A stretch of 61,668 nt of DNA, the filler included. It is 5 parts of 5 records of this genome, joined end to end, with 100 filler letters (N's around TTAATTAATTAA, not from the genome) between each part and the next. Parts side by side here need not be neighbours in the genome. Positions count along the whole stretch, not along the records: positions 52,853 to 61,668 come from DRR723986_9816; 4 more parts are not named here. One strand, 5' to 3'. Shown one piece after another: positions 1 through 61,668 of this stretch; position 1 is the stretch's first letter; every line of letters begins with the position of its first letter. The position numbers were made by a program, and so were the translations under genes. The notes under the pieces were generated by a model, which was given only the letters and a program-made list of their open reading frames with translations, ran no database searches and was not told the origin of the DNA.

Positions 1-46
1 TGGCGCGCCTGGCACGATTCGAACGTGCGACCGCCTGGTTCGTAGC
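1..46 (-). tRNA. 3' half of tRNA-Arg(ACG), anticodon loop to CCA; likely att-site duplication, not an intact gene
   Basis: Reverse complement reads GCT-ACG-AACCAGGCGGTC-GCACG-TTCGAAT-CGTGC-CAGGCGCG-CCA: ACG anticodon, T-arm with TTCGAAT, acceptor 3' strand and CCA. The sequence 5' of it (47 onward) is AT-rich and has no D-arm or acceptor 5' strand. Confidence 0.88.
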
Positions 47-139
47 TCAACAAATGAAATTTAACGTATTGTTTTAAATAGCTTTTCTGGCGACGCCCGT
101 TGCCGACCAAGCACGACAACGCACCACTGAGCACGCTGA

Positions 140-160
140 TGTCGGAAATTTGTCGGAATT
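140..160. repeat. Direct repeat TGTCGGAA x2, 11-bp period; candidate integrase arm-type sites
   Basis: tgtcggaaatt-tgtcggaatt lies about 95 bp from the tRNA-derived att core. The function is inferred. Confidence 0.4.
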
Positions 161-236
161 GTAAACGTTGTCGATCGAGCTATTTTCGCAGGCTCAATGC
201 ACCGTAAAAATACTGACTTTACAAGGTCCATCCCCA

Positions 237-253
237 GTATTAATATTTAATAC
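237..253. promoter_or_regulatory. Inverted repeat GTATTA-N5-TAATAC upstream of parD; candidate autoregulatory operator
   Basis: Perfect 6-bp inverted repeat about 22 bp upstream of the antitoxin start. RHH antitoxins typically bind such sites. Confidence 0.45.
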
Positions 254-275
254 ATAGTTTTTCAGGTACGCGCAC

Positions 276-521
276 ATGGCCAGAAACACCTCCGTCACCC
301 TCGGTGATCATTTTGAAGCGTTCATCACCAGTAAGATAGAACAGGGTCGCTTTCAATCTGTCAGCGAAGCAGTCCGCGCCGGGCTGCGAAAGCTGGAGGA
401 GGATGAAGCCAGGCTTGATATGTTGAGGACTCGACTAAGGGCGGGGGAGGACAGCCCCGTTGCTGAAAACTTTGATAGCCGGGAATTTCTGGAAAAACTC
501 CATAAAAAGCCTCTTGGGTGA
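276..521 (+). CDS. parD: Type II TA antitoxin, ParD family (RHH)
   Basis: MARNTSVTLGDHFEAFI...GRFQSVSEAVRAGLRKLEE is typical of ParD1/3/4. It overlaps the downstream toxin by 4 nt (GTGA). Confidence 0.9.
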   Translation: MARNTSVTLGDHFEAFITSKIEQGRFQSVSEAVRAGLRKLEEDEARLDMLRTRLRAGEDSPVAENFDSREFLEKLHKKPLG

Positions 522-721
522 AGAAGCGCTATTTCATTCGCGAACTCGCTCTAAGAGATTTGGAGGAAATTTGGCTCTTTACCCTGTCGGGGTGGAGTCT
601 AGAACAGGCTGATGCCTATACCAGTTCTATCCTTGCCCGCCTGAATTTGCTGGCCGACAACCCCAGCGTTGGCTACTATCCATTGAACAACTGGTTCGTA
701 GCCACAATTGTGGCAATTTAG
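518..721 (+). pseudogene. parE: ParE/RelE family toxin, C-terminally truncated
   Basis: A..DLEEIWLFT...WS.EQADAY...LADNP..G is a ParE N-terminus. Similarity ends near residue 52 and the ORF is only 67 aa, lacking the usual C-terminal strands. Confidence 0.75.
691..704 (-). repeat. Second copy of the tRNA-Arg anticodon-arm core (CTGGTTCGTAGC); secondary att core
   Basis: 12-nt exact match to positions 35-46. The reverse complement of 691-704 (TGGCTACGAACCAG) forms the anticodon stem-loop. Confidence 0.55.
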
Positions 722-1137
722 ACCCTTGTAAATCGATCACCTGGATACGGCCCGCCCTCATTACACCCCGTATCGACCCGTGTTCTCTAGTAGATACCCT
801 ACGGTTAAGCTTGAGGCCCCTCCTTTCCTTGGCACTTCTTTCAAGCCATTGTCGGTGGCGAGCTCGCTTTGAATACAGATAGGGAATCCTGCTGAGCTGC
901 CGATGAGAATGTCACATCAAGCCGCAACTACCCCCTACTCCCTCTTTGACTGCATCCTCCATAACAAATCTGCTCGTAAACTTTTTGGGAATTTCATAAA
1001 GACGCCGCTGTATCTTATGCGACGAGGCACAAGGCATACACGAAGTGCTGCAGAATAGCTGTCTGTGAGCAGGGTAGCTGAAGTATTACCCTGCCCATGG
1101 GAGGAGGTGGTATTACATTGAAACTTTGCAATATCCG

Positions 1138-2373
1138 TCATGACGCCACTTCAAGGGCCCCGACATCAACAGACATCGGTAGCTTTACCCAGCCGCTAAG
1201 TATCGGGACAGGAATTCGTTTACCATTCTCAAAATCCAGTTTCATATGAGGAAGTAGATCGATGAGCCATTCGAAAGCGACCTTCGCTTCAAGCCGTGCC
1301 AGCGCGGAGCCCATGCAAAAATGTATACCTTTCCCCAACGCTAGGTGATCTTTGTTGCGTCGATGCAGATCAAAAGTCTCTGGGGCTTCATAAGTATCAG
1401 CATCGAGATTCCCGGAGGAGAAAAGCAACCAAAGCGTATCACCCTTACTGATGTTTTTGCCTCTGAACTCAACATTTCTGGTTGCAATTCGAAAAAGGCC
1501 CATTACAGGGCCGTCATAACGCAACATTTCTTCAACGAAATCAGAAATCAATGTCCTATCATTTCGCAAGTCCGCCAGCACATCGGGATGATTCAATAAG
1601 AACACTACCCCGTTGCTGATCAAGTTGGTCGTTGTTTCATTCCCTGCAAGCCACAGCAGTTTGCTTAAACCTAGTATTTCTTCTGTACGTAGATTCTCAC
1701 CTTCCTCGGAAGCATCAAGCATGGCGCTGATAAGGGTATTTGCCTGTGGATTATGACGCGCCGCAGAGATGATTTCGCTCAAGCCTTCCGTCATCTCTTT
1801 ACGTGAGCCGAGCTGCTGCTGAATGGAATACCCTTCTCCAGCACCAATGGCCAGGGAATCAGACCACATGCGCAAGCGATGACGTTCCTCCAACGGAATC
1901 CCCATCATCTGAGCAATTACATACACCGGCAGCGGACTGGCAAAATCATCTACCAGATCCAGCGCTTCACCATTGCGAATTTTCTGGTGGAGTTCGTCCA
2001 TTAGATTTGTGGCTATTTCCACCACCGCTGGTTCCATTTCGGCGATGCGTTTTGGCGTGAAAGCCTTTGCAAACAGCGAACGAATTCTGGTGTGTTCTGG
2101 CGGATCATGCTGAATCAAGGGTAGGAAACCCATGCCGCCATTGTCATCGCGCTGTTCGCCGTCTTCTCCTGCTACGAGGCCCCCACCGGGTCCGGCTGCG
2201 GACGAGTATGTGTATGGGTCCTTGAGCATCTCGAGGATATCCTCATGCTTTGAAATAACCCAAAACCCATACTCCTGCGCATAGTAAACTGGATCGGTCT
2301 CTCGAAGATTCTTCCAAAAGGGTTGTGGCCGCGCAGCGTATTCTGCAGAGAGAAATGGAAATTCATTAGACAT
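1138..2373 (-). CDS. Cytochrome P450
   Basis: I-helix AGNETT, ExxR (EEMLR), heme motif LGKGIHFCMG, and DPPEHTRIR. Confidence 0.97.
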   Translation of the reverse strand: MSNEFPFLSAEYAARPQPFWKNLRETDPVYYAQEYGFWVISKHEDILEMLKDPYTYSSAAGPGGGLVAGEDGEQRDDNGGMGFLPLIQHDPPEHTRIRSLFAKAFTPKRIAEMEPAVVEIATNLMDELHQKIRNGEALDLVDDFASPLPVYVIAQMMGIPLEERHRLRMWSDSLAIGAGEGYSIQQQLGSRKEMTEGLSEIISAARHNPQANTLISAMLDASEEGENLRTEEILGLSKLLWLAGNETTTNLISNGVVFLLNHPDVLADLRNDRTLISDFVEEMLRYDGPVMGLFRIATRNVEFRGKNISKGDTLWLLFSSGNLDADTYEAPETFDLHRRNKDHLALGKGIHFCMGSALARLEAKVAFEWLIDLLPHMKLDFENGKRIPVPILSGWVKLPMSVDVGALEVAS

Positions 2374-2442
2374 GGTATATTTCTCCTATTCGGGACAACC
2401 ACCCACCAAATCGGCTGGCATCTTGTCCAACTTCCAATACTC

Positions 2443-2904
2443 TCAGTTTTCCGACAGCAAATTCGCATGTACCAATTTGAGTAAACGGTAAAATTCCTTG
2501 GCCTCTTTAGCAGACATGCCGCGCGTTGCCGCTCTGCCAATATCGCCTACCAGATCTTCAAGCGACTTCAGCATGGGGTCGATTTTATCCGTAAGGCGAA
2601 CCATCTTCGCACGGCGATCACTAGTATCCTGATGTCGCGCTATCCATCCCGCTGACTCTAGTCGGTCCACAACTTTGCCCAGTGGTGGTTTCGCCATCAT
2701 CAGGGAATCGGCAATACTAGTTTGCGTCTGCTCGCCGTTCATGTAGAGCAGGTAGAGCACCTGCCATTGTGTGCGAGTTAACCCCAAGTCCTTTACCTGC
2801 CTGTTAAAGAGCCGGGCGACCATCAAACTAATTTCGTGAATTAGCGTACTAACAGGCTGGTCTTGCCGCCTTGATTGTTGGCTTGCTATATCTTGCGTTG
2901 ACAA
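2443..2904 (-). CDS. MarR/SlyA family transcriptional regulator
   Basis: LGLTRTQWQVL...VVDRLESAGWIAR..D..DRRAKMVRLT winged-helix signature. The TTG start is uncertain. Confidence 0.93.
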   Translation of the reverse strand: MSTQDIASQQSRRQDQPVSTLIHEISLMVARLFNRQVKDLGLTRTQWQVLYLLYMNGEQTQTSIADSLMMAKPPLGKVVDRLESAGWIARHQDTSDRRAKMVRLTDKIDPMLKSLEDLVGDIGRAATRGMSAKEAKEFYRLLKLVHANLLSEN

Positions 2905-2915
2905 TTTAGTTATCC

Positions 2916-2930
2916 TAGTTAATATAACTA
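2916..2930. promoter_or_regulatory. Palindrome TAGTTA-ATA-TAACTA in the divergent marR/RND promoter; candidate MarR operator
   Basis: Perfect inverted repeat, with additional TAGTT/AGTTA half-sites at about 2907, 2932 and 2943 in the 67-bp intergenic region. Confidence 0.6.
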
Positions 2931-2971
2931 CAGTTAATATTTTAGTTGTAGGTATCGCGGTTTGTCAATTC

Positions 2972-4126
2972 ATGATGCCTCTCGAACTAGTTGGTAGCGA
3001 TAGTATGCGTTACATCATGCAGACCGTGGGACCCATTTTGGCCGCAGCGATACTCATGGGCTGCGATGGCGAACCCCAAAATGGCACAACCAGTACTGGG
3101 ATTACTCCACAGCCCTCGTCACCCGTTGTAGTATCGATTACGAGTCCGGAAATAGCGGCATTATCTGAGCCTATTTTTGTTACCGGCACCATTCTCGCAC
3201 GCCGCTCCACCAATATTTCGCCGATGGTTGGTGGCCTCATCGAAGAAATCTATGTCAACGTTGGAAGCCGTGTTGAAGAAGGGCAGCCCTTGCTGCGTAT
3301 GCGCCAGAAAGATTTCGAGATTAATGTCCTGCGTCTTTCTGAGGCTAAGCGCCTGGCAGAGGCAGAGTACAAAGACTCGGTACGCGATCTTGAAAACGCC
3401 ATCGCACTCAGAGAGAAGCAAGCATTCTCTGTCGAGCAACTCGATGACAGGCGCACACAAGTTGAGGTATCGGCTGCGAAGCTCGGTATTGCAAGCGCTA
3501 ATCTTGCCGAGGCGCAGAAGGAACTGGACGACTCAATAACCCGAGCACCCTACCGTGGCGTTATCACCCAGAGACATGTGGATGAAGGCGCATACGTCCC
3601 ATCAATCATGCGCTCTGAGCACCCAGTCCTCCAAATCCAGGAGATTGATGTCATGGTGGCACTGGTGTTCGTGCCCGAAGTTTATTTAACTTCCATTCAG
3701 TTGGGTACGCTCGGAAGGGTTCACATACCGAGTATGAATCAAACCTATGAGTCGGAAGTGGCGCTGATCAACGATCGAATAGACCACAAAACTCGCACTA
3801 TCGATGTAAGACTGGGAATACCAAATGTGGATTATGCGATCAAACCTGGGCTTTTCATTGAAGTCGAGCTGATGCCCATTTCAAGACAGGGGCTAATGTT
3901 ATCACCCAACGCTACTATGGGACTGGGAAGCAGCCGCTCTGTCCTGGTGGTTGAAGATGGCGTAGTTAGTCAACGCACAGTGCAAGTACGTGAGCTTAGT
4001 GATGGTCGGCTTGAGATACTCCAGGGCGTAAGCTCAAATGCGATCCTTGTTGTAGGCCCCAGTATGCACAAGGTTTCTGATGGTTCACGGGTCACTATTT
4101 CAGAACATCCCTATGTGGATAGCTGA
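2972..4126 (+). CDS. RND efflux periplasmic adaptor (membrane fusion protein), lipoprotein
   Basis: Lipobox ILMGC, lipoyl-like VNVGSRVEEGQPL, coiled hairpin, RAPYRGVI, IKPGLFI. The true start may be ATG 3005 or 3017. Confidence 0.93.
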   Translation: MMPLELVGSDSMRYIMQTVGPILAAAILMGCDGEPQNGTTSTGITPQPSSPVVVSITSPEIAALSEPIFVTGTILARRSTNISPMVGGLIEEIYVNVGSRVEEGQPLLRMRQKDFEINVLRLSEAKRLAEAEYKDSVRDLENAIALREKQAFSVEQLDDRRTQVEVSAAKLGIASANLAEAQKELDDSITRAPYRGVITQRHVDEGAYVPSIMRSEHPVLQIQEIDVMVALVFVPEVYLTSIQLGTLGRVHIPSMNQTYESEVALINDRIDHKTRTIDVRLGIPNVDYAIKPGLFIEVELMPISRQGLMLSPNATMGLGSSRSVLVVEDGVVSQRTVQVRELSDGRLEILQGVSSNAILVVGPSMHKVSDGSRVTISEHPYVDS

Positions 4127-7100
4127 CCTCTGCATTCGCCGGCCAGTGCTGGCGATCATGATGACCGCTGCGCTCATGATGCTGGGCGTGGTCTCCATGG
4201 GTCGAATAAGCATCGATCTGTTCCCGAGCGTTGAAGTGCCCATTGTAACGGTTGAAACAATACTCGAAGGAGCCTCTCCCAGCACGGTAGAGACAGAAGT
4301 TACCGAGAGGCTTGAAGAAGAGCTAATCGCTATATCTGGCGTCGATACAATGCGCTCGATTAGCGGTGACGGTTTTTCACAGATAATCCTTGAATTCGAT
4401 ATGGAGGAAAATCCCAACCTGAAGGCCCAGGAGATACGGGACAAAATCAGTCAAACTCTGCCGCTTCTGCCTGACACAGTTAGTCAGCCTGTCGTCTCCA
4501 TACTTGATCCGGATTCTGAACCCATTGTCTCGGTGATTGTATCCGGCCCCTGGCCAGTGGGTGAACTCACAGCCTTCGCCAAAGATGTCGTCAAAGAGCG
4601 TTTGCAGAGAGTACCTGGCGTTGGCAGCGTGATTCTTGTCGGGGGCCGCGAGCGGGAAGTACGCATCTGGTTGAAAGCCCCACAAATGCGGGGTTACGGC
4701 GTAATTGCGGCCGATGTAATCAGCGCTATCCAACGTGAGCATGCTGACATCCCTGGCGGCCGCCTGGATTACCACAGCGGGTCCACGGAACTGACCATCA
4801 AAACCATGGGCGAAGTAACCAGCTTAAAAGAGTTGGGTGAAATCATTATTTCTCGCGATGATAAGGCGATGGTGCGCTTGATAGATGTTGCCGAAGTTGA
4901 GGATGGTCTGGAGGATGAACGCAGCTACGCGGAGCTAGATGGTAGAACAGGAGTAAGCCTCGAAATTCGCAAACAATCTGGAACCAATACCACCAGTATT
5001 GCCAAAGCAGTTAAGGCAGCGCTGACCAAACTTCAGACAGAAACACCAGCTGAAATCAACATTGTCACGGTAAGGGACAGTTCGCGATTTATCGGGTCCG
5101 CAGTGCGAGACGTGTCAAACGATATTTTGCTAGGCATCCTCCTGGTTGTCATTGTCACACTTTGCTTTTTACTCAGCGTACGCGCCACGCTAATTGTTGC
5201 AACCGCTATTCCAACGGCAATCATCGCTACTTTTTTCGCTTTCTACCTACTCGATTTTTCTATCAATATGGTATCGCTGATTGCCATATCACTGTGTGTC
5301 GGCCTGCTCGTAGACGATGCCATAGTTGTGCTGGAATCTATACACCGCGAAGTTGAAGCTGGGCTCGACCTCAATGAAGCTGCTTCAACGGGCACGCGAA
5401 AAGTTGCCACTGCCGTCATCGCATCCACCCTTTGTGTGATGGCGGTGTTCTTGCCGATTTCCTTTACCACAGGTCTGGTTGGTGTGTTTTTCTATCAATA
5501 CGGTGTCACCATTGCTGTGGCAGTAGCACTATCTCTGTTTGTTTCCGTTACCCTTACGCCTATGTTGAGCTCTCGTCTGCTCAAAAAAAGTTCCGGCCAT
5601 AGAGGAATGTTTGCGCTACTGGATAAGGGCTATGTACTTCTGGAAACAACCTACGTTAAGGGCGTTCGCTTCGCACTTCGCGCTCGCTGGCTTGTTCTGC
5701 TGTTGGCCGCTGCCACTGTCGGTATGGGTGTTTATAATGCGGGTCAGGTTCCCCTCTCATTTACGTCCGCAACTGATAGAAGCGAGTTTCTCGCCAAAGT
5801 CGAGCTTCCTCTGGGAACCGGTCTTACCCAGGCCAAGCGTGTTGCCACTCAAGTGAGTAAAACTGTCAGTGACCTGGAACATATTGAATTGGTGTTCACT
5901 GTTATTGGCTCCGGCGCTCAGGCCAAGGCAAACGAACTATCATTCTATTTTGGTCTGTCGCCGAAACAACAAAGGAGCAGTCATCAGTATGAAGTGATGG
6001 ATGACGTCCGCACAGCGCTCGCTTTGGCCATACCCGATGCCAAGCACATCTCTTTGACAGATGTGCCCTGGATATCCGGAGGAGGATTCTTTGGTGCCGA
6101 CATGGAGATGGCTTTAAGCGGCGATGATTTAGAACAACTTCGAACATACGCGGATACTATCACGAGCCAGATGGAAGAATCTGGCCTCTTCAGGGATATC
6201 AAGTCCAGCTATGAGCCAGGCAAGCCTGAATTGCAGGTTACGATAAACCGGCGCAGGGCCGCTGATTTGGGCATTTCGGTTCGAGATATCGCCGCTACTG
6301 TTGGAGCCACGATGGGTGGTGTAGATGTTACAAGTTACGAAGAGTTCGGTAATCGCTATGACGTGCGCCTGAGATATGCAGAAACGTACCGCGACGAGAT
6401 CGGAAAGTTTGACCTCATTCAATTACGCGCGGCAGACAACAGCTTAATAGATTTCCGTAACGTCGCAGAGGTAAGCGTAACCAGTGGCCCGGCACAAATC
6501 GATCACTACAATCGGGCTCGAAAGATCGGTATTTCTGCAAACGCTCCCGCTGGGATCGCGACAGGCGAGCTGATGAAAAAAATGGATGAGATTATTAGTG
6601 ATCTCGATATGGCTACAGGATACGAGAGTTCATATCTAGGCACTTCAGAGCAAATCAATGATATTGTCGAGGCAATATTTTTTGCACTAACAATGTCGAT
6701 GCTCAGTCTATACATGATTCTGGCTAGTCAATTCAACAGCTATACTCAACCAGTAGTGATCATGCTTACCGCTCCGCTGTCTTTTGTGGGCGCATTCAGC
6801 TTGCTCGCATGGACTAACTCCGAGCTTTCAGTCTTGACACAAATCGGTCTGGTCGCGCTGATGGGTCTGGTTATGAAAAACGGCATTCTTCTGGTGGACT
6901 ATGCCAATCAGGCCATAGAGCAAGGCCACAGCGCAGCGGAAGCTATGATCGAAGCGGCTCATTTACGCTTACGCCCAGTACTGATGACTGCGTTCTCTAC
7001 CATATTCGGTATGATCCCTATAGCGCTGGCCACGTCTGATGGCGCTGAGTTACGCACTTCAATGGGTATACTCGTAATAGGCGGACTAATTTCCTCAACC

Positions 7101-7190
7101 GTGCTTACCTTATTTGTTGTTCCAGTGGTTTACACATTACTCGCCGACGCCGAAAGTCAGCTTGCCCGTCTATTAAAATCGGAAATCTGA
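4113..7190 (+). CDS. RND efflux transporter permease, AcrB/AcrD/AcrF (HAE1) family
   Basis: IRRPV N-terminus, GLLVDDAIVVLE, KNGILLVDYA, RLRPVLMT; about 1025 aa. Confidence 0.96.
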   Translation: MWIADLCIRRPVLAIMMTAALMMLGVVSMGRISIDLFPSVEVPIVTVETILEGASPSTVETEVTERLEEELIAISGVDTMRSISGDGFSQIILEFDMEENPNLKAQEIRDKISQTLPLLPDTVSQPVVSILDPDSEPIVSVIVSGPWPVGELTAFAKDVVKERLQRVPGVGSVILVGGREREVRIWLKAPQMRGYGVIAADVISAIQREHADIPGGRLDYHSGSTELTIKTMGEVTSLKELGEIIISRDDKAMVRLIDVAEVEDGLEDERSYAELDGRTGVSLEIRKQSGTNTTSIAKAVKAALTKLQTETPAEINIVTVRDSSRFIGSAVRDVSNDILLGILLVVIVTLCFLLSVRATLIVATAIPTAIIATFFAFYLLDFSINMVSLIAISLCVGLLVDDAIVVLESIHREVEAGLDLNEAASTGTRKVATAVIASTLCVMAVFLPISFTTGLVGVFFYQYGVTIAVAVALSLFVSVTLTPMLSSRLLKKSSGHRGMFALLDKGYVLLETTYVKGVRFALRARWLVLLLAAATVGMGVYNAGQVPLSFTSATDRSEFLAKVELPLGTGLTQAKRVATQVSKTVSDLEHIELVFTVIGSGAQAKANELSFYFGLSPKQQRSSHQYEVMDDVRTALALAIPDAKHISLTDVPWISGGGFFGADMEMALSGDDLEQLRTYADTITSQMEESGLFRDIKSSYEPGKPELQVTINRRRAADLGISVRDIAATVGATMGGVDVTSYEEFGNRYDVRLRYAETYRDEIGKFDLIQLRAADNSLIDFRNVAEVSVTSGPAQIDHYNRARKIGISANAPAGIATGELMKKMDEIISDLDMATGYESSYLGTSEQINDIVEAIFFALTMSMLSLYMILASQFNSYTQPVVIMLTAPLSFVGAFSLLAWTNSELSVLTQIGLVALMGLVMKNGILLVDYANQAIEQGHSAAEAMIEAAHLRLRPVLMTAFSTIFGMIPIALATSDGAELRTSMGILVIGGLISSTVLTLFVVPVVYTLLADAESQLARLLKSEI

Positions 7191-7195
7191 ACAAG

Positions 7196-7663
7196 ATGGA
7201 TGCACTCCAACTGGAAAAAGTTTACGAGTTGTTCAGCGCCGGGATCGGTGCTCACAGTGATATGTCACTGAAATTTGTTTCTACCGAGGAAAACCGAGTC
7301 GTATTGGAAATGCCTTTCCAGGAAAAGCATGCAACAGCGCACGAAAATGGTTCGTTGCACCCTGGCGCTCTGGCAGCCGCACTGGACAGTGCCTGCGGTT
7401 TCGTAGTCCTCCAAAGCCTCGCGGTGCCACAGGCCATTGCGACCATCAACCTGCGAATCGACCACATACATTCCGCCCCCGTAGGCACTGATGTTCGAAT
7501 CCAGGCGGAGTGCTACCAGCAGATTAACGGGTTTGCCTATGTCAGTGCATTCGCCAGCAGCCTGGACGGAAGAAAGATGTTGTGTAACGCGCAAGGTATT
7601 TTCAAAATTGGCAGCCCAGGTCCTGCCCTGGATCGAAGCTTGCTCTATCGACGAGGTGATTAA
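7196..7663 (+). CDS. PaaI family hotdog-fold thioesterase
   Basis: LHPGALAAALDSACG and ATINLRIDHI. Confidence 0.85.
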   Translation: MDALQLEKVYELFSAGIGAHSDMSLKFVSTEENRVVLEMPFQEKHATAHENGSLHPGALAAALDSACGFVVLQSLAVPQAIATINLRIDHIHSAPVGTDVRIQAECYQQINGFAYVSAFASSLDGRKMLCNAQGIFKIGSPGPALDRSLLYRRGD

Positions 7664-7668
7664 TCAAG

Positions 7669-8070
7669 ATGGACAAACATCTACTCCAGTTTCTCGACGA
7701 GACGCCCTATGCGAAAAATTACGGGACCGAGCTTGTCAGATGCGAACCAGATGTCGAATGCCTGACTCCTTGGGCAGAGCATTTTACTGGTAACCCATTG
7801 TTGCAAGCGTGGCACGGAGGAGTAGTTGTAGGCGTTCTCGAGCTTACCGGTGCGTTGCAAACTTTAAAGGTATCAGCCGACGAAGTGTGCCCACTCCTAT
7901 CAGCCAACATCAATTTTCTACGTCCCACCAAGGGTGATCTAGCCGTGCATACACGCGCTTACCTTGTTCGAAGTGGGAGGCAGATTCTGAATATCGATGT
8001 CATCGCCTGGCAAATCTCGCTGCAAGAGCCCACTGCTGCGGCAACACTGACTTTTGCAAGACGTAGTTAG
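7669..8070 (+). CDS. PaaI family hotdog-fold thioesterase
   Basis: GNPLLQAWHGGVVVGVLE, NINFLRP and VRSGRQI. Confidence 0.85.
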   Translation: MDKHLLQFLDETPYAKNYGTELVRCEPDVECLTPWAEHFTGNPLLQAWHGGVVVGVLELTGALQTLKVSADEVCPLLSANINFLRPTKGDLAVHTRAYLVRSGRQILNIDVIAWQISLQEPTAAATLTFARRS

Positions 8071-9015
8071 TCACCATCCTTCTGTTCGATTTAACGCTAA
8101 ATTCACGAAAAACCACCCCGTACCGCCTGCGTTCCGGCGCGAGCTCATTAGCCGCTCGCCCGAGAGAATTCTCGGTAAGAGTCTGGAAGAACACTCTTCC
8201 CCCAAGGCAATGGTGGATTTTTGCGGGTACAAATGTGCAGTTTTCGTCCGGCGTTGATAGGCTTTTCACAGCGGAGCATATCGTTTTCCGCATCAAAACC
8301 CCACGTCACTAAGGCGCGAAGCGAGTAGTGACGTGGGCAGCGCGCACATTGCGGCAATCTTGGCAACACCGAGGCTTAACGTCTTTTCAGGGGTGGTTAC
8401 AGTGGAACCACCCCCTCAAAGGTGGATTGGGTCGTGTAGGCACAGTCAAATATGGCCAAAATTGCATTGCAGAGAGCTTTCAGGGCGTTTGATGGCAGCA
8501 AGTTTTCAGCTGCCGGGCAGAAACCACTCCCGATTCAGGTGAAGTTCTCTGTGACACGCGTATTCTGTGTTCCTATAATCGGCCCCAACACTGAATTTTG
8601 TCGCTGCCACTGCGCTTAAAGTGGCAAGGAAGACCCCACCTTGCGAAAGCGAACGGGGTAGGTGGATTCAGGTAGTTTTGGAATCTGCTGAACGCGTCAC
8701 TCAGGACCCTTCTTGACGCAACGGTCAGCGATGACCGGGTCCCTCTTCGAACTATCGCAGTGCCGCTTCGTCTGGGTACCGCACCTTCAAATCCCTCCCG
8801 CCTGGTACGGGGATCGGTTCCATAAGCGCTGTGGATGGCCGGGCATATATGCCGGCCTGAAAGACAGTTTCTTCAACCACGCAAACGCACTGGCGGTCAG
8901 TGCGCTCTGCTCAACTTAAAAAGGAGAAATCCACCACCAGCCTTTGGCTGGATGACCGTTGGTTTGCACGGGCCAGTTTTCTTGCGAAAACACACCGTGC
9001 TGTCTATGGCCAGAC

Positions 9016-9115
9016 NNNNNNNNNNNNNNNNNNNNNNNNNNNNNNNNNNNNNNNNNNNNTTAATTAATTAANNNNNNNNNNNNNNNNNNNNNNNNNNNNN
9101 NNNNNNNNNNNNNNN
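9016..9115. other. Artificial contig linker
   Basis: N44-TTAATTAATTAA-N44, giving stops in all six frames. Confidence 0.98.
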
Positions 9116-10651
9116 TCCGTCCGTCAAGGTGCCGGTTTTGTCAAAGGCAACCACATCCACCCCGCTCAGCGATTGCAGGGCGTCCCCTTGCCGGAACAGC
9201 ACACCCAATTGCGCAGCCCGCCCTGTGCCGACCATGATCGAGGTTGGCGTGGCGAGCCCCATCGCGCAAGGGCAGGCGATGATCAGTACCGAAACACCCG
9301 CGACCAAAGCATGTGAGACCACTGGCGCAGGCCCGAACAGGAGCCATATCACCACCGTCAGCACGGCAATCACAAGAACAGCGGGCACAAACCACAGGGT
9401 CACCCGATCTACCAAAGCCTGAATGGGCAGGCGTGCGTTCTGGGCTTGCTGCACCATCTTAATGATCTGGGACAAGGTCGTATCCTGTCCGGTGCGGGTC
9501 ACCACACAAGTCAGGCTGCCGTTGCCGTTGATTGTGCCACCGGTGAGCGCATCGCCGGGAGATTTGACCACTGGCATCGGCTCGCCGGTGATCATGCTTT
9601 CGTCAACGTTGCCGGAACCTGATTTCACACTGGCATCAATAGCAATCCGTTCGCCCGGGCGCGTGCGAAAGATGTCACCGGGACGCAGGTCTTCGATCGA
9701 GGTTTCGATCCAGTCCGCGCCTGATTTGACCATGGCGGTGCGCGGTTGCAGGCCAATCAGCTTTTGGATCGCAGTGCCGGTCTGGCCTTTGGCGCGGGCT
9801 TCAAACCAGCGGCCCAGCAGGATCAATGCCACAATCACTGCCGCCGCTTCGAAATACACAACGCGGCTGTCTTGTGGCAGCAAGGCTGGCACAAACAACG
9901 CCACGGTCGAATAGCTCCACGCCGCCCCGGCACCGAGGGCTACCAAACTGTCCATATTGGGCGCACGGCGCAGCAATGCCCGGCCGCCCTGCACAAAGAA
10001 CGCCCGGCCCGGTCCGATCAGGACAAGGGTCGTAAGGATAAACTGGATGATCCAACTGGTCTGATGCCCAATGGTGCTCCCAATGAGGTGATGCAGCGCA
10101 GGCACCATGTGACCGCCCATTTCCAGAATGAAAACCGGCAACGCGAGACCCATCGCGAGGATCATTGCGCGTTTGTGGGTTTCGGCCTCTTCGGCCTTGG
10201 TTGCGGCGCGGTCTGGCATCTGCCCTTGCTCAAGAACCGTTCCGGGATAGCCCGCATCAGCAGAGGCGGTCATCAATTCAGCAGGCGATGTGATCCCTGC
10301 CACATAGCGCAGGTGCGCGGTTTCATCTGCGAGGTTGACCTGAACCTCTACAACGCCCGGAACTGCCTGCAACGCCTTATCCAGACGTCCAACGCAGGAT
10401 GCACAGGACATGCCAGTGATCGCCAATGTCAGGGTCTGCGTGGCCGCTGGATATCCGGCCTGATCCAAGGCGGTGATGGCTTTTGTCTTGGCCTGGTCGT
10501 CATCGGCAGAAAAATGCGCCGTTTCATCGGCAAGATTTACAGTGACACCTTCTATCCCCTCAACAGCTTCCAGCGCCCGCGCCGCGCGGCCCACACAGCC
10601 GCCGCAAGACATATTCATCACCGGAATTGAGATGTTTGGTGTTTGCGACAT
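9116..10651 (-). CDS. copA: Copper-translocating P1B-type ATPase, 3'-truncated by contig end
   Basis: Two HMA domains (MSCGGC, MSCASC), YFEAA, TGEP, IIACPCAMGLATP and phosphorylation motif DKTGT. Confidence 0.95.
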
Positions 10652-10684
10652 GGCCCTGCTCCTTGGCTGACAGCCCTCACATAA

Positions 10685-10708
10685 GGGTTCCAGTCACTAG
10701 AAGGTCAA
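10685..10708 (-). promoter_or_regulatory. CueR/MerR-type operator-promoter for copA
   Basis: Minus strand TTGACCTTCTAGTGACTGGAACCC: a TTGACC -35 overlapping an ACCTTC-N-GGAA dyad that matches the CueR box pattern. Confidence 0.8.
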
Positions 10709-10727
10709 GGGGCAACTGCCGCCGTTT

Positions 10728-11753
10728 TCAGGTTTTCATCAAGGCGCTGTAGTGATCCATCCCGCGCTGTAGCTGCGCCTGATAGGTCACGGCATCAATA
10801 TTGGCACCGCAAACCACCACGCCAACCCGCTTTCCCTGCAATCTCTTTCGCAAGGGCCCAAGCAACCCTGCCATCGCCGCCCCGGCTGCGGGTTCCACCG
10901 CAAGTTTCGCCTCTTGTTGCAGTGCGACCATACCTGCGCAGATCTGATCATCGGTGACACGCACCATATCATCCACGTAAGCCGCGCAAAGAGCATGCCC
11001 CAAGGGCAACGCCATGGGCGGTCCAAGGCTATCGGCGATGGTTTCGACCTTGTCCAGTGTCACGGGCTGACCCGCAGCCAAGGACCGCGACATGCTGTCA
11101 GCGCCGGTGGGTTCCACGCCAAAGACCATGCAGCCCGGCTTGTGCAATTTGACCGCCGCCGCGATGCCACTGATCAGCCCGCCGCCGCCCACGGAGACAA
11201 CCATCGCATCCAGATCGGGCATATCCGATATGAACTCATAACCAACCCCCGCTGTGCCGAGGGCCGTATTCACCCCTTCGAACGGGTGAATAAAGGTCCG
11301 GCCCTCTTCGGTTGACAGGCGCTCTGCCTCGGCAAAGGTGGGCGCACCGGGGGCCCGCAAGATCACCTCGGCGCCTTCGGCCTCCGCGCGGGCAATGCGG
11401 AATGGGTTGGCGTTGTCTTGCATCACCACCTTGGCAGAAAGGCCGGTCACACGTGCCGCCCATGCCGCAGCGATGGCATGGTTGCCCGCGCTTGCCGCTG
11501 TGATCCCCGCTTTCTTGTCCGCCTCGGGGATCGACATGGCATTGGATAGCGCCCCGCGCGCCTTAAAAGTTCCAGTGTGCTGAAAACACTCCAGCTTCAG
11601 CGCGACATGACCATCGCCCATAACTTGCCTGATCACATGCGAGGACAACGTGATGGATGGCGTATGGGCAATATGCGCCCGCAATTGTTCTGTTCGTTGG
11701 CGGATGAGATCTGCCGTGATCGCGCTGATGTCCACTGTGTTGCCTGCTCCCAT
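10728..11753 (-). CDS. PLP-dependent threonine/serine dehydratase
   Basis: KLECFQHTGTFKARGA (PLP lysine), SAGNHA, VGGGGLISG. Start placed at ATG 11753 after an AAGGA RBS. Confidence 0.92.
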   Translation of the reverse strand: MGAGNTVDISAITADLIRQRTEQLRAHIAHTPSITLSSHVIRQVMGDGHVALKLECFQHTGTFKARGALSNAMSIPEADKKAGITAASAGNHAIAAAWAARVTGLSAKVVMQDNANPFRIARAEAEGAEVILRAPGAPTFAEAERLSTEEGRTFIHPFEGVNTALGTAGVGYEFISDMPDLDAMVVSVGGGGLISGIAAAVKLHKPGCMVFGVEPTGADSMSRSLAAGQPVTLDKVETIADSLGPPMALPLGHALCAAYVDDMVRVTDDQICAGMVALQQEAKLAVEPAAGAAMAGLLGPLRKRLQGKRVGVVVCGANIDAVTYQAQLQRGMDHYSALMKT

Positions 11754-11954
11754 GTTGTGTCCTTTATGGTTTTGCACCCAAACCGGGCCATGATTGATCT
11801 CATCCGCAAACAGGGCGCGGCCAAAAAAACCGGCAAACCTCTGCTTGTCTTTGCTAATGTCGCTTGAAACTTGGTAAACTGCTAGCCTAACAGGCAATTG
11901 AATTATCCGGTTGCCTTGCAACCTGGGCAAGACGACGGGCAAAAAGGACAACCG

Positions 11955-13409
11955 ATGGCAGCGAACAACATCACCCCTGTTATTCTGTGTGGGGGATCAG
12001 GCACCCGACTTTGGCCCGTTTCACGCAAGAGCTTTCCCAAACAGTTTATCAATCTGATAGGGGACGGAAGCCTGTTTCAACAATCCAGTACCCGCCTGTC
12101 AGGGGCGGGATTTGCTGCGCCGTTGATTGTCACCAATTCTGATTTCCGGTTTATCGTAACCCAACAGCTGGGCGATGCGGGAATTGACCCCGGTGCGGTT
12201 CTGATCGAACCCGAGGCCCGCAACACGGCCCCGGCCCTGCTGGCCGCAGCGCTGGTTCTGGCGCAGGACGATCCGCAAGGCCTGATGCTGGCTGCGCCGT
12301 CAGATCATTACATCACGCAGGCCGACGCATTTCGCAGCAGTATCAAGCGCGGTTTGGACGCCGCAAAGGCCGGTCAGATTGTGACCTTTGGCATTACACC
12401 GGACCGCCCTGAAACCGGCTATGGTTATCTTGAGCTGGGCGATGGCGGGCAAAACGGGGCTGTTCCGCTGAGACAATTTGTGGAAAAGCCTGAGCTGGCC
12501 GAGGCAAAGCGCATGTTGGCCGAGGGTAGCTATCTGTGGAACGCGGGTATCTTTATGTACACTGCGCAGACGTTGATTGATGCCTTTGCCGCCCATGCCC
12601 CCGAAATGTTGGCCGATGTGTCTGCCTCCGTGGATGCGGCCAAACCCGACCTCGGCTTCCTGCGCCTTGACCCTGATGCATGGGCCAAATGCGAGGATAT
12701 TTCCGTTGATTTTGCGATCATGGAAAAGGTCACCAATCTTTCCGTAGTGGCGCATGAGGGCGATTGGTCAGATCTGGGCGGCTGGGGCGCGGTGCATCAG
12801 CATGCTCAGTCCGACAAAAGCGGAGTTGCAACACAGGGTGCCGCGCTGGCTGTGGATTGTGCCAACACACTACTTCGGTCCGAAAATGATGCGCAGCAAC
12901 TGGTTGGCCTCGGCCTAGAAAACATCGTTGCCGTTGCGATGCCCGATGCCGTTCTGGTGGCCGATCAGAGCCGCGTCGCCGATCTGGGCACTGTGGTTAA
13001 ACAAATGCGCAGCGCCAGCATCCCGCAGGCCGATACCTTCCCCAAGGATCACCGGCCATGGGGCTTTTTTGAATCGCTGATTGTTGGAGAGGGGTTTCAG
13101 GTCAAACGGATTGTCGTCACCCCCGGCGCAGCACTCAGCCTACAAAGTCACAAACACCGGTCTGAACACTGGATTGTCGTTGTCGGCACCGCCAAGGTGA
13201 CGGTCGGCCCTGACATGGACAATCTGGACGTCAAAATGATCAACGCCAATGAATCGGTCTATATACCGCTGGGTGCGATCCACCGCATGGAGAACCCCGG
13301 CGACGTTCCGATGGAATTGATCGAAGTGCAGACAGGCGACTATCTGGGCGAGGATGATATTGTCCGCTATGAGGACGTCTATGCCCGTGGTCAGGGTGCA
13401 AAAGGTTAA
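11955..13409 (+). CDS. manC: Mannose-1-phosphate guanylyltransferase / mannose-6-phosphate isomerase
   Basis: PVILCGGSGTRLWPVSR..FPKQF, FVEKP, WNAGIF, WSDLGGW, and cupin C-terminus RPWG...SLQSH.HRSEHW. Confidence 0.96.
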   Translation: MAANNITPVILCGGSGTRLWPVSRKSFPKQFINLIGDGSLFQQSSTRLSGAGFAAPLIVTNSDFRFIVTQQLGDAGIDPGAVLIEPEARNTAPALLAAALVLAQDDPQGLMLAAPSDHYITQADAFRSSIKRGLDAAKAGQIVTFGITPDRPETGYGYLELGDGGQNGAVPLRQFVEKPELAEAKRMLAEGSYLWNAGIFMYTAQTLIDAFAAHAPEMLADVSASVDAAKPDLGFLRLDPDAWAKCEDISVDFAIMEKVTNLSVVAHEGDWSDLGGWGAVHQHAQSDKSGVATQGAALAVDCANTLLRSENDAQQLVGLGLENIVAVAMPDAVLVADQSRVADLGTVVKQMRSASIPQADTFPKDHRPWGFFESLIVGEGFQVKRIVVTPGAALSLQSHKHRSEHWIVVVGTAKVTVGPDMDNLDVKMINANESVYIPLGAIHRMENPGDVPMELIEVQTGDYLGEDDIVRYEDVYARGQGAKG

Positions 13410-13490
13410 CAAAACCTCAGAAATCTGAGTGGCATTAACCATGTATTAGCCATTTTGACAGAGCGTTTGTCCCGAAAGGGAGGGACGTTC

Positions 13491-14249
13491 ATGGCCCGTG
13501 TCGATTTGGTTAACGCCTATCTCAAAGAGGGTATTCTAGAGGTTGGCGGCTGGTGCGTTCCACAATTGTGGCAAACACTATGGCCACTTTATCAAGAGAT
13601 TGGCGATGGACCCGTCGCCGAGATTGGCGTGTTTGAGGGCAAGTTTCTCATCGGGCTATGCAAGACCTTTGGCACTTCGAAAAAGAACATGGCCACCGCG
13701 ATTGATGTCTTTGATATGCAGGAGTTCAATCTTGACGGCGCGGGGGTCGGCAACCTTGAGAAACTCCAACACAACCTGCGCCGCCAAGGGATTCAAAAGA
13801 ACCATGTGCATTACGTCACGGCCGATTCTCTGGCCCTGAGAGCACCGGATCTCGCCGAATTTCTAGGGCGCACCGGCCCTGCACATTTCTTTAGCGTCGA
13901 TGGCTGTCATGAGGTTGTCCATACCGTCAACGACATTGAATTTGCGATGTATGTGACCGCGCCCAATGGCATCATCGCGGTGGACGATTACACCAATGCA
14001 AACTGGCCCGGCGTGCAGGAGGCCGTCGCGCGGATGTATCTGATGGGGAACTACAGCTTTGTGCCGCTTGTGGTCACGGCCAACAAGCTGTTGCTGTGTT
14101 CCTATTCCTTTCATGACCGCTATCTCAAGGCGGTGCACAGCTATATCAAAACCAACCACCCCAACACCCAAATGAAGAAGGTCAAACGCTTTGGATTTGA
14201 TACACTGACGGTGATGCCCAACCATGCAGTTTGGGAAGATCTGGTCTAA
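13491..14249 (+). CDS. Class I SAM-dependent methyltransferase (Methyltransf_24-like)
   Basis: AEIGVFEGK, AIDVFD, SVDGCH, GIIAVDDY...WPGV. Confidence 0.85.
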   Translation: MARVDLVNAYLKEGILEVGGWCVPQLWQTLWPLYQEIGDGPVAEIGVFEGKFLIGLCKTFGTSKKNMATAIDVFDMQEFNLDGAGVGNLEKLQHNLRRQGIQKNHVHYVTADSLALRAPDLAEFLGRTGPAHFFSVDGCHEVVHTVNDIEFAMYVTAPNGIIAVDDYTNANWPGVQEAVARMYLMGNYSFVPLVVTANKLLLCSYSFHDRYLKAVHSYIKTNHPNTQMKKVKRFGFDTLTVMPNHAVWEDLV

Positions 14250-14251
14250 CC

Positions 14252-14708
14252 TTAATCCGTCAGATCCTTGAGATAGGCACCATATTCGTTTTTCTCAAAC
14301 ATCTCGGCGCGTTTGGCCAGTTCATCGTCGGTGATCCAGCCTTGTTCATGCGCGATCTCTTCGAGACTGCCGGTCTGAAGCCCCTGCCGCTGGGTCAGGG
14401 TCCGCACAAAGTTTCCGGCATCAAGCAGGCTGGCGTGCGTGCCTGTATCAAGCCAGGCATAGCCGCGCCCCATCCGGTTGACCCGCAGCGCGCCTTTCTT
14501 GAGGTACATTTCCAGCAAGGTGGTGATCTCGAGTTCGCCACGCGAAGAGGGTGTGACCTCTCGCGCCAATCGCGGTGCATCGGCATCCAAGAAATAAAGG
14601 CCGGTCACAGCATAGTTTGAAGGTGGCACATCCGGCTTTTCAATGATCTGGCGGGCGGTGCCATCGGCATCAAACCCAACCACGCCATAACGTTCCGGGT
14701 CCGCCACG
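14252..14708 (-). CDS. rfbA: Glucose-1-phosphate thymidylyltransferase, C-terminal part
   Basis: DPERYGVV, IEKP..P.SNYAVTGLYF, RGELEIT, GRGYAWLDTGT. The 5' part is cut by the contig end. Confidence 0.96.
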
Positions 14709-14808
14709 NNNNNNNNNNNNNNNNNNNNNNNNNNNNNNNNNNNNNNNNNNNNTTAATTAATTAANNNNNNNNNNNNNNNNNNNNNNNNNNNNNNNNNNNN
14801 NNNNNNNN
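14709..14808. other. Artificial contig linker
   Basis: N44-TTAATTAATTAA-N44. Confidence 0.98.
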
Positions 14809-15278
14809 CGTCTCGGTCTCGAACCGCCCCATCTGCGAGGCCGATGCCGCCTGCGCATCGACTGCCCGGCCACCCACGACCTGACGCATGACCGGGTCAA
14901 TGGCCAGTCGATCAGCATCGTTGACGTCCTCGTATCCGGCCAGTCGCCCGAAGACTGATTGCCGGAAAAGGCCGTCGAGCCGATGGACCGTGTTCTTGCC
15001 GCGTCGGGTGTCGCGTAGTGCCGCAGACGCCAGATCCGACAGACCGAGCGCGTCATCAAGCTCGCGAATCAACAGCAGGCCGCCGTCGGAACTGAGCTGC
15101 GTGCCGCGAAACTCCAGCCGTACGCGGCGGTCGAAATCGACACGATCACCACGCTCCGAGCTCGCACCCTCCGGGTGATCCATGAACCACGCTCCTTCGC
15201 AGGCAACAACACCATGATTTATATATAAAAAATCAAAATCATGACAGCGAAATCAGCGCCTTACTTGGGGAATGTGGG
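14809..15278 (-). mobile_element. IS1380 family element, left end with transposase N-terminus (CDS starts 15183), cut by contig end
   Basis: F.G..LSSDGGLLLIRELDD.LGL and GYEDVNDADRL..DP motifs. The putative left terminus CCCACATTCCCC begins at 15278 on the minus strand. Confidence 0.9.
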
Positions 15279-15467
15279 TCAAGGTAAGAGTCGGACAACT
15301 TATAGATGTTTCCGCTCCCCAGAAAAAATTATTAATTGTTCTCCGATCTATTCATTTTTTGAATACGCAACCCGCGCGCTCCCCAGGAATTCTGCCGAGT
15401 TTCCGCTTGGATCGAGGAATGCACACCTGGAATCAGTGCCCTGATTGTGGATAAGGTCGGTTCTCTT

Positions 15468-15755
15468 CGATCACTTTGAGGATGCAGCACTGAGCGGGGT
15501 GGTGGGGGGAGCTCGACCACGAGACGCGGCTGAAAATTCGTTGCGTCGCGCTCAGTACAGGTAGCGATCTGCTGCTGATGAAAGAACTGGATGACGCACT
15601 CGGCCGTCTGGTCTGGGTTGGGTGTGCTGTGCGAGTGCCGTATGGGCAGAAGGGCCTTGCAGCGGCTCGATGAGCTGTTACTGCAGGCGGTCTGCGAAGG
15701 CGTCAAAGATGCTGACCTCATCGCCTCATATCCGTCTTGATCAGGCGTGGGTGGA
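15468..15755 (+). pseudogene. Eroded IS1380 transposase remnant, inverted relative to the neighbouring copy
   Basis: Frameshifted translations ELDHETRLKIRCVALSTGSDLLLMKELDDALG, LCECRMGRRALQRLDELLLQAV and EGVKDADLIA align with the adjacent IS1380 transposase N-terminus. Confidence 0.75.
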
Positions 15756-15780
15756 GGATCTCAAGAGGGAGTCAAACCCC

Positions 15781-16365
15781 TCACGTCACCGATAATTCCG
15801 AAGCCGCGACATCGGCTCTGACCTGGCGTCCCATCATTTCGAGCAGAAGCAAATAGCGCTGGTTGGGCAGGCTGCCCGCTACCCGGCCCAGCCAGTTTGA
15901 AAAGGCTCCTGAGAGTATGCGTACTTCGGTGCCGGGGGCGAGGTCCTTGGGCGGCCGCAAAATACCCTGCTCGTCTGTGCGCCGCATTAGGGACGACATT
16001 ACCTCCCGGGGCATGCTGGCTGGTTGCCCCTCCGTGCTCGTGAGCAGCCTCGAGACGCCGCGCGTGCCGTTGATCCGGCGCCAATTTCCAGGATCCTGGC
16101 TCACGGATACAAAGAGGTAGCCGGGAAAGAGGGGACGAATAAGGGGAGGGCTGGGCTTGCGTTTGCTGGATGAGGGCCGGAGTTCCATCGGGCAAAAGAC
16201 TGGAAAGTCCTGGCGGGCCAGATTTATACGCGCCGTCCTGAGACCACCCGGCTTCAACTGGACGACGTGCCACTCCCGAGACAGCTGTTCCATAATGAGG
16301 GGGGCGCTGTCTTTCTTGGCGTTTCCGGGAGGTGAACCTGTGGGCATGGGGGTGCAGATCCTCAC
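15781..16365 (-). CDS. NusG-family antiterminator paralog (RfaH/UpxY-like)
   Basis: NGN domain WHVVQLKPG...PLFPGYLFV...INGTRGVSRL and KOW-like GTEVRILSGAF. The start is uncertain. Confidence 0.88.
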   Translation of the reverse strand: MRICTPMPTGSPPGNAKKDSAPLIMEQLSREWHVVQLKPGGLRTARINLARQDFPVFCPMELRPSSSKRKPSPPLIRPLFPGYLFVSVSQDPGNWRRINGTRGVSRLLTSTEGQPASMPREVMSSLMRRTDEQGILRPPKDLAPGTEVRILSGAFSNWLGRVAGSLPNQRYLLLLEMMGRQVRADVAASELSVT

Positions 16366-17060
16366 TTTCCGAGAGCCGTAAAGACGGTCTTAAGCGTCTG
16401 AAAGAAGATGTACGTGTCCATCCTGAGGCAGGCGCTTTGAACATACACGGCGTCAAGGCGGGCCTTCTCAATGGTTGATTCAATCCCCTCTGCATATCCG
16501 TGTTCAACCTGTGCCAGGCCGCTTATGCCTGGCCTGACAGAAAATCGCTCCTGATAATCGGGAATTTTGCGGCAGTAGACTTTGGCGTGATGGAAGACAT
16601 CGGGTCGCGGACCGATCAGGCTCATGTCTCCCCTCAAAACGTTCAGGATCTGAGGCAGCTCGTCGATGCGGGCCCTGCGAAGAAAGCGGCCCAGTGGCGT
16701 GATCCGATCCCGCTCTAGGGGATCGTCTGCAGAGCGAATACATTCCGTGGCCAGCATCGTGCGAAACTTGATCACGGTGATGGCGCGCCTGGAGCGGCCC
16801 ATGCGGACTTGAAAGAAGAAAAGCGGCCCCGGATTGCGCCACGGGTTTGCGACGACGAGAATGCAGCCAACTATTCCCAGGGGAAGCAGGAGCGCCGTTG
16901 ACAGTACAATGTCGATGATCCGCTTGCCAATCCAGAAGGCGGGTGTCGTCGTCGCCCCCCTGCGCTTTAGGGGAACCTGTGACCCCGACAATGTCAGGGG
17001 GGGCCGGTCCCTTTTCGGAAGTGCCTCAAGGTCGCCATATGGCTGATTTGCCGAATCCAT
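16362..17060 (-). CDS. Priming sugar transferase (undecaprenyl-phosphate glycophosphotransferase)
   Basis: KRIIDI, KFRTM, RITPLGRFLRRARIDELPQILNVLRGDMSLIGPRP, RPGISGLAQV. Confidence 0.95.
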   Translation of the reverse strand: MDSANQPYGDLEALPKRDRPPLTLSGSQVPLKRRGATTTPAFWIGKRIIDIVLSTALLLPLGIVGCILVVANPWRNPGPLFFFQVRMGRSRRAITVIKFRTMLATECIRSADDPLERDRITPLGRFLRRARIDELPQILNVLRGDMSLIGPRPDVFHHAKVYCRKIPDYQERFSVRPGISGLAQVEHGYAEGIESTIEKARLDAVYVQSACLRMDTYIFFQTLKTVFTALGK

Positions 17061-17389
17061 CCCGCTCACAGAAAAAACCTCTACCAAATAATCAGGTCAA
17101 AAAAAATTACCAATTCAGCCGCTCGCTGCTTTATTGCACCGCCAACAAAATCAGAATCACGCTGACGAGGTGACTTTAGCATGGGCCTTCTCAACACGGC
17201 AATCGGACGAAGGACGTTTCAGCAATGTGGGGAGTTGCGTGAACATACTGCCGACCCCATGAGCATTATTGACTGCGGAAATGCAGCATGCGGGCAGAAA
17301 ATTCAACCCGTGATCCGACAGTGGTTGATCTCGCCTGCCTCGAAGTTTCATATCACTGTCAACAGATTCGATACTTGGGTGGAAAAATC

Positions 17390-18739
17390 ATGAAGCGCGC
17401 TCTGTTAGTCATTGTCGCCCTCACACTGACTGGATGTGGTGTGGCGTATCAATCCGCTGCAGTGCGCGATCGCGGGGACGCGAATGTGCGCGTCGTCCCC
17501 CTTACGCCTGAGACCGTTCTTGACGCCAATCGGTCGAGTTACGATCCGCAAAGACTCCCCGAGGCTTTCTCGCTCATAGCGGGGGCGGCGGGCCAGCCGA
17601 GGGGGATTGGAGCCCTTCCTGATCCCGTCCTTGACCCTCAGCAGCGTCCCGTCGGCTTCGATATGCGCCTGCCCGAGCCCTCCCAGCCGAGGCCTTATGT
17701 GATCGGCGTGGGAGATGTCATTTTGCTCAGCACACCGCAGGCTGAGAGCAGCGTGGAGGCCCTTAGCGGTCTGCTGGCTGCGCAGACCAGACGTCAGGGC
17801 TACACAGTGCAGGATGATGGAGCCATTTCCATTCCCGACATCGGGCGGATCGTTCTTGGAGGGCTCACCCTTGAAGAGGCCGAGGATGCCGTCTTCCGTC
17901 AGCTTGTTGAGGCGCGCATTGACCCGGCATTCAGCCTTGAGGTGGCGGAGTTCAACTCCCAGCGAGTATCCGTGGGCGGGGCCGTGGTGTCTCCGGGCAC
18001 GGTTCCCATTGCCCTTCAGCCGCTCTACCTGGATCAGGCCATTTCGCGCGTGGGAGGGATCGATGTTGAGGATGCCTCTTTCGCCATGATCCGACTCTAC
18101 AGAAATGGTTCGCTCTACCAGCTTCCTGTGGATGAGCTTTTCAGTCAAAATGGGTTGAGGCGGATCTTGCTTCGGGATGGGGACAGTATCTTTGTGGATA
18201 CAACCTACAACCTGGAGAGGGCGCAGGCCTATTTTGCCCAGCAGATTACTCTGCTTAACCTTCGTCAGAGTGCGAGGACACAGGCGCTTCAGGAACTCCA
18301 GCTGGAGATGAATGTCAGGCGCACGGCCTTGGAGGAGTCGCGCAGCAATTTCACGTCCAGGCTCGAGTATGGGGCCATTGATCGTGACTACGTGTATATC
18401 ATCGGGGAAGTCGGGGCTCAGTCTCGATTTGCGCTTCCCTTCGAGAACAGCGCCGTCCTCGCAGATGCCCTTCTTGAGAGCGGTGGCCTGACGTCCGCCA
18501 CAGGTAACCCGGGCCAGATCTATGTCCTAAGGGGCTCGCCCGATCCACGCGATTTTGCCTCCATCACGGCCCTGCATCTCGACGCCACCAATGCCACCAA
18601 CTTCCTGCTTGCCACGCGTCTCGAATTGAGGCCTGGTGACGTGATCTTCGTGGCTGCTCAACCCATAACCAGCTGGAACCGCGTGATCACGCAAATCATT
18701 CCCTCGGCAAGCCTGGCCAATGCTCTGAGCTCCAATTGA
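17390..18739 (+). CDS. wza: Polysaccharide export outer-membrane lipoprotein
   Basis: Lipobox LTGC, Poly_export YVIGVGDVI...VQDDG.ISIP.IG, SLBB repeats, C-terminal WNRVITQIIP. Confidence 0.9.
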   Translation: MKRALLVIVALTLTGCGVAYQSAAVRDRGDANVRVVPLTPETVLDANRSSYDPQRLPEAFSLIAGAAGQPRGIGALPDPVLDPQQRPVGFDMRLPEPSQPRPYVIGVGDVILLSTPQAESSVEALSGLLAAQTRRQGYTVQDDGAISIPDIGRIVLGGLTLEEAEDAVFRQLVEARIDPAFSLEVAEFNSQRVSVGGAVVSPGTVPIALQPLYLDQAISRVGGIDVEDASFAMIRLYRNGSLYQLPVDELFSQNGLRRILLRDGDSIFVDTTYNLERAQAYFAQQITLLNLRQSARTQALQELQLEMNVRRTALEESRSNFTSRLEYGAIDRDYVYIIGEVGAQSRFALPFENSAVLADALLESGGLTSATGNPGQIYVLRGSPDPRDFASITALHLDATNATNFLLATRLELRPGDVIFVAAQPITSWNRVITQIIPSASLANALSSN

Positions 18740-19217
18740 TGCAGCTCGTATGGCTTTTTGGTCGGGATACTCCTCGCGCGAGTGTATTCCCTGCCAACTG
18801 GAGATGATTGCGCGTGGGCATTCCGTCGGCGGCCCTAAGCCCTGATCTCGGGGCAGGGCTGTGAGCATACGAGATTTGATCGTTCGCTAAGAAGCACGAC
18901 CCTCTTACCGGGCTACCCGTCGCGAACAATGAGGCATGCGACGCGATCGACAGTCCTTTAAAATCGCGGAAGTGTTGTGGACTGTAGGCGGTGCGCTCGA
19001 CGGTGTTCTTATCGGTCATGCTGACTTTGGAGCTTCGAATTCGGCCCCTGTTTCCGTGTGTCTTGTTAATCAGGTTCTGCGGGGTTGGGGCGCCGGAGTG
19101 TGACGAAGCTGGTATGCCGACTATACAATGAGCGTAAGCGCGACGGTGATCCCCTCCTGCCATTTCTGACTTGATCCAGCCATTCTGTGCGCACGCACGT
19201 GACGGAGGGTATGGATC

Positions 19218-19652
19218 TTGGAAGTAGACGGCAAAATGGGCGTCCATTTGGACGGCTCGATGGGTGTTGAAGCTTCGTGGCTGGAAGTGATCGATGGGCC
19301 GAGTGGTCGGCGGCAGCGCACGAAAGCCGAGCGAGCGCGGATCGCGGTGGAGAGCATGATGCCCGGTGTGACGGTCGCTGATGTGGCGCGCAAGCACGGC
19401 ACGACGCGCTGGCAGATCTACGATTGGCGCAAGCAGATACGCAAAGGCAATCTCGTGGTGCCCGAGAGCGTGGCGGCCCTGCCTGTCTTCGCGGAACTGG
19501 TTGTTGATGACAGTTCGGCTGCGGCACCGGCGGCAGTCGCCCGGTCCGATCTTGAGATTGTCGTCGGCGATATCCTGATCCGGGCGGGTTCTGGTGCCGA
19601 TGAGGGGCAGTTGACGCGGGCGATCCGAGCGGCACGGGCTGCGGCATCATGA
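19218..19652 (+). CDS. tnpA: IS66 accessory protein TnpA (HTH)
   Basis: RRQRTKAERARIAVES..PG.TVADVARKHG...QIYDWR. Confidence 0.9.
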   Translation: MEVDGKMGVHLDGSMGVEASWLEVIDGPSGRRQRTKAERARIAVESMMPGVTVADVARKHGTTRWQIYDWRKQIRKGNLVVPESVAALPVFAELVVDDSSAAAPAAVARSDLEIVVGDILIRAGSGADEGQLTRAIRAARAAAS

Positions 19653-20005
19653 TGTTCGTCCATGATGGGCCGGTGAAGGTCTTTGTGGCGACGCGGCCTG
19701 TGGATTTCCGCAAGGGCATCGATGGCCTGGCACTGGCGGTGCAGGAGATGTTCGGGATGGACCCGTTCTGCGGGGCGGCCTTTGTGTTCCGGGCGAAACG
19801 GGCGGACAGGATCAAGCTCTTGATCTGGGATCAGACCGGCATGGTGCTGGTTCACAAACGGCTGGAAGGCGGCAAGTTCGTCTGGCCACAGGTGCGCGAT
19901 GGGGTCATGCGCATATCCAGCGCGCAGTTCGCGGCCCTTTTTGAGGGCGTGGATTGGCGGCTGGTGCGGCCAGAGCGGGTGCGGCGTCCGCTGGTGGCGG
20001 GGTGA
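19649..20005 (+). CDS. tnpB: IS66 accessory protein TnpB
   Basis: PVDFRKGIDGL...FVFRAKRADRIKLLIWD..G.VL..KRLE.GKF.WP. Confidence 0.95.
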   Translation: MMFVHDGPVKVFVATRPVDFRKGIDGLALAVQEMFGMDPFCGAAFVFRAKRADRIKLLIWDQTGMVLVHKRLEGGKFVWPQVRDGVMRISSAQFAALFEGVDWRLVRPERVRRPLVAG

Positions 20006-20072
20006 CGGAAAACTGTGCCGAAAGGCCTGTTTTTACTGGCCTGATAGGGCATCCTGTGATTCACTTTCGCCC

Positions 20073-21638
20073 ATGCGAACCACTGACCTTGCGCGCGAAA
20101 ACGCCCGGCTGAAAGCCCGCCTTGCCGAGGTGGAGGCGACGCTGGCCGAAACGCAGGAGGCCAACCGGCGGCTGCAAGATATTCTGAGTGCGGCGCAGCG
20201 CGAGAAATTTGGCAAGCGCTCCGAAAAGCTCTCGCCCGACCAGTTCAACCTGTTCCTGGAAGATGCCGAGTTCGCCCAGGGCGTTCTGGAGGCCGCGCAG
20301 GAAAAGGCCGAAGCGGCGATGCAGCGGGCGCGCGGGGAAACACCGCGCAAGCCCAAACGCAACCGTGGCCATCTGCCACCGCATCTGCCGCGCGTCGAAC
20401 GCGTAATCGAGCCTGGCAGCACGCTCTGCCCCTGTGGCTGTGGCGAGATGGCCAAGATCGGGGAAGACGTCTCCGAACGGCTGGACGTGATCCCCGCGCA
20501 GTTCCGGGTGCTGGTCACGCGTCGCCCCAAATACGCCTGCCGCCGCTGCGCGCAGGCCGTGGTGCAAGCGCATGCGCCTGAACATGTGGTGCCTGGCGGG
20601 CTGCCCACGGAACTCTTCATCGCCTGGATTATCGTCTCGAAGTTCGGTGACCACCTGCCGTTTTATCGGCAGGCCGAGATCTTCAAGCGGCAAGGGATCG
20701 ATCTGGACCGCGGCACACTCGGCAACTGGGTCGGGCGCGCCTGTTTCCACCTGATGCCCGTCATCAACCATATGCGTGCCCATCTGCGTGGCGCAGATCG
20801 CATCTTCGTGGATGAAACCCGCGCGCCGGTGCTGGACCCGGGCCTGAAACGCACCAAGAGTGGCTACTTCTGGGCGGTTGTGTCCGATGATCGCGGTCAT
20901 GGCGGGGGTGGCCCACCCATCGTGCTGTTCCATTATGCCCCCGGTCGGGGCAAGGTGCATCCGCTGAACTTTCTGGCCGGATACCGTGGTCGGTTCCTGC
21001 AATGCGATGCCTACCAGTCCTACAACGCGATGACCGAGATCACGCGCGAGAACGGCCCATGGCAACTGGTCTATTGCTGGACGCATGTGCGCCGCCGCTT
21101 CGTCAAGCGCTTCGAGAGCGATGGCTCACCCATCGCTGAAGAAATGCTGCGCCAGATCGCGCTGCTTTATCAAATCGAGAAGTCCGTCCGCGGCAAAGAG
21201 GCGCCTGCGCGCCTCGCCGCCCGGCGTGAACATGCGGCTCCGATCATCGCGGCGCTGAAACCCTGGCTGGAAGCCCAGCTCTCGCGGATTCCACAGAAAT
21301 CCCGGCTCGCCGAAGACATCCGCTACACGCTGGCCCACTGGCCCGGCCTGATCCGCTTCCTTGATGACGGCACGCTGGAACTCGACACCAACCCGGTCGA
21401 GAACCAGATCCGCCCGATCGCCCTGACAAGAAAGAATGCACTATTTGCAGGGAATGAAGTCGGCGCCGAGAACTGGGCCATGCTGGCCTCGCTGGTCGCC
21501 ACCTGCAAGATGTCCGACGTGAACCCCGTCGACTATCTCGCCACCACCCTGCGCGCCATCCTCGACGGCCACCCGCAAAGCGGCATCGAAGACCTCATGC
21601 CGTGGCGCTTCAACCAGCCGTCAAGCCTCGCCGCATAG
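20073..21638 (+). CDS. tnpC: IS66 DDE transposase TnpC
   Basis: FGKRSEK, Zn finger CPCGC..CRRC, KFGDHLPFYRQ, VDET, CWTHVRRRF, DTNPVENQIRP. Confidence 0.96.
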   Translation: MRTTDLARENARLKARLAEVEATLAETQEANRRLQDILSAAQREKFGKRSEKLSPDQFNLFLEDAEFAQGVLEAAQEKAEAAMQRARGETPRKPKRNRGHLPPHLPRVERVIEPGSTLCPCGCGEMAKIGEDVSERLDVIPAQFRVLVTRRPKYACRRCAQAVVQAHAPEHVVPGGLPTELFIAWIIVSKFGDHLPFYRQAEIFKRQGIDLDRGTLGNWVGRACFHLMPVINHMRAHLRGADRIFVDETRAPVLDPGLKRTKSGYFWAVVSDDRGHGGGGPPIVLFHYAPGRGKVHPLNFLAGYRGRFLQCDAYQSYNAMTEITRENGPWQLVYCWTHVRRRFVKRFESDGSPIAEEMLRQIALLYQIEKSVRGKEAPARLAARREHAAPIIAALKPWLEAQLSRIPQKSRLAEDIRYTLAHWPGLIRFLDDGTLELDTNPVENQIRPIALTRKNALFAGNEVGAENWAMLASLVATCKMSDVNPVDYLATTLRAILDGHPQSGIEDLMPWRFNQPSSLAA

Positions 21639-21974
21639 GGCCACGCGGTGGCGCTTACCAATGAGCTGCGAGCTCGTGTTGTTATCTGGCCGCCCCCGTT
21701 GCCAACCCGTCTGCACCGCAACCTGCCACAAGACTGGATGCGGGACGGTTTGAGATGCAGGCTGAAGAGGTTGATGTGCGGGCGAAAAAGAAAACTAATC
21801 GGCCGGACGGACCCGAAGCATTGAGACCCTGGCTTTTATTAAGGCTGGCCATTTCTTGAGGGCCAGGGTTCGCGGATTACCCATTTGGGCGCGCCATAGT
21901 CGACCGGCGATGTCGGATGGATTTCAACACCCGTGACGCTCAATGACTGCCTCGAAACGCTCGCAAGGGGGAGC

Positions 21975-22166
21975 CGTCCATAGATGTAGAAGGTGCCTTC
22001 GACATGCCGTTGTTGCGCTATAGGTCAGCGCCCTTCTCGCCTGCCGCCTCGTGATCGTCCAGGACGCCGTTGATCTGTTCGTCCATGAATCCGTTCGCCT
22101 CATTGTCCGTCCTCAGGTTGGGCCGGACTCTAATCGACGGTTAAGGGAACAACCCGTAGCAGGTCA
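21975..22166 (-). pseudogene. Eroded IS3 family (IS407-like) left end and orfA fragment
   Basis: Minus strand begins TGACCTGC...TTAGAGTCCGGCCC, then GAGGACGGACA-ATG (22103). Frameshifted pieces read F.DEQINGVL.DHEA.G...ADL*RNNGMS and EGTFY, typical of IS3 OrfA. Confidence 0.75.
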
Positions 22167-22323
22167 GACCGGTTGTCAGTAATCATCACGATCGGATCAC
22201 CGGTCCGCCTTGGAAAGCGAGCCGGAAGCACCCAACTTGCGTCTATCCAAAACTGGATGGACGCGCATAGAATCGCAAGCTCTCGTTAAAAAAGATGGGC
22301 CCGCGGGGGCAGAAAGTACGAGA

Positions 22324-22644
22324 TCAGTTGGTACCCGACGTGGCGTTAGTTGAGCTTCCACCGCTTCCGAACACCGCCCCCATGACAAGCAGAGCGCCCA
22401 CGCCTGCAAGAGCAGCAGTTCCTTGAGAATTTCCAAGCAATAGGCCGCAGCCGTTATAAATGTCGATATCGCTGTCATCACAGTCGATATTGTTGAGCAC
22501 GTAACCAAGCGGTTGAGTGTCCGCTTCGACTGACACGTCAGCATTTCCATAACCATCAGCGTCGAGGTCCTGGAACCAAATCTCCGCCATGAGGGGCGAG
22601 GTCACCATGCTGGCTGCAAATGTAAGGGCGACGGTGAATTTCAT
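22324..22644 (-). CDS. Small secreted protein with a MopE-like metal-binding repeat and a YjbE/GfcA-like tail
   Basis: Signal peptide, WFQDLDADGYGN...GYVLNNIDCDD motif, hydrophobic segment and G/S/T-rich tail. It lies downstream of yjbH-yjbF on the same strand. Confidence 0.7.
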   Translation of the reverse strand: MKFTVALTFAASMVTSPLMAEIWFQDLDADGYGNADVSVEADTQPLGYVLNNIDCDDSDIDIYNGCGLLLGNSQGTAALAGVGALLVMGAVFGSGGSSTNATSGTN

Positions 22645-22843
22645 TTCACAACTCCAGTCAGAGGATGAACGATCGTTTCGGATAGAAGTATATCATTAGT
22701 ATGAAGCCGCTGAAAGATGCAAGGCACGTGAAGAGGGCCATCAGTTGCAAAAGCAAAACTCGATCCTCAGGCTTGCTCAAAAAATCAGCTCGCGGGCCCG
22801 CAAGAGAAGCGGTTGCAATTTCAAGACATCCGAATGAGCAGCG

Positions 22844-23512
22844 TTACCGATGCAAGCGCTCAATGTGAAGATACCCGATGCTGGCTCCGGCAAATTGGAC
22901 GGACTTCCAGATCAGCCCCTCACCATCAATCCAGTACTGATTTTCGAAACTGTGATCCGTGGCCCTGCACTGTTCGACCACCTGCTCTGTGCGATGAATA
23001 ACTTCAAAAATTTCAATATTTTGAGCGCCACCGCTAAAGTACTCGCAGTAATAGCTCCTTGTGTAGTCCCGGTTTTGGCCATCGAGGTATCTTAAGGTCC
23101 GCGTCGCTGTGGCACCCACTGGCTGATCGAGAACCTCGAGGACCGCGCTCACATCCGAACTCAGGATATCCCCGCCATACCCGCGTGTTGAGATGACCAG
23201 GCCCGGGTGCATGAGGGACAACCCAACCCCATCTCCGCCAGCCCAACTCGTTACACCACGGTTGGCTCCAATCGAGAGCATCGTTGCGGAGGCCCCCCTG
23301 TCAGGAAGCTCCACGAGGATCAAGGGAACAGCCGCCGCGTCAATTGTCGCACGCGGCAGGCTTCTGGCGGTGGATGAAGCCCGACTCTCAGTAGGTCCAA
23401 ACCTGTCAACAGTCATTCTAAGCAGGTCGACTCCATCTCCGACATTTCCGCACCCAAACACGGTCAGCAGCGTCAGTCCGACCGAAATGACCCGCAAAGT
23501 CTTCATCGCCAT
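22844..23512 (-). CDS. yjbF: YjbF/GfcB family lipoprotein
   Basis: Lipobox VFGC, G.VISTRGYGGD, E.C.....FENQYWID..G.IWKSVQ; adjacent to yjbH. The start is approximate. Confidence 0.85.
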   Translation of the reverse strand: MAMKTLRVISVGLTLLTVFGCGNVGDGVDLLRMTVDRFGPTESRASSTARSLPRATIDAAAVPLILVELPDRGASATMLSIGANRGVTSWAGGDGVGLSLMHPGLVISTRGYGGDILSSDVSAVLEVLDQPVGATATRTLRYLDGQNRDYTRSYYCEYFSGGAQNIEIFEVIHRTEQVVEQCRATDHSFENQYWIDGEGLIWKSVQFAGASIGYLHIERLHR

Positions 23513-25671
23513 ACTCGCCCCCAACTTTCTTCGAGATTGGGTTGGTGATAGTCGCTTATCAAGCCGTGAAGACGATTTGGAACGTCAAGGCGGGCGCCAC
23601 CATCGCGCTGAATTGGCCTGAAGGCAACTTGCTGCTCACCACGCGAAGAGGTTCCCAGAAACCATCCAAGGGGAATGTTAAGACGGATACCCTTATCGAA
23701 CGATCCCTCCCCAAAGTCTTCAAAACTGACATCCGTCAGTGTGGCGAACGCCCCGACGCTCCAGCCATTGCTGAACGTTCTATCGAGACTGATCGTCGCG
23801 CCCCAGTCTCCCGCCAGATATCTGCCAGCGTCGATTTGCAGGTCGTAACCGCCTCCCAGATCATAGTACGCGGACAGGTGGCCACTTGTGATGGAATAAT
23901 CCCGCAAGCCAAACATTTGATCGAAGTCTCTTTGCCAAACATGGTTGACCTCAACTCCCAGTCCCAACCGACTGTCTACGGGTTGCCAAAGAAGTTCTGC
24001 CGAGACGCCTGCAAACATCGGTTCGAAGTATCCTAGAGAGAGACGCGAGTACACATCCGGCGCCGGTCTCGAAAAATGCTCCAGCATAAGGTGTCGAAGC
24101 GCCAAATCCCCTTCCCGATCATATAGTGCAGAATCAGATCTGACATGGGGCAGAACAGAATCCGAAACCCGCATTGAGTCACCGATATCTCCAACAGCTC
24201 TGGCACGAACAGCACCACTTAAGAAAACACCGGGTAAAAATTCCAAGCGAGCCCCTAGTTCAAGACCTGCTGCATATCTGTAGGGATCATCGGGGTCGAA
24301 GAGAGCCGTTTCAAGATATGGCCCAAGGTTCCAATCAAGCCTGGGGTATGGAACTGGAGAAATCTCAACTTCAGAGGGTACAGAGGCCACTGCGTCCCGG
24401 ATCTCCGCCCGTCCGAAGGAGAGGAAAGTGCCATCTGGATGGTGTTCTAGGTCTTCTAGATCTGAACGCTGCAACACAATTCGCGAAGTTGGGACACTTT
24501 CAACAAGAAAGACAATCTCAAACTGTTCAACCGAGTCAGGCAGAACAGTACTCATGATACGCGCTGCTCTCCCCACGGCTTGCGCTTCGAATTCAAAGCG
24601 ATTGTTCACCAGCTGGATGGTGGCACGGTCCACATTAAGCCCCAGGTCGAGAAGGTGCATCCCCTCCGCACTCAGGCGACGTGATAACGCTGCGAAGTAG
24701 GTCACAGCTCCTTCCTCGACGATCCAGGTCTCGGAGTACGAACCTGCGCTCGCTGGCCTGACGGCGACAGGGACTGGCATTCCGTCCCTACCGCCCAGCA
24801 CATTCGGGCGGTTGGGATTGAGCGAGTAGGATAGAGAAATACCAACCTCAGCCCCGTGAAGGTACCTCAAACCCAGAGTGGTTCCTGACCCGAAATCATA
24901 GGTCAATCCCACATTCAAAGGACTTCTCTCCTGAAACACACCGTCCGCTTGCTCTGCAGCGTAGGCATCAGAGGAATACTCAATCTGGAAGGCGAGCTGA
25001 TCCGAGACCTGCCACTCGATGCCCCCGAATATTGCAGCATCTCCCCGGAACCAGTGGTTGCCATTGAATGTGCCGCCCAAACCGAAATCGTTCGGGCGCG
25101 TCTCGAAGCGCTCGTCGATGGCTCCAAGCGGATTTGTGAAGCCATCCCTGGACCCCAGGCGCCCCCAACCAATTCCGAGCGAGGCAGAGACCTGATCCTC
25201 TCGCCCGAAATGACGGCTCGCAACAATATACTCCGACCCATAGACCCCCGTTCCCCCGAAATCTCGAAGGCCCACGGCCACCGCGGGCCAGAAGTCTCCC
25301 TCTCGAAGAACCTGAAAGTGAAGGTCAAAACTTCGATCGTAGAAGATGAAGTCCGATGGCGGCGCTCCGGCGCCAGGGCTGAAGCCTTCAAGAGCAGAGT
25401 ATCGGAAACTGCCTGTAAGACGCGGCGTGATCTGAAAGCTGAGGGTGCCTCGTGTATGGCCAGCAAAACTCGACACGGTCCCGGCAAGTTCTGCATCCGG
25501 CATAGTAAATGCCGAGGGCATGTCCACTAGCCCCGGCAAACCGTAACTGTTCAGGGTCACGGCGGAGGTGCCCGTCGCAAGCAAAGTCTGTGCGAGAACG
25601 GCAGGCGCAAGACAAGACATCCAAACAACATGCGCAGCAAGGGCTAGACATCTACAATTGCCTTCAGACAT
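23503..25671 (-). CDS. yjbH: YjbH/GfcD exopolysaccharide-associated outer-membrane protein
   Basis: GLVDMPSA, DRSFD, AVGLRDFGGTG.YGSEY, GRYLAGDWGAT, FGEGSFDKG, RDGGARL. Confidence 0.93.
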   Translation of the reverse strand: MSEGNCRCLALAAHVVWMSCLAPAVLAQTLLATGTSAVTLNSYGLPGLVDMPSAFTMPDAELAGTVSSFAGHTRGTLSFQITPRLTGSFRYSALEGFSPGAGAPPSDFIFYDRSFDLHFQVLREGDFWPAVAVGLRDFGGTGVYGSEYIVASRHFGREDQVSASLGIGWGRLGSRDGFTNPLGAIDERFETRPNDFGLGGTFNGNHWFRGDAAIFGGIEWQVSDQLAFQIEYSSDAYAAEQADGVFQERSPLNVGLTYDFGSGTTLGLRYLHGAEVGISLSYSLNPNRPNVLGGRDGMPVPVAVRPASAGSYSETWIVEEGAVTYFAALSRRLSAEGMHLLDLGLNVDRATIQLVNNRFEFEAQAVGRAARIMSTVLPDSVEQFEIVFLVESVPTSRIVLQRSDLEDLEHHPDGTFLSFGRAEIRDAVASVPSEVEISPVPYPRLDWNLGPYLETALFDPDDPYRYAAGLELGARLEFLPGVFLSGAVRARAVGDIGDSMRVSDSVLPHVRSDSALYDREGDLALRHLMLEHFSRPAPDVYSRLSLGYFEPMFAGVSAELLWQPVDSRLGLGVEVNHVWQRDFDQMFGLRDYSITSGHLSAYYDLGGGYDLQIDAGRYLAGDWGATISLDRTFSNGWSVGAFATLTDVSFEDFGEGSFDKGIRLNIPLGWFLGTSSRGEQQVAFRPIQRDGGARLDVPNRLHGLISDYHQPNLEESWGRVWR

Positions 25672-25929
25672 CAGCTTTCCAAAAAATAAACAGATTCCAT
25701 ATCTCGTTTTTAGTGGATCGGCCCCGGACCCGCAAAGAGGGAACAGGGACGGCGGGGGATCATTCGGGTATGTGTTTTAATTGGGACACAGAAACCGTTC
25801 GCTCCGGGCACAAATCCGCAGGATTTCGAGCTGAAACCGACCCCCTGAGATCTTGAGGACTTCCCTCCTGGGAATCCATTGGATAATCAGGTTCAGATAC
25901 ACACAATGCTGTTCAAGTGAGTTGAAGCT

Positions 25930-28032
25930 TTGACGAACCCAGACCTTGACAATGATGAAATCGATCTTCTGGCTCTCGCCGGCACCCTGTGGCGGGGCAA
26001 ATGGATCATTATCGCTGTCATGGTCTGCTTTGTCTTGGCTGGAGGTTACTATGCTTACCGAGTGGCCGTACCCCTCTATCCCGCAACGGCAACAATTGCC
26101 CTCAACGAGGGCCAGCAGCAGGTAATCACCGATATCGAGAGCATCGTATCCGGCGGCCCAGTCAACAGCATGGCGATCAATACCCAATTGGAGGTGTTGA
26201 GATCGCGGGACCTTATCGGGCAACTCGTTGATCACCTCGACCTTGTGAGCCAGCCCGCATTCAACGCACGCCTGAGAGAGCCAAGCCTCTTGAGCCGTGT
26301 CAGAGGTCAAATTCTCTCTCTGATCAACCCCATGCCGGAAGACCAGGAGACACTGCCCTCGCCAGAGGAAATCCGTGCAGGTGTGATCAGCGCCGTTCGA
26401 GAGGCAATTTCCGTCTCCAACATGCGAAATACACTCGTCATCAACATCTCTGTCACGACGACGAGCGCTCCTCTCTCAATGCAGATGGCGAATGCACTCG
26501 CGAACCTCTACATCGAGAACCAGATCCAGGTAAAGCTGGACGCCCTGTCCAGTGCCACGGAATTTCTCTCCCGCCGCACTTCCGAACTACAGCGGCGACT
26601 GGAAGACCTTGAGACCGAACTGTCCGTATTTTCCGATCAGTCAGAACTCGTCAGCCCGGCCGTTCTCGAGGCTCAGAGCTTGCAGCTGCGCGACCTGCGC
26701 ACGCGTCTGGCTGAGGCGCGGGAGCGCGTCCTGGAGGAAACGGCCAATCTTCAAACTCTCCGCGCGCTTAGACAGGAGGGCGACCTGGAGGCCCTCGTCA
26801 GCACCGCAAATGAGTTTCGTCTCAACCGCACCCTGGCGCAATATCGCGACGACCTGATTTCACTTGAGGATCTCCAATCAGACGTTGATCGTTTCCTGCT
26901 TCAAGTCGAGACCCAAGCAGAACGTGACAGTGAGCAGCTCACGGCGCTGGTGGCGTCAGAAGCCTTGCTCGCAAGCCAGCTTGAGCGTCAGTCCCAGGAG
27001 CTCATCGCCCTTCAGCAACTGGAGAGGGAAACGGAAACGGCGCGCCTTCTATATCAGAGCTTCTTCACGCGCCTGCAGGAAACAAACGTTCAGCAGGGAT
27101 TGGAAACGGCTGACAGCCGCCTCATCTCCGAGGCGATCCCCAGGCCCGCGTCCAGTCCTAGAAAAAGCCGTATCCTGGCTCTGGCCGGTATCCTTGGCAT
27201 GATGTTGGGAGCAGGACTGGTGCTGCTGCGCGAGCTGCGCTTTGCGGGTTTCAGGACGGCGGACGAGTTGCGAGGGCGCAGTGAGACCCGTGTTCTGGCA
27301 TCAGTGCCCCTGATCCCCGCACGCGAGCGACAGTCTGTCGTTTCCTACCTAAAGGACAAACCAAACTCCGTGATCTCGGAGGCCGTGCGGAACCTTCGCA
27401 CGTCAATTCTGATGTCCGACATAGACCACCCGCCTCAGGTCATCATGGTGACATCCTCCGTTCCAGGGGAGGGCAAGACGACACTGGCCATCGCTCTCGC
27501 GCGCAACATGGTCGGTCTGGGAAAGCGCGTTCTGTTAATCGAAGCCGATATACGCAGGCGCGTCTACTCCGCCTACATCGACACGAGCAAGACCGTGGCC
27601 CTTCTCGACCTCCTGACGGGGGCTGCGAAGCCCGAAGATGTAAGTCCCTTCGTCGAGGAATTGGGGTTCGATGTCCTGACGGGAACGAAGAGTGACGTGA
27701 ATGCGGCAGACCTTGTCGCATCCCAGCGCTTCTCGGATCTTCTCGCGAACCTGCGCCAACACTATGACTTCATTATTATCGATACGCCCCCCGTTCTCGC
27801 CGTCCCCGACGCCCGCGTAATCGGTGCAAAGAGCGATGCCAACATCTACGTGGTCAAGTGGAACAGTACGACCCGAACCCAACTTCATCAAGGGCTGGAA
27901 ATGCTGTCTAGCGTGGGGCTCGAGGTGACCGGTCTTGTTCTGAACCAGGTAGACCCCGGAAAGATGAAGTCATATGGGTACGCGGGCCAGTACGGCTACG
28001 ACGCCTACGGTTCCGGGTATTACGATCGATAG
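25930..28032 (+). CDS. wzc: Polysaccharide co-polymerase / BY tyrosine autokinase
   Basis: DEIDLL N-terminus with two TM segments, SEAVRNLRTSI, Walker A SSVPGEGKTT, IIIDTPP, Tyr-rich C-terminus. Confidence 0.95.
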   Translation: MTNPDLDNDEIDLLALAGTLWRGKWIIIAVMVCFVLAGGYYAYRVAVPLYPATATIALNEGQQQVITDIESIVSGGPVNSMAINTQLEVLRSRDLIGQLVDHLDLVSQPAFNARLREPSLLSRVRGQILSLINPMPEDQETLPSPEEIRAGVISAVREAISVSNMRNTLVINISVTTTSAPLSMQMANALANLYIENQIQVKLDALSSATEFLSRRTSELQRRLEDLETELSVFSDQSELVSPAVLEAQSLQLRDLRTRLAEARERVLEETANLQTLRALRQEGDLEALVSTANEFRLNRTLAQYRDDLISLEDLQSDVDRFLLQVETQAERDSEQLTALVASEALLASQLERQSQELIALQQLERETETARLLYQSFFTRLQETNVQQGLETADSRLISEAIPRPASSPRKSRILALAGILGMMLGAGLVLLRELRFAGFRTADELRGRSETRVLASVPLIPARERQSVVSYLKDKPNSVISEAVRNLRTSILMSDIDHPPQVIMVTSSVPGEGKTTLAIALARNMVGLGKRVLLIEADIRRRVYSAYIDTSKTVALLDLLTGAAKPEDVSPFVEELGFDVLTGTKSDVNAADLVASQRFSDLLANLRQHYDFIIIDTPPVLAVPDARVIGAKSDANIYVVKWNSTTRTQLHQGLEMLSSVGLEVTGLVLNQVDPGKMKSYGYAGQYGYDAYGSGYYDR

Positions 28033-28130
28033 TGCAGGACAGAGGCCTCACCTGTAGCATGTCGCGTATTTGTGCCGCTCCAAGTGCTCGTTTAAGCCAC
28101 CTTCCGTACAAAAGTGATCGGGCTTTTCCA

Positions 28131-28256
28131 GCCGCCGATTGAGCCTACGACACCCGCAATTGCCATGATGCGATTGCCACCCGCAATGCCCACGCAGTCA
28201 TTCCGCCACGCAAGAATGCCAAGCCTTGGACGCCCAAGACCGCCGCGGCAGCCTGA
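28131..28256 (+). pseudogene. IS5 family (IS903-like) transposase fragment
   Basis: Translates AD*AYDTRNCHDAIATRNAHAVIPPRKNAKPW, the DGAYD...VIPPRKNA motif with an internal stop. Confidence 0.8.
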
Positions 28257-28268
28257 CAGATACAGTTG

Positions 28269-28566
28269 CTAGAACCGCTCGACCCAAGGTCGCACGGCGA
28301 CCTCGTTTGTCCAGGCGCTTCGATCCTGATCGATCAGGTGGCGGTAGGTTCGGGCAATGGCCTCGGGTCTCAGCATGGATCCGGGTCTGTCATCAGGCTC
28401 GGATCGGCCGGGGTTCAGGATCATGCCGTCGATATTGATCCAGGCCACGTGGATGCCCTTCGGGTGCAGCTCCCGCGCCATGCTTTCTGCGAGGCCGCGC
28501 TGCGCGAATTTGCCCATGGCGAACGGGGCCGATTGGGGGAAGCCCTTGACGCCTGCGGAGGCGCCG
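28269..28566 (-). CDS. Short-chain dehydrogenase/reductase, C-terminal part
   Basis: KFAQRGLAESMARELHPKGIHVA...IDG...RPWVERF; cut by contig end. Confidence 0.85.
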
Positions 28567-28666
28567 NNNNNNNNNNNNNNNNNNNNNNNNNNNNNNNNNN
28601 NNNNNNNNNNTTAATTAATTAANNNNNNNNNNNNNNNNNNNNNNNNNNNNNNNNNNNNNNNNNNNN
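28567..28666. other. Artificial contig linker
   Basis: N44-TTAATTAATTAA-N44. Confidence 0.98.
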
Positions 28667-28724
28667 CGGCACACGGAGTGTGCCTACTACTATGTGCTTA
28701 CGGCACAGGGAATGTGCCTGCTAC
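28667..28724 (-). repeat. Two REP-like palindromes (GGCACAC-GGA-GTGTGCC-TAC type)
   Basis: Copies at 28667-28690 and 28701-28724. The minus strand begins GTAG followed by a hairpin, as in GTAG-type REPs. Confidence 0.7.
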
Positions 28725-28978
28725 TATGCACGATGGAATGAGTTGCGAAGTCCTGCGGCGACTTTCACCGCGAAGTACCAAAGACACTCGCCGTTCGGTT
28801 GACACCCCAGCATTGTAAACCCAATGCTTCCTCGATGCACCCGCCGGAACTGCGAAGATCTGCCAAGCAGACTGCCGCATCCATGATCGGCCAATAGTTT
28901 AGGATGGTCTACTAGACAGGTTATTATCAGTTTGGGTTCTGGGGCTACTCAAAAAAGGGTTCATTTGAGAGGCGCAAG

Positions 28979-29368
28979 ATGCAGCGATTTCGGTTCAGCA
29001 TAAAGTCAATTATGATCGCTTTGATTGTTGTCGCCATAGTCACCGCTGCGACGACGCGAGCAATCGATATGATGTATGTCATTGACTTTACCAGACGGAG
29101 CCCCTCGGTGTGCGATGTTCACCATGTTGATATGGTAAGACGGCTGGTGTCGATGAGACATGGCATGCCCCAATTTCCACTCTCGGACGCAGAATCTACT
29201 GATGAACTCATCAGGCAGCGACTGTTTCCCAATGCCAGGATGCCGAAGAGAACAGGTTATTGCATGCCGACCCGGCAAGAACTTGCGCGAGTTTGGGTCT
29301 GCGCGGAATGCAACCACGCGCGGCAGCGGTGGTTGGAGAACCTGCCTCCCAGTCATCCGAGGGACTAG
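28979..29368 (+). CDS. Hypothetical membrane-anchored protein with CxxH/CxxC motifs
   Basis: Planctomycete-style RFRFSIKSIMIAL N-terminus; CDVH, C and CAEC residues suggest metal binding. Confidence 0.6.
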   Translation: MQRFRFSIKSIMIALIVVAIVTAATTRAIDMMYVIDFTRRSPSVCDVHHVDMVRRLVSMRHGMPQFPLSDAESTDELIRQRLFPNARMPKRTGYCMPTRQELARVWVCAECNHARQRWLENLPPSHPRD

Positions 29369-29373
29369 ACTTT

Positions 29374-29703
29374 TCAGACGACGTAGTAGGTGGCGTAGAT
29401 TGCGATGGCAAAGGCAATGTTGAGAACCAACACGCCTAGGACGAGCATCGCTGACAACACCAACCCAAGTATTCCAACACCATTGAGTACTTTCGCGACA
29501 AACACTCGTGAGTCCACGGGCCGATGGTCAACAACGTCCGAGAGTGTAAGAACGGCAAACGAACTCCACAGGCTGCAAACACCGATGGGCAGTTGTTGCT
29601 GAAACTCGACGAGGTGCGGTGAAAGACCGAATGCCACTGCAATGGTCGTCATCACCAGCAGTAGGCCGCGTATTCCGAATTTTCGCAGGTCCGTAGTGAG
29701 CAT
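29374..29703 (-). CDS. Hypothetical small membrane protein
   Basis: KFGIRGLLLVMTTIAV planctomycete-type N-terminus and three hydrophobic segments. Confidence 0.5.
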   Translation of the reverse strand: MLTTDLRKFGIRGLLLVMTTIAVAFGLSPHLVEFQQQLPIGVCSLWSSFAVLTLSDVVDHRPVDSRVFVAKVLNGVGILGLVLSAMLVLGVLVLNIAFAIAIYATYYVV

Positions 29704-29904
29704 CTGAAGATTGTAACACGAAGCCGACTGGATCCGCGGTGAATGCGCCCGTGCGGAACTTGCTAGGTCCGGATACAGTCGATTCGATGGCGGTGCTAGT
29801 TGGCTGGTATTCGCTAGCCACGTTCGACGATGGGGCCAAGTCTGAGCAGTGTAGTGCGGCTGTGTAGTACGGCTGACATGCTTCGACGAAGCCAACTACA
29901 CCAA

Positions 29905-31605
29905 CTAGCGAAGAATGCTGGAGCCAATATCGGCAAGGCGGCGCTGCAGCTCTTTGCGTGCGTCGGTTAGTCGAATGACCTGTTCCCCGGCGATACGCTG
30001 GTGAACCGACATGGACTCCTCGACGATACGGTCGATCGAAGCCAGACGTGCCTCAAAATCGCTGGCCGCTCGGTCGCTGGCCTCGATAACTCGATCCTCA
30101 ATTGTCTTCCGCGTTCTGCGCTCTACTTCGCCTCGCAACCATCCTAAGTCAGTCGGTGTGTATTCGAAGCGTGGATCCGCCCACGACCCACTGACACGAA
30201 AGGTGATTGGTGCGCCCGCGCCATCATCTAGAGAAGTGTAAGAGCTCACAACTTGCTTGATGGCAAACGCATCCTGGCTGATCGTCAATTCGGCAGGGTT
30301 GAGCTCGAACCTACCGCCAATTTGTTCGCCGGAGGTAGACAAACGCCCGGTCAGAGCAGCCGCTGCGCCAGGTTGCTTGTTGAGCTCGAGGGATCGCGAT
30401 TGGGAATCTGCTGACTGTTTGACAACAACCCAAACCTGGGACTCAGTGCAGTCGAACTGGTAGGCCCAGCGATAGCTTTCGAGTGCGTCGGTGGACGCGT
30501 ATGTGCCTTGCATCGAGAAGGGAATTGCTTCACTGGACGTTTGGAAAATGCCATGTGCCGACACATCCAGCAGGTCAATGTTCTGCGAATCGTCCAGAGG
30601 CACGTCAAGGCTTGAAGCGATTTGTCTTGGCCTAGCCGGACCAAGTGCCAGTCGTGCTGGGCCCTCCATCAGATCAGCATGTTGCCGCCAAGCCTCGATG
30701 ACAAGCTCCTGCAGAATCTCCTCTGCCATGTCTGCAGATGTCTTCGCAACTGCACTTGCGAGTTGTTCGACATCGATCCCGGCAAGTTCGTCTTGTTCCG
30801 CCTGATGGCTGCCTCGCAGTCGGTCGCGTTCGGCCTCCAGAAACTCACGCACTCCGTCAAACTGGGTCGCGAGGCGCTGTTGCCTGACTTCCAGCTTCAT
30901 GAGCGTTTCCATTCGTCCGCGGAGGTCGTCCTCATCTCGCAACGGGTTGTCCAGATTGGAGAGGTCCGCTGAAATTGATTCTGATTCCGCAAGGATTGCT
31001 TCAGACTCTTGTTGCCAGTTCGTCAGCCGCTCGCTCCATCGACTCGCGATCTTGGCCGCGGCGGCAACCGAGTCAAACCGTGATGACAGATCGTCCCACG
31101 TAACGTTGGCGACTTGATCGGTGAGGTTCTGTTGCCACCGTGGCGGAGAGCTATCCTCGGTAGTCCCGGATCCGCTGCCTGGTTGATCGGTTTGCAGGGT
31201 GATCAGTGCGTCTTCAATCAAGATGCGATTGGATTGCAAATGGCGATCGACCAGTGGTGCAGGTTCGACCGCCAACCAAGTATTCGCCGCTTCAAAATTC
31301 ACGGTCCGGCTCGCCAAAGGCGAAGTCCACCGCATTCTGCTTGCCTGCACCACTGATTTATCATAGTGGACGTGCAAACGATCGACGGAGATGCCGGGGT
31401 GAACAACAAAACGCATCAGCGCTTGCTCAACAAATGTCTTTGTCGACGGAAGTAGCACGACTGCTGCTGAAGTCAGCACAACAATGCAACACCAGTATGT
31501 TCGACGCCTAGAGATCCACATTTCGTTGCTCTCGACTGTTTCTCTATCTAGGATATTCTGTTCTCGAACAAGCATGCCAAGCGAAGATGCACGCTGCTGC
31601 CTCAA
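29905..31605 (-). CDS. Hypothetical membrane-anchored coiled-coil/AsmA-like protein (TIGR03545-like)
   Basis: N-terminal TM, long helical region, VSGSWADP near the C-terminus; sits next to a TIGR03546-like gene, its usual partner. Confidence 0.55.
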   Translation of the reverse strand: MRQQRASSLGMLVREQNILDRETVESNEMWISRRRTYWCCIVVLTSAAVVLLPSTKTFVEQALMRFVVHPGISVDRLHVHYDKSVVQASRMRWTSPLASRTVNFEAANTWLAVEPAPLVDRHLQSNRILIEDALITLQTDQPGSGSGTTEDSSPPRWQQNLTDQVANVTWDDLSSRFDSVAAAAKIASRWSERLTNWQQESEAILAESESISADLSNLDNPLRDEDDLRGRMETLMKLEVRQQRLATQFDGVREFLEAERDRLRGSHQAEQDELAGIDVEQLASAVAKTSADMAEEILQELVIEAWRQHADLMEGPARLALGPARPRQIASSLDVPLDDSQNIDLLDVSAHGIFQTSSEAIPFSMQGTYASTDALESYRWAYQFDCTESQVWVVVKQSADSQSRSLELNKQPGAAAALTGRLSTSGEQIGGRFELNPAELTISQDAFAIKQVVSSYTSLDDGAGAPITFRVSGSWADPRFEYTPTDLGWLRGEVERRTRKTIEDRVIEASDRAASDFEARLASIDRIVEESMSVHQRIAGEQVIRLTDARKELQRRLADIGSSILR

Positions 31606-31636
31606 ATTTTCGTGCCGGTGCAGTAGCGATCGAACA

Positions 31637-33142
31637 CTACTTCTGGGACTCCGCGCTCTCGCTCGACTTTAAATGTCGAAGCAAATATCGGAGTGCTTCG
31701 TTGTGCCCTGGTTGAACGATCTGTTTGCTGGCCGTTTTCTGACCGGCTACGTTGTGACTTGGCTGCGCTTCGTCTTCCTCGCCCTCAGTTGATTGAACTC
31801 GATTCAGTGCTGGCGATCGAAGAGCAGGTTGTGCGGGTGGATCAACATAGTTCGTCACCACGCTGTCGTTCAGTGTTGAGTCTTCGCTTCGCTCTTCGTC
31901 AGAACGAGCCTGTGGTGGTGCGGCGATTGACGGCGGCTGTTCCTCGGTCGGCTGTTCAGCCTTATCTTCGGCTTCGATCTGCCCCATCAGCTCGTCGACC
32001 AGTCCGAGCATCTCGGCACTGCGCTCCAAAACCTCTTCAGTGCCGGCCGACTCGGATGATGTAGCTTCGTCATACTCGCTGCTGTCTGCCTCCGACTCGT
32101 CTTGGCTCGAATTTGCGTGGGCGTCAACCCAGTGTGGTTGCACTCGGCAACCCGAGAGTAGCTCCTCCAAGCGGGCCGCTGCATCGAAATGCGTCAGAGT
32201 CTGGTCAGGTGTTTGTTCTGTCTCAACATGCTCGCGATCAGCAGAGTCCTTTGAAGTGGCGATCTGCTCCTCGCTTGAGTCTCGTTCTGGCACAGAGGGT
32301 TCAAGCGGTTGCGACGAAGCAACCTTCGCAGGCTCAGCCGCGCTTTCCGCTTCTTGCAGGGCGGCAGCGATTGCCGGTGCGATTTCTTCGTCCTCGGGAG
32401 CAGCTTGGCGTTTTCCGTCGAGCTTTGCCAGCAGCGCCATGTCTGCCTCAGAGAGCTCAACGAATGATTCCTCGGTGACTCGATCCATGATCTCCGATTC
32501 GGGAAGGAGAACAAAGTCTGGGATCTCGACCGAAGGTAGCTCTTCGAAAACTGACTTTTGTTTCGTCTTCCAGGTTCGCTCTGGCATCATGTCGCGCAAC
32601 GCGATCCAAGCGACCGTCGACAAGCTGGCGCTGAGAATGCCACCCACCAAGACCGAGCCGTAAACGACTGTATTGTTCAGACGCAGCCAGGCCCCCAGCG
32701 GAAGCGAGTGGATCCAACCAACAGTGGACGCCAACGCGGGCTGCATGAGCGCCCAGTAGCCGATGTTTCCGAACCATGCTTCGAAAGTTAAGAAGACCGC
32801 AGCGGAGGCCGAACCTACTAGGGCAAAAACGAGAAAGTGCGTCGGAAGGACGACTGCTGCAACTAGGTAACAGAGCATCAAAACAGGCGACGTCACGCTC
32901 GCCCCGACCATGATGCCAAGGCCGATGGCCAATGCAACGTTTGAAGGGCGATACCGCGAGGAGGTTGCCATTAGCACATCCACGGTCGCTTCTCGCATGT
33001 GCTCCACCCTGAAGACTTCACTAGTTTGTTGAGTGTTGAAGTCAGCGCCTGTGCGCTTTGTTCCTTCGGCCGCGGAGAGACTCCACCGGTTATCCGTCTG
33101 GATCGATTCGTGACGATCGTGCGGAACAGGGCAATTTTGCAA
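31637..33142 (-). CDS. TIGR03546/DUF2062-like membrane domain plus long acidic disordered tail
   Basis: P..VALAIGLG..VG...PL.AW..LNNTVVYGS motif followed by about 300 aa rich in E/S/A/P. The start is uncertain. Confidence 0.6.
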   Translation of the reverse strand: MQNCPVPHDRHESIQTDNRWSLSAAEGTKRTGADFNTQQTSEVFRVEHMREATVDVLMATSSRYRPSNVALAIGLGIMVGASVTSPVLMLCYLVAAVVLPTHFLVFALVGSASAAVFLTFEAWFGNIGYWALMQPALASTVGWIHSLPLGAWLRLNNTVVYGSVLVGGILSASLSTVAWIALRDMMPERTWKTKQKSVFEELPSVEIPDFVLLPESEIMDRVTEESFVELSEADMALLAKLDGKRQAAPEDEEIAPAIAAALQEAESAAEPAKVASSQPLEPSVPERDSSEEQIATSKDSADREHVETEQTPDQTLTHFDAAARLEELLSGCRVQPHWVDAHANSSQDESEADSSEYDEATSSESAGTEEVLERSAEMLGLVDELMGQIEAEDKAEQPTEEQPPSIAAPPQARSDEERSEDSTLNDSVVTNYVDPPAQPALRSPALNRVQSTEGEEDEAQPSHNVAGQKTASKQIVQPGHNEALRYLLRHLKSSESAESQK

Positions 33143-33398
33143 TCAAGCAACCTTTGCCCGAATCGTGGCCCCAAGGATTGCCAAGGCTACGTAAATTCAC
33201 AGCACTGGCGATAGGATGCTAGCGTTGAGGGCGAGTTTTCTAATGAGTGTTCAAACGCATGAGCACGTTTGATGGACTGGCCAGCCTTGCGGTTGGTTTC
33301 CCCCAACCTACAAGTCTAAGCGGCAGAGCACGAACAGCACGTCCCAGCAAGACTTGCGGAAAGATGCGCGGAACAGGGGACCGCGAGTAACACGCCAA

Positions 33399-34211
33399 TC
33401 AGTTCGCCGAAGCCTCGCCGCCGCGACCTGCTTGCAGGCGAGCCATGCCCCATTTCACAATTAGCGGGAACACGCCCAGCAGAGCGAATGCGAACGTCAT
33501 CTGAGCAAGTTGGCTGGGCGTGAACACTGCGGAAGCTCCCTTGTCAGCGAGGACCGACAGGTTCGGGACACGCGAGCCAGCATACACGTAGACGACCGTT
33601 GCGGGGAACATTCCTAACTGGCTGACCCACCAATAATCGCGAACACGAATCGGCGTTAGTCCCATTCCAAGGTTAATCAGGAAGAACGGAACCGCCGGAA
33701 TCAGTCGCAGGGTGAACAAGTAGAAGTTGCCCTCTCGCCGGAACCGTTCATTGAATGCCGCCAGTTTCTCGCCAAAAGTGTTTTGTACCCAGTCGGAGAA
33801 TAGATATCGGCTGAGCAAGAATGCAATCGTGGCACCCAGCGTCGATGCAAAGCTCACAATCAAGACCCCTCGCAGGAGTCCAAAATACCAACCAAAGACA
33901 AGGGTTAAAGCCGCTGCGCCGGGAATCGAGAATCCGGTTACCGCAGCGTAGACCAAAAGAGCAATGCCAAGCACCAACACGGGGTGCCGACTCTGATAGT
34001 CGCGAAGCTGTGTTTCCTGTGCCGCCAAACTCTCGAGCGAAAGGCTGTCGCGGAAGAAATACCCTCCGGCGACAACAATTGCCAACACGCCCAACAGCAA
34101 GACTGGTTTGCGAAATCGCTGAATCGCGGACGGTGGATTGTCTACGGTACCCTCCCGTCGTTCTTCAGTAGGCGTTTGGTAGGGCGTAGCGGATTTTGAT
34201 TGATCAGGCAT
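33399..34211 (-). CDS. TVP38/TMEM64 (DedA/SNARE-associated) membrane protein
   Basis: SIPGA..LTL..G..FG, STLGATIAFLLSRY, LRLIPAVPFFLINL, SQLGMFP. Confidence 0.92.
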   Translation of the reverse strand: MPDQSKSATPYQTPTEERREGTVDNPPSAIQRFRKPVLLLGVLAIVVAGGYFFRDSLSLESLAAQETQLRDYQSRHPVLVLGIALLVYAAVTGFSIPGAAALTLVFGWYFGLLRGVLIVSFASTLGATIAFLLSRYLFSDWVQNTFGEKLAAFNERFRREGNFYLFTLRLIPAVPFFLINLGMGLTPIRVRDYWWVSQLGMFPATVVYVYAGSRVPNLSVLADKGASAVFTPSQLAQMTFAFALLGVFPLIVKWGMARLQAGRGGEASAN

Positions 34212-34332
34212 CTCTGTTTCCGGCTCTAAGTACGAGTTTGAGTAGTCTTGACGCCTGCACAAACAAGAACCTTACCAGGCTATTTGCCGTCGATGCCGTT
34301 CCCGTCATAACAACTATCGTCGAAGCGTCGGA

Positions 34333-34851
34333 CTACAAATACATACCAACAAAGCCACCCGATTCTTCGGTCTCAGCCTGCAACTTCTCCAATCGCTGTA
34401 CCGTCTTGCCCAAGTCGCCAGCCCGGGCGTATCGATTGAATTCGACCAACACATTGCGCTGCACCGTCTCGCCGAGCCAATCGACTATCGACTGATTGAT
34501 CCAGCTACATGTTTCGCTTGCGAGCTCGACCGAAATATCACAGCTACGCACATTCAGATCAGACTGGTCGGTTAAGACAGTGCCTTCAAACTCGAACCGC
34601 AGCATTCCCGAATCGGGATCATTGGTCAAATGGTAGGTTACGGAAGCATTGTGCAGGTAGTAGCTATTGAGCGTACCGTGCTTCTCGATCGCCTCACGTA
34701 CGCGCAGGAGTTTTGCGGCCAGTTTCGGTGAAGCGTCAATTGGCGCATCGGTCCGCGCGACGCTTCGAAGCGGAAGGCAATCAAATTCCACTTCAACCCA
34801 TTTGCCAAGTGGTTTTTCGTTCGCTTCTTGAGAGTCTGCCATTTGCGTCAC
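34333..34851 (-). CDS. Hypothetical protein
   Basis: Clean 172-aa ORF with globular composition, co-oriented with the downstream gene. Confidence 0.7.
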   Translation of the reverse strand: MTQMADSQEANEKPLGKWVEVEFDCLPLRSVARTDAPIDASPKLAAKLLRVREAIEKHGTLNSYYLHNASVTYHLTNDPDSGMLRFEFEGTVLTDQSDLNVRSCDISVELASETCSWINQSIVDWLGETVQRNVLVEFNRYARAGDLGKTVQRLEKLQAETEESGGFVGMYL

Positions 34852-35213
34852 GGAGCAATTCCCGGTTCACTTGATGAATGAAAAGTCGTTCGATCGCGAA
34901 TGCTGATTGTAGCCCAATAGTCCCGTAATCACAGTGACCAAATCGCTTACAGCATAGCGGCCGGTAGATGATTCTTAAAAGTAGCTTGTTATGGCCTAGT
35001 TCGGTATGCCGTTGTTTGTGAGCGTACGATTGCGACGATTGTAGCGACTCGGGGCCCTGGTTCGCTGGTGGGGGGCCGGTAAACCAAGCGTTCGACTAGG
35101 TGCTGTTTGACTTTGCACCGGAGGCATCCCACGCTTCACTTCGGCAGGGAGTGTTTGTTCGGGCAAACGCCGGGGAGCATTCATGCCAGAAGCGTGCCCC
35201 AAGATGACAAAGT

Positions 35214-38200
35214 ATGTGTGTTGCAAAGGTGACTAAGTTGCGACTTCTAAGCTCAAGTTCAGCCCCATTGCTTTCGCTATTTGTTGGACTTGCTCTGTCG
35301 GCAACACCGACTGAGGCAGCGAATTTCTTCGTTCGCCAGTCTGGTAGCGATTCCAACACCGGCACGAGCGCAAGTCAGGCGTTTCGAACTGTCGGGAAAG
35401 CCATTGAGGCAAGCACTGGAAGTGATGTCATCTTCATCGGTGCAGGGACTTACACCGAATCTATCAAGAAGACTAACTCATCCAGTAGCGGTTCACTCAG
35501 AATCATTGGCGATACGACTGGGCGTTATACTGGCGACCGGGGCAGCGTCATTTGCCGGCCGACGGCGGGACGTTGGTTCCTGCAAATCAGTGGTCTCAAC
35601 GCTTTACAAATTAGCGATGTCGACTTCGAAGACCCTGGCTATAGAACCGGATACGCAATTACCGCTTCCAGAGTAACGCGGTACGCATATCTCATCGATT
35701 GTTCATTCCGCGATCTCAAGCAGGGGCTAAGGATCACGGACTCAGCCCTTGCCTATGTGGCCAACTGCGACTTCAACGATGATGAGTACGGAGTCTACAC
35801 CTCGAAAGTAGAGAACAACTATGTGAACCTCTGCGGCTTTGTGGATTGCCGTTACGGAGTTACAACACTCAACTCTGGGCGCTCCTACTTCTACAACAGC
35901 TCAAGTGAGTCGCAGGCAGCAGCTAAAACGGGAGCCCGCGCATTCTACGCGCAGAGCAGCGAGAGCCTATATGCGTCCGGCTTAACAAGTCAAGACGATA
36001 GTGTCTGCCTACAAGGGAACCAAGTCCAGGCCGCAAGCGTTAGCAATTGTAAGATCGAGCGACCGAAGAGCCGAGGCGTCAAATTGGTTGGGGCGAACCT
36101 CGTTTGTCAATCAGTTGCGGTTGATGGTAACGGGAGCCAGAGAGGATACGGTATCGAGCTGAACGACACTGAGGGGGGCAGTTTCAACTTGCAAGATTGT
36201 AGGTTGGAAGGGCTCTACGGTGGTCTTCTAATGAACACTCCCGGTACTTTTAAACAGGTCAGCTTCGTTGGAAATCGGATTGCGATCCGTGTCAATGGCC
36301 TCAGCGAAGGGATGTCAATTGATGGAAGTCAAGGACTGACGTTGCAGGACAACACTTACGGCGTTTTCGGCACTTTACCCACCGGGCAGCAAGGTTCACT
36401 GCGTCTTCGGAATCTGGGGATTAGAGGCGGTTCCTTTGGCATTTACACCTCAAACATATCGATCAGTGCAAGCGGTCAGTCGATATCCGGAGCAAACAAT
36501 GCTATCCGTGCATACGGATGTGACAGCTTCGTAATGAGCGACTCCAAAATCGACTCAGCAAACGTCGATAACGCAAACATCGGAGTGCTCGCGTACGCCC
36601 AAAAGACGTCAATCGATGGCGTTGCCGTCAACGGATTCAGCGGTGGAATTAACATTCAGAATCAATCAGATACATCGCCAAAATTGACCAACTGCACGCT
36701 AACCAACTGTCGGTCGTATGGCCTTTACCTGCGCGGTGGAAAGGCGTTTATCGACGCTAGTTCGAATCTACGAATTGCCGACTGCCGGATTGGGATTTAT
36801 CCGTATGATTGTGATTTAGTCGTTGATCGATTGCCGGCACAAGAGAGATGCGATTACCCTCTCTACTGCATTTTGGGAAGTCTGCGGGCAACCAACCTTG
36901 AGCTCCGTGGACACCAAACTGGTGTGCATGTTGATCGCCAAATGTTTACGTCGATCGAGAACTGCACAATCAAAGAGTGTAAAGGTTGGGGCATCGACGC
37001 ACGGAGAACAGAAGACTTGCGTATTAAGAACGTCAATTCTTCGGATAACGGTACAGGCGGTATGCAGGTCTACCTACCAGCCAAACTTGTTTCTGTTGAA
37101 AAGTTTGTTGCGAAAGACAATCAAACATATGGGCTCTACTGCAATACTAGAACGACCTTGGACCTTCGAATCAACGACATGTCATGCTCCGGCTGTAGAT
37201 ATGGATTCCGATCGATAGGTGTCCCAATCAACAACTCGGTTGTGAGTGAACTGGAACTGGTTGACAATGATCATGGACTGCGTGTTGAAGGAGCCAAACT
37301 TGAGCTTGACCAAAAGTCCCAAGTCAAGTTGACCGGAAACAATTACGCTGTGATGAGCTACAACTCAAGCATGCACCTAGACGGCGTGAAGATCCACGAT
37401 AACACCAGCGCCGTCTACTGCTGGAATTCAGCATTGACGATGTCAAACTGCGACATCAGCGCCGACACGTATGGCGTGTTGTCCTATCGCGGCGGCGCAA
37501 AGATCTCCGACTGTAGCTTTTCAAAAGCTCGATACGGCATCTACTTTTCTCCCAGAAACACCGGTGATCGCAAGATGCAAATCGCGGACTGTGAGTTTAA
37601 CGACATCTCTTACATTGGCTTCTACAGCTACGGTTATCAGGGGGACGCTTTCGTCGAGGCAAGTGGATTAAAGGTGGATGCCAAAACCTATGGGGTTTAC
37701 ACGATTGCGACTGATTTGAGTCTGAAGAAGAGCCTCTTGAACAGCGGAACACACACGTTGTACTTCAGGAATGGACGCGGGACCGTTAGCCAGTGTGAAA
37801 TCATTGCGAAGAACGGCTGGGGAGTTCTCGATTACGGCCGGGAACTGCGTTTGGACAACAGTCAGGTCCGGTCTCGGCATGGAGTCTACTTGCGATGCAA
37901 CTATGCCAAGTTAAAGAACAACGTCATTCAGGGCAGTACCTACGGCGTCTATGGGAACCTGGCGTCAGGGAAGTTTGAGATTCTGCAGTCGACGATTGGC
38001 AACGTTACACACTACGGAGTTTACCGGGTTGCTGGGGACATGATCGTTCGAAACACGATCGTCGATGCGAATATCTATGCCATGTACAACAGCCGAAATC
38101 CAGGTGCCTTTGAACATGATCACAACTTGGTTCACGCGAACCGTGCCAATTTCGTTGGTGCGGAGCCAGGGCTGGCAGAGTTAGAAAAGGATCCAATCTT

Positions 38201-38402
38201 CCTGGATCCAGCCAAGGGAGATTTGCACTTGGCAGCCGGTTCACCGGCAATCAACTCGGGCGTGGACCTGACCAGTGAGCTGACGGCTGATATCGAAGGA
38301 AACGCTCGCCCGTCCTTCAAGCAGTTCGAAATCGGTGCCTACGAATTCACCGAGAACGAAGGGTCGATTCGCGTTCTTGAGTGGGACGAGAAAGCGAAGT
38401 AA
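35214..38402 (+). CDS. Secreted right-handed parallel beta-helix repeat protein with choice-of-anchor-Q-like C-terminus
   Basis: Signal peptide, FFVR..GSDSNTG.S...AFRTVGKA, many YG[VI]Y/N-C repeats, DLHLAAGSPAINSG...DIEGNAR...EIGAYE. Confidence 0.85.
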   Translation: MCVAKVTKLRLLSSSSAPLLSLFVGLALSATPTEAANFFVRQSGSDSNTGTSASQAFRTVGKAIEASTGSDVIFIGAGTYTESIKKTNSSSSGSLRIIGDTTGRYTGDRGSVICRPTAGRWFLQISGLNALQISDVDFEDPGYRTGYAITASRVTRYAYLIDCSFRDLKQGLRITDSALAYVANCDFNDDEYGVYTSKVENNYVNLCGFVDCRYGVTTLNSGRSYFYNSSSESQAAAKTGARAFYAQSSESLYASGLTSQDDSVCLQGNQVQAASVSNCKIERPKSRGVKLVGANLVCQSVAVDGNGSQRGYGIELNDTEGGSFNLQDCRLEGLYGGLLMNTPGTFKQVSFVGNRIAIRVNGLSEGMSIDGSQGLTLQDNTYGVFGTLPTGQQGSLRLRNLGIRGGSFGIYTSNISISASGQSISGANNAIRAYGCDSFVMSDSKIDSANVDNANIGVLAYAQKTSIDGVAVNGFSGGINIQNQSDTSPKLTNCTLTNCRSYGLYLRGGKAFIDASSNLRIADCRIGIYPYDCDLVVDRLPAQERCDYPLYCILGSLRATNLELRGHQTGVHVDRQMFTSIENCTIKECKGWGIDARRTEDLRIKNVNSSDNGTGGMQVYLPAKLVSVEKFVAKDNQTYGLYCNTRTTLDLRINDMSCSGCRYGFRSIGVPINNSVVSELELVDNDHGLRVEGAKLELDQKSQVKLTGNNYAVMSYNSSMHLDGVKIHDNTSAVYCWNSALTMSNCDISADTYGVLSYRGGAKISDCSFSKARYGIYFSPRNTGDRKMQIADCEFNDISYIGFYSYGYQGDAFVEASGLKVDAKTYGVYTIATDLSLKKSLLNSGTHTLYFRNGRGTVSQCEIIAKNGWGVLDYGRELRLDNSQVRSRHGVYLRCNYAKLKNNVIQGSTYGVYGNLASGKFEILQSTIGNVTHYGVYRVAGDMIVRNTIVDANIYAMYNSRNPGAFEHDHNLVHANRANFVGAEPGLAELEKDPIFLDPAKGDLHLAAGSPAINSGVDLTSELTADIEGNARPSFKQFEIGAYEFTENEGSIRVLEWDEKAK

Positions 38403-38433
38403 CTGCTTGTTTTCAAAGGAACAAGGCCGACAA

Positions 38434-39705
38434 CTACAGCAGGATTCCCGCGACGCAGGCGGTCATCAGACAAGCCAGCGTCCCGCCAATCATCGCTCGC
38501 AGTCCCAGACGCGCTATGTCATTCTTGCGACTCGGCGCTAGGCCTCCGATACCTCCGACTTGGATTCCAATCGCACTCAGGTTCGAGAATCCGCAAAACG
38601 CGTAAGTGAGGATGTGTCGCGTTCGGTCGCTGAATGCTGTCTCAGGCTCCGCCATCAAAGTGCCCATCTCTTGGTAGGCAACGATCTCGTTAGCGAACAC
38701 TTTGATGCCTAGCAACTGGCCCGCACCAAAGCTCTCCCCGGCAGGGATTCCCATCAGCCAAGCGAATGGTGTGAACAGATAGGCTAGCAGGACTCGGAAA
38801 CTAAGCGTTGGACTGCCGTCTTCTGCTACAAAGCCAACCAGCATGCCAAGCTGCCCGACCAGGAAATCGGCAAAGGCCAGGAGCGCCAAGAAAGCGATCA
38901 GCATGGCTGCAATGTTTAGCGCCAGTTTGAGGCCGTCGCTGGCGCCTTGAGCGGCCGCTCCGATGATGTTCGGTGTCTCACGTTCGCCGCCCAGATCGAG
39001 CGTCTGTATTGCTTCATGCCCTTCTTCCTCGGGTTGCATCACCTTTGCAATCAAGAGTGCCGCAGGACCAGAGATCACACTCGCGGTGACCAAATGACCA
39101 GCCTCGACGCCCATTGAGGCGTAGGTTGCGATCAATGAACCGGTTACGGTTGCATAGCCGCCCACCATCAGGGCATTGAGTTCACTCTTGGAGAGCTTTT
39201 CCAAGTAGGGCTTCACGACCAAAGGAGCTTCGGTGTGTCCCACGAAAATATTGGCTGCTGATGCGAGAGTTTCAGGGCCACTGGTGCCGAGTGTTCGCTG
39301 CATGCCGAAAGCAACCACTTGCACCAGCCGCTGCATGACGCCACAGTGGTACAGCACGGACATCAAACTGGCAAAGACGATCACCGTGGGTAGCACGCCG
39401 AACGCAAACGTGGAAAGCAGCAGGGTCGAATCGCCACCGACCTTTTCGGCAGCCGGTGGAAAAAGACCAAAGACGAACAAACTGCCTTCGCTAACAAACT
39501 CTTGGAACTTACTTACCGCAGCATTGGCACCATCGAAGAATGCTCGTCCGGCTTGCGTCTTGAGAACCAAGAGCGCTAGGCCGAATTGCAGCAACAGGCC
39601 GCCGACAACGACGCGCACGGGAAACCGCCGGCGATTCGAGCTCATCGCCCAGGCGACAAAGACCATGAAGAAAAGGCCGAACAAGGCAGTCAATCGGAGC
39701 GACAT
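38434..39705 (-). CDS. nupC: Concentrative nucleoside transporter (CNT/NupC family)
   Basis: FAFGVLPTVIVF, AANIFVGHTEAPL, NEIVAY, CGFSNLSAIGIQVGG. Confidence 0.93.
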   Translation of the reverse strand: MSLRLTALFGLFFMVFVAWAMSSNRRRFPVRVVVGGLLLQFGLALLVLKTQAGRAFFDGANAAVSKFQEFVSEGSLFVFGLFPPAAEKVGGDSTLLLSTFAFGVLPTVIVFASLMSVLYHCGVMQRLVQVVAFGMQRTLGTSGPETLASAANIFVGHTEAPLVVKPYLEKLSKSELNALMVGGYATVTGSLIATYASMGVEAGHLVTASVISGPAALLIAKVMQPEEEGHEAIQTLDLGGERETPNIIGAAAQGASDGLKLALNIAAMLIAFLALLAFADFLVGQLGMLVGFVAEDGSPTLSFRVLLAYLFTPFAWLMGIPAGESFGAGQLLGIKVFANEIVAYQEMGTLMAEPETAFSDRTRHILTYAFCGFSNLSAIGIQVGGIGGLAPSRKNDIARLGLRAMIGGTLACLMTACVAGILL

Positions 39706-39717
39706 ATCTGGGCCAAT

Positions 39718-41238
39718 CTATCCAACCTGCAATTGGGATTCAACGTGGCGAATCGCATCCTTGATTGACATGCCCCACGCGACGGAGGCACCCGTGCCCT
39801 CGTTCAGCCAGGACTCGACGGTCTTCTCCGCAGATATGACCGTGCTGTGACGCCGCTTACCAAAATACTCGCCGATCTCTTTGTACGCTGCTGGCGTATA
39901 TTTTCGCGCCAGGAACATTGCCAGCATCCTTGGCTGGCTGACTGAACGCATCTTGCTGGACGACTTAAGGCTCTGTGGTTCCAGGCCGAATACGCTGCAA
40001 ACGACCCGATCAATATCGACGATACGAACAACGGGCTGCGTTGCCTGGACTAAGTCAAAGACCGCCTCCCAGGCTTTTTCCCAGCTCAACTCACCTTCGG
40101 CAACACTCGCCGCCGCGGTCAGCCGTTTCGCAATGCCGCACACGACTCGTCCGTCACCACAGCAACGGCTTGCTAGCTGCTGGATGACCTGATCGTCCAG
40201 CTTGACACCTTCGCGCTGCAGCTCGTTGCGAAGCACTGTCTCCCGCAGTTGCTCGTCCAGGGGTGCGATTGGTGCAACTAGCCCGCCTCGCAACCGCCCC
40301 ACGATGTCGCTTCCCAGTGCGTCCAGGTCATTGAGCGACCGGTCAGCGGTGCAAACAACTTGGCGTCCCGCTTTGATCAAGTTGTCGAGCGTGTGCTTGA
40401 CCTCGGCAAGGGTGGATTTCTTTCCGACGAAGAACTGGATATCGTCCAGCACTAGTGCCTGGACGTCACGATACTTTCGCCGAAACATTGGAAGGCCGCC
40501 ACCACGCAGCCCTTCCATAAAGTCATTGGTAAATTGTTCACTGGTCATGTGAACAACGCGGCGCATCCGCTGATCAACCCGCAACTTCCGGGCAATGCTC
40601 GCCGCAATCAGGCTCTTTCCACAACCACTCGGGCCGTGGAAGAAGGCGGGCGAGAGTCGGCCGGGATCGTTAACCGCCAGGGTCGCCGTCGTGTAAGCGA
40701 GTTCATTTGAACTGCCGCGCAATGGCTCAACGATACGGGCCGCGTGCCCGCTTGATTCGCCCGGCGTTGCCTTCAGCGGAACTTTGCGTGCACCAGTTGC
40801 AACTGCTCGAGATTCAGACCGCTCGCTGGCCGCTCCTGGAAAAACAACAATGTCCGGCGCGTGTGTGTCGACAGACTGTTCACGACCAGACGTCGCGCTA
40901 CCAGCAACGGAGGAACTAGGAGGTTCGGTATCACCTGCCCGATTGCTGCTGGTGGTTTGATCGCTGGCAGCATTATCGCTGGCGACGCGGTAGTCGACTT
41001 GTACGTGTTCACCGAGGACCGTTTGCGCGGTCGCCGAAATGTCCTTGCCAAGCATCTTCCGAGCGAGCTGGCAGGCAAAGTCCGTGGCCATTTCGATAAC
41101 CAATACTTGGCCATCGAAGCTCCACGTTGCATCTGAGGATATCCATAAGTCGTAGCGCTCTGAGCTGATCCTATTGACCAGAGCAGATCGCACCATCGCC
41201 GCGACATCCATTTCGCTCTGGTTCAGTCCGTATGCCAT
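39718..41238 (-). CDS. dnaA: Chromosomal replication initiator DnaA (divergent paralog)
   Basis: Domain I W, Walker A GPSGCGKS, FRRKYR..LVLDDIQF, domain IV PRMLAMFLAR...EIG.YFG.R.HSTV. Confidence 0.88.
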   Translation of the reverse strand: MAYGLNQSEMDVAAMVRSALVNRISSERYDLWISSDATWSFDGQVLVIEMATDFACQLARKMLGKDISATAQTVLGEHVQVDYRVASDNAASDQTTSSNRAGDTEPPSSSVAGSATSGREQSVDTHAPDIVVFPGAASERSESRAVATGARKVPLKATPGESSGHAARIVEPLRGSSNELAYTTATLAVNDPGRLSPAFFHGPSGCGKSLIAASIARKLRVDQRMRRVVHMTSEQFTNDFMEGLRGGGLPMFRRKYRDVQALVLDDIQFFVGKKSTLAEVKHTLDNLIKAGRQVVCTADRSLNDLDALGSDIVGRLRGGLVAPIAPLDEQLRETVLRNELQREGVKLDDQVIQQLASRCCGDGRVVCGIAKRLTAAASVAEGELSWEKAWEAVFDLVQATQPVVRIVDIDRVVCSVFGLEPQSLKSSSKMRSVSQPRMLAMFLARKYTPAAYKEIGEYFGKRRHSTVISAEKTVESWLNEGTGASVAWGMSIKDAIRHVESQLQVG

Positions 41239-41845
41239 GCTCGGCGCGCACTCCTATCGGTCAACTGCCGCGCGAAATCCTGCGCAGGCTTCGGTCCTAT
41301 TTGACGCTCGTGGCAAACCATGCCACGCTCCAATGCCATGTCCAGTACTTAAATAGAAGGGCCACTAGCTATCCACTGGACCACGTGCCTAATGCACGTG
41401 ATGGTGACGCTCTTCCCGTCACCGGCGAGCGTAATCTTAGGATTGCTAGCAATGGTGTCAAATTTAAAAACCAATGCCATATCACCGCGTTGAAGCAAAG
41501 CGTAGTTTGACCAACAATCGCGTGGCTCACAGCGTTTCTTTAGCCATCGGGTATGGTACCAGACATTCTTTTTCGTGACTGCCCAAGATCGTGGAAAAAG
41601 TGTCGACTTCGTCAGCGGACATGCTCAGAACCCGCCCCCACTTTCGCAGTAACTAGCGAATGAGAAACGACTTACGGCTTCGCAAAACCTTCACGTTGTT
41701 AGCTAACACGTTGCCCCCGAGTTGGGCCCCTGCAAAGGCGGCGGGATGCCGCCATTCTGGTCAGCATTTGGGTTAAACTGGTGCCGCTTAACTAGCTACC
41801 TAAACTCTGCCCAGCCGGTCGCGTTTACCAAGAACCCTCAATTAA

Positions 41846-42574
41846 GTGAAACTATCCATGCTCCGATCGCTTGCCTGTTTGATCGTTATCGTTTCGTCTA
41901 GCCTAGCCACAGCCGAAGACCGGATGAAGGTGGTGCTCAAAGACGATTTCGAGCGCAAGGAGTCGGACGATAAGCTCGAGCAAGTTGGTGGTGGTTGGCA
42001 AACCAATAGCAAGAGTCGTGCCGGTGGGCATAAACAGGTTGACTTGTCCGACGGCACCATGCGTATCAAAATGCATCCGACCGCTGACCACGCAGTATCG
42101 GTTCGACACGACGCAGCCTTCCGCGACGGCCGAGTTGTCGTTCGCTTCAAACTTGAAAACGAGAAAGACTCTCTCGGACTCAACTTCGCCGACCCAACAC
42201 TGAAGACCGTGCATGCAGGACATCTTTTCAAAGTCACCACAAACCTGAAACGTCTTGAAATCGCGGATCTGAAGACAGGCGTCATGGATCTGGAAACCCG
42301 GAAAGCTCGCCTAGCCAACAAGCTCTCAGCGGCGCGACAAGCCGAGCTAAAGACGAAGAAGAAGCAGTTTCCGGTCAAGCTTGTTCAGAATCAGTGGCAT
42401 GAAATTCAAGTCGACGTTACTGGCGACAAGATTTCAGTCCAGCTCGACGGCAAACCAGCCGGTGAATTTCAGTCAGAAGGATTCAAGCACCCGACCAAGA
42501 AAATGATACGCCTCGCCGTCCCTAAGGAGGCTGTAGTCGACAACATCATGATCGCCGCCCGACAGGACGGTTAA
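41846..42574 (+). CDS. Secreted concanavalin/DUF1080-like protein
   Basis: Signal peptide, LKDDFER, and WHEI.V...GD.I.V..DG beta-sandwich pattern. Confidence 0.6.
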   Translation: MKLSMLRSLACLIVIVSSSLATAEDRMKVVLKDDFERKESDDKLEQVGGGWQTNSKSRAGGHKQVDLSDGTMRIKMHPTADHAVSVRHDAAFRDGRVVVRFKLENEKDSLGLNFADPTLKTVHAGHLFKVTTNLKRLEIADLKTGVMDLETRKARLANKLSAARQAELKTKKKQFPVKLVQNQWHEIQVDVTGDKISVQLDGKPAGEFQSEGFKHPTKKMIRLAVPKEAVVDNIMIAARQDG

Positions 42575-42607
42575 ACGCCTGACCAGCTCCTGCCGCGACT
42601 CCGCCGC

Positions 42608-42973
42608 CTAAAAGACTCCACCGTGCGTGGAACCATCTCGGCCGATAAGGCGAATCTGTCCATCAGGGTAGTCCAACCGAAAGATCTGCCCACCGTTGCA
42701 TCGCTTGATCACCGTCCCCTCTGGAATGTCAACATTTGATAATTCCGCGGGAAGCTCATCCGCCGGAATGACTTCACCGGTGGGAAAGTATGTATCGAGC
42801 GTCGGCTCGGCGAAAAGATCATCAACGATCGCGCAACCGCTGATGCATACCAGGCAGAATAACCCGAGCGCGAGAGCCGACAATACTGAAGGACCATTTG
42901 CAATCGTCTGTGTCTTCAAAGCCCGTGATCTCCAATACCGCAACACTATTCTCGACCTCTTGTGGGTAGCCAT
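42608..42973 (-). CDS. Hypothetical lipoprotein
   Basis: Hydrophobic stretch ending in lipobox ISGC. The start is uncertain. Confidence 0.5.
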   Translation of the reverse strand: MATHKRSRIVLRYWRSRALKTQTIANGPSVLSALALGLFCLVCISGCAIVDDLFAEPTLDTYFPTGEVIPADELPAELSNVDIPEGTVIKRCNGGQIFRLDYPDGQIRLIGRDGSTHGGVF

Positions 42974-43099
42974 TCGGTAAACGTCGATTATGGAATCACA
43001 GGCCGTAGCAACATTGCTACCAAATTACCGATCCGCTAGTAAATAGGACTGCGCTGCAAGCCAGGGAATGTGAACGACTCCTGAGGTAACTGACAAGCT

Positions 43100-43690
43100 A
43101 TGACCAATCCGTACCAGTCGTCGGGAACGCCCGAATACGCTGGCCAAATGCCGCAGTGGTATTTGCTGCTGCAGCAACTCTATTGGCCGCTTTGGTTAGT
43201 TGGAAGCGCTTTGATAGCGTGTTCTTGGCTGGGCATCGTCTCGCAGCAGACTGGCTGGGTCGGCTTCGCGATTGCTGGCCTGGCTGCCCTTGGCTCGTAC
43301 GTCTTGCCGTCGATTGTCGGCGGAGCGCAGGAGCACACGGTTGTTCTCGACACGCGGTTGCTGCACGCTAAGAACTCCTCCTACACCGAAGCCCTAGATA
43401 AGTTCTCTCAAGGCGCGATGCTGCTGTACGACGGAGTTTATTTCGCTTTTCGCCCGAACAATGAACTTGCTTGTGGCATCGCTGCTGACTCAGTCGACAT
43501 CAGCCAAGAAGAGGCTCTCGAGGTCGCCGATCACGCCTACAATGCTTTTGACACTCTGTGCGACTCGTCCCCAAGATTCGCTTCCCTGGTCGCGGGCCAC
43601 TCGTTTCGCATATCCATCATGTCTGATCCACAAACTGGTGGCACTGAACTATTCCGTGTCATCAATCGCGAAATTCACCCCCGCGATTGA
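43100..43690 (+). CDS. Hypothetical membrane protein
   Basis: NPYQS N-terminus common in planctomycete proteins, two TM segments, GAGG RBS. Confidence 0.65.
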   Translation: MTNPYQSSGTPEYAGQMPQWYLLLQQLYWPLWLVGSALIACSWLGIVSQQTGWVGFAIAGLAALGSYVLPSIVGGAQEHTVVLDTRLLHAKNSSYTEALDKFSQGAMLLYDGVYFAFRPNNELACGIAADSVDISQEEALEVADHAYNAFDTLCDSSPRFASLVAGHSFRISIMSDPQTGGTELFRVINREIHPRD

Positions 43691-43712
43691 ATCATTGCCG
43701 CGCCGAGTCTGA

Positions 43713-43739
43713 TGCGGGGAGGTCTTGAGCCCCCCCGCG
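43713..43739. terminator. GC-rich hairpin between convergent genes
   Basis: GCGGGGAGG...CCCCCCCGC imperfect stem, without a strong U tract. Confidence 0.35.
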
Positions 43740-43761
43740 TCCAATTCGATCGGCCCGCAGT

Positions 43762-45420
43762 CTAAAGAGCAAAGTAGACGTATACGGAAACGGCGAACAC
43801 GCAAAGAATTGCACCGACGACCGGAGCTGGCCCCCATGGCGTGAGGTCGACCGCTTTGACATCAAGTTGCTCGTAGGCTGACTCACGTCGCAGTCCAACT
43901 TGTGAAAGGACAAGCTGCAGGACGACCAGGAGCGCAAAGACCGCCCCCATATAGTGAAACGGGCTGCCAAAGGTCGTTGCAAGCCAGCCTTTATCTCCAC
44001 CACTGAAGAAGGTCCCGATGACCATCAGGACTAGCCCGAGTAGCAGTGTGATGAGCGCCGTTCGGCCATCGGCCCAACGATTGAAGAGGCCGACAAGGAT
44101 GACGGCGGCTAATGGAATGAAGTACACGCCGTTGAGTTCTTGGAAGAAACTGAACACTTCGTCGCGCCCGTAGAACGCAAGTGGAGCGGCGATGACGGCG
44201 AGTACAGCGACGACGAAACTACAAATTTGGCCGGAACGTCGCACTTGTGCGCCCGTTGCCGACGGATGCAGGTACTGTTTGTAGACATCGAGCGAGAAGA
44301 GCGTCGCCGCCGAATTAAGGACTGAGTTGAAGGTCGATAGTATGGAACCAGTCACCACGGCGGCAAAGAAGCCCAACAGCCACTGGGGCAACACGCGAGC
44401 TACGAGTGCACCGTAAGCACGACTCGTATTCCAGTCTCCCTCGTCGGTTTTGCCGACTGCTTCAATCATCTGTGCGTCTTCCGCAGTAATCACCAGGTAC
44501 GCGGCTGCGATACCAGGCAACACCAGGATGAGCGGTGCAAGTATCTTAAAGAACGCGGCCAGCAAAACCCCCTTCTGCCCCTCGGCAAGGTTCTTGGCTC
44601 CGAAAGTTCGCTGAATAATCTGCTGGTTTGTCGTCCAGTAGAAGAAATTCAGCAGGAGAACTCCGGTGAAAAGCGTTGGCCAGTGAGTTGATTCATCTGC
44701 CGTTCCCAGCGATTGAAATGCATCAGGGTTGGCTTCCTGTATCTTTTCAAATGCACCTGTAAATCCACCCTCGCTGTCTCCGATCAACTGCAACGAGAAG
44801 AAAGTGATCATCAGGCCACCGACCAACAGCCCCGCGCCGTTGAAAGTGTCACTCACGGCAATTGCCCTCAATCCGCCGAAGATCGCATAGGCTCCTCCCA
44901 GCGTCGCGATGAAAACGAGCAGAATCCAAATCATCGTCAGCTCATCGAAACCGAACTGAATATGCAGCTTCAGCATTCCATTCAGACCGTTTGCTCCCAG
45001 GAAGAGAACAAACGGGAGCAGGATCATCATGTAGGCGACGATGAAAATTGCCGCCGTAACCGATCGTACCGAGCGCCCGTATCGCGTCTCCAGGAATTGT
45101 GGAATGGTTGCAATGCCAGATTTCAAGTACCGAGGCAGGAACACCAGCGCCAAGATAACCAACGAAATACCAGCGACGACCTCCCAACACATGACCGACA
45201 GTCCATCCTTGAAGGAATCGCCGTTGAGTCCAACGAGTTGTTCAGTGGACAGGTTTGTCAGGAGCAGCGATCCGGCAATGAACACTCCGGTCAGGCTACG
45301 CCCGGCAAGGAAGTAGCCTTCGTCGCTTTCCACATCACTGTTTCTCGTCAGCCGCCACGTCAGGAACGCGACCAGACCGGTGAAGAACGCGAATGAGATC
45401 ATCGTTGTGGCGTGTTCCAT
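43762..45420 (-). CDS. Solute:sodium symporter (SSS, YidK-like)
   Basis: GYFLAGRSL, SLLLTNLSTEQLVGLNG, GGLRAIAVSD, YWTTNQQIIQR, SAATLFSLDVY. Confidence 0.94.
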   Translation of the reverse strand: MEHATTMISFAFFTGLVAFLTWRLTRNSDVESDEGYFLAGRSLTGVFIAGSLLLTNLSTEQLVGLNGDSFKDGLSVMCWEVVAGISLVILALVFLPRYLKSGIATIPQFLETRYGRSVRSVTAAIFIVAYMMILLPFVLFLGANGLNGMLKLHIQFGFDELTMIWILLVFIATLGGAYAIFGGLRAIAVSDTFNGAGLLVGGLMITFFSLQLIGDSEGGFTGAFEKIQEANPDAFQSLGTADESTHWPTLFTGVLLLNFFYWTTNQQIIQRTFGAKNLAEGQKGVLLAAFFKILAPLILVLPGIAAAYLVITAEDAQMIEAVGKTDEGDWNTSRAYGALVARVLPQWLLGFFAAVVTGSILSTFNSVLNSAATLFSLDVYKQYLHPSATGAQVRRSGQICSFVVAVLAVIAAPLAFYGRDEVFSFFQELNGVYFIPLAAVILVGLFNRWADGRTALITLLLGLVLMVIGTFFSGGDKGWLATTFGSPFHYMGAVFALLVVLQLVLSQVGLRRESAYEQLDVKAVDLTPWGPAPVVGAILCVFAVSVYVYFAL

Positions 45421-45691
45421 CTTTCCTCTTCTATCTCCATACTGCCTTGCTTCAGCTTCAACAGCCAGTTCCAGCGATCAGTACAATGACGACTCTCCAA
45501 CCGTTGTTGGGTTCCAGGCTGGTAACGCTTCGTACGTGTACCAGCGGAACGAAGTTGTCGTTAGGGGCAAGATCTTGCCGCAAGGAGATCTTACCGGAAA
45601 AGCGTTGCACCGCCATGAACGATAGCGTCGGACAACTAGATTATTTTGTCAGTAATCTGGACCTTACAAACCAATACGTAGCTCGACCGAG

Positions 45692-45730
45692 TTCGGCCAA
45701 AGGATTTCGGCCAAAGGATTTCGGCCAAGG
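45692..45730. repeat. Tandem repeat TTCGGCCAAAGGAT x about 2.8
   Basis: 14-nt unit at 45692, 45706 and partially 45720; intergenic. Confidence 0.85.
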
Positions 45731-45770
45731 TATCCAGGCCAGAGCTTTGCCACGGGATCGGTGGTTCTCT

Positions 45771-46694
45771 ATGCAAAATCGGTACAACTCAATTCTCGGC
45801 AGTTTGCTTGGGCACGTGTTTGCGGATGCCTTGGGAGCGACCTTTGAAGGTGTCCCCCTCGAACACCTGCGGCAGCGTTTCGGTGGTGCGGACGAAGTCT
45901 ATCAAACGTCGCTATCGCGCAGCGAACTGAAGTACACCGATGACGGACAGATGATGTTGGCTGTCGCTGAGTACCTTTGCGAGCGCGACACGATCGAACC
46001 TAACCAACTGATGCGATACTTTGTCAGGGCATATGAGGCTTGGCGAGGCTACGGGCGCGGTAAGCGTGTGCTTATCGAAGCCTTTCGGGACCAGGCCGAC
46101 TATGATTTCATGGCGGGGCATCTTTTCCCCGGTGGATCGCTGGGAAATGGCGGTGCAATGCGCAGCTCACCAATTGGCCTTAGATTCGTCTTTGAATTTG
46201 AACGCATTCGTGAACAGGCGAAAAGCAGTGCTTGGCCCACACACCGCCACGAGCTAGGCATCGAGGCGGCGCAGTTGCTTGCACTGGCCACTTCATTGGC
46301 ACTCACCGAAGATCACATCTCGCCACAGAATCTAAGCAGTTTATTGCTGCCGCACTGTGCAACAATCGTCTTTCAAAAACGCATTCAATTGCTTGCCACA
46401 GTTGAATCTGATTCGGACTTAGCCCAGTTCGGAAATGGGATCGAAGCCCACGAGTCCGTGGTTACATCGTTGGCATGCTTTTCACTGTTTCCAGAGGATT
46501 ATGAAATGGCGGTTTCGCATGCTTTTTGGCAAGGTGGCGACACCGACACAATTGGTGCGATGACCGGCGCACTTGTTGGAGCTAGAATTGGGCCAACGTT
46601 TCGCACTGGCTTACCAATGGAAAAACTTGAAGAGGGTCAACCATTTTACGCCTACCTCGAGAAACTCGCTGGCCGGTTGGCTGAACGGTCGTAG
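45771..46694 (+). CDS. ADP-ribosylglycohydrolase family protein
   Basis: G...ADALG..FE, YTDDGQM, GNGGAMR, TH, GGDTDTIGAMTGAL.GA. Confidence 0.93.
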   Translation: MQNRYNSILGSLLGHVFADALGATFEGVPLEHLRQRFGGADEVYQTSLSRSELKYTDDGQMMLAVAEYLCERDTIEPNQLMRYFVRAYEAWRGYGRGKRVLIEAFRDQADYDFMAGHLFPGGSLGNGGAMRSSPIGLRFVFEFERIREQAKSSAWPTHRHELGIEAAQLLALATSLALTEDHISPQNLSSLLLPHCATIVFQKRIQLLATVESDSDLAQFGNGIEAHESVVTSLACFSLFPEDYEMAVSHAFWQGGDTDTIGAMTGALVGARIGPTFRTGLPMEKLEEGQPFYAYLEKLAGRLAERS

Positions 46695-46802
46695 GGCGAC
46701 GCACCTTCAATCGTCAAGACGTGAATGTGCGGGCAGCCCCGATTGAATCAATTGGAGCCGCGCCTGCCAAGAATGACGCGAGCTCCATTGGTCGTTTGAG
46801 CT

Positions 46803-48173
46803 CTAGGCTCCGATCCCTTCGATTTCGTAGCCCTCGCGGTATGGGCGAGCGAGCATTGAGTTTGCCAGCTCGTCACCGACAATCTGCTCAGCCTTGTCGT
46901 CCCATTTCACCTCGCGACCAAGTCGAGCGGAAATGCCTGCCAAGTGACAGATGTTGAGCATCTTCATATGAGAATGAACGTCGGAAATCGGCTCTTGCCC
47001 GGTGCGGACGCAGTGTAAGAAGTTTGCCCAGTGAGCCTTGCGTTCGTTCTGCTCCATAGGCAACCCCTTGTATACCTTCGCAATTGAATCATCGGGCAGT
47101 GGGTTGTCCTTGAGCGCCTCGACGGGAGCGCCGACTAGTCGCCGTCGATTGACGAAGATGCGACCTTTGTCTCCTTCGATCAAGATACCATTATCGGTAT
47201 CGTTCCGAATGTCCATTTCAACGCCATTGGCCCACTTGGCGGTGAACAAGAACTTGGTGGCCGTGTTGTAGCGGTCCGTCTGCTGCGGAATGCCATCCAC
47301 GAACTCAACGGGGTGTTCCGACGATCCACCCAATGAAACGGGGCCAGCGGTTGTTCCGTTCAGTTGCAGAGCCCATGTGGCGATGTCAACATGGTGGGCT
47401 CCCCAGTCAGTCAGCTTTCCGCCGGAGTACTCGTACCACCAACGGAATTCATAGTGGCAGTTTGTCTTGGGACGTCGTCCGCCAGGGAGAATTCTATAGT
47501 CCGTTGCTGGGGCAGGCCCAAGCCAAGCGTCCCAGTTCAAACTCTTGGGAGCTTCAGCGATTGGAATTTCCGGACTGGTGGGAGCACTGCCAATTGCTGC
47601 GGTGACCTTCTTGATTTTGCCCAAGCGTCCGTCGGCAACGATCGCCATCGCCTTTACAAACAAATTGAACGTACTTCGTTGCTGTGTTCCGACCTGAACG
47701 ATAGCCCCAGTGTCCTTTTGAACTTTGCGAATCAACTTCCCTTCGTCGATTGTCAGCGTTAACGGTTTCTCGCAGTAGACGTGCTTGCCAGCTAGCATCG
47801 CCTCAACAAGTGGCTTGGTGTGCCAGTGGTCGGGTGTCGCAATGTGAATCGCATCCAAGTCATCTCGGTCGATGACCTTTCGATAGTCTTCGTAGACGTC
47901 CGCTTTACCACCACTCATGCGATTATTGGAGGATTCAGCCCGTGCGGCATCAACGTCCGCAATAGCCACCACATCGACCCACTGTTTTGCGGAGTTCATA
48001 TTGCCGTTGGCCATGCCGCCAGCACCGATGACCCCCATTCGAAAGCGGTCCTTCTTAATCTCAGAGGCCAGAGTCTTTGGTTGTGAAGAGAAGTACGGGA
48101 CGAAGCCGGTCGCCGCAGCGCCCAATGCGGCGTGCTTGACGAATTGGCGGCGGTCGTTTCGTTTATTGCTCAT
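46803..48173 (-). CDS. Gfo/Idh/MocA oxidoreductase with Tat signal
   Basis: RRQFVK, GVIGAGG, ATPDHWH, YCEKP, QVGTQQRS, DWGAHHVD. Confidence 0.93.
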   Translation of the reverse strand: MSNKRNDRRQFVKHAALGAAATGFVPYFSSQPKTLASEIKKDRFRMGVIGAGGMANGNMNSAKQWVDVVAIADVDAARAESSNNRMSGGKADVYEDYRKVIDRDDLDAIHIATPDHWHTKPLVEAMLAGKHVYCEKPLTLTIDEGKLIRKVQKDTGAIVQVGTQQRSTFNLFVKAMAIVADGRLGKIKKVTAAIGSAPTSPEIPIAEAPKSLNWDAWLGPAPATDYRILPGGRRPKTNCHYEFRWWYEYSGGKLTDWGAHHVDIATWALQLNGTTAGPVSLGGSSEHPVEFVDGIPQQTDRYNTATKFLFTAKWANGVEMDIRNDTDNGILIEGDKGRIFVNRRRLVGAPVEALKDNPLPDDSIAKVYKGLPMEQNERKAHWANFLHCVRTGQEPISDVHSHMKMLNICHLAGISARLGREVKWDDKAEQIVGDELANSMLARPYREGYEIEGIGA

Positions 48174-48611
48174 CGTGGTTATCCTCGGTGCTGAGTGGTG
48201 GGAGTTTAAGGTGGGATGTTTTTGTGCGAGCGTCATTCTGCTCCGAGAAGCATTCATGACAAGCGGCATTCGAGCGGCGTCGAGCTATTGCAACTGTCCA
48301 TTCCGCAGGCACATTGTAATCGCTTAGCAGAGTAATAGCTTAGCAGACCGGACGTTGACATTGCAAAGTCGTCACCTGTACCACCCGAGCAAACCCTTAG
48401 TTGCTCGCGTTCCGATCGTAACCGAAAATTCAGAATCGTCTGCCGAAGCGCCCGCCTCACCCCCTTCAGAGCCAGCCAGTCAGCTACCACAGATCAGCCC
48501 TGCTTCGTTAAGTGTTGCGCGTTCGCTAGTGCTACGCGATCAGCAGCTCATATCGCCAACCATGCGGGGCCGGTGAATTCCAAGGTCTCCTTGAGTCGAC
48601 CATAGCTAAAG

Positions 48612-49523
48612 ATGAATATCCACAACGTACAGTCACCTCCCGACACCGAGCTGAAAATTCTGTCTTTGCTACCAGGTGCAACGGAAATTGTCTGTGCGGT
48701 GGGCGCGGAGAATCGGCTCGTCGGCGTGTCGCACGAATGCGACTACCCAGAAACTGTGCAAGCGCTGCCAACGGTGACTCAGTCGAACATTCCGAGCAAC
48801 TTGAACAGTGGTGATATTGACGCTGCAGTGCGTCAGTCTGCTGCTGACCAACAGTCGCTGTACAGCATTGACGTCGACACAATAAAGTCGTTGCAACCCA
48901 ATGTTATCCTAACTCAATCGCTTTGCGACGTTTGCGCAGTAAGTAAGTCAGACTTGCAAAAGGTATTTGAAGTCCTTGACAAGCCGCCCCGAGTCGTCGA
49001 TGTCTCGGCACAGACGCTTGCAGATGTTCTTGACAGTGTCCGCGTGGTGGGCCAAGTACTCGACATGGAACGATCAGCCAAGGAGTTGGTTTCAGGCTTG
49101 CAGCAGCGAATCGATCGCATTCGTGACCTCACCCAGCGAGAGCCGCGGCGCGACGTCCTGTTGCTTGAATGGTTGGATCCGCCATTTGCCGCTGGACATT
49201 GGAATCCCGAGCTGATTGAACTGGCTGGAGGCCGCGATCCATTTGGTTCGCCCGGAGCCGCTTCGCAGCAGTTGACGTGGTCGCAAATCCAAGAGCGACA
49301 ACCGGAAGTCATCATTGTCGCTTGCTGTGGATTCACCGCCGAGCGAACTCTAGCAGAATTGCCAGCCCTGGAGTCCAATCCGGCTTGGCGAAGCTTGAAC
49401 GCGGTCCAATCGGGCAAAGTGGTCGTACTTGACGGCTCAGCCTACTTCAATCGGCCCGGCCCGCGGTTGGTCGATGGACTCGAGCATCTCGCACGTGCGA
49501 TCCACCCTCCGAAAACTTCCTAG
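48612..49523 (+). CDS. Cobalamin/iron-siderophore-type ABC substrate-binding protein (BtuF-like)
   Basis: ILSLLPGATEIV, VGVSHECDYP, TQSLCDVCAV, EWLDPP..AGHW, FNRPGPRL. Confidence 0.88.
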   Translation: MNIHNVQSPPDTELKILSLLPGATEIVCAVGAENRLVGVSHECDYPETVQALPTVTQSNIPSNLNSGDIDAAVRQSAADQQSLYSIDVDTIKSLQPNVILTQSLCDVCAVSKSDLQKVFEVLDKPPRVVDVSAQTLADVLDSVRVVGQVLDMERSAKELVSGLQQRIDRIRDLTQREPRRDVLLLEWLDPPFAAGHWNPELIELAGGRDPFGSPGAASQQLTWSQIQERQPEVIIVACCGFTAERTLAELPALESNPAWRSLNAVQSGKVVVLDGSAYFNRPGPRLVDGLEHLARAIHPPKTS

Positions 49524-49766
49524 ACCAATGCAGTACCGCACAACGCCCCCAGAAGCCGCGTCATCAAACGCCCCGTCCTTAACGCCACAAGATGTCACAA
49601 CGCCGTCACGAACTGCCCTTCCTAGCCCACTTAGGGGGTGCAAGGCGGCTGTGTTAGGTTCGAAAGGGAATTCAGGGTACAATGGAGTAGTGTCTTTCGC
49701 TAAGCAAACAGACCAATAACAGAGTAAGTCTGCTTTGCGGATTCTGAGCCAGGATGGAGCATCGTC

Positions 49767-51902
49767 GTGCTGAAACGCGTGGATTCAATTGAAAATGAGC
49801 CGGAATCAAACCCTGCCGCTACCGAAACAGCGGTCGATGGGGTGGCTCTGGAATCGACGGGTGACGATGCGCCGCTAATGCCTGTCGCCGAATTGGAGAC
49901 CTCGGTTGACCAGTTCGAGGACGATGAATTCGAAGAGCCGACACTTTGGGAGCGAATTACTGCAACTGACGCCCAAGCGCTGCTGCTAAGTATCCTGCTC
50001 CACACCGTGCTTCTGCTTGCACTGGCTGTGTTCCCACTGGTTATCGCTAGTCAGACGAAGCCACTCGCTCTAGAAGCGGCACCGATCGAAGAACTGGAAG
50101 AGCTCTCCATCGTCGAACAAGTAGCTCCGTCGGACAATTTTGAAACCGAAGTAGGCGCGAACAGCGATTCATCAACCGACATGGCTCTCAGCGCTGCCCC
50201 CGTGTTGGCTGAGCTGCCGGAAGTATCGGCCCCCAGCGAAACGGCAAATGTTGAGATCCCAACAATCCAACTAACGAACCGTATCCAACAAGCCGTAGGT
50301 CTGACCCGCAGCGAAGTAGCAGTTCAAGGCATGACGGGTGTCGGAACGACTGGAACCGATGGTGCTGTGGACCGAATTACCTCGGAAATTCTACGCGCGA
50401 TGGAGGATCGGCCAACGCTGGTGGTTTGGTTCTTCGATCAATCAGGCAGCTTGCTAAAGCGTCGCCAGGAGATTCGTGACCGGTTCGATCGCATCTACGA
50501 AGAACTCGGTATCCTCGGACCAACTGCCGATGAAAAGAAAAAGGACGCTGACCAACCGTTGTTAACGAGTGTCTTTGCATTTGGTAGCAACGTCAATCTA
50601 TTAACAACGAAGCCAACCGCCAATATCGACGAAGTGCGTTCGGCCATTGATTCAATTGAAATGGATACCTCTGGCGTCGAACGCGTTTTCTCAGCGGTCT
50701 ACAAGGGCGTCGAAAAATACAAACGCTACCGCAGCAGCTCAACCGGACTTGGGCCCAAGCGAAACGTTATGTTTATCGTAGTCTCCGATGAACGCGGTGA
50801 TGATGAAACTGGGCTCGAAGCGACGATTGCAGAGTGCCGGAAGTTTGCAATTCCCGTCTACGTCGTTGGTGTTCCCGCACCATTCGGCCGCGAGAAGAGT
50901 TACGTGAAGTACGTGGATCCGGACCCCAACTTTGACCAGACGCCTACTTTCGCAGAAGTCGACCAAGGGCCAGAATCCATACTGCCCGAAAGAGTAAAAC
51001 TGGGCTACGAACGCAATTACTTTGCAGAGCCAGTCATTGATTCCGGCTTTGGGCCGTTCGCTCTCAGTCGCCTGTGTTACGAAACGGGCGGCATTTACTT
51101 CACCGTGCACCCAAACCGTCGCGTTGGCCGTCGCGTCAGGCGAGGGGAGCTGGATGAGTTTGCATCGAACCTCGAGTATTTCTTTGATCCGGAGAAGATG
51201 GAGAAATACCGGCCCGACTATCTGTCCAGCCAAGAGTATATGAAGCGGGTCACGAGTAGCCCGTTGCGGAACACGCTCATCCAAGCCGCCCGAATGGCTC
51301 GAGTGGATACGCTCGCCGTGCCGACTCAACGATTTGTGAAGACCAGCGATGCAAATCTCGCCAACGCCCTTACTGCCGCGCAGCGACAGGCCGCTCGCTT
51401 GGAACCACAATTGGCAACTCTATCGAACGTCCTTGCGGCGGGAGAAGCGGCTCGCAGCACTGAGACGTCGCCACGCTGGTTGGCCGGGTACGACCTTGCG
51501 CTCGGGACGGTACTGGCTCACAAGGTTCGTGCCGAGACTTACAACGCGATGCTCGCGAAGGCAAAGCGTGGCATGGCGTTTGAAAAAGAAAAGAACAATA
51601 CATGGGTTTTGCGACCAGCCAAGGAAATCACTGTAGGCAGTCGGCTTGAGAAGGAGGCCAACAAGGCGACGATGTTGCTTGAGCGCGTCGCCTCGGAGCA
51701 CAAGGGAACGCCCTGGGGACTACTTGCATCGCGTGAACTCCGCAATCCGATTGGTTGGAGCTGGGAAGAAACCTTCACCGATCTAAATCCACCAGCTCGC
51801 AATCGTGCAAACCCGAACAATAACAATCCTCGGCCACCGAGTGACGACGCTGCCCGAATGCTCAAGAAGCCACCACCAAAGCGTCCCGTCCCGAAACTCT
51901 AG
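49767..51902 (+). CDS. Membrane-anchored von Willebrand factor A domain protein
   Basis: SILLH TM anchor, MIDAS-like VWFFDQSGS, IVVSDE.GDD, PVYVVG, ETGG.YF. Confidence 0.85.
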   Translation: MLKRVDSIENEPESNPAATETAVDGVALESTGDDAPLMPVAELETSVDQFEDDEFEEPTLWERITATDAQALLLSILLHTVLLLALAVFPLVIASQTKPLALEAAPIEELEELSIVEQVAPSDNFETEVGANSDSSTDMALSAAPVLAELPEVSAPSETANVEIPTIQLTNRIQQAVGLTRSEVAVQGMTGVGTTGTDGAVDRITSEILRAMEDRPTLVVWFFDQSGSLLKRRQEIRDRFDRIYEELGILGPTADEKKKDADQPLLTSVFAFGSNVNLLTTKPTANIDEVRSAIDSIEMDTSGVERVFSAVYKGVEKYKRYRSSSTGLGPKRNVMFIVVSDERGDDETGLEATIAECRKFAIPVYVVGVPAPFGREKSYVKYVDPDPNFDQTPTFAEVDQGPESILPERVKLGYERNYFAEPVIDSGFGPFALSRLCYETGGIYFTVHPNRRVGRRVRRGELDEFASNLEYFFDPEKMEKYRPDYLSSQEYMKRVTSSPLRNTLIQAARMARVDTLAVPTQRFVKTSDANLANALTAAQRQAARLEPQLATLSNVLAAGEAARSTETSPRWLAGYDLALGTVLAHKVRAETYNAMLAKAKRGMAFEKEKNNTWVLRPAKEITVGSRLEKEANKATMLLERVASEHKGTPWGLLASRELRNPIGWSWEETFTDLNPPARNRANPNNNNPRPPSDDAARMLKKPPPKRPVPKL

Positions 51903-52094
51903 ACTACAACACAAGCCGCGGGGCACCCACGCCTGCTTGCATCCGCTCTATTCGATGCACTACAATGCTCTCATCCGGTCAGCGCGACAAGCGAGAACCA
52001 TCTTCGCCGCCCCCGGTTCGCGTTTGCCAACTGTAAGCGAATTTCACGCTGTTACTCGCTGAACTCCACGATGTAGTGAGCCCCTGATCCTCTC

Positions 52095-52724
52095 ATGGTA
52101 TTCAAACGGAAGATAGTGTTGTACTGCGTGATCGCAGCGATGCTAGGCGCAACTCTCGTAGTGGCATTCCACTATTTGGGAATCGGACATCATCCCAGAT
52201 ATCCAATGGCACGAGTCGCGTGGTGGCAATCTCCAGGGCGCATCGGTGCCACGATAGGACTGAACCCTCCGGAACCGATGACTGAATCGATGATTAGGGC
52301 GTCTGTGGATATCGACGAATGCGTTTTCGAAAACGACAGAAACCGAATGCTTTTAGGTTGGCGGTTTATGCGCAACAGCGGGGACACGGACATTTATCGC
52401 TTCCGCATCCAAGTTAATGATCAAGATCCCGTCACTCGGACAGTCGCCTTTGATGGGCAAAAAAACGTCGTCTTACAGGATCCCGAATCCGGGACTGCCC
52501 TCACGATTGAGCCTACCGATCTATTTCCAGATTTAGAAACTCCAGGCTATCTACTCTTGTGCAAAGCCACCGCGCTTTCGAGCAGTGCTAAGAAAGCATC
52601 AACGGCTTTCTCCAACTCGTTCACCCACCTCCACCGCACCGACCTGCTCTTTCAGAACACCACCTCCATCGCTTGCGGGGGTGTCAGTTGGTCGCCGACG
52701 CGTCGCGTTGGTCGTCCGCTTTGA
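52095..52724 (+). CDS. Hypothetical protein with N-terminal TM
   Basis: 209-aa ORF whose 3' end runs into REP-like repeats and may be degenerate. Confidence 0.45.
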   Translation: MVFKRKIVLYCVIAAMLGATLVVAFHYLGIGHHPRYPMARVAWWQSPGRIGATIGLNPPEPMTESMIRASVDIDECVFENDRNRMLLGWRFMRNSGDTDIYRFRIQVNDQDPVTRTVAFDGQKNVVLQDPESGTALTIEPTDLFPDLETPGYLLLCKATALSSSAKKASTAFSNSFTHLHRTDLLFQNTTSIACGGVSWSPTRRVGRPL

Positions 52725-52752
52725 ACAGTCACCTCCACCGCTTGCGGGGGAG
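52661..52752. repeat. REP-like palindromes CACCTCCAyCGCTTGCGGGGG x2 at contig end
   Basis: Copies at 52661 and 52730 (partial at about 52627); imperfect hairpin. Confidence 0.6.
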
Positions 52753-52852
52753 NNNNNNNNNNNNNNNNNNNNNNNNNNNNNNNNNNNNNNNNNNNNTTAA
52801 TTAATTAANNNNNNNNNNNNNNNNNNNNNNNNNNNNNNNNNNNNNNNNNNNN
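52753..52852. other. Artificial contig linker
   Basis: N44-TTAATTAATTAA-N44. Confidence 0.98.
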
Positions 52853-52962
52853 TGCTGATGACATCAGGCTTGCCTTTTGATTCTTTTGTTAGTTTGTGTG
52901 TCCCGGGATTGAATTCAATGAGCCTGGCCCAAAGTAATGCGAATATGATTCTATGGACTATT

Positions 52963-53640
52963 ATGCAAGACCTCACAACTCAATTCTTTGATGCTCTGTG
53001 TCTGCACGAGACACCTGCGGTTTTTCTGCCCGGAACTCCTGAGACAATGCTGCGAACTACGGTCGATGCTTCCGGCTGGTACGACTGGCAGCCTATTCCA
53101 GGTACCTTGCAGTCGGAAGACTACAAATCTCTGGAACGCGAATTCGGCGCTGTCTTACCTGACAGTTTCATCGAATGGCACATGCGCTACTTCTTTGCCG
53201 ACGCGGATTGCTGGCTGGTCCGCCTGCCAAATTCCCTGCCACAAGATCCTTTGGCAGCCGTGCGCAGCAACTTAAACATCGGCTACTCAGAAGATCTGAT
53301 CGCTGCAGGACTTATTCCTTTTGCGGATGACGGCAATGACGCCGGTTCACTTGTGTTTGACACGAGGGGACAAAACGGCCGGGCGGATTTTCCGATTTTA
53401 GAATATGATCATGAGTACCCTGACGTCCTGGACGGACTCTCCGGTGTGATTTTTTCATCGTTTAACAAACTGCTCGAATGCATGACGCATTTTTTGAAGG
53501 AAACACGCACACGCAAGAGGTTTGACGTCATACCTGCTTTCTTTGACATCGATCCGGCAGGCGCCGGCGCTGAAGGCCGTTACTACTGGGAGAATTGGAT
53601 CGATATGGAACGCATGAACTATGAAGAGTCTGGAGACTGA
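52963..53640 (+). CDS. SMI1/KNR4 (SUKH) family immunity-type protein
   Basis: LE.EFG.VLPDSF..W, LIPFADDG.D...VFD, I..YDHE, FSSF..LLE. The ORF is open from 52858. Confidence 0.8.
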   Translation: MQDLTTQFFDALCLHETPAVFLPGTPETMLRTTVDASGWYDWQPIPGTLQSEDYKSLEREFGAVLPDSFIEWHMRYFFADADCWLVRLPNSLPQDPLAAVRSNLNIGYSEDLIAAGLIPFADDGNDAGSLVFDTRGQNGRADFPILEYDHEYPDVLDGLSGVIFSSFNKLLECMTHFLKETRTRKRFDVIPAFFDIDPAGAGAEGRYYWENWIDMERMNYEESGD

Positions 53641-53870
53641 TGCCAGATACAAGTAATTGCAACTGATGCATCGACGCCAAACAAAAATATCATAAAGCAA
53701 GCCCGAAGTATAAGGGCGCTGCAATGCATGTCTACTGAAGTGTCTTGAAGATTGATTCCGCTTGAATGCCTTGAGTCATTAGATGCTAATCGCAGAGTAT
53801 TAATCGCCGAATCTTAAGTCCAGCTTGTTTAACAATTGGAAGAATCAGGTTCCTAAGTACTATTCTCAGT

Positions 53871-54524
53871 CTACTCCTGAAGTTTAAACACACCGGAGTC
53901 TAAAACATAGGTCCCAGGTGCAGGCTCATTAACACTGCCATATTCAATCGTGGAGAATTCGGACATTCCACCATAACATTCCAAGGGACCAATAGTGATC
54001 TGGCCTGCAGAATACGTGACTTCGCGTTTGCAGCCTTGATCGTCGTGATCAGAGGCAAACCAGCCAAAGTGCTCAAAGGTGGCAATCGACAGCAGGCGCG
54101 TTTTTTTGACCGGATCCCAAATCTTAATGGACTCATGCTCGGAGCCACCTCGACTGCCGTTTTGGACTCCACTTAACCTGAAAATCATTTCAGGTGTGCC
54201 GTCTTCAGTAATGTCTACAAAGTCGATAGATTTGAGGTCGATGTGCTGCATGTCATTCAAATCATAGTCGTCATCATACCAGGTGAACCAATGGATTCCA
54301 GCTTTGTAACCCACCATTCCGCGCCAGAGGGCAAAACCCTCGGTCGTGCTTATGGCCAAGAGATCACCGCAAGGGTGAGTGTTAAACAAGTGAAACAGAC
54401 TTTCACTGCGTTTAACATCCCAGGATTCAACCTGGACTGTCGGTAAAACGGTGAGAGAATCCTGACTGAAGGCCGCTGCCGAACAAAGTACGCTTAAACA
54501 AATCAAAACTAGAGCCCGCGTCAT
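53871..54524 (-). CDS. Hypothetical secreted protein
   Basis: AGGAG RBS before ATG 54524, Sec signal MTRALVLICLSVLCSAAAFS, Dx[DN]xDG-like DITEDGTPE. Confidence 0.7.
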   Translation of the reverse strand: MTRALVLICLSVLCSAAAFSQDSLTVLPTVQVESWDVKRSESLFHLFNTHPCGDLLAISTTEGFALWRGMVGYKAGIHWFTWYDDDYDLNDMQHIDLKSIDFVDITEDGTPEMIFRLSGVQNGSRGGSEHESIKIWDPVKKTRLLSIATFEHFGWFASDHDDQGCKREVTYSAGQITIGPLECYGGMSEFSTIEYGSVNEPAPGTYVLDSGVFKLQE

Positions 54525-54977
54525 ATCTGCGCTCCTGGAAAAGAGACTGGAATATGTGAATCTTTCTCGGTTTCGGTTGCGGCAGACCTGAATCCCAAAG
54601 ACTGAAGGTTGACGGCAATATAGTCGTATTACCTCACATATCAATGCTTACATGCCTGGGCTGACTACAATTAGCTACTTTGAGTCGTGATTGTGGCAGT
54701 ATCGCTGTCTCACCCTCAAGCTACTATTTATGCGGTCTCAGGCGATAATTTGCACCAAATTCAGTGCCAAACAGGCGATAGGGGAAGCTTTAGAATGTGC
54801 AATCATTTGGATTGCCGGGGGCGGGCAGCGCAGCTACTTTGCGAAAGTGATTCGGGGCAAATCAAATGTTAATACAACTCCCGAACGCAACATGTTAAAA
54901 CAAAACATGCAATACACTTCCGGGCTGACGGAGCTGTATCGAAATTTATCCATTCTATTTATCTGAAGGTTTTCCAT

Positions 54978-55580
54978 ATGAGTCCATCTCAAGACTGCTG
55001 CTGGATTGCTGTGGCAACAACAGCCTGTACGATGCCCGCTACTGGGCCTGCGAGCGGAGCACAAAATGTTTCAGGACAGACCAGAACAAATCAAACAGCT
55101 GGTACTGCTTCGGCTGCCGGCTGCCCAGTGATTATGTTAACAACGGCCTGTAGTTTTAGTGCGCAGGAAGTCGCTACGTCGCAGGCCAATGCCTCGGCGG
55201 CCGGCTGCCCGGTGATTGCTTTGACAACCGCCTGCAGTTTTAGTGCGCAGGAGATAGCCGCGAAACAGGCGGATGCCAATGCTGCCGGCTGTCCAGTGAT
55301 CATGTTAACAACCGCCTGTAGTTTCAGTGCGCAAGACGTCGCGCAGAAACAAGCCGATGCCGCAACATCAGGCTGTCCGGTGATTGCTTTGACGACCGCC
55401 TGTAGTTTCAGTGCGCAGGAGATTGCCAAGTCTCAGGCCGATGCCGCGACATCGGGCTGTCCGGTAATTGCTTTGACAACCGCCTGCAGCTTCAGTGCTC
55501 AAGAGATAGCCGCGAAACAGGCGGATGCAAGTGCTGCCGGCTGTCCGGTAATTATGTTAACAACTGCCTGCTCCTTCTAG
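54978..55580 (+). CDS. Multi-core RiPP (lanthipeptide-like) precursor: 6x GCPVI(M/A)LTTACSF plus one variant core
   Basis: 28-aa (84-nt) period, cores starting at 55119, 55203, 55287, 55371, 55455 and 55539. Core DNA differs mainly at synonymous positions. GAAGG RBS; directly upstream of kinase, lyase and cyclase genes. Confidence 0.9.
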   Translation: MSPSQDCCWIAVATTACTMPATGPASGAQNVSGQTRTNQTAGTASAAGCPVIMLTTACSFSAQEVATSQANASAAGCPVIALTTACSFSAQEIAAKQADANAAGCPVIMLTTACSFSAQDVAQKQADAATSGCPVIALTTACSFSAQEIAKSQADAATSGCPVIALTTACSFSAQEIAAKQADASAAGCPVIMLTTACSF

Positions 55581-55650
55581 TGGCGCCGCCGCATGGCAGT
55601 CCTGTAGGCTAATGACGTCAATTATGGACTGTTAAGACCCGAGCATTCAG

Positions 55651-55700
55651 GGAGGAGGAGAGCTTCTCCATACTTTTCTGTGCTTCTCCTTCTCCTTTTT
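55651..55700 (+). terminator. Hairpin plus U-tract between precursor and enzyme genes (terminator/attenuator)
   Basis: GGAGGAGGAGAGC (55651-55663) pairs with GCTTCTCCTTCTCC (55682-55695), followed by TTTTT. Confidence 0.55.
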
Positions 55701-55725
55701 CATCATTTACCTGCCCGGACAAATC

Positions 55726-56850
55726 ATGTACACTGTTGATAACATCCACTCCTTGCTCCTGGAGCAAAAACTGATTTCCATGCGCTCGTTTGTCAATGGT
55801 GATTATGAAGCAACGAGTGTCAACCGCCGCAACCAGAACCTGCGCATCACGACGCTCGCCGAAGGTAATTACCTGGTTAAACAAGTGCAGGATAAAGAGG
55901 CCGTGAATGCAGTTACTGTGCGGCGCGAGATTGATTTCTACCGCACACTCAAAACAACTGTGCCGGAATTGGCCGCTTTGTGTCCGCAGCATATCTATTC
56001 TGACAGAGATAGAATCATTCTGATGATTGAGCTGTTTGAAAAAGCGATGCCCCTCTGGAAATACTACAGAATTAAGACAATAGAGCATATGCCGCTGGCG
56101 ACGGTTGAAGCCATAGCAGTACTTCTGGCGACGGTGCACCGGAGGCTCGCAGAGCCCAAAGTCCTTGGACATCCCAACTTTGAGTTTCTGTCGCAAGACC
56201 TGCCCTTTGCGTTTGGCATGACACAACCAGATCCCGCGATATTAACATTTATCAGGCAGGGAAGCCTGCAATTCCTGCAAAATCTGCAGGCAAACGCGGA
56301 TATCCTCGAAATTCTGGCTGCCGTTCGTGAGCTGTGGCAATTGAATGCGGTGATTCACGGTGATATTAAACTCGACAACTTTTTGGTCCTTGGCGAAGAT
56401 AAGTCAATTCGCAATGCGAGCTCAGATGTTAGACTTATCGACTGGGAGATGCTGCAGTTTGGTGATTTTGCCTGGGATGTTGCCGGGGTGTTTCAGGATA
56501 AAATATTCTGGTGGGCACAATCAATGCCGCAGCGTGATACACCTGAAGAAATGGCGCAGGCCGCCCAGTTTCCGATAAATCGCCTGGCGCCGTCCATGCA
56601 GAAGTTTTGGGAGATTTACTGCCGCACTTCTGAGTTCTCGGCTGAGTATGAGCGGCAACTGCTCCACAAGGTTGTGCGTTATGCCGGCCTGCGCACGCTG
56701 CAGACCGCCTACGAAGTCTGTTCCAGATTTGATGAAATTCCGCCCGTAGGCGCAATTCTGCTCGGTATCGGCAAAAGTATTCTGCGCAAACCCGAAGAAG
56801 CTGCAATTCACCTGTTTGGATTTAAGCCGGAGGTGTTAGATGTTAACTGA
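55726..56850 (+). CDS. APH-family phosphotransferase, LanK-like Ser/Thr kinase of a split dehydratase
   Basis: RRNQNL.I....YLVKQ N-lobe, catalytic HGDIKLDN, LIDWE, GD.AWD.AG. Confidence 0.88.
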   Translation: MYTVDNIHSLLLEQKLISMRSFVNGDYEATSVNRRNQNLRITTLAEGNYLVKQVQDKEAVNAVTVRREIDFYRTLKTTVPELAALCPQHIYSDRDRIILMIELFEKAMPLWKYYRIKTIEHMPLATVEAIAVLLATVHRRLAEPKVLGHPNFEFLSQDLPFAFGMTQPDPAILTFIRQGSLQFLQNLQANADILEILAAVRELWQLNAVIHGDIKLDNFLVLGEDKSIRNASSDVRLIDWEMLQFGDFAWDVAGVFQDKIFWWAQSMPQRDTPEEMAQAAQFPINRLAPSMQKFWEIYCRTSEFSAEYERQLLHKVVRYAGLRTLQTAYEVCSRFDEIPPVGAILLGIGKSILRKPEEAAIHLFGFKPEVLDVN

Positions 56851-57913
56851 AAAAGTACACAGCGACATCCTGAAAGTAATTGATGCGGTCGAGTTTATCT
56901 CAGAAAGTGAGTATGCGCTGAACGGTTTGCGCCGCGACATCAGCAATATGCACATCATTGACCCGAGCGGGCATGTGAATGTTAGTCCCGTTGTTAAACA
57001 GCCTGCGCACTACGCCGAGAATTTTTGCAGAGTGCTGACGGCCGACATCTATCAGCAACTGTACAGCCCCGCCGAGGACGCCAATTCACAGATCCCCGAC
57101 ACCGAAATTATTGGCTTCCGCGCTAAACTCTCGCATGCCAATCAAGGCAGCGGTACCTGGGAGGCGGGCTGGAAGATCATTGGCGTAGAAGCAGCCGCAG
57201 GCGAGCCGGACGGGAAGATCATCGTCTCAAATGGCATACTGCAATTCTGGGCGAATGCCGTTGATGTTAGCACAGGCGGCAATACATTTGTTGCCGGGGC
57301 TGAATGTCAGGTTCGAGTCGGCAAAGAAGTCCAGAGTCTAAATCCACACTTCTTTATGGTCTATGGCAATCTTAACAAAGATGAAGTTGACGGTTTTGCC
57401 GGCAAAATGCTGCGGTTCTACTGGAACCTGACTGCGGCGGGCGCAATCAAGTATATTGAACTTGTCACAGACATGTTTAATCATGCCGGAATCCTTTTTA
57501 AGACAAAAGTACTTTCGGATTCGCAGGCTTATAAACGTACAGATGGCGGCGTGCTGTACACCGACAGCAGTCAGCTGCGCCAGGCCGTGCCCTTGTTAAT
57601 GCGTATCCATGCTGAGTTGCAGCCGTTCCTGGGAGCAAATGTACCGCTGTTCACCCGTAAAATGGCGCATGGCCTGGCTTTTGCCGAAGATCCGGCGACC
57701 GGCGAGAGTTTTGGAATATCGCGCGCAAGTATCATTGCACGTGGCATGCATGCCTCTTTTAGCAATGGCCGTACGCGTCCGCAAGAAATGCTGCAATCAG
57801 TACATAAACACCTCGCCAGGGCCGGCATTGAACCGCAACATCCATACTCGTATAAAACTAACCGTGCCATGTACGAGCGCATCCTGAACAATTCTGCAAC
57901 TGTTAACCATTGA
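56840..57913 (+). CDS. HopA1-like protein, LanY-like phospho-Ser/Thr lyase
   Basis: RFYWNL, FKTKVL, Y.RTDGGVLY, PLFTRK...GLAFAEDP..GESFG..R, recognised as HopA1-family motifs; overlaps the kinase by 11 nt. Confidence 0.82.
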   Translation: MLTEKVHSDILKVIDAVEFISESEYALNGLRRDISNMHIIDPSGHVNVSPVVKQPAHYAENFCRVLTADIYQQLYSPAEDANSQIPDTEIIGFRAKLSHANQGSGTWEAGWKIIGVEAAAGEPDGKIIVSNGILQFWANAVDVSTGGNTFVAGAECQVRVGKEVQSLNPHFFMVYGNLNKDEVDGFAGKMLRFYWNLTAAGAIKYIELVTDMFNHAGILFKTKVLSDSQAYKRTDGGVLYTDSSQLRQAVPLLMRIHAELQPFLGANVPLFTRKMAHGLAFAEDPATGESFGISRASIIARGMHASFSNGRTRPQEMLQSVHKHLARAGIEPQHPYSYKTNRAMYERILNNSATVNH

Positions 57914-59247
57914 ACGGCAGCAATACCATGACAGATACACTTATCAGACCCGAACGTATGACTGAGAATCAAGACTTTCTGAGCGCCGCCTGCAACATTG
58001 GTGATCATCTGCTGGAAACAGCACTTTGGGATGCCGAACATGAGACCTGTAATTGGTTGGCACGGCGCGATATTGAGGATGCTGAAGTCGCACCCTACGC
58101 CGATCAAACTGCGGCGCTGAGCCCCGAAATATACAGTGGTTCGGGTGGTCTTGCATTATTCCTGGCGGAGTTATTCGGTCTAACACAAAATCCAGATTAC
58201 CGCGCGTCGGCTGTGGCGGCCTGGTTGCGATCTGTGCGTTACATGCGGACGAATGAATTCCCGGATTCGCCGCTTTCATTCTATGCCGGTAAGTTGGGTC
58301 TGCTCTATGTTGGCTACCGTATTTTGGATATGGGCCAGAATGCAGACATTAATATCGCGGCGGAACTGGACTGGTTAAGCGCTGAGCTGGAAGATGCTCT
58401 GCAAAAAGAACATTCGCTGGATGTGATTGGCGGAAATGCCGGCGCAATTCCAGCTCTGCTGTATCTGGCTGAAAAACACGACCTGGAGTTTTGTGGGCAG
58501 CTTGCCGTGGACTGCGCACAGGAAATTGTCAACAAGGCAGACTGGCAGGGGGACATGTGTTTGTGGACCTCCGAAAAGATCCACGGCATCGAGTTAAATT
58601 TGCCGCCGCTGACTGGATATTCACATGGTGCGGCGGGATTAGGGGTGGCGCTGCTTGAAGTTTATGCGGCCACGCAGAACCCAAGCTTTCTGCAACATGC
58701 GCGTGGAGCTTTTGCATTTGAAGCGGCCTATTTTAACGATGCAGAGGGCAACTGGATTGACACGCGCCATCCGCACAAGATTGAGAATGAAAAAAATATT
58801 ACGGGTACCTGCCGCAATGCCTGGTGTCACGGCGCTCCCGGAATTGCCCTGGCGCATATGCGCGCCGCCTCGCTCGATACGGAGCGCCAGGACTTTCACC
58901 GGCGAATGGCCAAAACTGCGATTGAAACCACAAAACGCGACATTGCTGTCAAGCTCAAAACTCCACGCAAAGATGCTACGCTCTGCCATGGGATTTTGGG
59001 CTCCGTTGAGATCGTGTTAACATATGGAAAATACCTGCAGGATGAGGCGGCGATTGAATTTGCGCGTTCGGTCACTTCGGCATATCTCGCAAAATTTAAC
59101 TCACCGCTGGAGATGGCCTCCGGTCTAAATACGGGTAGCTACAGCCCTTCACTGATGATTGGCCTTGCGGGAATTGGTATGCATTGTTTGCGACTGATTG
59201 ACGACTCCGTCCGCTCGGTGTTGATTACTTTGCCGGATCACGTTTAG
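57910..59247 (+). CDS. lanC: Stand-alone lanthionine synthetase C-like cyclase with intact Zn ligands
   Basis: YSGSGG.ALFL, DVIGGNAG, GYSHGAAG (catalytic His), AWCHGAPG and LCHG (Cys/Cys/His Zn triad), LMIGLAGIG. Start is TTG 57910 or ATG 57928. Confidence 0.92.
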   Translation: MNGSNTMTDTLIRPERMTENQDFLSAACNIGDHLLETALWDAEHETCNWLARRDIEDAEVAPYADQTAALSPEIYSGSGGLALFLAELFGLTQNPDYRASAVAAWLRSVRYMRTNEFPDSPLSFYAGKLGLLYVGYRILDMGQNADINIAAELDWLSAELEDALQKEHSLDVIGGNAGAIPALLYLAEKHDLEFCGQLAVDCAQEIVNKADWQGDMCLWTSEKIHGIELNLPPLTGYSHGAAGLGVALLEVYAATQNPSFLQHARGAFAFEAAYFNDAEGNWIDTRHPHKIENEKNITGTCRNAWCHGAPGIALAHMRAASLDTERQDFHRRMAKTAIETTKRDIAVKLKTPRKDATLCHGILGSVEIVLTYGKYLQDEAAIEFARSVTSAYLAKFNSPLEMASGLNTGSYSPSLMIGLAGIGMHCLRLIDDSVRSVLITLPDHV

Positions 59248-59516
59248 GATCAGGCGCCAAGGTTTGCAAAGCCCTCTATTGAATTCCGGAAAATAGTGTA
59301 TTTTGGCGCCGGCCCCGGTTTGCACCACGGGAAGCTGCCAATTAAAATACTTCACAGGACGGGTCAAAGTTCTTGTCGGGTAGCCGCTGGAGAGGAACTC
59401 TGCGCTGGAAATACGCTCTCCACTCCTTGCGAGCCACGATGATGGACAAATGATTAAGCGTCTGCACCGAAGTATTTGTCCATACAAACTCAAAACACTA
59501 TTCTTCCGGAGCGATT

Positions 59517-60557
59517 ATGTGTACACGTGTATTTAACAACCATGAAAAGACATTGCTGACAACAGGCAGAAACATGGACTGGCCCGAACAAATGGATACC
59601 AGTCTGTACTATTTTTATAGCGGACTTAACAAAACCGGTTTGCCGGCCGGAGATACTTCGGGCACTACACCCTTAAAGTGGACATCCAAATACGCTAGTG
59701 TTGTAGCCATGATTTCCAGTGCCGGTGCGGCCGATGGTTTAAACAGTGAGGGGCTGGCAGCCAACGTCCTCTATTTGGCCTGTAGCACCTACGCCGATGC
59801 CGCACAGCGCAAAGGCAAAACCGGTTTGAGTGTGCTGCGTTGGTTGCAGTACGTTGTTGACAGTTTTGCAAATGTTAATGAAGTAGTCGAGGAATTTAAG
59901 GACAACACTGAACTGGTATTGGTCGGCGCCAAAGTTCCGGGAGACTCCGGCGGTGCGGAAGCCCAGCTCCACCTTTCGATTTCCGACCGGCATGGTGATT
60001 CCGCAATCATTGAAATATTTGACGGCAAATATGTTGTGCACAGCGCCCCCAGATATCGCGTGATGACGAATGACCCGCGCTTCGGTAAACAACTTGAGAT
60101 TGACGAATATTGGCGCTGGCAATATGAAATGAAAGACAATGAAAACCCCACGTTCACGCTGCCCGGAACCGTGTATTCTGCCGATCGATTTGCCAGAGCC
60201 AGGTACTACGTGGAAAACATGGTTAAAGTTGAGGATGAACACAGTGCGGTTGCGCAAATGTTCTCTATCGTTCGCAACGCGGCCGTACCACTTGGTTACG
60301 AGGTTCCCAACCGATGCACGGGCCAACCGCAGGCTATCGCGCAAACGCTGTGGTCAACAGTTTCGGTGCATGATAATAGGACTTACTATTTCGGCGATTC
60401 TTCGACTCCCAACATTTTTTGGGTCGAGCTGCTTAAGCCCTTTTCCACGTCGGCCACAAGCTTGCAACTCGAAACCAAAGTTGATGGGCACTACGTTTTT
60501 TATGCAGGTTGTGTTAACAAGGCTTTTTCCGCAAGTACGGATCCATTTGCGGCATAA
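59517..60557 (+). CDS. Ntn-hydrolase, choloylglycine hydrolase / penicillin V acylase (linear amide C-N hydrolase) family
   Basis: N-terminal nucleophile M-C-T-R, GRNMDW, DGLNSEGL, MTNDP, S.DRF.RA; no signal peptide. Confidence 0.92.
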   Translation: MCTRVFNNHEKTLLTTGRNMDWPEQMDTSLYYFYSGLNKTGLPAGDTSGTTPLKWTSKYASVVAMISSAGAADGLNSEGLAANVLYLACSTYADAAQRKGKTGLSVLRWLQYVVDSFANVNEVVEEFKDNTELVLVGAKVPGDSGGAEAQLHLSISDRHGDSAIIEIFDGKYVVHSAPRYRVMTNDPRFGKQLEIDEYWRWQYEMKDNENPTFTLPGTVYSADRFARARYYVENMVKVEDEHSAVAQMFSIVRNAAVPLGYEVPNRCTGQPQAIAQTLWSTVSVHDNRTYYFGDSSTPNIFWVELLKPFSTSATSLQLETKVDGHYVFYAGCVNKAFSASTDPFAA

Positions 60558-60717
60558 ACTCATGCGCAAAGGCAAGTGTGTTTTTGTCTTTGCGTATGTT
60601 TTTTTGAGCGCTGTAGCTGCGCTGGGCGCTTTTTTAAAGGCATTCTTGTTTTGCACTGCTGCAAGGGTGTGAATTCGCGCAGCAGTGTTAAAACCTGGAT
60701 GTCAGATTGTTTTAGAT

Positions 60718-60768
60718 CCAGAATTAGTCCCACAGTTAATCCCACAGTTAATCCCAGAATTAATCCCA
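60718..60768. repeat. 12-nt tandem repeat CCA(GAA/CAG)TTA(A/G)TC x4
   Basis: Units at 60718, 60730, 60742 and 60754. Confidence 0.85.
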
Positions 60769-61074
60769 GGGGCCGTTTTTGTTAATGTCTTGGCATGGAT
60801 TGAATCGTATGGTTTGCGTTCATGCCTCGAAAGCGAACATGAAACCATGTTTTTGACCACTATTCTATTTGATTGACTTGGTTAAAGAGTACTCATACCC
60901 AATATGTACTGAATAAATTTCGGTGCATCAATCGCCAACAACGCTGAAAATGCCAAAGCAATCAGTAAAATTCTGAGTACGTCCAGTCCGAGTGATTCCA
61001 ACCAATTCCTTTGTTTTGCGTGGACTTGGCGTAGTAGCTTTTCCAACGTTGGTATTGTCGATAGTGCTTCCAGC

Positions 61075-61215
61075 CTTTGCATCACTGCCATTGGCAAAGC
61101 ATCTCTAACCATGAAGCGATCATTGCGTTGGCTCATGGCCCACCCGACGAAGTGTTTACTACATCCATCCATCTCGCAGGTCCGGTTTAGCCAGCCCTCC
61201 GATGTTGTGAGGCGA
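61075..61215 (-). pseudogene. IS3 family transposase (integrase core) fragment
   Basis: TTSEGWLNRTCEMDGCSKHFVGWAMSQRND..MVRDAL.MA matches the T.EGWLYLA..D..SR.IVGW.M...LV..AL..A pattern. Confidence 0.8.
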
Positions 61216-61442
61216 ACTTGGGAAGGTCATAGTCAGAATGGTTGTTCGAAATGTATAAAAACCGACCGGATCTTGTATCAGAGGATCCGGTCAGAGTGTT
61301 TCGCAAAATTCAAGACATATTGCTTCAAAGGCTTACGTTTACAGGCTCGTATAAAACCAAACCCGAGGCGGAAATTGTCGGAACAAAGCTATTTGTATTC
61401 AGCGAGTGACAAACAATCATGTTAAATCACACGAAATACTGG

Positions 61443-61667
61443 TTAAGGGTCTATGTAGAGCGGGCAGGATGTGCTTGGAGTATAATACTCGCTGTCAGCT
61501 GCTACTGAATCACCGTCAAGATCATAAGCGAAGTTGATAGTCATCACATAGTTTTGACCGTGGGCCAGACCTGCTTCATTGCAACGAATTCTAGGTCTCC
61601 CAGAAAGATCAGTCTGCGATGATCTCAGTTGAGCGACCAAAACACTATTTTGGTAAAATTTGTATTC
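61443..61667 (-). CDS. C-terminal end of an unknown CDS entering from the window edge
   Basis: The frame is open from the window end (EYKFYQNSVLVAQ...) to the stop at 61443. Confidence 0.5.
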   Translation of the reverse strand, partial: EYKFYQNSVLVAQLRSSQTDLSGRPRIRCNEAGLAHGQNYVMTINFAYDLDGDSVAADSEYYTPSTSCPLYIDP

Positions 61668-61668
61668 A

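Follow-up and report, generated by a model that had tools for sequence, protein, structure and literature searches.

The window, that is the whole stretch of DNA analysed (61,668 nucleotides), is composed of five contigs joined by artificial spacers, and the host of the cluster described here is therefore uncertain. The contig piece that carries the cluster (52853-61668) is short, accounts for only 8.8 kb of the window and deviates in composition. ORF calling identified four genes at 54978-59247, all on the + strand, which encode a repeat peptide, an APH-fold kinase, a HopA1-family lyase and LanC, in agreement with the initial annotation, where four co-oriented genes had been proposed for this interval. 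The following features were located:

52753..52852, no strand, artificial contig joint (N44-TTAATTAATTAA-N44); the cluster contig begins at 52853
54965..54969, + strand, RBS-like motif GAAGG, 8 nt before the precursor ATG, read from the sequence
54978..55580, + strand, precursor gene, LanA-like, 200 aa, leaderless, with 15 Cys and seven cores (ORF and translation)
54993..55034, + strand, core 0, ancestral CCW type, residues 6-19 (DCCWIAVATTACTM), three Cys; motif shared with 4-core relatives
55119..55577, + strand, six tandem units, each with a derived 13-residue core GCPVI(M/A)LTTACSF (TRF and translation)
55650..55697, + strand, GA-rich/CT-rich hairpin with T-rich tail, between the precursor and kinase genes; terminator-like match at 55651-55669
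55726..56850, + strand, LanK, APH-fold Ser/Thr kinase, 374 aa (Pfam APH PF01636, 43.6 bits, E 3.9e-11)
56840..57913, + strand, LanY, HopA1-family phospho-Ser/Thr lyase, 357 aa (Pfam HopA1 PF17914, 133.7 bits, E 7.9e-39)
57910..59247, + strand, LanC, stand-alone Zn-dependent lanthionine cyclase (Pfam LANC_like PF05147, 178.7 bits, E 1.6e-52)
59517..60557, + strand, choloylglycine-hydrolase-family amidase (Ntn, Cys2; PF02275, 147.6 bits)
60561..60598, + strand, strong intrinsic-terminator-like hairpin, 16 pairs and a T run, closing the co-oriented gene block

The first core of the precursor begins 5-6 residues after the N-terminus. A leader peptide is absent, which was counted against the interpretation preferred below. 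The motif of core 0 is also that of the 4-core relatives' cores; L010, in its last unit, and L013, in its units, are examples. The tandem units have a repeat period of 84 nt (5.5 copies at 55113-55571 by TRF), and their derived core contains two Cys, a Thr-Thr pair and a Ser. In units 1-5 the core is followed by a 15-residue spacer, SAQ(E/D)(I/V)A..Q A(D/N)A..., and the stop codon comes directly after the last core. When codons were compared between the repeats of the window, the cores yielded 108 identical, 78 synonymous and 9 non-synonymous pairs, all nine of the latter at the M/A position, and the spacers 59 identical, 42 synonymous and 49 non-synonymous pairs. The cores are under purifying selection. 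Of the six frames, only that of the precursor is free of stops across the repeats, and among its differing codons the synonymous share is the highest (0.63); the antisense frame reached 0.54 and shares wobble positions with the + frame, so that the codon test alone separates the strands only modestly. With near-identical cores in one ORF that are more conserved than the linkers between them, the precursor has the make-up of a multi-core (cassette-type) RiPP substrate. No Pfam or NCBIfam model matched it above cutoff. A search against 5.8 billion proteins returned nothing at E <= 0.001; it also missed the known CCW precursors, and is thus blind to such short repeats, so that the blank says little. 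The multi-core precursor had been named only in the title of the initial annotation, and it is the part for which we found no precedent.

The assignment of the kinase and the lyase to the APH and HopA1 families, already proposed in the initial annotation, is borne out by the Pfam matches listed above. LanK scored 87.5 bits against the NCBIfam LxmK model, for which the equivalog cutoff of 315 is far higher. Among 63 aligned relatives, its D213, N218 and D239 are invariant, and its K52 is conserved in 62. In LanY, R192 and R233 are kept in 73/73 relatives, K223 in 72/73 and Y240 in 62/73. The spacing of these residues (31, 10, 7) is close to that of R187/K219/R229/Y236 in CaoY (32, 10, 7), on which they were placed by spacing and motif rather than by direct alignment; the CaoY residues are given as critical or conserved in PMC9486802 (section 6), which also describes the in vitro reconstitution of dehydration by CaoK/CaoY. 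Both proteins gave weak matches to PDB 9dk1, the single class V kinase/lyase pair with a solved structure: LanK to its kinase chain (E 4e-4) and LanY to its lyase chain (E 3e-5). These weak matches and the low LxmK score count against the interpretation preferred below.

LanC is 445 aa long if translated from TTG 57910 and 439 aa from ATG 57928. The WCHG and CHG motifs pointed out in the initial annotation correspond to C306/H307 and C359/H360. In NisC (2g02_A) their counterparts in the alignment are the WC and CHG motifs, the Zn ligands of that enzyme. LanC was also aligned to LicM2. H239, C306, C359 and H360 are kept in 65/65 aligned LanCs, and H307 in 61/65. The best NCBIfam match was the LanM model, of which only the C-terminal cyclase part was covered (profile positions 540-931 of 932; 242.8 bits, cutoff 304); the LanL and LanKC models scored 93.4 bits (cutoff 650) and 57.8 bits (cutoff 575). 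Alignment to relatives showed that the catalytic residues of kinase, lyase and LanC are all intact.

The initial annotation described the three enzyme genes as overlapping. This is correct for kinase and lyase, which share 11 nt, with GGAGGTG preceding the lyase ATG. The 4-nt overlap between lyase and LanC holds only if LanC starts at TTG 57910; the alternative start ATG 57928 lies 15 nt past the lyase stop and suits the N-termini of the relatives equally well. A neighbourhood survey for the kinase-lyase-LanC (K-Y-C) triad, as had been recommended, found the three genes side by side and colinear, in this order, in 61 of the 79 related genome loci; among metagenome loci with 2300 nt or more upstream of LanC the figure was 40 of 45. 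The four-gene arrangement is thus more than chance.

A LanK and a LanY combined with LanC, without LanD or LanX, is class Vb in PMC11186320, PMC12291118 and PMC12328550, where cyclisation in this class is described as LanC-dependent and mSmoA/SmoC (Pei et al., JACS 2022, 144:17549) as a characterised member; PMC11186320 counts a single characterised class Vb pathway as of 2024. The window has each of these enzymes: a stand-alone APH-fold kinase (PF01636) with its catalytic residues, a stand-alone HopA1-family lyase with the Arg/Lys/Arg set (R192, K223, R233), and a dedicated stand-alone LanC (PF05147) with predicted Cys-Cys-His Zn ligands. By Pfam scan of the ORFs of 52853-61668, none encodes LanB, a LanM dehydratase domain, LanD, LanX, YcaO or a methyltransferase, which agrees, LanX aside, with what the initial annotation had reported for this contig; within these 8.8 kb the absence of LanD and LanX places the cluster in class Vb rather than Va. 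The same absences, together with the LanM cyclase domain as the best curated match of LanC, could be read as the initial annotation did, i.e. as a lanthipeptide route outside the usual classes, in which a class V dehydratase is newly combined with a LanC of class I/II/IV type. This claim did not survive: exactly this enzyme set is already class Vb, with a characterised member according to the three publications, and it recurs widely in public genomes and metagenomes, which makes a new class extremely improbable. The reservation made there, that similar triads might already be catalogued, proved right. The enzyme triad is the published class Vb route, common in genomes and metagenomes.

As the three publications describe them, SmoK/SmoY/SmoC of Streptomyces resemble the window enzymes: the kinase (APH-type), the lyase (HopA1-type) and a dedicated LanC are separate proteins, and LanD/LanX are lacking; their products are described there as having (Me)Lan rings only, the cyclase being required for overlapping rings. 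The difference lies in the substrate and not in the enzymes: SmoA has a leader and a single core according to the reviews, whereas the window precursor is leaderless and has seven cores. The hosts differ as well, SmoK/SmoY/SmoC coming from an actinomycete and the window-type loci from Gram-negative-type lineages. Class Va systems (cacaoidin, lexapeptide, pristinin, triantimycins) share the LanK + LanY split dehydratase and the same Arg/Lys/Arg set; unlike the window they have LanD and LanX and a C-terminal AviMeCys, and the literature describes them as lacking LanC, with rings formed spontaneously or via LanX. Class IV LanL uses similar kinase, lyase and Zn-LanC chemistry, but fused into a single protein, whose kinase belongs to PF00069 and whose lyase is of the OspF type. 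Of the remaining classes, class I is not indicated by any LanB domain in the scanned ORFs (52853-61668), class II does not agree with a 445-aa LanC that has no N-terminal LanM dehydratase domain, and class III/IV does not agree with three separate ORFs in place of a single lyase-kinase-cyclase polypeptide.

A 61-row tree of LanC placed the window LanC in a 13-row set with SH-aLRT 100, which comprises the window, all 11 loci with CCW precursors and L009, whose upstream DNA is missing. All 11 members of this clade with readable upstream DNA carry 4-core CCW precursors. They include the uncharacterised loci of Lacinutrix jangbogonensis (NZ_JSWF01000014.1, L002), a Microbacter MAG (OY782761.1, L001) and Rhizobium spp. 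(L006, L007, L010), which have the same four-gene unit and order as the window and leaderless, multi-core, core-ended precursors. L001-L011 are 48-55% identical to the window in LanC, 40-51% in the kinase and 36-45% in the lyase; the closest LanC anywhere is 52-55% identical. Searches with the window LanY against genome contigs (25 matched stretches) and with its LanC against metagenome contigs (58 matched stretches) gave no confirmed relative. The 4-core relatives have four cores of three Cys each (three cores in L083), whereas the window has one such core and six derived ones, which have lost one Cys and the Trp and are separated by longer and more uniform spacers.

A repeat ORF (at least two copies of C-x(4-7)-[TS]-x2-C-[TS]) lies directly upstream of the kinase gene in 20 of the 79 loci. 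Twenty precursors were examined (19 loci and the window; L007, identical to L006, was excluded); the 19 related loci share the multi-core layout of the window, and none of the precursors of the relatives matched a Pfam or NCBIfam family. The skeleton C1-x5-T7-x2-C10-[S/T]11-x is common to all cores, its four anchors being imposed by the regular expression and their invariance therefore partly a matter of construction; the extra Cys, Trp2 and Thr8, which lie outside the search pattern, do not vary in any of the 40 cores from the 4-core clade. Sphingomonads have 10-12 cores on the same skeleton. It could be argued from the contig, which is short and may run on past the window, that the repeat ORF does not encode the substrate, or that the cluster is an inactive remnant, and that the true precursor is elsewhere or lost. 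We consider this very unlikely: the catalytic residues are intact, the Cys/Thr skeleton of the repeat ORF is common across phyla and always directly upstream of the kinase gene, and the cores are under purifying selection.

Taken together, we regard the cluster, with good confidence, as a class Vb-type LanA-LanK-LanY-LanC system with a leaderless multi-core precursor as substrate. The domains and intact catalytic residues predict the sequence of phosphorylation, elimination and LanC cyclisation that the initial annotation had also put forward. The 200-aa peptide would be made with one three-Cys CCW-type core and six two-Cys GCPVI(M/A)LTTACSF cores. LanK would phosphorylate Thr/Ser of each core with ATP, probably while complexed with LanY, as the analogy with CaoK-CaoY suggests, and LanY would eliminate the phosphate to give Dhb/Dha. 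The Zn site of LanC would then add Cys thiols, forming as many as 15 (Me)Lan thioether rings in each chain; the skeleton would allow a small Dhb7-Cys10 ring inside a large Cys1-Dha/Dhb11 ring. The loosely conserved spacers would probably be trimmed by proteases encoded elsewhere, and trimming would free up to seven hydrophobic bicyclic peptides of 12-14 residues, of two kinds.

The last of these steps admits another reading. When neighbouring genes were clustered over 24 multi-core loci, only A-K-Y-C proved conserved across clades, and no conserved protease or transporter/exporter was found next to the cluster, so that the release and export of single cores are unsupported by the neighbourhood. 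With the same enzymes and substrate, the chain might never be cut and might act whole, as one poly-cyclic 20-kDa repeat protein or as a few large fragments. This would fit the conservation of the four genes with no protease or transporter, the fact that there is no leader to remove, and the repeat precursors of 359-676 aa at other K-Y-C loci, which resemble proteins more than peptide cassettes. However, in 18 of the 20 precursors the stop falls immediately behind core residue 12, pointing to a product with a defined C-terminal edge; the spacers diverge much more than the cores, both within the window and between taxa, as expected of discarded linkers; and the number of cores varies (3, 4, 7, 10-12) while the core itself is unchanged. 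On this evidence an uncut chain appears unlikely, and we favour trimmed cores as products of the class Vb-type cluster.

Cyanobactins and microviridins are similar to the window in that several linker-separated cores per chain give several products per translation, but their chemistry differs. Cyanobactin systems carry dedicated proteases. For lanthipeptides, multi-core precursors were unreported according to a 2026 paper, and we found no literature description of such a precursor with LanK/LanY/LanC; loci of this kind may be depicted in Pei et al. 2022 or its SI, in PMC7794033 (S16 Fig) or in PMC9486802 (Fig S5). We therefore put forward only tentatively, at slightly less than even confidence, that the locus and its relatives represent the first multi-core (cassette-type) lanthipeptide precursors. 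They would form a leaderless family spread over Bacteroidota, Alpha- and Betaproteobacteria and a planctomycete-binned contig, in which 3 to 12 C-x5-T-x2-C-[S/T]-x cores are converted to nested-ring peptides by the class Vb trio, the window being the most derived member, with two products (1 + 6 cores). If this is true, a leaderless tandem-core substrate would mean that LanK, LanY and LanC recognize the core or short flanking linkers directly, many ring peptides could be obtained from each transcript, an advantage for engineering, and lanthipeptides would join the RiPP classes with cassette-type precursors.

Folding of 55575-55730, which contains the hairpin between the precursor and kinase genes, gave -47.8 kcal/mol (z = -2.2), a value equalled by 3 of 200 shuffles. 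The hairpin may serve as an attenuator that sets the precursor:enzyme ratio.

It is doubtful that the amidase encoded at 59517..60557 is a member of the cluster. A homologue was found in none of the 79 related loci, and its candidacy as the spacer protease was rejected, as far as a conserved part is concerned, for the same reason. Matches to it occurred in 12 of 301 sampled genomes of the phylum of L014 (titled Planctomycetota; best identity 46%), in 28 of 301 of the phylum of L002 (Lacinutrix; 44%) and in 15 of 301 of that of L060 (Sphingomonas; 44%); with such similar best identities in three phyla the amidase is not diagnostic of the host. For the 257-aa protein encoded upstream, a look-up in the Atlas gave neither a useful name nor a useful taxon.

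The precursor family occurs in cultured Lacinutrix, Rhizobium, Sphingomonas and Aliiroseovarius, which makes the idea directly testable.

The cluster at 54978-59247 is real, probably functional, and of the class Vb type. Its four ORFs lie where the initial annotation had placed them, on the + strand throughout, and are followed by a co-oriented amidase gene:

54978-55580, + strand, precursor (A), a repeat peptide of 200 aa
55650-55697, GA-rich/CT-rich hairpin between precursor and kinase
55726-56850, + strand, kinase (LanK, K), Pfam APH, 43.6 bits
56840-57913, + strand, lyase (LanY, Y), Pfam HopA1, 133.7 bits, E 7.9e-39
57910-59247, + strand, cyclase (LanC, C), Pfam LANC_like, 178.7 bits, E 1.6e-52
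59517-60557, co-oriented with the cluster, choloylglycine-hydrolase-family Ntn amidase, starts Met-Cys

The Pfam scan returned all three families for which an HMM search had been suggested (APH, HopA1 and LANC_like), and agreed with the HopA1-like identity claimed for 56840-57913. In the NCBIfam scan every match of the cluster enzymes was below cutoff (LxmK model with the kinase, 87.5 bits, cutoff 315; LanM model with LanC, 242.8 bits, cutoff 304, covering only profile positions 540-931, the cyclase part), which makes the enzymes relatives rather than members of the curated lanthipeptide families. The three enzyme genes had been described as overlapping. This holds for kinase and lyase, which share 11 nt, with GGAGGTG ahead of the lyase ATG; lyase and LanC overlap only with a LanC start at TTG 57910, to which ATG 57928 is an equally plausible alternative. 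The precursor ATG is preceded by GAAGG, the hairpin at 55650-55697 may be an attenuator, and a strong terminator-like hairpin lies 3' of the amidase gene.

Phosphorylation of Ser/Thr is established for the LanK family, as is activation of Cys for Michael addition by the Zn site of the LanC family. LanC residues H239, C306, C359 and H360 align to matching HG, WC and CHG motifs of NisC, which hold its acid and Zn ligands, and are conserved in all 65 relatives aligned. Kinase residues D213, N218 and D239 were conserved in 63/63 relatives and K52 in 62/63, and in the lyase R192 and R233 were conserved in 73/73 and K223 in 72/73. Mapped by motif and spacing rather than by direct alignment, lyase R192/K223/R233 closely match the spacing of CaoY R187/K219/R229, mutants of which were abolished or impaired in elimination according to a passage of PMC9486802; the same source describes LanY as removing phosphate within the K-Y heterodimer.

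The route had been proposed to lie beyond the usual lanthipeptide classes, a claim that does not stand, because K and Y with a dedicated C already constitute class Vb in published passages. In passages of three papers class V comprises two groups, Va (LanK, LanY, LanD and LanX, without LanC) and Vb (LanK and LanY plus a dedicated LanC); a passage of PMC11186320 gives Streptomyces mSmoA/SmoC (Pei et al., JACS 2022) as the only Vb representative up to 2024. The triad is thus already known. It is also common. A profile built from 20 LanY sequences retrieved 79 loci from one-genome-per-species contigs; 68 had a LanC match, K, Y and C being colinear and adjacent in 61 and arranged otherwise in seven, and the 11 K-Y loci without a LanC match in the locus were mostly from Thermoleophilia or Miltoncostaeaceae. 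Metagenome stretches matching a profile built on LanC of the nearest clade numbered at least 569, and among 80 of these, K-Y-C was present in 40 of the 45 with at least 2300 nt upstream. Such a neighbourhood survey had been called for in the initial annotation.

The novelty of the cluster is its substrate. No description of a multi-core, leaderless substrate for K-Y-C was found in the searchable main text of open-access papers, the core motif strings were absent from the same literature, and among the matches listed for 'lanthipeptide' and 'HopA1' no title concerned a multi-core substrate. No Pfam or NCBIfam model matched the multi-core precursors scanned (window and relatives). The translated precursor has 15 Cys and no leader: MSPSQD is followed at once by the core CCWIAVATTACT, a 28-residue linker, and six 28-residue units, each with the core GCPVI(M/A)LTTACSF and the spacer SAQ(E/D)(I/V)A..QA(D/N)A..., the stop codon coming directly after the sixth such core. 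The first core is of the three-Cys type (CCW); in the alignment the six derived cores have Gly for its first Cys and Pro for its Trp.

Codon comparison between units
Cores: identical 108, synonymous 78, non-synonymous 9
Spacers: identical 59, synonymous 42, non-synonymous 49

All nine non-synonymous core differences fall on the M/A position; the cores are under selection. Of the six reading frames, the + frame alone is free of stops across five full units, and it has the top synonymous share (0.63). Since the antisense frame sharing wobble positions, which has two stops, comes near it (0.54), the strand assignment rests mainly on stops, co-orientation and cross-phylum conservation.

The gene set, intact active sites, repeat anatomy, core selection and conservation of the four-gene unit are direct observations. 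Each of the seven cores would undergo phosphorylation, elimination and Cys addition, and the skeleton C1-x5-T7-x2-C10-[S/T]11 would give a small Dhb7-Cys10 ring within a large Cys1-Dha/Dhb11 ring; according to a published passage, class Vb requires its cyclase for overlapping rings of this kind. The spacers would then be trimmed by unlinked proteases; the main alternative is that the modified chain is never cut. Among 24 multi-core loci no gene beyond A-K-Y-C was conserved across clades, and a homologue of the amidase was found in 0/79 related loci, so no dedicated protease or exporter can be named. Trimming of the spacers by the amidase 59517-60557 is possible but unsupported.

A search of the ORF directly upstream of K for at least two copies of C-x(4-7)-[TS]-x2-C-[TS] was positive in 20 of the 79 loci, which form three groups. 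Four cores of the type (D)CCWIVLATTGCST occur in eleven loci (Bacteroidota L001-5, L008 and L013; Rhizobium L006, L007 and L010; Burkholderiaceae L011), 10-12 cores in eight Sphingomonas loci (e.g. DCKHVMWTAGCTF, DCGNVLTTLACTL), and three in Aliiroseovarius (L066). Three CCW cores were also found on one metagenome contig (L083). Eighteen of 20 precursors examined (L007, identical to L006, being left out) end exactly at core residue 12. In 40 CCW cores the first Cys, Trp and second Thr, which are free of the search pattern, are invariant; constancy of the four anchor positions is partly by construction, as the pattern fixes them.

Many other K-Y-C loci (L012, L017, L019, L021, L022, L024, L025, L027, L041; Acidobacteriota, Gemmatimonadota, a Clostridia MAG, Dormibacterota and others) have precursors of 359-676 aa directly upstream of LanK, with a conserved N-terminal domain of ~120 aa (...DP.NPP..L.L.G..G.S.E.GH.RLY.D..L..YV.IP..AI.H...) followed by dozens of Cys/Pro/Thr-rich repeats; a Pfam/NCBIfam spot check on L034 and L069 gave no match. 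Further repeat precursors adjoin the trios of L047 (5193-6533), L039 (5424-6782), L053 (147-1196), L029 (23-823) and L145 (3218-3631), and their core motifs differ, e.g. GPTGWYTC..ATHLLGCTT x14 and GPTSSECTQTCE x5. In the K-Y-C enzyme family, cores in tandem seem to be a general feature.

A 61-row LanC tree (quick IQ-TREE search) places the window LanC in a 13-row set (SH-aLRT 100). The other members are the 11 CCW loci, without exception, and L009, whose 2.7-kb contig lacks upstream DNA. Bacteroidota stand among Alpha- and Betaproteobacteria in the CCW clade, which indicates that the unit has moved between phyla. L014, L015 and L069, other Planctomycetota loci, fall outside the set and have a long-leader precursor of another kind. 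The precursors of Planctomycetota loci L014, L015, L016 and L069 (164-218 aa, conserved leader domain, short C-terminal Cys-bearing tail) are unlike that of the window, and these loci are outside its LanC clade.

The window consists of five contigs joined by N44-TTAATTAATTAA-N44 spacers, and because these joints are artificial, gene neighbourhood across them is meaningless:

9016-9115, artificial joint
14709-14808, artificial joint
28567-28666, artificial joint
52753-52852, artificial joint
39718-41238, - strand, DnaA/Hda-family protein, on a neighbouring piece, not the cluster's own

The DnaA/Hda-family protein, whose best named matches are Aureliella/Pirellulaceae (55-62% identity; best match overall 78%), is the sole taxonomic anchor for the bin. 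The cluster piece (52853-61668) has a GC content of 0.494 vs 0.55 for the other pieces, and its tetranucleotide profile correlates with that of the rest at 0.55, against 0.63-0.89 for chunks of equal size taken from the other pieces. With the anchor on another piece and this deviant composition, for which horizontal transfer and misbinning are both possible causes, the planctomycete assignment depends on binning. Another contig piece carries a complete IS66-family transposase with four Pfam domains (19899-21638).

Follow-up and report, generated by a model that had tools for sequence, protein, structure and literature searches.

A putative leaderless multi-core lanthipeptide precursor encoded next to class Vb-type enzymes

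The precursor gene and its neighbourhood

The window (the whole 61,668-nucleotide stretch of DNA that was analysed) contains a precursor ORF followed by genes for a kinase, a lyase and a LanC cyclase, all on a single strand and in that order (Table 1). The downstream genes are translationally coupled.

Table 1. Position of the precursor gene, its cores and the neighbouring features in the window
Feature	Position	Strand	Details
Precursor ORF, 200 aa	54978..55580	+	MSPSQD, canonical core, 28-aa linker, six derived cores with five 15-aa spacers, stop
Canonical (seventh) core CCWIAVATTACTM, aa 7–19	54996..55034	+	Pattern C-C-W-x4-T-T-x-C-[ST]-x
Array of six derived cores GCPVI(M/A)LTTACSF and five spacers	55119..55577	+	39 nt per core
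GC-rich hairpin then TTTTT, attenuator/terminator-like	55650..55700	+	Between precursor and kinase genes; consensus match only
LanK-type APH kinase, 374 aa	55726..56850	+	PF01636 E 3.9e-11; overlaps lyase gene by 11 nt
LanY-type HopA1-family phospho-Ser/Thr lyase, 357 aa	56840..57913	+	PF17914 E 7.9e-39; overlaps LanC by 4 nt
Stand-alone LanC cyclase, 445 aa	57910..59247	+	PF05147 E 1.6e-52; H240, C306, C359, H360
Choloylglycine-hydrolase-family Ntn amidase, 346 aa	59517..60557	+	Starts MC; PF02275 E 8.5e-43
Terminator-like hairpin, 16 pairs, then T run	60561..60608	+	3′ of hydrolase gene; consensus match only

A first-pass annotation had described the repetitive part of the precursor as six near-identical cores with an exact 28-aa period, and translation of the ORF agrees with this exactly. 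These derived cores start at amino acids 48, 76, 104, 132, 160 and 188 (nucleotides 55119, 55203, 55287, 55371, 55455 and 55539, a period of 84 nt). As had also been described, the residue at core position 6 runs M, A, M, A, A, M, the five conserved 15-aa spacers fit SAQ(E/D)(V/I)AxxQA(N/D)Axx(A/S), and the last core ends at the stop, with the TAG at 55578–55580 directly abutting the sixth derived core. The annotation's inventory was complete for the derived cores and overlooked the seventh core, CCWIAVATTACTM, near the N-terminus. In total, the precursor ORF holds seven cores, one canonical and six derived.

The start of the precursor is backed by homology, its relatives starting with a methionine and 4–8 residues followed by (D)CCW. 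Between the precursor ATG and the in-frame stop upstream of it lie 35 codons, none of them ATG, GTG or TTG. A leader peptide is missing from the precursor, the first core beginning at amino acid 7. No Pfam or NCBIfam family was matched by the ORF. An antisense ORF at 55091–55429 was discarded as a by-product of the repeat.

The 145-nt spacer between the precursor and kinase genes gave a predicted fold of −44.3 kcal/mol, for which the z-score was only −1.75. Beyond LanC, the Ntn hydrolase gene is possibly co-transcribed with the cyclase gene; no terminator-like site was found in the interval between the two. The role of the hydrolase is uncertain. It is the sole candidate in the window for releasing the cores, and as a family-wide maturation enzyme it was ruled out, occurring at 0 of 79 genome loci and 0 of 11 metagenome loci. 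A scan of nine ORFs in the 49.7–60.6 kb interval found neither LanD nor LanX. When the neighbours of 10 relatives and the window were clustered, only the precursor, kinase, lyase and LanC (A, K, Y and C) were conserved, and no protease or transporter was conserved beside this cassette.

Downstream enzymes and class assignment

The kinase scored 43.6 bits against PF01636 (cut-off 23.2), a family matched by 10/10 of its orthologues, and carries the HGDxxxxN and DWE motifs (HGD 211–213, N218 and D239). It also matched the NCBIfam model for the class V kinase LxmK (NF038156) over its full length at 8.6e-25. Because this score of 87 bits falls short of the equivalog cut-off of 315, we regard the kinase as a relative of LxmK rather than an equivalog. 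In searches against PDB chains, the kinase matched 9dk1_A (‘Kinase’) at 4e-4 and the lyase matched 9dk1_B (‘Lyase’) at 3e-5, the two matches thus coming from a common PDB entry.

Lyase residues R192, K223 and R233 were kept in 20/20 sequences, and Y240 in 17/20. According to the available text of PMC9486802, the active site of CaoY comprises R187, K219, R229 and Y236; lyase activity is lost in the K219A mutant, and mutations were made at R187 and R229 as well. The spacing of the four residues is 31/10/7 in the window lyase and 32/10/7 in CaoY, the two sets being matched by spacing and not by alignment.

The LanC protein gave a match of 5.6e-72 to the cyclase part of the LanM model TIGR03897 and of 1.2e-26 to the cyclase part of the LanL model NF038150, where its 93 bits compare with a cut-off of 650. 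Its SHG (238–240), WCHG (305–308) and LCHG (358–361) motifs align with the SHG, WCxG and CHG motifs of NisC and the LicM2 cyclase domain. By analogy to NisC, we take these motifs to be the zinc ligands. The catalytic residues of the kinase, lyase and LanC therefore all appear to be intact.

Judged from these domains and motifs, the trio of kinase, HopA1-type lyase and zinc LanC is best classed as class Vb machinery. As set out in the accessible parts of PMC11186320 and PMC12291118, LanK and LanY in class Vb dehydrate Ser/Thr, and closure of the overlapping (Me)Lan rings falls to a dedicated LanC. The class has been characterised once, as SmoK/SmoY/SmoC making mSmoA in Streptomyces, and mSmoA is stapled by two overlapping (Me)Lan rings and a C-terminal Lan (available text of PMC11186320, PMC12291118 and PMC12328550). 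The window shares with Smo the separate APH kinase (PF01636), HopA1 lyase (PF17914) and zinc LanC without LanD or LanX. It also shares an arrangement of Cys and Thr/Ser suited to overlapping rings, with adjacent Cys-Cys and Thr-Thr and i,i+7 spacing in the canonical core. Unlike the actinobacterial Smo system, the window precursor has seven cores and is leaderless, its host is probably a member of the Planctomycetota, and its nearest relatives belong to the Bacteroidota and Pseudomonadota. The window LanC most resembles the cyclase domains of LanM type, the Smo system having been compared by description and not by sequence.

Class Va systems (cacaoidin CaoK/CaoY; lexapeptide LxmK/LxmY/LxmX) likewise dehydrate with a complex of kinase and HopA1 lyase, and the R/K/R/Y residues of the lyase are kept in the window with similar spacing. 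In contrast to the window, class Va as described in the available text of PMC9486802 has LanD, LanX, AviMeCys and a single core behind a leader, and is without LanC. The same text describes all characterised class V substrates as having a leader bound by LanK, whereas the window precursor is leaderless. Class III LanKC and class IV LanL proteins also combine lyase, kinase and cyclase activities, but on a single three-domain polypeptide with an OspF-type lyase, whereas the window has three ORFs and a HopA1-type lyase. A split class IV system was rejected on account of the wrong lyase type, the NF038150 match covering the cyclase part only. A class I system was rejected as there is no LanB.

Near-identical spaced cores in variable copy number are also seen in cyanobactins, microviridins (accessible part of PMC5934393), orbitides and dikaritins. 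Thioether rings are predicted for the window, in contrast to the heterocycles or ester/amide bonds of those peptides. They also have a leader and/or a dedicated protease with conserved recognition sequences, whereas the window has neither a leader nor a conserved protease.

The first-pass annotation had read the ORF as a lanthipeptide precursor served by HopA1 and LanC proteins. Synteny and the intact catalytic residues lend support to this reading; the assignment to class Vb, the APH kinase and the leaderlessness of the precursor had gone unrecognised.

Relatives of the precursor and the cassette

To collect relatives from the enzyme side, we used a HopA1 alignment, which gave 79 genome loci. 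A kinase gene lay just upstream at 75 of these and LanC just downstream at 68, with both present at 65. In the LanC tree, the window fell inside a 13-row clade with 100% SH-aLRT support. A motif scan of the clade members with upstream DNA found four CCWIVLATTGCST cores in an ORF of 105–143 aa directly 5′ of the kinase in 11/11. These 11 nearest multi-core loci span three phyla. The first-pass annotation had proposed searching for similar small ORFs beside HopA1/LanC genes, and the search returned multi-core ORFs at every one of the nearest loci with upstream DNA. As to its proposed search by core pattern, cores of the CCWIVLATTGCST type occur in the relatives, and the derived core itself was found nowhere else among the proteins and metagenome contigs searched.

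A precursor alignment was used to assemble a second set of 11 metagenome loci. The kinase lay directly downstream in 6 of the 11, followed by the lyase and LanC where the contig was long enough. Among loci with over 250 nt of DNA on the downstream side, the kinase was present at 6 of 7. One clear exception was a two-core ORF (L090) beside an integrase: neither the 5.9 kb upstream of it nor the 2.8 kb downstream contained a kinase, lyase or LanC gene. The 845 nt available downstream of a further ORF (L084) contained no kinase match, and three more of these loci offered too little sequence for a call. The first-pass annotation had held that repeat ORFs occurring apart from the enzymes would speak against its reading; the enzymes do follow the ORF at the six loci, and L090 is without them.

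When 10 four-core precursors were aligned, each of the 28 invariant columns fell in a core, and the spacers varied in both length and sequence. Cys2, Thr8, Thr9 and Cys11 were present in 83/83 compiled cores, and 76 of the 83 fitted the C-C-W-x4-T-T-x-C-[ST]-x pattern. All that is kept around the relatives' cores is one or two acidic residues on the N-terminal side and, frequently, a D on the C-terminal side. The distance from the last core to the stop was 0 residues in the window and in 8/10 relatives, and 1–2 residues in the other two. An in-frame stop lay four or fewer codons upstream of the start in 6/10 relatives. More distant relatives have leaders of 30–50 aa or an N-terminal domain of ∼150 aa. 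Compared with the seven cores of the window, relatives carry 2–5 cores of the same type, and Sphingomonas loci more than 10.

Other searches gave nothing closer to the window precursor. A set of 5.8 billion proteins contained no relatives of it at 110–350 aa or at 30–109 aa, the ESM Atlas gave no usable match, and the exact back-translated derived core GCPVIxLTTACSF had 0 matches in metagenome contigs. Crude scans found no clear precursor at the Planctomycetota loci L014–L016, L020 and L069. Two unrelated repeat proteins (P0033 and P0034) were left out of the family count.

Maturation of the cores and the place of the family

With moderate confidence, we propose that the ORF at 54978–55580 encodes a leaderless multi-core precursor of class Vb type, whose cores would be modified by the three downstream enzymes and then released. 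Synteny and the intact catalytic residues of the enzymes give good support to modification of the cores. The conserved cassette includes no protease, so release as single cores can only be inferred.

In each 13-residue core, the LanK kinase would phosphorylate Thr8, Thr9 and perhaps also Ser12, and the LanY lyase, probably in complex with the kinase, would eliminate the phosphate to give dehydrobutyrine and dehydroalanine. The zinc LanC would then direct addition of the core cysteines. A derived core (G-C2-P-V-I-M/A-L-T8-T9-A-C11-S12-F) would in this way acquire two thioether rings, most simply from Cys2 to Dhb9 (i,i+7) and from Dhb8 to Cys11 (i,i+3), with one hydroxy or dehydro residue left. 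The three cysteines of the canonical core (C1-C2-W-...-T8-T9-A-C11-T-M) would make three rings possible. A further enzyme, presumably a protease, would excise the cores, so that seven peptides could come from a single translation: one of the canonical type and three each of the Met and Ala types. The sequences themselves show the order of the genes, the catalytic residues, the synteny across the family and the conservation specific to the cores; the phosphorylation and elimination steps, the positions of the rings and any activity of the products are what we infer from them. Because there is no N-terminal leader, enzyme recognition would have to sit in the cores or the spacers.

The chief alternative to release is that the precursor is modified and never cut, giving a ‘lanthi-protein’ of ∼200 aa in which seven thioether-stapled hydrophobic modules are joined by Ala/Gln-rich linkers. 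The lack of a protease conserved in the four-gene cassette would fit such a product, as would more distant K-Y-C loci (for example L017, L019, L022 and L047) that follow Cys/Pro/Thr-rich repeat proteins of 300–580 aa without an obvious core-spacer layout. The repeats of the window bear on this point too. Pooled Nei-Gojobori values gave a dN/dS of 0.06 for the cores (pN 0.070, pS 0.596; 15 pairs) and of 0.16 for the spacers (10 pairs), the pairs being non-independent so that these values describe a pattern and are not a test. The window spacers, conserved as SAQ[ED][VI]A..QA[ND]A, appear to be constrained, which would fit an uncut protein. The first-pass annotation had called for such a dN/dS comparison among the repeats, and had described synonymous codon variation over fixed residues. 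The latter is what we found in 10/13 core codon columns (TGC/TGT, CCA/CCG, ACA/ACG/ACC/ACT and others), with two further columns invariant and a residue change at column 6 only (M/A).

Against an uncut product, the cores run right up to the stop and start 5–8 residues after the methionine, orthologous spacers drift in length and sequence around near-identical cores, and the number of cores varies from 2 to 7. Core boundaries, spacer drift and varying core number are features shown by multi-core RiPP precursors. Many lanthipeptides are matured by housekeeping proteases. We therefore consider the uncut form unlikely, though a more serious contender than the two alternatives that follow.

It is very improbable that the six derived copies are a tandem-repeat assembly artefact and that the real number of cores is lower or higher. 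Mis-assembly is a common hazard with tandem repeats, and metagenome contigs contained no second assembly of the locus. Tandem Repeats Finder reported a period of 84 with 5.5 copies (score 412) and a period of 168 with 1.9 copies (score 455). However, the 84-nt units are pairwise only 67–90% identical, the closest being units 2 and 5 at 90%, and collapse or expansion at the repeat therefore seems unlikely. The units differ at 10–33% of bases and each is unique at read length, while the frame is intact through every unit up to a final core and stop. Independently assembled relatives also carry several cores (2–5, and more than 10 at the Sphingomonas loci).

Least probable of all, to the point of being scarcely credible, is that the ORF encodes an ordinary repetitive or disulfide-bonded protein adjoining the enzymes by chance, with the real substrate elsewhere: the enzyme-free L090 and the absence of a Pfam or NCBIfam match could be read that way, but the same type of ORF precedes the kinase in 11/11 nearest loci from three phyla with nothing else conserved beyond the cassette, the invariant residues coincide precisely with the Cys and Thr-Thr required by lanthionine chemistry, the N-terminus is not signal peptide-like, and no other small Cys- and Ser/Thr-rich ORF was seen adjoining the operon.

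Returning to the leaderless multi-core precursor, its standing among known systems can be considered. Lanthipeptides form the largest class of RiPPs. The available text of a July 2026 paper describes multi-core precursors as “not yet reported for lanthipeptides”, in agreement with the first-pass view that they are unusual in this class. Within the text available from the sources found, a literature search on multicore lanthipeptides, class Vb and HopA1/LanC/kinase gave no multi-core lanthipeptide precursor; the original descriptions of LanC-containing class V clusters may bear on novelty. We hold it about evenly balanced whether these loci represent the first lanthipeptide family that is both multi-core and leaderless. 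Such a family would have an A-K-Y-C cassette that moved among Bacteroidota, Pseudomonadota and Planctomycetota, with enzymes that recognise the 13-residue core or the spacers. Recognition of this kind would explain the near-frozen CCWIVLATTGCST across phyla. The window would then combine an ancestral three-Cys core with an amplified two-Cys core, present in six copies and in Met and Ala forms, and each translation would yield a defined mix of three distinct ring peptides.

If the cores are modified and released, these loci would fill the multi-core gap among lanthipeptides. They would also provide a natural case of leader-independent recognition by LanK, LanY and LanC, which would be useful for the engineering of tandem or library substrates. 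Class V chemistry has so far been characterised only in actinobacteria, as stated in the available part of PMC12328550, and would here reach Gram-negative phyla. A published class V survey took only ORFs of fewer than 110 residues (available text of PMC9486802), which gives a practical reason why such precursors escape mining. That the canonical core is nearly identical in different phyla prompts the question of a conserved target or function, and the derived two-Cys core would represent the loss of one staple in a family that is innovating.

The precursor and its cores

The first-pass annotation had described six tandem cores of the form GCPVI(M/A)LTTACSF, and its account of the repeats was confirmed in the precursor ORF. 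The GCPVI starts fall at residues 48, 76, 104, 132, 160 and 188, a period of exactly 28 residues, with the position-6 residue running M, A, M, A, A, M from the N- to the C-terminus. The five spacers conform to SAQ(E/D)(V/I)AxxQA(N/D)Axx(A/S) and a TAG lies directly 3′ of the sixth core. Tandem Repeats Finder gave periods of 84 (5.5 copies, score 412) and 168 (1.9 copies, score 455), the latter fitting growth of the array via a duplicated pair of Met-type and Ala-type cores. As the 84-nt units are just 67–90% identical to one another, a wrong copy number through mis-assembly appears unlikely.

The synonymous codon variation noted previously was also borne out: across the 13 core codon columns, ten vary in codon with the residue constant, two do not vary at all and the single residue change is confined to column 6. 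The dN/dS comparison proposed at that stage gave pooled Nei–Gojobori values of 0.06 over 15 core pairs and 0.16 over 10 spacer pairs, which describe a pattern and are no test of it, since repeat pairs share history.

The count of six holds for these derived cores. Residues 7–19, overlooked previously, read CCWIAVATTACTM; they share the C-x6-TT-x-C frame common to the six derived cores but have a Cys-Cys-Trp start (the canonical, or CCW, core), and the precursor therefore has seven cores. Because this first core starts six residues past the initiator Met, the protein lacks a leader peptide, another feature missed at first. No alternative ATG, GTG or TTG start was found in the 35 codons from the upstream in-frame stop to the ATG at 54978.

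The enzymes encoded downstream

Features of the precursor and downstream genes (positions in the window)
Feature	Position	Strand	Remarks
Precursor ORF	54978-55580	+	200 aa, cores in tandem
GC-rich hairpin + T run	55650-55700		between precursor and kinase
APH-family kinase	55726-56850	+	PF01636, 3.9e-11
HopA1-family protein (lyase)	56840-57913	+	PF17914, 7.9e-39
LanC	57910-59247	+	PF05147, 1.6e-52
Choloylglycine-hydrolase-family Ntn amidase	59517-60557	+	PF02275, 8.5e-43; 270-nt gap after LanC

The kinase and HopA1 genes overlap by 11 nt and the HopA1 and LanC genes by 4 nt. No terminator-like site was found between LanC and the hydrolase gene, and a strong one lies 3′ of the latter.

In class V lanthipeptides, as described in three papers, Ser/Thr are dehydrated by an APH kinase (LanK) and a HopA1 lyase (LanY); ‘class Vb’ adds a dedicated LanC, and mSmoA from Streptomyces, given there as its sole characterised member, has a C-terminal Lan besides its two overlapping (Me)Lan rings (PMC9486802, PMC11186320, PMC12291118). 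The window trio fits class Vb machinery on every enzyme feature tested. The kinase carries the motifs HGDxxxxN and DWE and has a full-length match to the class V LxmK model (8.6e-25) that scores under the equivalog cut-off; it also matches chain A (‘Kinase’) of PDB entry 9dk1, and the HopA1 protein matches chain B (‘Lyase’). Lyase residues R192, K223 and R233 occur in 20/20 of the family alignment and Y240 in 17/20. Their spacing is 31/10/7, compared with 32/10/7 for R187, K219, R229 and Y236 of CaoY, the class V lyase of cacaoidin, described as active-site residues in PMC9486802, where lyase activity was abolished in K219A and mutations were also made at R187 and R229. The LanC motifs SHG (H240), WCHG (C306) and LCHG (C359, H360) are kept and align with the corresponding motifs of NisC and LicM2. 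This enzyme set is already known.

Related loci and precursors

A set of 5.8 billion proteins contained 20 HopA1 relatives at E ≤ 1e-5 (best 45% identity), the alignment of which was used to fetch 79 loci from representative genomes. By tblastn with the window proteins, a same-strand kinase lies just upstream of HopA1 in 75/79 loci, LanC just downstream in 68/79 and both in 65/79; the hydrolase was found in 0/79. In a quick maximum-likelihood LanC tree (49 of the 64 rows available; those with X or outside 350–560 aa were dropped), the window LanC lies inside a 13-row clade (100% SH-aLRT) of Bacteroidota (Microbacter, Lacinutrix, Tenacibaculum, Flavobacteriales, Chitinophagaceae), Rhizobium and Burkholderiales. 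Each of the 11 members that include upstream DNA has a 105–143-aa ORF with four cores, consensus CCWIVLATTGCST, directly 5′ of the kinase; the twelfth relative, L009, begins within the kinase gene.

Ten of these ORFs were aligned, that of L007 being omitted as near-identical to L006. All 28 invariant columns fall in cores, with spacer length and sequence varying, and the last core is flush with the stop in eight relatives and 1–2 residues short of it in the other two. In six of the ten there is an in-frame stop at most four codons upstream of the start, and these precursors therefore cannot carry a leader. When all ORFs of at least 90 aa around the ten loci and the window were clustered, the conserved genes were the precursor, kinase, lyase and LanC and nothing further, with neither a protease nor a transporter among them. 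At three Bacteroidota loci (L003:5134-6652, L004 and L008) the cassette is preceded by a two-component pair, a HisKA_3 histidine kinase with a LuxR-type response regulator, that may regulate the cluster.

A profile of the ten precursors gave 14 matches at E ≤ 1e-3 among 1.84 billion representative proteins, and 12 of these contain one to four CCW cores each. P0033 and P0034 are unrelated repeat proteins and were removed from the family. P0022 has three canonical cores and a final single-Cys core, SCISIMSTTACTL, resembling the derived core of the window, for which no other occurrence was found in the protein sets and metagenome contigs searched. P0023 has a ∼150-aa N-terminal domain and then four cores, and several of the 12 have a 30–50-aa N-terminal region with a common [FY]L-x-G-x-[ILV] motif. 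Such regions are seen in P0024, P0026, P0027 and P0029–P0032, and at L082, L084, L088 and L090. The motif may be a leader recognition element lost in the window's clade.

The same alignment recovered 11 loci from metagenome contigs. Six have the kinase directly downstream, accompanied by lyase and LanC where the contig is long enough; in three the contig runs out within 250 nt after the precursor, too early to show a kinase; and L084 has 845 nt downstream without a kinase match. At L090, a two-core CCW ORF (5908–6300) with an acidic GDETGD-repeat tail has an aminotransferase, an aldehyde oxidoreductase and a phage-type integrase as neighbours, and neither the kinase nor the lyase nor LanC is present in the 9 kb of this locus. 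Repeat ORFs independent of the enzymes had been named beforehand as grounds for rejecting the lanthipeptide reading; the six loci speak for that reading and L090 against it. Precursor–enzyme co-occurrence is therefore strong without being absolute.

Other precursor types were seen at loci with kinase, lyase and LanC. In Sphingomonas/Allosphingosinicella (L033, L048, L051, L054, L055, L057, L058, L060, L061, L068), whose LanC rows form one clade (99% support), 300–520-aa precursors end ∼100–250 nt before the kinase (e.g. L051:7812-8726). They have a short N-terminal region (…QNYLGG.VQQR…) ahead of a series of over ten cores that alternate between two types, DCKDVMWTAGCTF and DCGNVLTTLACTL, the last core ending at the stop. 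Loci from Acidobacteriota, Gemmatimonadota, Dormiibacterota and others (L012, L017, L019, L021–L027, L050, L072) have an upstream 330–580-aa protein (e.g. L022:7445-8671), matching no Pfam or NCBIfam family, with a Cys/Pro/Thr-rich repetitive tail and a conserved ∼120-aa N-terminal domain (…DP..PP....L.GY.G.S.EEGH.RLY.D…FLEG.I). The [FY]L-x-G-x-[ILV] motif closes this domain, and P0023 couples a domain of this type to its four CCW cores. Two Bacteroidota loci encode a 446-aa protein with ∼13 repeats of GPTGWYTC.QATHLLGCTT.TSTP (L047:7193-8533) and a 266-aa protein built from repeats of the type PTVCPTVAPMCPP (L029:23-823).

Rings, release and origin

Judged from residue spacing, the adjacent Cys-Cys and the Thr-Thr at i,i+7 of the canonical core would suit a pair of overlapping staples. 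In the derived core Gly replaces the first Cys, and Cys2–Dhb9 and Dhb8–Cys11 could give two rings. Modification of the precursor by the trio is well supported, and to this extent the multi-core lanthipeptide reading stands; its other part, release, has no conserved protease to support it. Because the cores are flush with both protein ends, are alone conserved and vary in copy number, we infer that single cores are released. The same three features count against the alternative that the precursor is modified but not cleaved, which we consider improbable but keep, since the absence of a conserved protease argues against release.

The literature searched, with Pei et al. 2022, its supplement and a multicore review outside its reach, gave no example of a lanthipeptide precursor with several cores. 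Pei et al. 2022 reportedly mention >240 class V clusters containing LanC, and their paper might include repeat precursors. A review places class V lanthipeptides so far in actinobacteria only (PMC12328550). A published survey of class V precursors kept only ORFs of <110 residues (PMC9486802), so the 200-aa window precursor would be missed.

Several observations concern the surrounding DNA. An IS66-family transposase (PF03050, 2e-97) lies at 19899–21638, where local G+C is 0.60–0.63. An ORF at 52858–53640 has a weak SMI1/KNR4 (SUKH-1) match (3.4e-4, under the Pfam cut-off) and a divergently transcribed 257-aa ORF without family lies at 53871–54644; the cassettes of relatives have neither as a conserved neighbour. 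Two 44-N runs with 12 bases between them occupy each of the stretches 9016–9115, 14709–14808, 28567–28666 and 52753–52852, of which the last lies 2 kb 5′ of the precursor gene. The region 52000–60557, including the cassette, has a G+C of 0.47–0.52 versus 0.54–0.56 in the preceding 14 kb, which would suit an acquired island, though as sole evidence it is weak.

A Gfo/Idh/MocA-type gene (46803–48269) has its best match in a Planctomycetota genome (52% identity, many paralogues) and weak matches in Bacteroidota, Rhizobium and Burkholderiaceae genomes. The closest counterparts of the cassette enzymes belong to other phyla, Planctomycetota loci in the set being only 32–35% identical in the lyase, and cassette G+C is 51.3% versus 55.0% across the window's first 52 kb. 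Together, the host-gene match, the G+C difference and the nearest enzymes suggest horizontal acquisition of the cassette. After acquisition, the amplified derived core would have replaced most of the canonical cores.

What the first reader, a model, noticed from the sequence alone, without database searches (positions are those of the whole stretch)
54978..55118. No N-terminal leader: a seventh, divergent core starts at residue 7
Seen: CCWIAVATTACTM (residues 7-19) aligns without gaps to GCPVIMLTTACSF, sharing C-x5-TTAC-[ST]-hydrophobic. Only MSPSQD precedes it, and an in-frame stop at 54870 with no intervening ATG/GTG/TTG rules out a longer leader. Known: lanthipeptide enzymes normally need an N-terminal leader. 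Inference: recognition is either core-encoded or provided by the internal helical spacers, and the first core gives a distinct Trp- and extra-Cys-containing congener.
Basis: partly seen in the sequence, partly recalled or inferred. Interest (0 to 1): 0.75.

Follow-up and report, generated by a model that had tools for sequence, protein, structure and literature searches.

The report
Leaderless multi-core lanthipeptide precursor
The gene encodes a peptide precursor that carries seven ring-forming modules of two kinds and lacks the guiding leader segment that related precursors have, so its enzymes probably recognise it in an unusual way.

Summary
ORF 54978-55580 (200 aa) starts six residues before a Cys/Thr module. 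An in-frame TAA lies at 54870, with no ATG/GTG/TTG between.

The module is not merely a decayed copy of the six GCPVI-type cores. It belongs to a second, conserved "CCW" core type that is repeated 2-4 times in ten other precursors. It matches those cores at 7-12 of 14 positions, against 5 of 14 for its own cores.

The cluster is precursor, APH kinase, HopA1 lyase, LanC. The literature calls this enzyme set class Vb.

92 related loci were fetched. 38 of 51 candidate precursors carry a leader motif, [FY][LI]xGx[LIV], ahead of the first core. The window's precursor and that of its closest relative L013 do not. L013 also starts its first CCW core at residue 9, behind an in-frame stop. The two enzyme sets are sisters in the tree.

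So the leaderless state is real and conserved. How the enzymes recognise the substrate (core, spacer, or trans factor) remains inferred. The complex prediction failed technically.

This is a new variant of a known kind.

The parts
54870..54872 (+). In-frame TAA that bounds the ORF upstream
   Evidence: 35 codons to the ATG, none ATG/GTG/TTG.
54965..54969 (+). Shine-Dalgarno-like GAAGG, 8 nt before the ATG
   Evidence: Read. A consensus resemblance only.
54978..55580 (+). Multi-core precursor gene (LanA-like), 200 aa plus stop
   Evidence: Tandem repeat of period 84 nt over 55113-55571. It lies directly upstream of the kinase, as in 12 of 12 genome loci and in L013.
54978..54995 (+). Six-residue polar N-cap (residues 1-6); no leader
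54996..55034 (+). Module 1: CCW-type core (residues 7-19), with 3 Cys and 3 Thr
   Evidence: 7-12 of 14 identical to 34 CCW cores elsewhere.
55035..55118 (+). 28-residue G/A/S/T/Q-rich linker (residues 20-47)
   Evidence: pLDDT about 30 and mostly coil (helix 37-45) in a low-confidence model. No leader motif.
55119..55577 (+). Six GCPVI-type cores separated by five 15-residue Ala/Gln/Glu/Lys spacers. Core coordinates: 55119-55157, 55203-55241, 55287-55325, 55371-55409, 55455-55493, 55539-55577.
   Evidence: The spacers are modelled as helices at low confidence.
55650..55697 (+). Hairpin followed by a U-run, between the precursor and the kinase gene. Possible attenuator.
   Evidence: terminator-like sites at 55650/55651; 13-15 bp stem, z -1.75, 9 of 200 shuffles fold as well.
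55726..56850 (+). LanK: APH-family kinase, 374 aa
   Evidence: Pfam PF01636, E 3.9e-11. 51% identical to L013's.
56840..57913 (+). LanY: HopA1-family phospho-Ser/Thr lyase, 357 aa
   Evidence: Pfam PF17914, E 7.9e-39. 41% identical to L013's.
57910..59247 (+). LanC cyclase, 445 aa, with the SHG / WCHG / LCHG motifs
   Evidence: Pfam PF05147, E 1.6e-52. Aligned to the LicM2 cyclase domain 6st5 with these motifs matched.
59517..60557 (+). Choloylglycine-hydrolase (Ntn) family protein with Cys at residue 2. Membership of the cluster is doubtful.
   Evidence: Pfam PF02275, E 8.5e-43. No match in any of the 92 related loci.

Best explanation
What it is. ORF 54978-55580 is the substrate of a three-enzyme lanthionine synthetase: APH kinase LanK, HopA1 lyase LanY and zinc cyclase LanC. 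This enzyme set is called class Vb. The polypeptide is a string of seven modules of two kinds: one CCW-type module at residues 7-19, and six GCPVI-type modules. Each module has the pattern C-x5-T-T-x-C-[ST].

Inferred chemistry, from the known activities of these families. LanK phosphorylates Thr/Ser. LanY eliminates phosphate to give Dhb/Dha. LanC adds the Cys thiols. The result would be two (GCPVI) or up to three (CCW) thioether rings per module.

Shown by comparison. This precursor truly lacks the N-terminal leader, short or about 110 aa long, that ends in [FY][LI]xGx[LIV] and marks most precursors of this enzyme family. The leaderless state is shared with the sister cluster L013, so it is an old and maintained condition.

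Inferred recognition. The enzymes must engage the substrate without that leader. The most likely route is the hydrophobic CCW module at the N-terminus, perhaps helped by the G/P-poor helical spacers. Whether single modules are later cut out is unknown, because no protease or exporter is conserved with the cluster.
For: Enzyme set. Pfam hits for the kinase, lyase and cyclase. The cyclase's SHG, WCHG and LCHG motifs match those of a solved cyclase domain.

Same gene order elsewhere. The order precursor, K, Y, C is seen in 12 of 12 genome loci. K, Y and C are matched in that order in 67 of 92 loci overall.

Multi-core precursors are the rule in this family.

Leader motif.
- The loose pattern is found in 38 of 51 automatically picked candidate precursors, as 28 distinct 16-aa versions.
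- Of the 13 without it, three are cut by contig ends (L026, L067, L068) and nine are doubtful small ORFs.
- One is L013.
- The motif is absent in the window's precursor and in window 53601-55000 in six frames.
- No copy of the roughly 110-aa leader domain was found in the window or in L013.

L013. K is 51%, Y 41% and C 57% identical to the window's. Its ATG is at 4349 and an in-frame TGA at 4322. Its first CCW core starts at residue 9.

Tree. Window and L013 are sisters (SH-aLRT 100). The next branch, L014/L015, has the long leader domain (quick tree only).

CCW module. 7-12 of 14 identical to 34 cores in 10 proteins. All Cys and Thr positions are invariant. Four other precursors start with it within 9 residues.
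Against: No experiment or expression data bears on this. No sequencing run was listed and no whole genome is held, so a leader or docking protein encoded elsewhere cannot be excluded.

For P0023, P0024 and P0028 I saw only called protein sequences. Their upstream DNA, and therefore their starts, could not be checked.

Six CCW-type precursors do carry the leader motif (P0006, P0025, P0026, P0027, P0029, P0030). The CCW core therefore does not by itself make a leader unnecessary.

The window's single CCW module sits exactly where a leader would sit, followed by a 28-residue linker. This fits a docking-only role as well as a substrate role.

The candidate-precursor count rests on a crude filter: at least 4 Cys, with the ORF ending within 700 nt of K. 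It also includes near-duplicate loci.

The tree is the quick search. The careful one did not finish.
Confidence: 0.68

Rival explanations
1. Residues 1-47 are a leader in function. The CCW element has been co-opted as a docking site for LanK/LanY, is not itself turned into a product, and is discarded. Only the six GCPVI modules are cores.
For: - It is the only CCW module in this precursor and it is N-terminal.
- A 28-residue low-complexity linker separates it from the first GCPVI core, twice the length of the other spacers.
- All five leaderless precursors begin with a CCW module.
- In class Va, the leader binds the kinase through hydrophobic contacts (PMC9486802, abstract and passages). The W-I-x-V-A patch could do the same.
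Against: - Every modifiable residue (C7, C8, T14, T15, C17) is kept.
- In relatives the same element is repeated up to four times, including at the very C-terminus, where it cannot serve as a leader.
- Docking and being a substrate do not exclude one another.
Confidence: 0.17
2. A leader or docking factor is supplied in trans from a gene outside the window, so the precursor only looks leaderless.
For: - Leader peptides can work in trans for nisin. This is from Khusainov and Kuipers 2012, as described in a passage of PMC12328550; the original was not seen.
- No whole genome is held for the window.
Against: - Neither the motif nor the leader domain was found in the 61.7-kb window or in the 12.4-kb L013 locus.
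- In the 38 loci with the motif, it is always part of the precursor itself.
Confidence: 0.08
3. Translation starts at Met19 (ATG 55032). The CCW stretch would then be an untranslated relic, and residues 19-47 a short leader of ordinary length.
For: A 29-residue N-terminus would match the 24-27 residues found before the first core in the Sphingomonas and Bradyrhizobium precursors.
Against: - Residues 19-47 lack the leader motif.
- The upstream frame is open and keeps all invariant CCW positions.
- GAAGG lies 8 nt before the ATG at 54978, while no purine-rich stretch is seen before 55032.
- The N-cap resembles that of L013, where no internal Met exists.
Confidence: 0.04
4. The resemblance of residues 7-19 to a core is chance.
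For: 30 of 5000 shuffles of the same 47 residues reach the score against the window's own cores.
Against: - 1 of 5000 random 47-mers of enzyme composition reaches the score.
- P0006 matched at E 2.1e-5 in a search of 1.84 billion proteins.
- Identity to one CCW core elsewhere is 12 of 14.
Confidence: 0.02

Closest known systems
Class Vb lanthipeptide pathway (SmoA with SmoK, SmoY, SmoC; Pei et al. 2022, J Am Chem Soc). I know it only through passages of PMC11186320 and PMC12328550; the paper itself is not held.
   Same: Separate APH-type kinase, HopA1-type lyase and LanC cyclase acting on a Cys/Ser/Thr-rich peptide.
   Different: According to PMC11186320, mSmoA is the sole described member. 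By recall, not from a call, it is a single-core peptide with an N-terminal leader from Streptomyces. Here there are seven modules of two kinds and no leader, and the relatives are found in Bacteroidota-like and proteobacterial genomes.
Class Va lanthipeptides (cacaoidin, lexapeptide); PMC9486802, abstract and passages
   Same: LanK and LanY form the dehydratase. The leader is recognised by the kinase through hydrophobic contacts.
   Different: Class Va clusters have no LanC, use LanX/LanD and make AviMeCys. Their precursors have one core and a leader of about 30 residues with a conserved Tyr.
Class IV LanL synthetases
   Same: The same three activities: lyase, kinase and zinc-dependent LanC (described in PMC9486802 passages).
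   Different: In LanL the three are fused in one polypeptide with a protein-kinase-type domain. Here there are three genes with an APH-type kinase.
Multi-core RiPP precursors, such as multi-core microviridins (PMC5934393; search listing and start of abstract only)
   Same: Several core peptides within one precursor polypeptide are processed by one enzyme set.
   Different: Different chemistry (ester/amide rings made by ATP-grasp ligases). According to the start of that abstract, a leader guides modification in the usual scheme.
The wider LanK/LanY/LanC multi-core family defined here (Sphingomonas, Allosphingosinicella, Bradyrhizobium and 80 metagenome loci)
   Same: Same gene order, and multi-core precursors with mixed core types of the form C-x4-5-T-x2-C-[ST].
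   Different: Those precursors carry [FY][LI]xGx[LIV] before the first core, either as a short leader or at the end of a domain of about 110 aa. The window and L013 do not.

Membership tests
Class V(b) lanthipeptide gene cluster | Stand-alone APH-family kinase (LanK, PF01636) | tested here: met
   E 3.9e-11, 43.6 bits against a cut-off of 23.2.
Class V(b) lanthipeptide gene cluster | Stand-alone HopA1-family lyase (LanY, PF17914) | tested here: met
   E 7.9e-39.
Class V(b) lanthipeptide gene cluster | Dedicated LanC cyclase with zinc ligands | tested here: met
   PF05147, E 1.6e-52; the SHG, WCHG and LCHG motifs align with those of the LicM2 cyclase domain. That these are the metal ligands is from general knowledge of LanC.
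Class V(b) lanthipeptide gene cluster | Adjacent precursor with Cys and Ser/Thr in its core | tested here: met
   15 Cys in 200 aa, lying 146 nt upstream of LanK.
Class V(b) lanthipeptide gene cluster | N-terminal leader peptide on the precursor | tested here: not met
   six residues before the first module, and no family leader motif.
Class V(b) lanthipeptide gene cluster | Lanthionine or methyllanthionine rings in the product | not testable with these tools
   Needs mass spectrometry of the modified peptide.
LanK/Y/C multi-core precursor family (defined here) | [FY][LI]xGx[LIV] motif before the first core | tested here: not met
   no match even with loosened patterns. 38 of 51 candidates elsewhere have it.
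LanK/Y/C multi-core precursor family (defined here) | Several tandem modules of the form C-x4-5-T-x2-C-[ST], directly upstream of K-Y-C | tested here: met
CCW-type core | D-C-C-W-I-x-x-A-T-T-x-C-[ST] | tested here: met
   7-12 of 14 identical to 34 cores. C, C, W, I, A, T, T, C are invariant in 10 rows.

The most novel reading that the evidence does not exclude
In the window/L013 clade the leader has been lost and its docking role taken over by the substrate itself. The N-terminal CCW module would serve both as first core and as the handle by which LanK/LanY/LanC seize the chain. The G/P-poor helical spacers would pass the enzymes along the chain. Because no protease or exporter travels with the cluster, the end product may be an uncut protein carrying a dozen or more thioether rings, rather than a set of small peptides.
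Probability: 0.3. Interest if true: 0.85.

Novelty: new variant of a known kind. Interest (0 to 1): 0.72.

Why it matters
Leader-guided recognition is the organising rule of lanthipeptide and most RiPP biosynthesis. A natural kinase/lyase/cyclase set that works on a leaderless chain of many modules would show how recognition can move into the core or the spacers.

Such a system would offer enzymes for modifying peptides without a leader tag.

The comparison also brings to light a large family, not found in the papers I could search. It consists of multi-core precursors beside LanK/LanY/LanC in soil and water bacteria, with a simple conserved leader motif that can be used for mining.

Tried and rejected
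Complex prediction. Complex prediction with LanK, LanY and precursor residues 1-75 gave no verdict. The job failed twice with alignments A3 and A2 and once with plain proteins.

Sequencing runs. None was listed for window 54300-57300, so nothing can be said on expression or the transcript's 5' end.

Searches that gave nothing useful.
- Whole genome: not held.
- Word-indexed search with the window's precursor: no hit at E <= 0.01 among 8000 candidates of 110-350 aa.
- Genome-contig scan with the kinase alone: 36 pattern matches, none confirmed.
- The genome search in the order of G001 with the window's LanC: 2 of 401 genomes at E <= 1e-30, both distant at 31-33% identity. The named relatives seen (Aureispira, Lacinutrix, Rhizobium) could therefore not be inspected for their precursors.

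Position-weight scoring of the leader motif. I stopped it and used plain pattern matching instead.

Ideas rejected.
- A relic leader in residues 24-47. The alignment of 'AQN' with the Sphingomonas leader was noticed by eye, but the hydrophobic motif positions are not kept and the spacers are Q/A/G-rich anyway. I do not claim it.
- The choloylglycine-type hydrolase as the cluster's protease. It is absent from all 92 related loci.

Single-sequence AF2 model of the precursor. Mean pLDDT is 48.5, too low to rely on.

Literature. Searches, and a term search inside PMC7268733, found no description of multi-core or leaderless class V precursors. One search was badly worded and returned only soil-microbiome papers. 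Pei et al. 2022 is not held, and supplements were not consulted, so prior mention there cannot be excluded.

Full report
**What is at the coordinates.**
The finding covers residues 1-47 of a 200-aa ORF, 54978-55580 on the + strand. After six residues comes a 13-residue stretch (residues 7-19) with three Cys and three Thr. A 28-residue G/A/S/T/Q-rich linker follows. Then come six nearly identical 13-residue cores separated by 15-residue Ala/Gln/Glu/Lys spacers. Tandem Repeats Finder reports the array as period 84 nt, 55113-55571. The in-frame TAA is at 54870, and none of the 35 codons between it and the ATG is ATG, GTG or TTG. A GAAGG lies 8 nt before the ATG.

**Is the resemblance more than chance?**
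The best ungapped BLOSUM62 score of the N-terminal 47 residues against the window's own cores is 28. It is reached by 30 of 5000 shuffles of the same residues. It is reached by 1 of 5000 random 47-mers of enzyme-like composition. At the DNA level only 20-23 of 39 bases agree, so it is not a recent copy.

The stronger evidence comes from outside the window. A HMMER search of 1.84 billion representatives gave 10 hits at E <= 0.001. Most are low-complexity repeats. Two are real relatives:
- P0002, a Sphingomonas-type multi-core protein.
- P0006, whose C-terminal half is four copies of the very element at the window's residues 6-19.

A word-indexed search with the precursor of locus L013 found nine more proteins built from this element. 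Over 34 such 'CCW' cores in 10 proteins, the window's residues 6-19 are identical at 7-12 of 14 positions (median 9). Against its own six cores the figure is 5 of 14. C7, C8, W9, I10, A13, T14, T15 and C17 are invariant in a 10-row alignment. The element is therefore a member of a second, conserved core type, not merely a decayed copy of the GCPVI core.

**The surroundings.**
Downstream on the same strand lie these genes:
- an APH-family kinase (55726-56850),
- a HopA1-family lyase (56840-57913),
- a LanC cyclase (57910-59247),
- after a 270-nt gap, a choloylglycine-hydrolase family protein (59517-60557).

The cyclase keeps the SHG, WCHG and LCHG motifs, aligned to the cyclase domain of LicM2. 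A hairpin with a U-run lies between the precursor and the kinase gene. It could keep the precursor transcript in excess, but its z-score of -1.75 is modest.

In the literature, a kinase plus lyase plus dedicated LanC is called class Vb. mSmoA is named there as the sole member (PMC11186320 passages; PMC12328550 passage). The original paper is not held.

**Relatives.**
A genome scan with P0002 returned 12 loci: ten Sphingomonas, one Allosphingosinicella and one Bradyrhizobium. All have the order precursor, K, Y, C.

A metagenome scan with a lyase alignment returned 80 loci. K, Y and C are matched in that order in 67 of the 92 loci. Most of the other 25 are short contigs that end in or beside the cluster. 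I did not check each; L065 has 3.3 kb upstream of Y without a kinase match. The hydrolase matched in 0 of 92 loci.

Precursors upstream of the kinase are typically long chains of many Cys/Thr modules of mixed types, with up to 86 Cys.

**The family's leader.**
An automatic pick of candidate precursors used these criteria: + strand, ending within 700 nt of K, and at least 4 Cys. It gave candidates in 51 of 92 loci. The remaining loci break down as follows:
- 15 had no kinase match.
- 14 had the kinase at the contig edge.
- 12 gave no candidate.

38 of the 51 candidates carry [FYW][LIVMF]xGx[LIVM] ahead of the first core, in 28 distinct 16-residue versions when P0006 is included. The motif stands either within the first 10-30 residues or at the end of a conserved N-terminal domain of about 110 aa. 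That domain has no Pfam match for the two members tested.

The 13 candidates without the motif are:
- three ORFs cut by contig ends (L026, L067, L068),
- nine doubtful small ORFs,
- L013.

Near-duplicate loci inflate these counts (for example L081 with L007, L082 with L012, L088 with L011, L015 with L014).

**The window and L013 are the exception.**
L013 is by far the closest cluster: K 51%, Y 41% and C 57% identical, with the next best at 34, 32 and 40%. Its 116-aa precursor has three CCW cores and a different last core. The first CCW core starts at residue 9. The ATG is at 4349, with an in-frame TGA at 4322 and no alternative start between.

Neither precursor matches the leader motif, even in loosened forms. 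Nor does any frame of window 53601-55000. No copy of the leader domain was found in the window or in L013 by tblastn or by a profile search. The best E-values were about 1 and 4.9.

In a quick maximum-likelihood tree of K plus C (47 rows; the careful search did not finish), window and L013 are sisters with SH-aLRT 100. The next branch, L014/L015, has the long leader domain.

Among the CCW-type proteins:
- P0022 (identical to L013's), P0023, P0024 and P0028 start their first core at residue 8-9.
- P0025, P0026, P0027, P0029, P0030 and P0006 carry the motif.

For P0023, P0024 and P0028 only the called proteins were seen, not their DNA.

L013's enzymes are all intact, full-length ORFs. A system that has kept intact enzymes at 41-57% identity while both precursors lack a leader is most simply one that works without it.

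**How it most likely works.**
Shown:
- the gene set,
- the module structure,
- the absence of the family's leader,
- its conservation in the sister cluster.

Inferred from the known activities of the families: LanK phosphorylates Thr/Ser, LanY eliminates phosphate, and LanC closes two or three thioether rings per module.

Inferred and untested: recognition without a leader. Two observations bear on it.
- All five leaderless precursors begin with a CCW module. The window keeps exactly one, at the N-terminus, although its other six modules are of another type. This suggests that the N-terminal CCW module matters for engagement.
- Spacers of the five leaderless precursors (270 residues) hold 6% Gly+Pro and 24% charged residues. 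Those of the six leader-bearing CCW precursors (285 residues) hold 22% and 18%. A low-confidence model (mean pLDDT 48.5) draws the window's spacers as helices.

These groups contain close pairs, so the contrast is suggestive only.

No protease or exporter is shared between the window and L013. Whether modules are released is therefore open.

**Rivals.**
- Residues 1-47 may act as a leader built from a co-opted core. This fits its position and the long linker. However, all modifiable residues are kept, and the same element stands at C-termini elsewhere.
- A leader may be supplied in trans from outside the window. This cannot be excluded without the genome.
- Initiation at Met19 would give a leader of ordinary length. 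It would lack the motif and a ribosome-binding site, and it would leave the intact CCW frame unexplained.
- Chance is very unlikely on the counts above.

**Comparison and novelty.**
By enzyme content this is a class Vb-type cluster. By precursor it departs in two ways: it has many modules of two kinds, and it has no leader.

My searches of the held library found no description of either feature for class V, nor did a term search in PMC7268733. The key 2022 paper and all supplements were not seen. I rate it a new variant of a known kind.

Noticed in passing
L020, L024, L025, L032, L033, L062, L064, L075, L014/L015 precursors; P0006 residues 1-155: A conserved N-terminal domain of about 110 aa precedes the cores in many LanK/Y/C precursors and ends in the [FY][LI]xGx[LIV] motif. 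The two members scanned (L014's precursor and P0006) have no Pfam match. It looks like an undescribed large leader domain.
   Followed up: partly
L039, L054, L058-L060, L070, L071, L073, L078, L079: Very large precursors of 335-606 aa with 45-86 Cys, in short repeated units containing C-G-G-x-H-T-C-G. They lie behind a short N-terminus with the motif F-[IMV]-x-G-P-L-T-Q.
   Followed up: no
window 59517-60557 (+): A choloylglycine-hydrolase (Ntn) family protein with Cys at residue 2 lies 270 nt after LanC on the same strand. It is absent from all 92 related loci, so it is probably not part of the pathway.
   Followed up: partly
window 55650-55697 (+): A GA-rich/CU-rich hairpin of 13-15 bp followed by a U-run, between the precursor and the kinase gene. 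L013 has an inverted repeat in the same place (L013 about 4750-4800, read by eye).
   Followed up: partly
window 9016-9115, 14709-14808, 28567-28666, 52753-52852: Four places each hold two runs of 44 N separated by 12 bases. These are masked or withheld stretches of identical layout, and the last lies 2 kb upstream of the cluster.
   Followed up: no
window 19899-21638 (+) and 39718-41238 (-): An IS66-family transposase and a DnaA homologue. The window may lie near the chromosomal origin.
   Followed up: no
P0109, P0122, P0127: Relatives of the window's LanC that are fused to a HopA1 lyase domain (PF17914 plus PF05147, 567-699 aa). These are partly fused forms of the split synthetase.
   Followed up: no
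L013 1048-3639 (-): A TPR histidine kinase and a LytTR response regulator lie divergently upstream of the L013 precursor and may regulate it. Nothing comparable lies next to the window's cluster.
   Followed up: no
P0030: This CCW-type protein loses the core pattern in its second module and continues into a hydrophobic tail. It may be a frameshifted or chimeric gene call.
   Followed up: no
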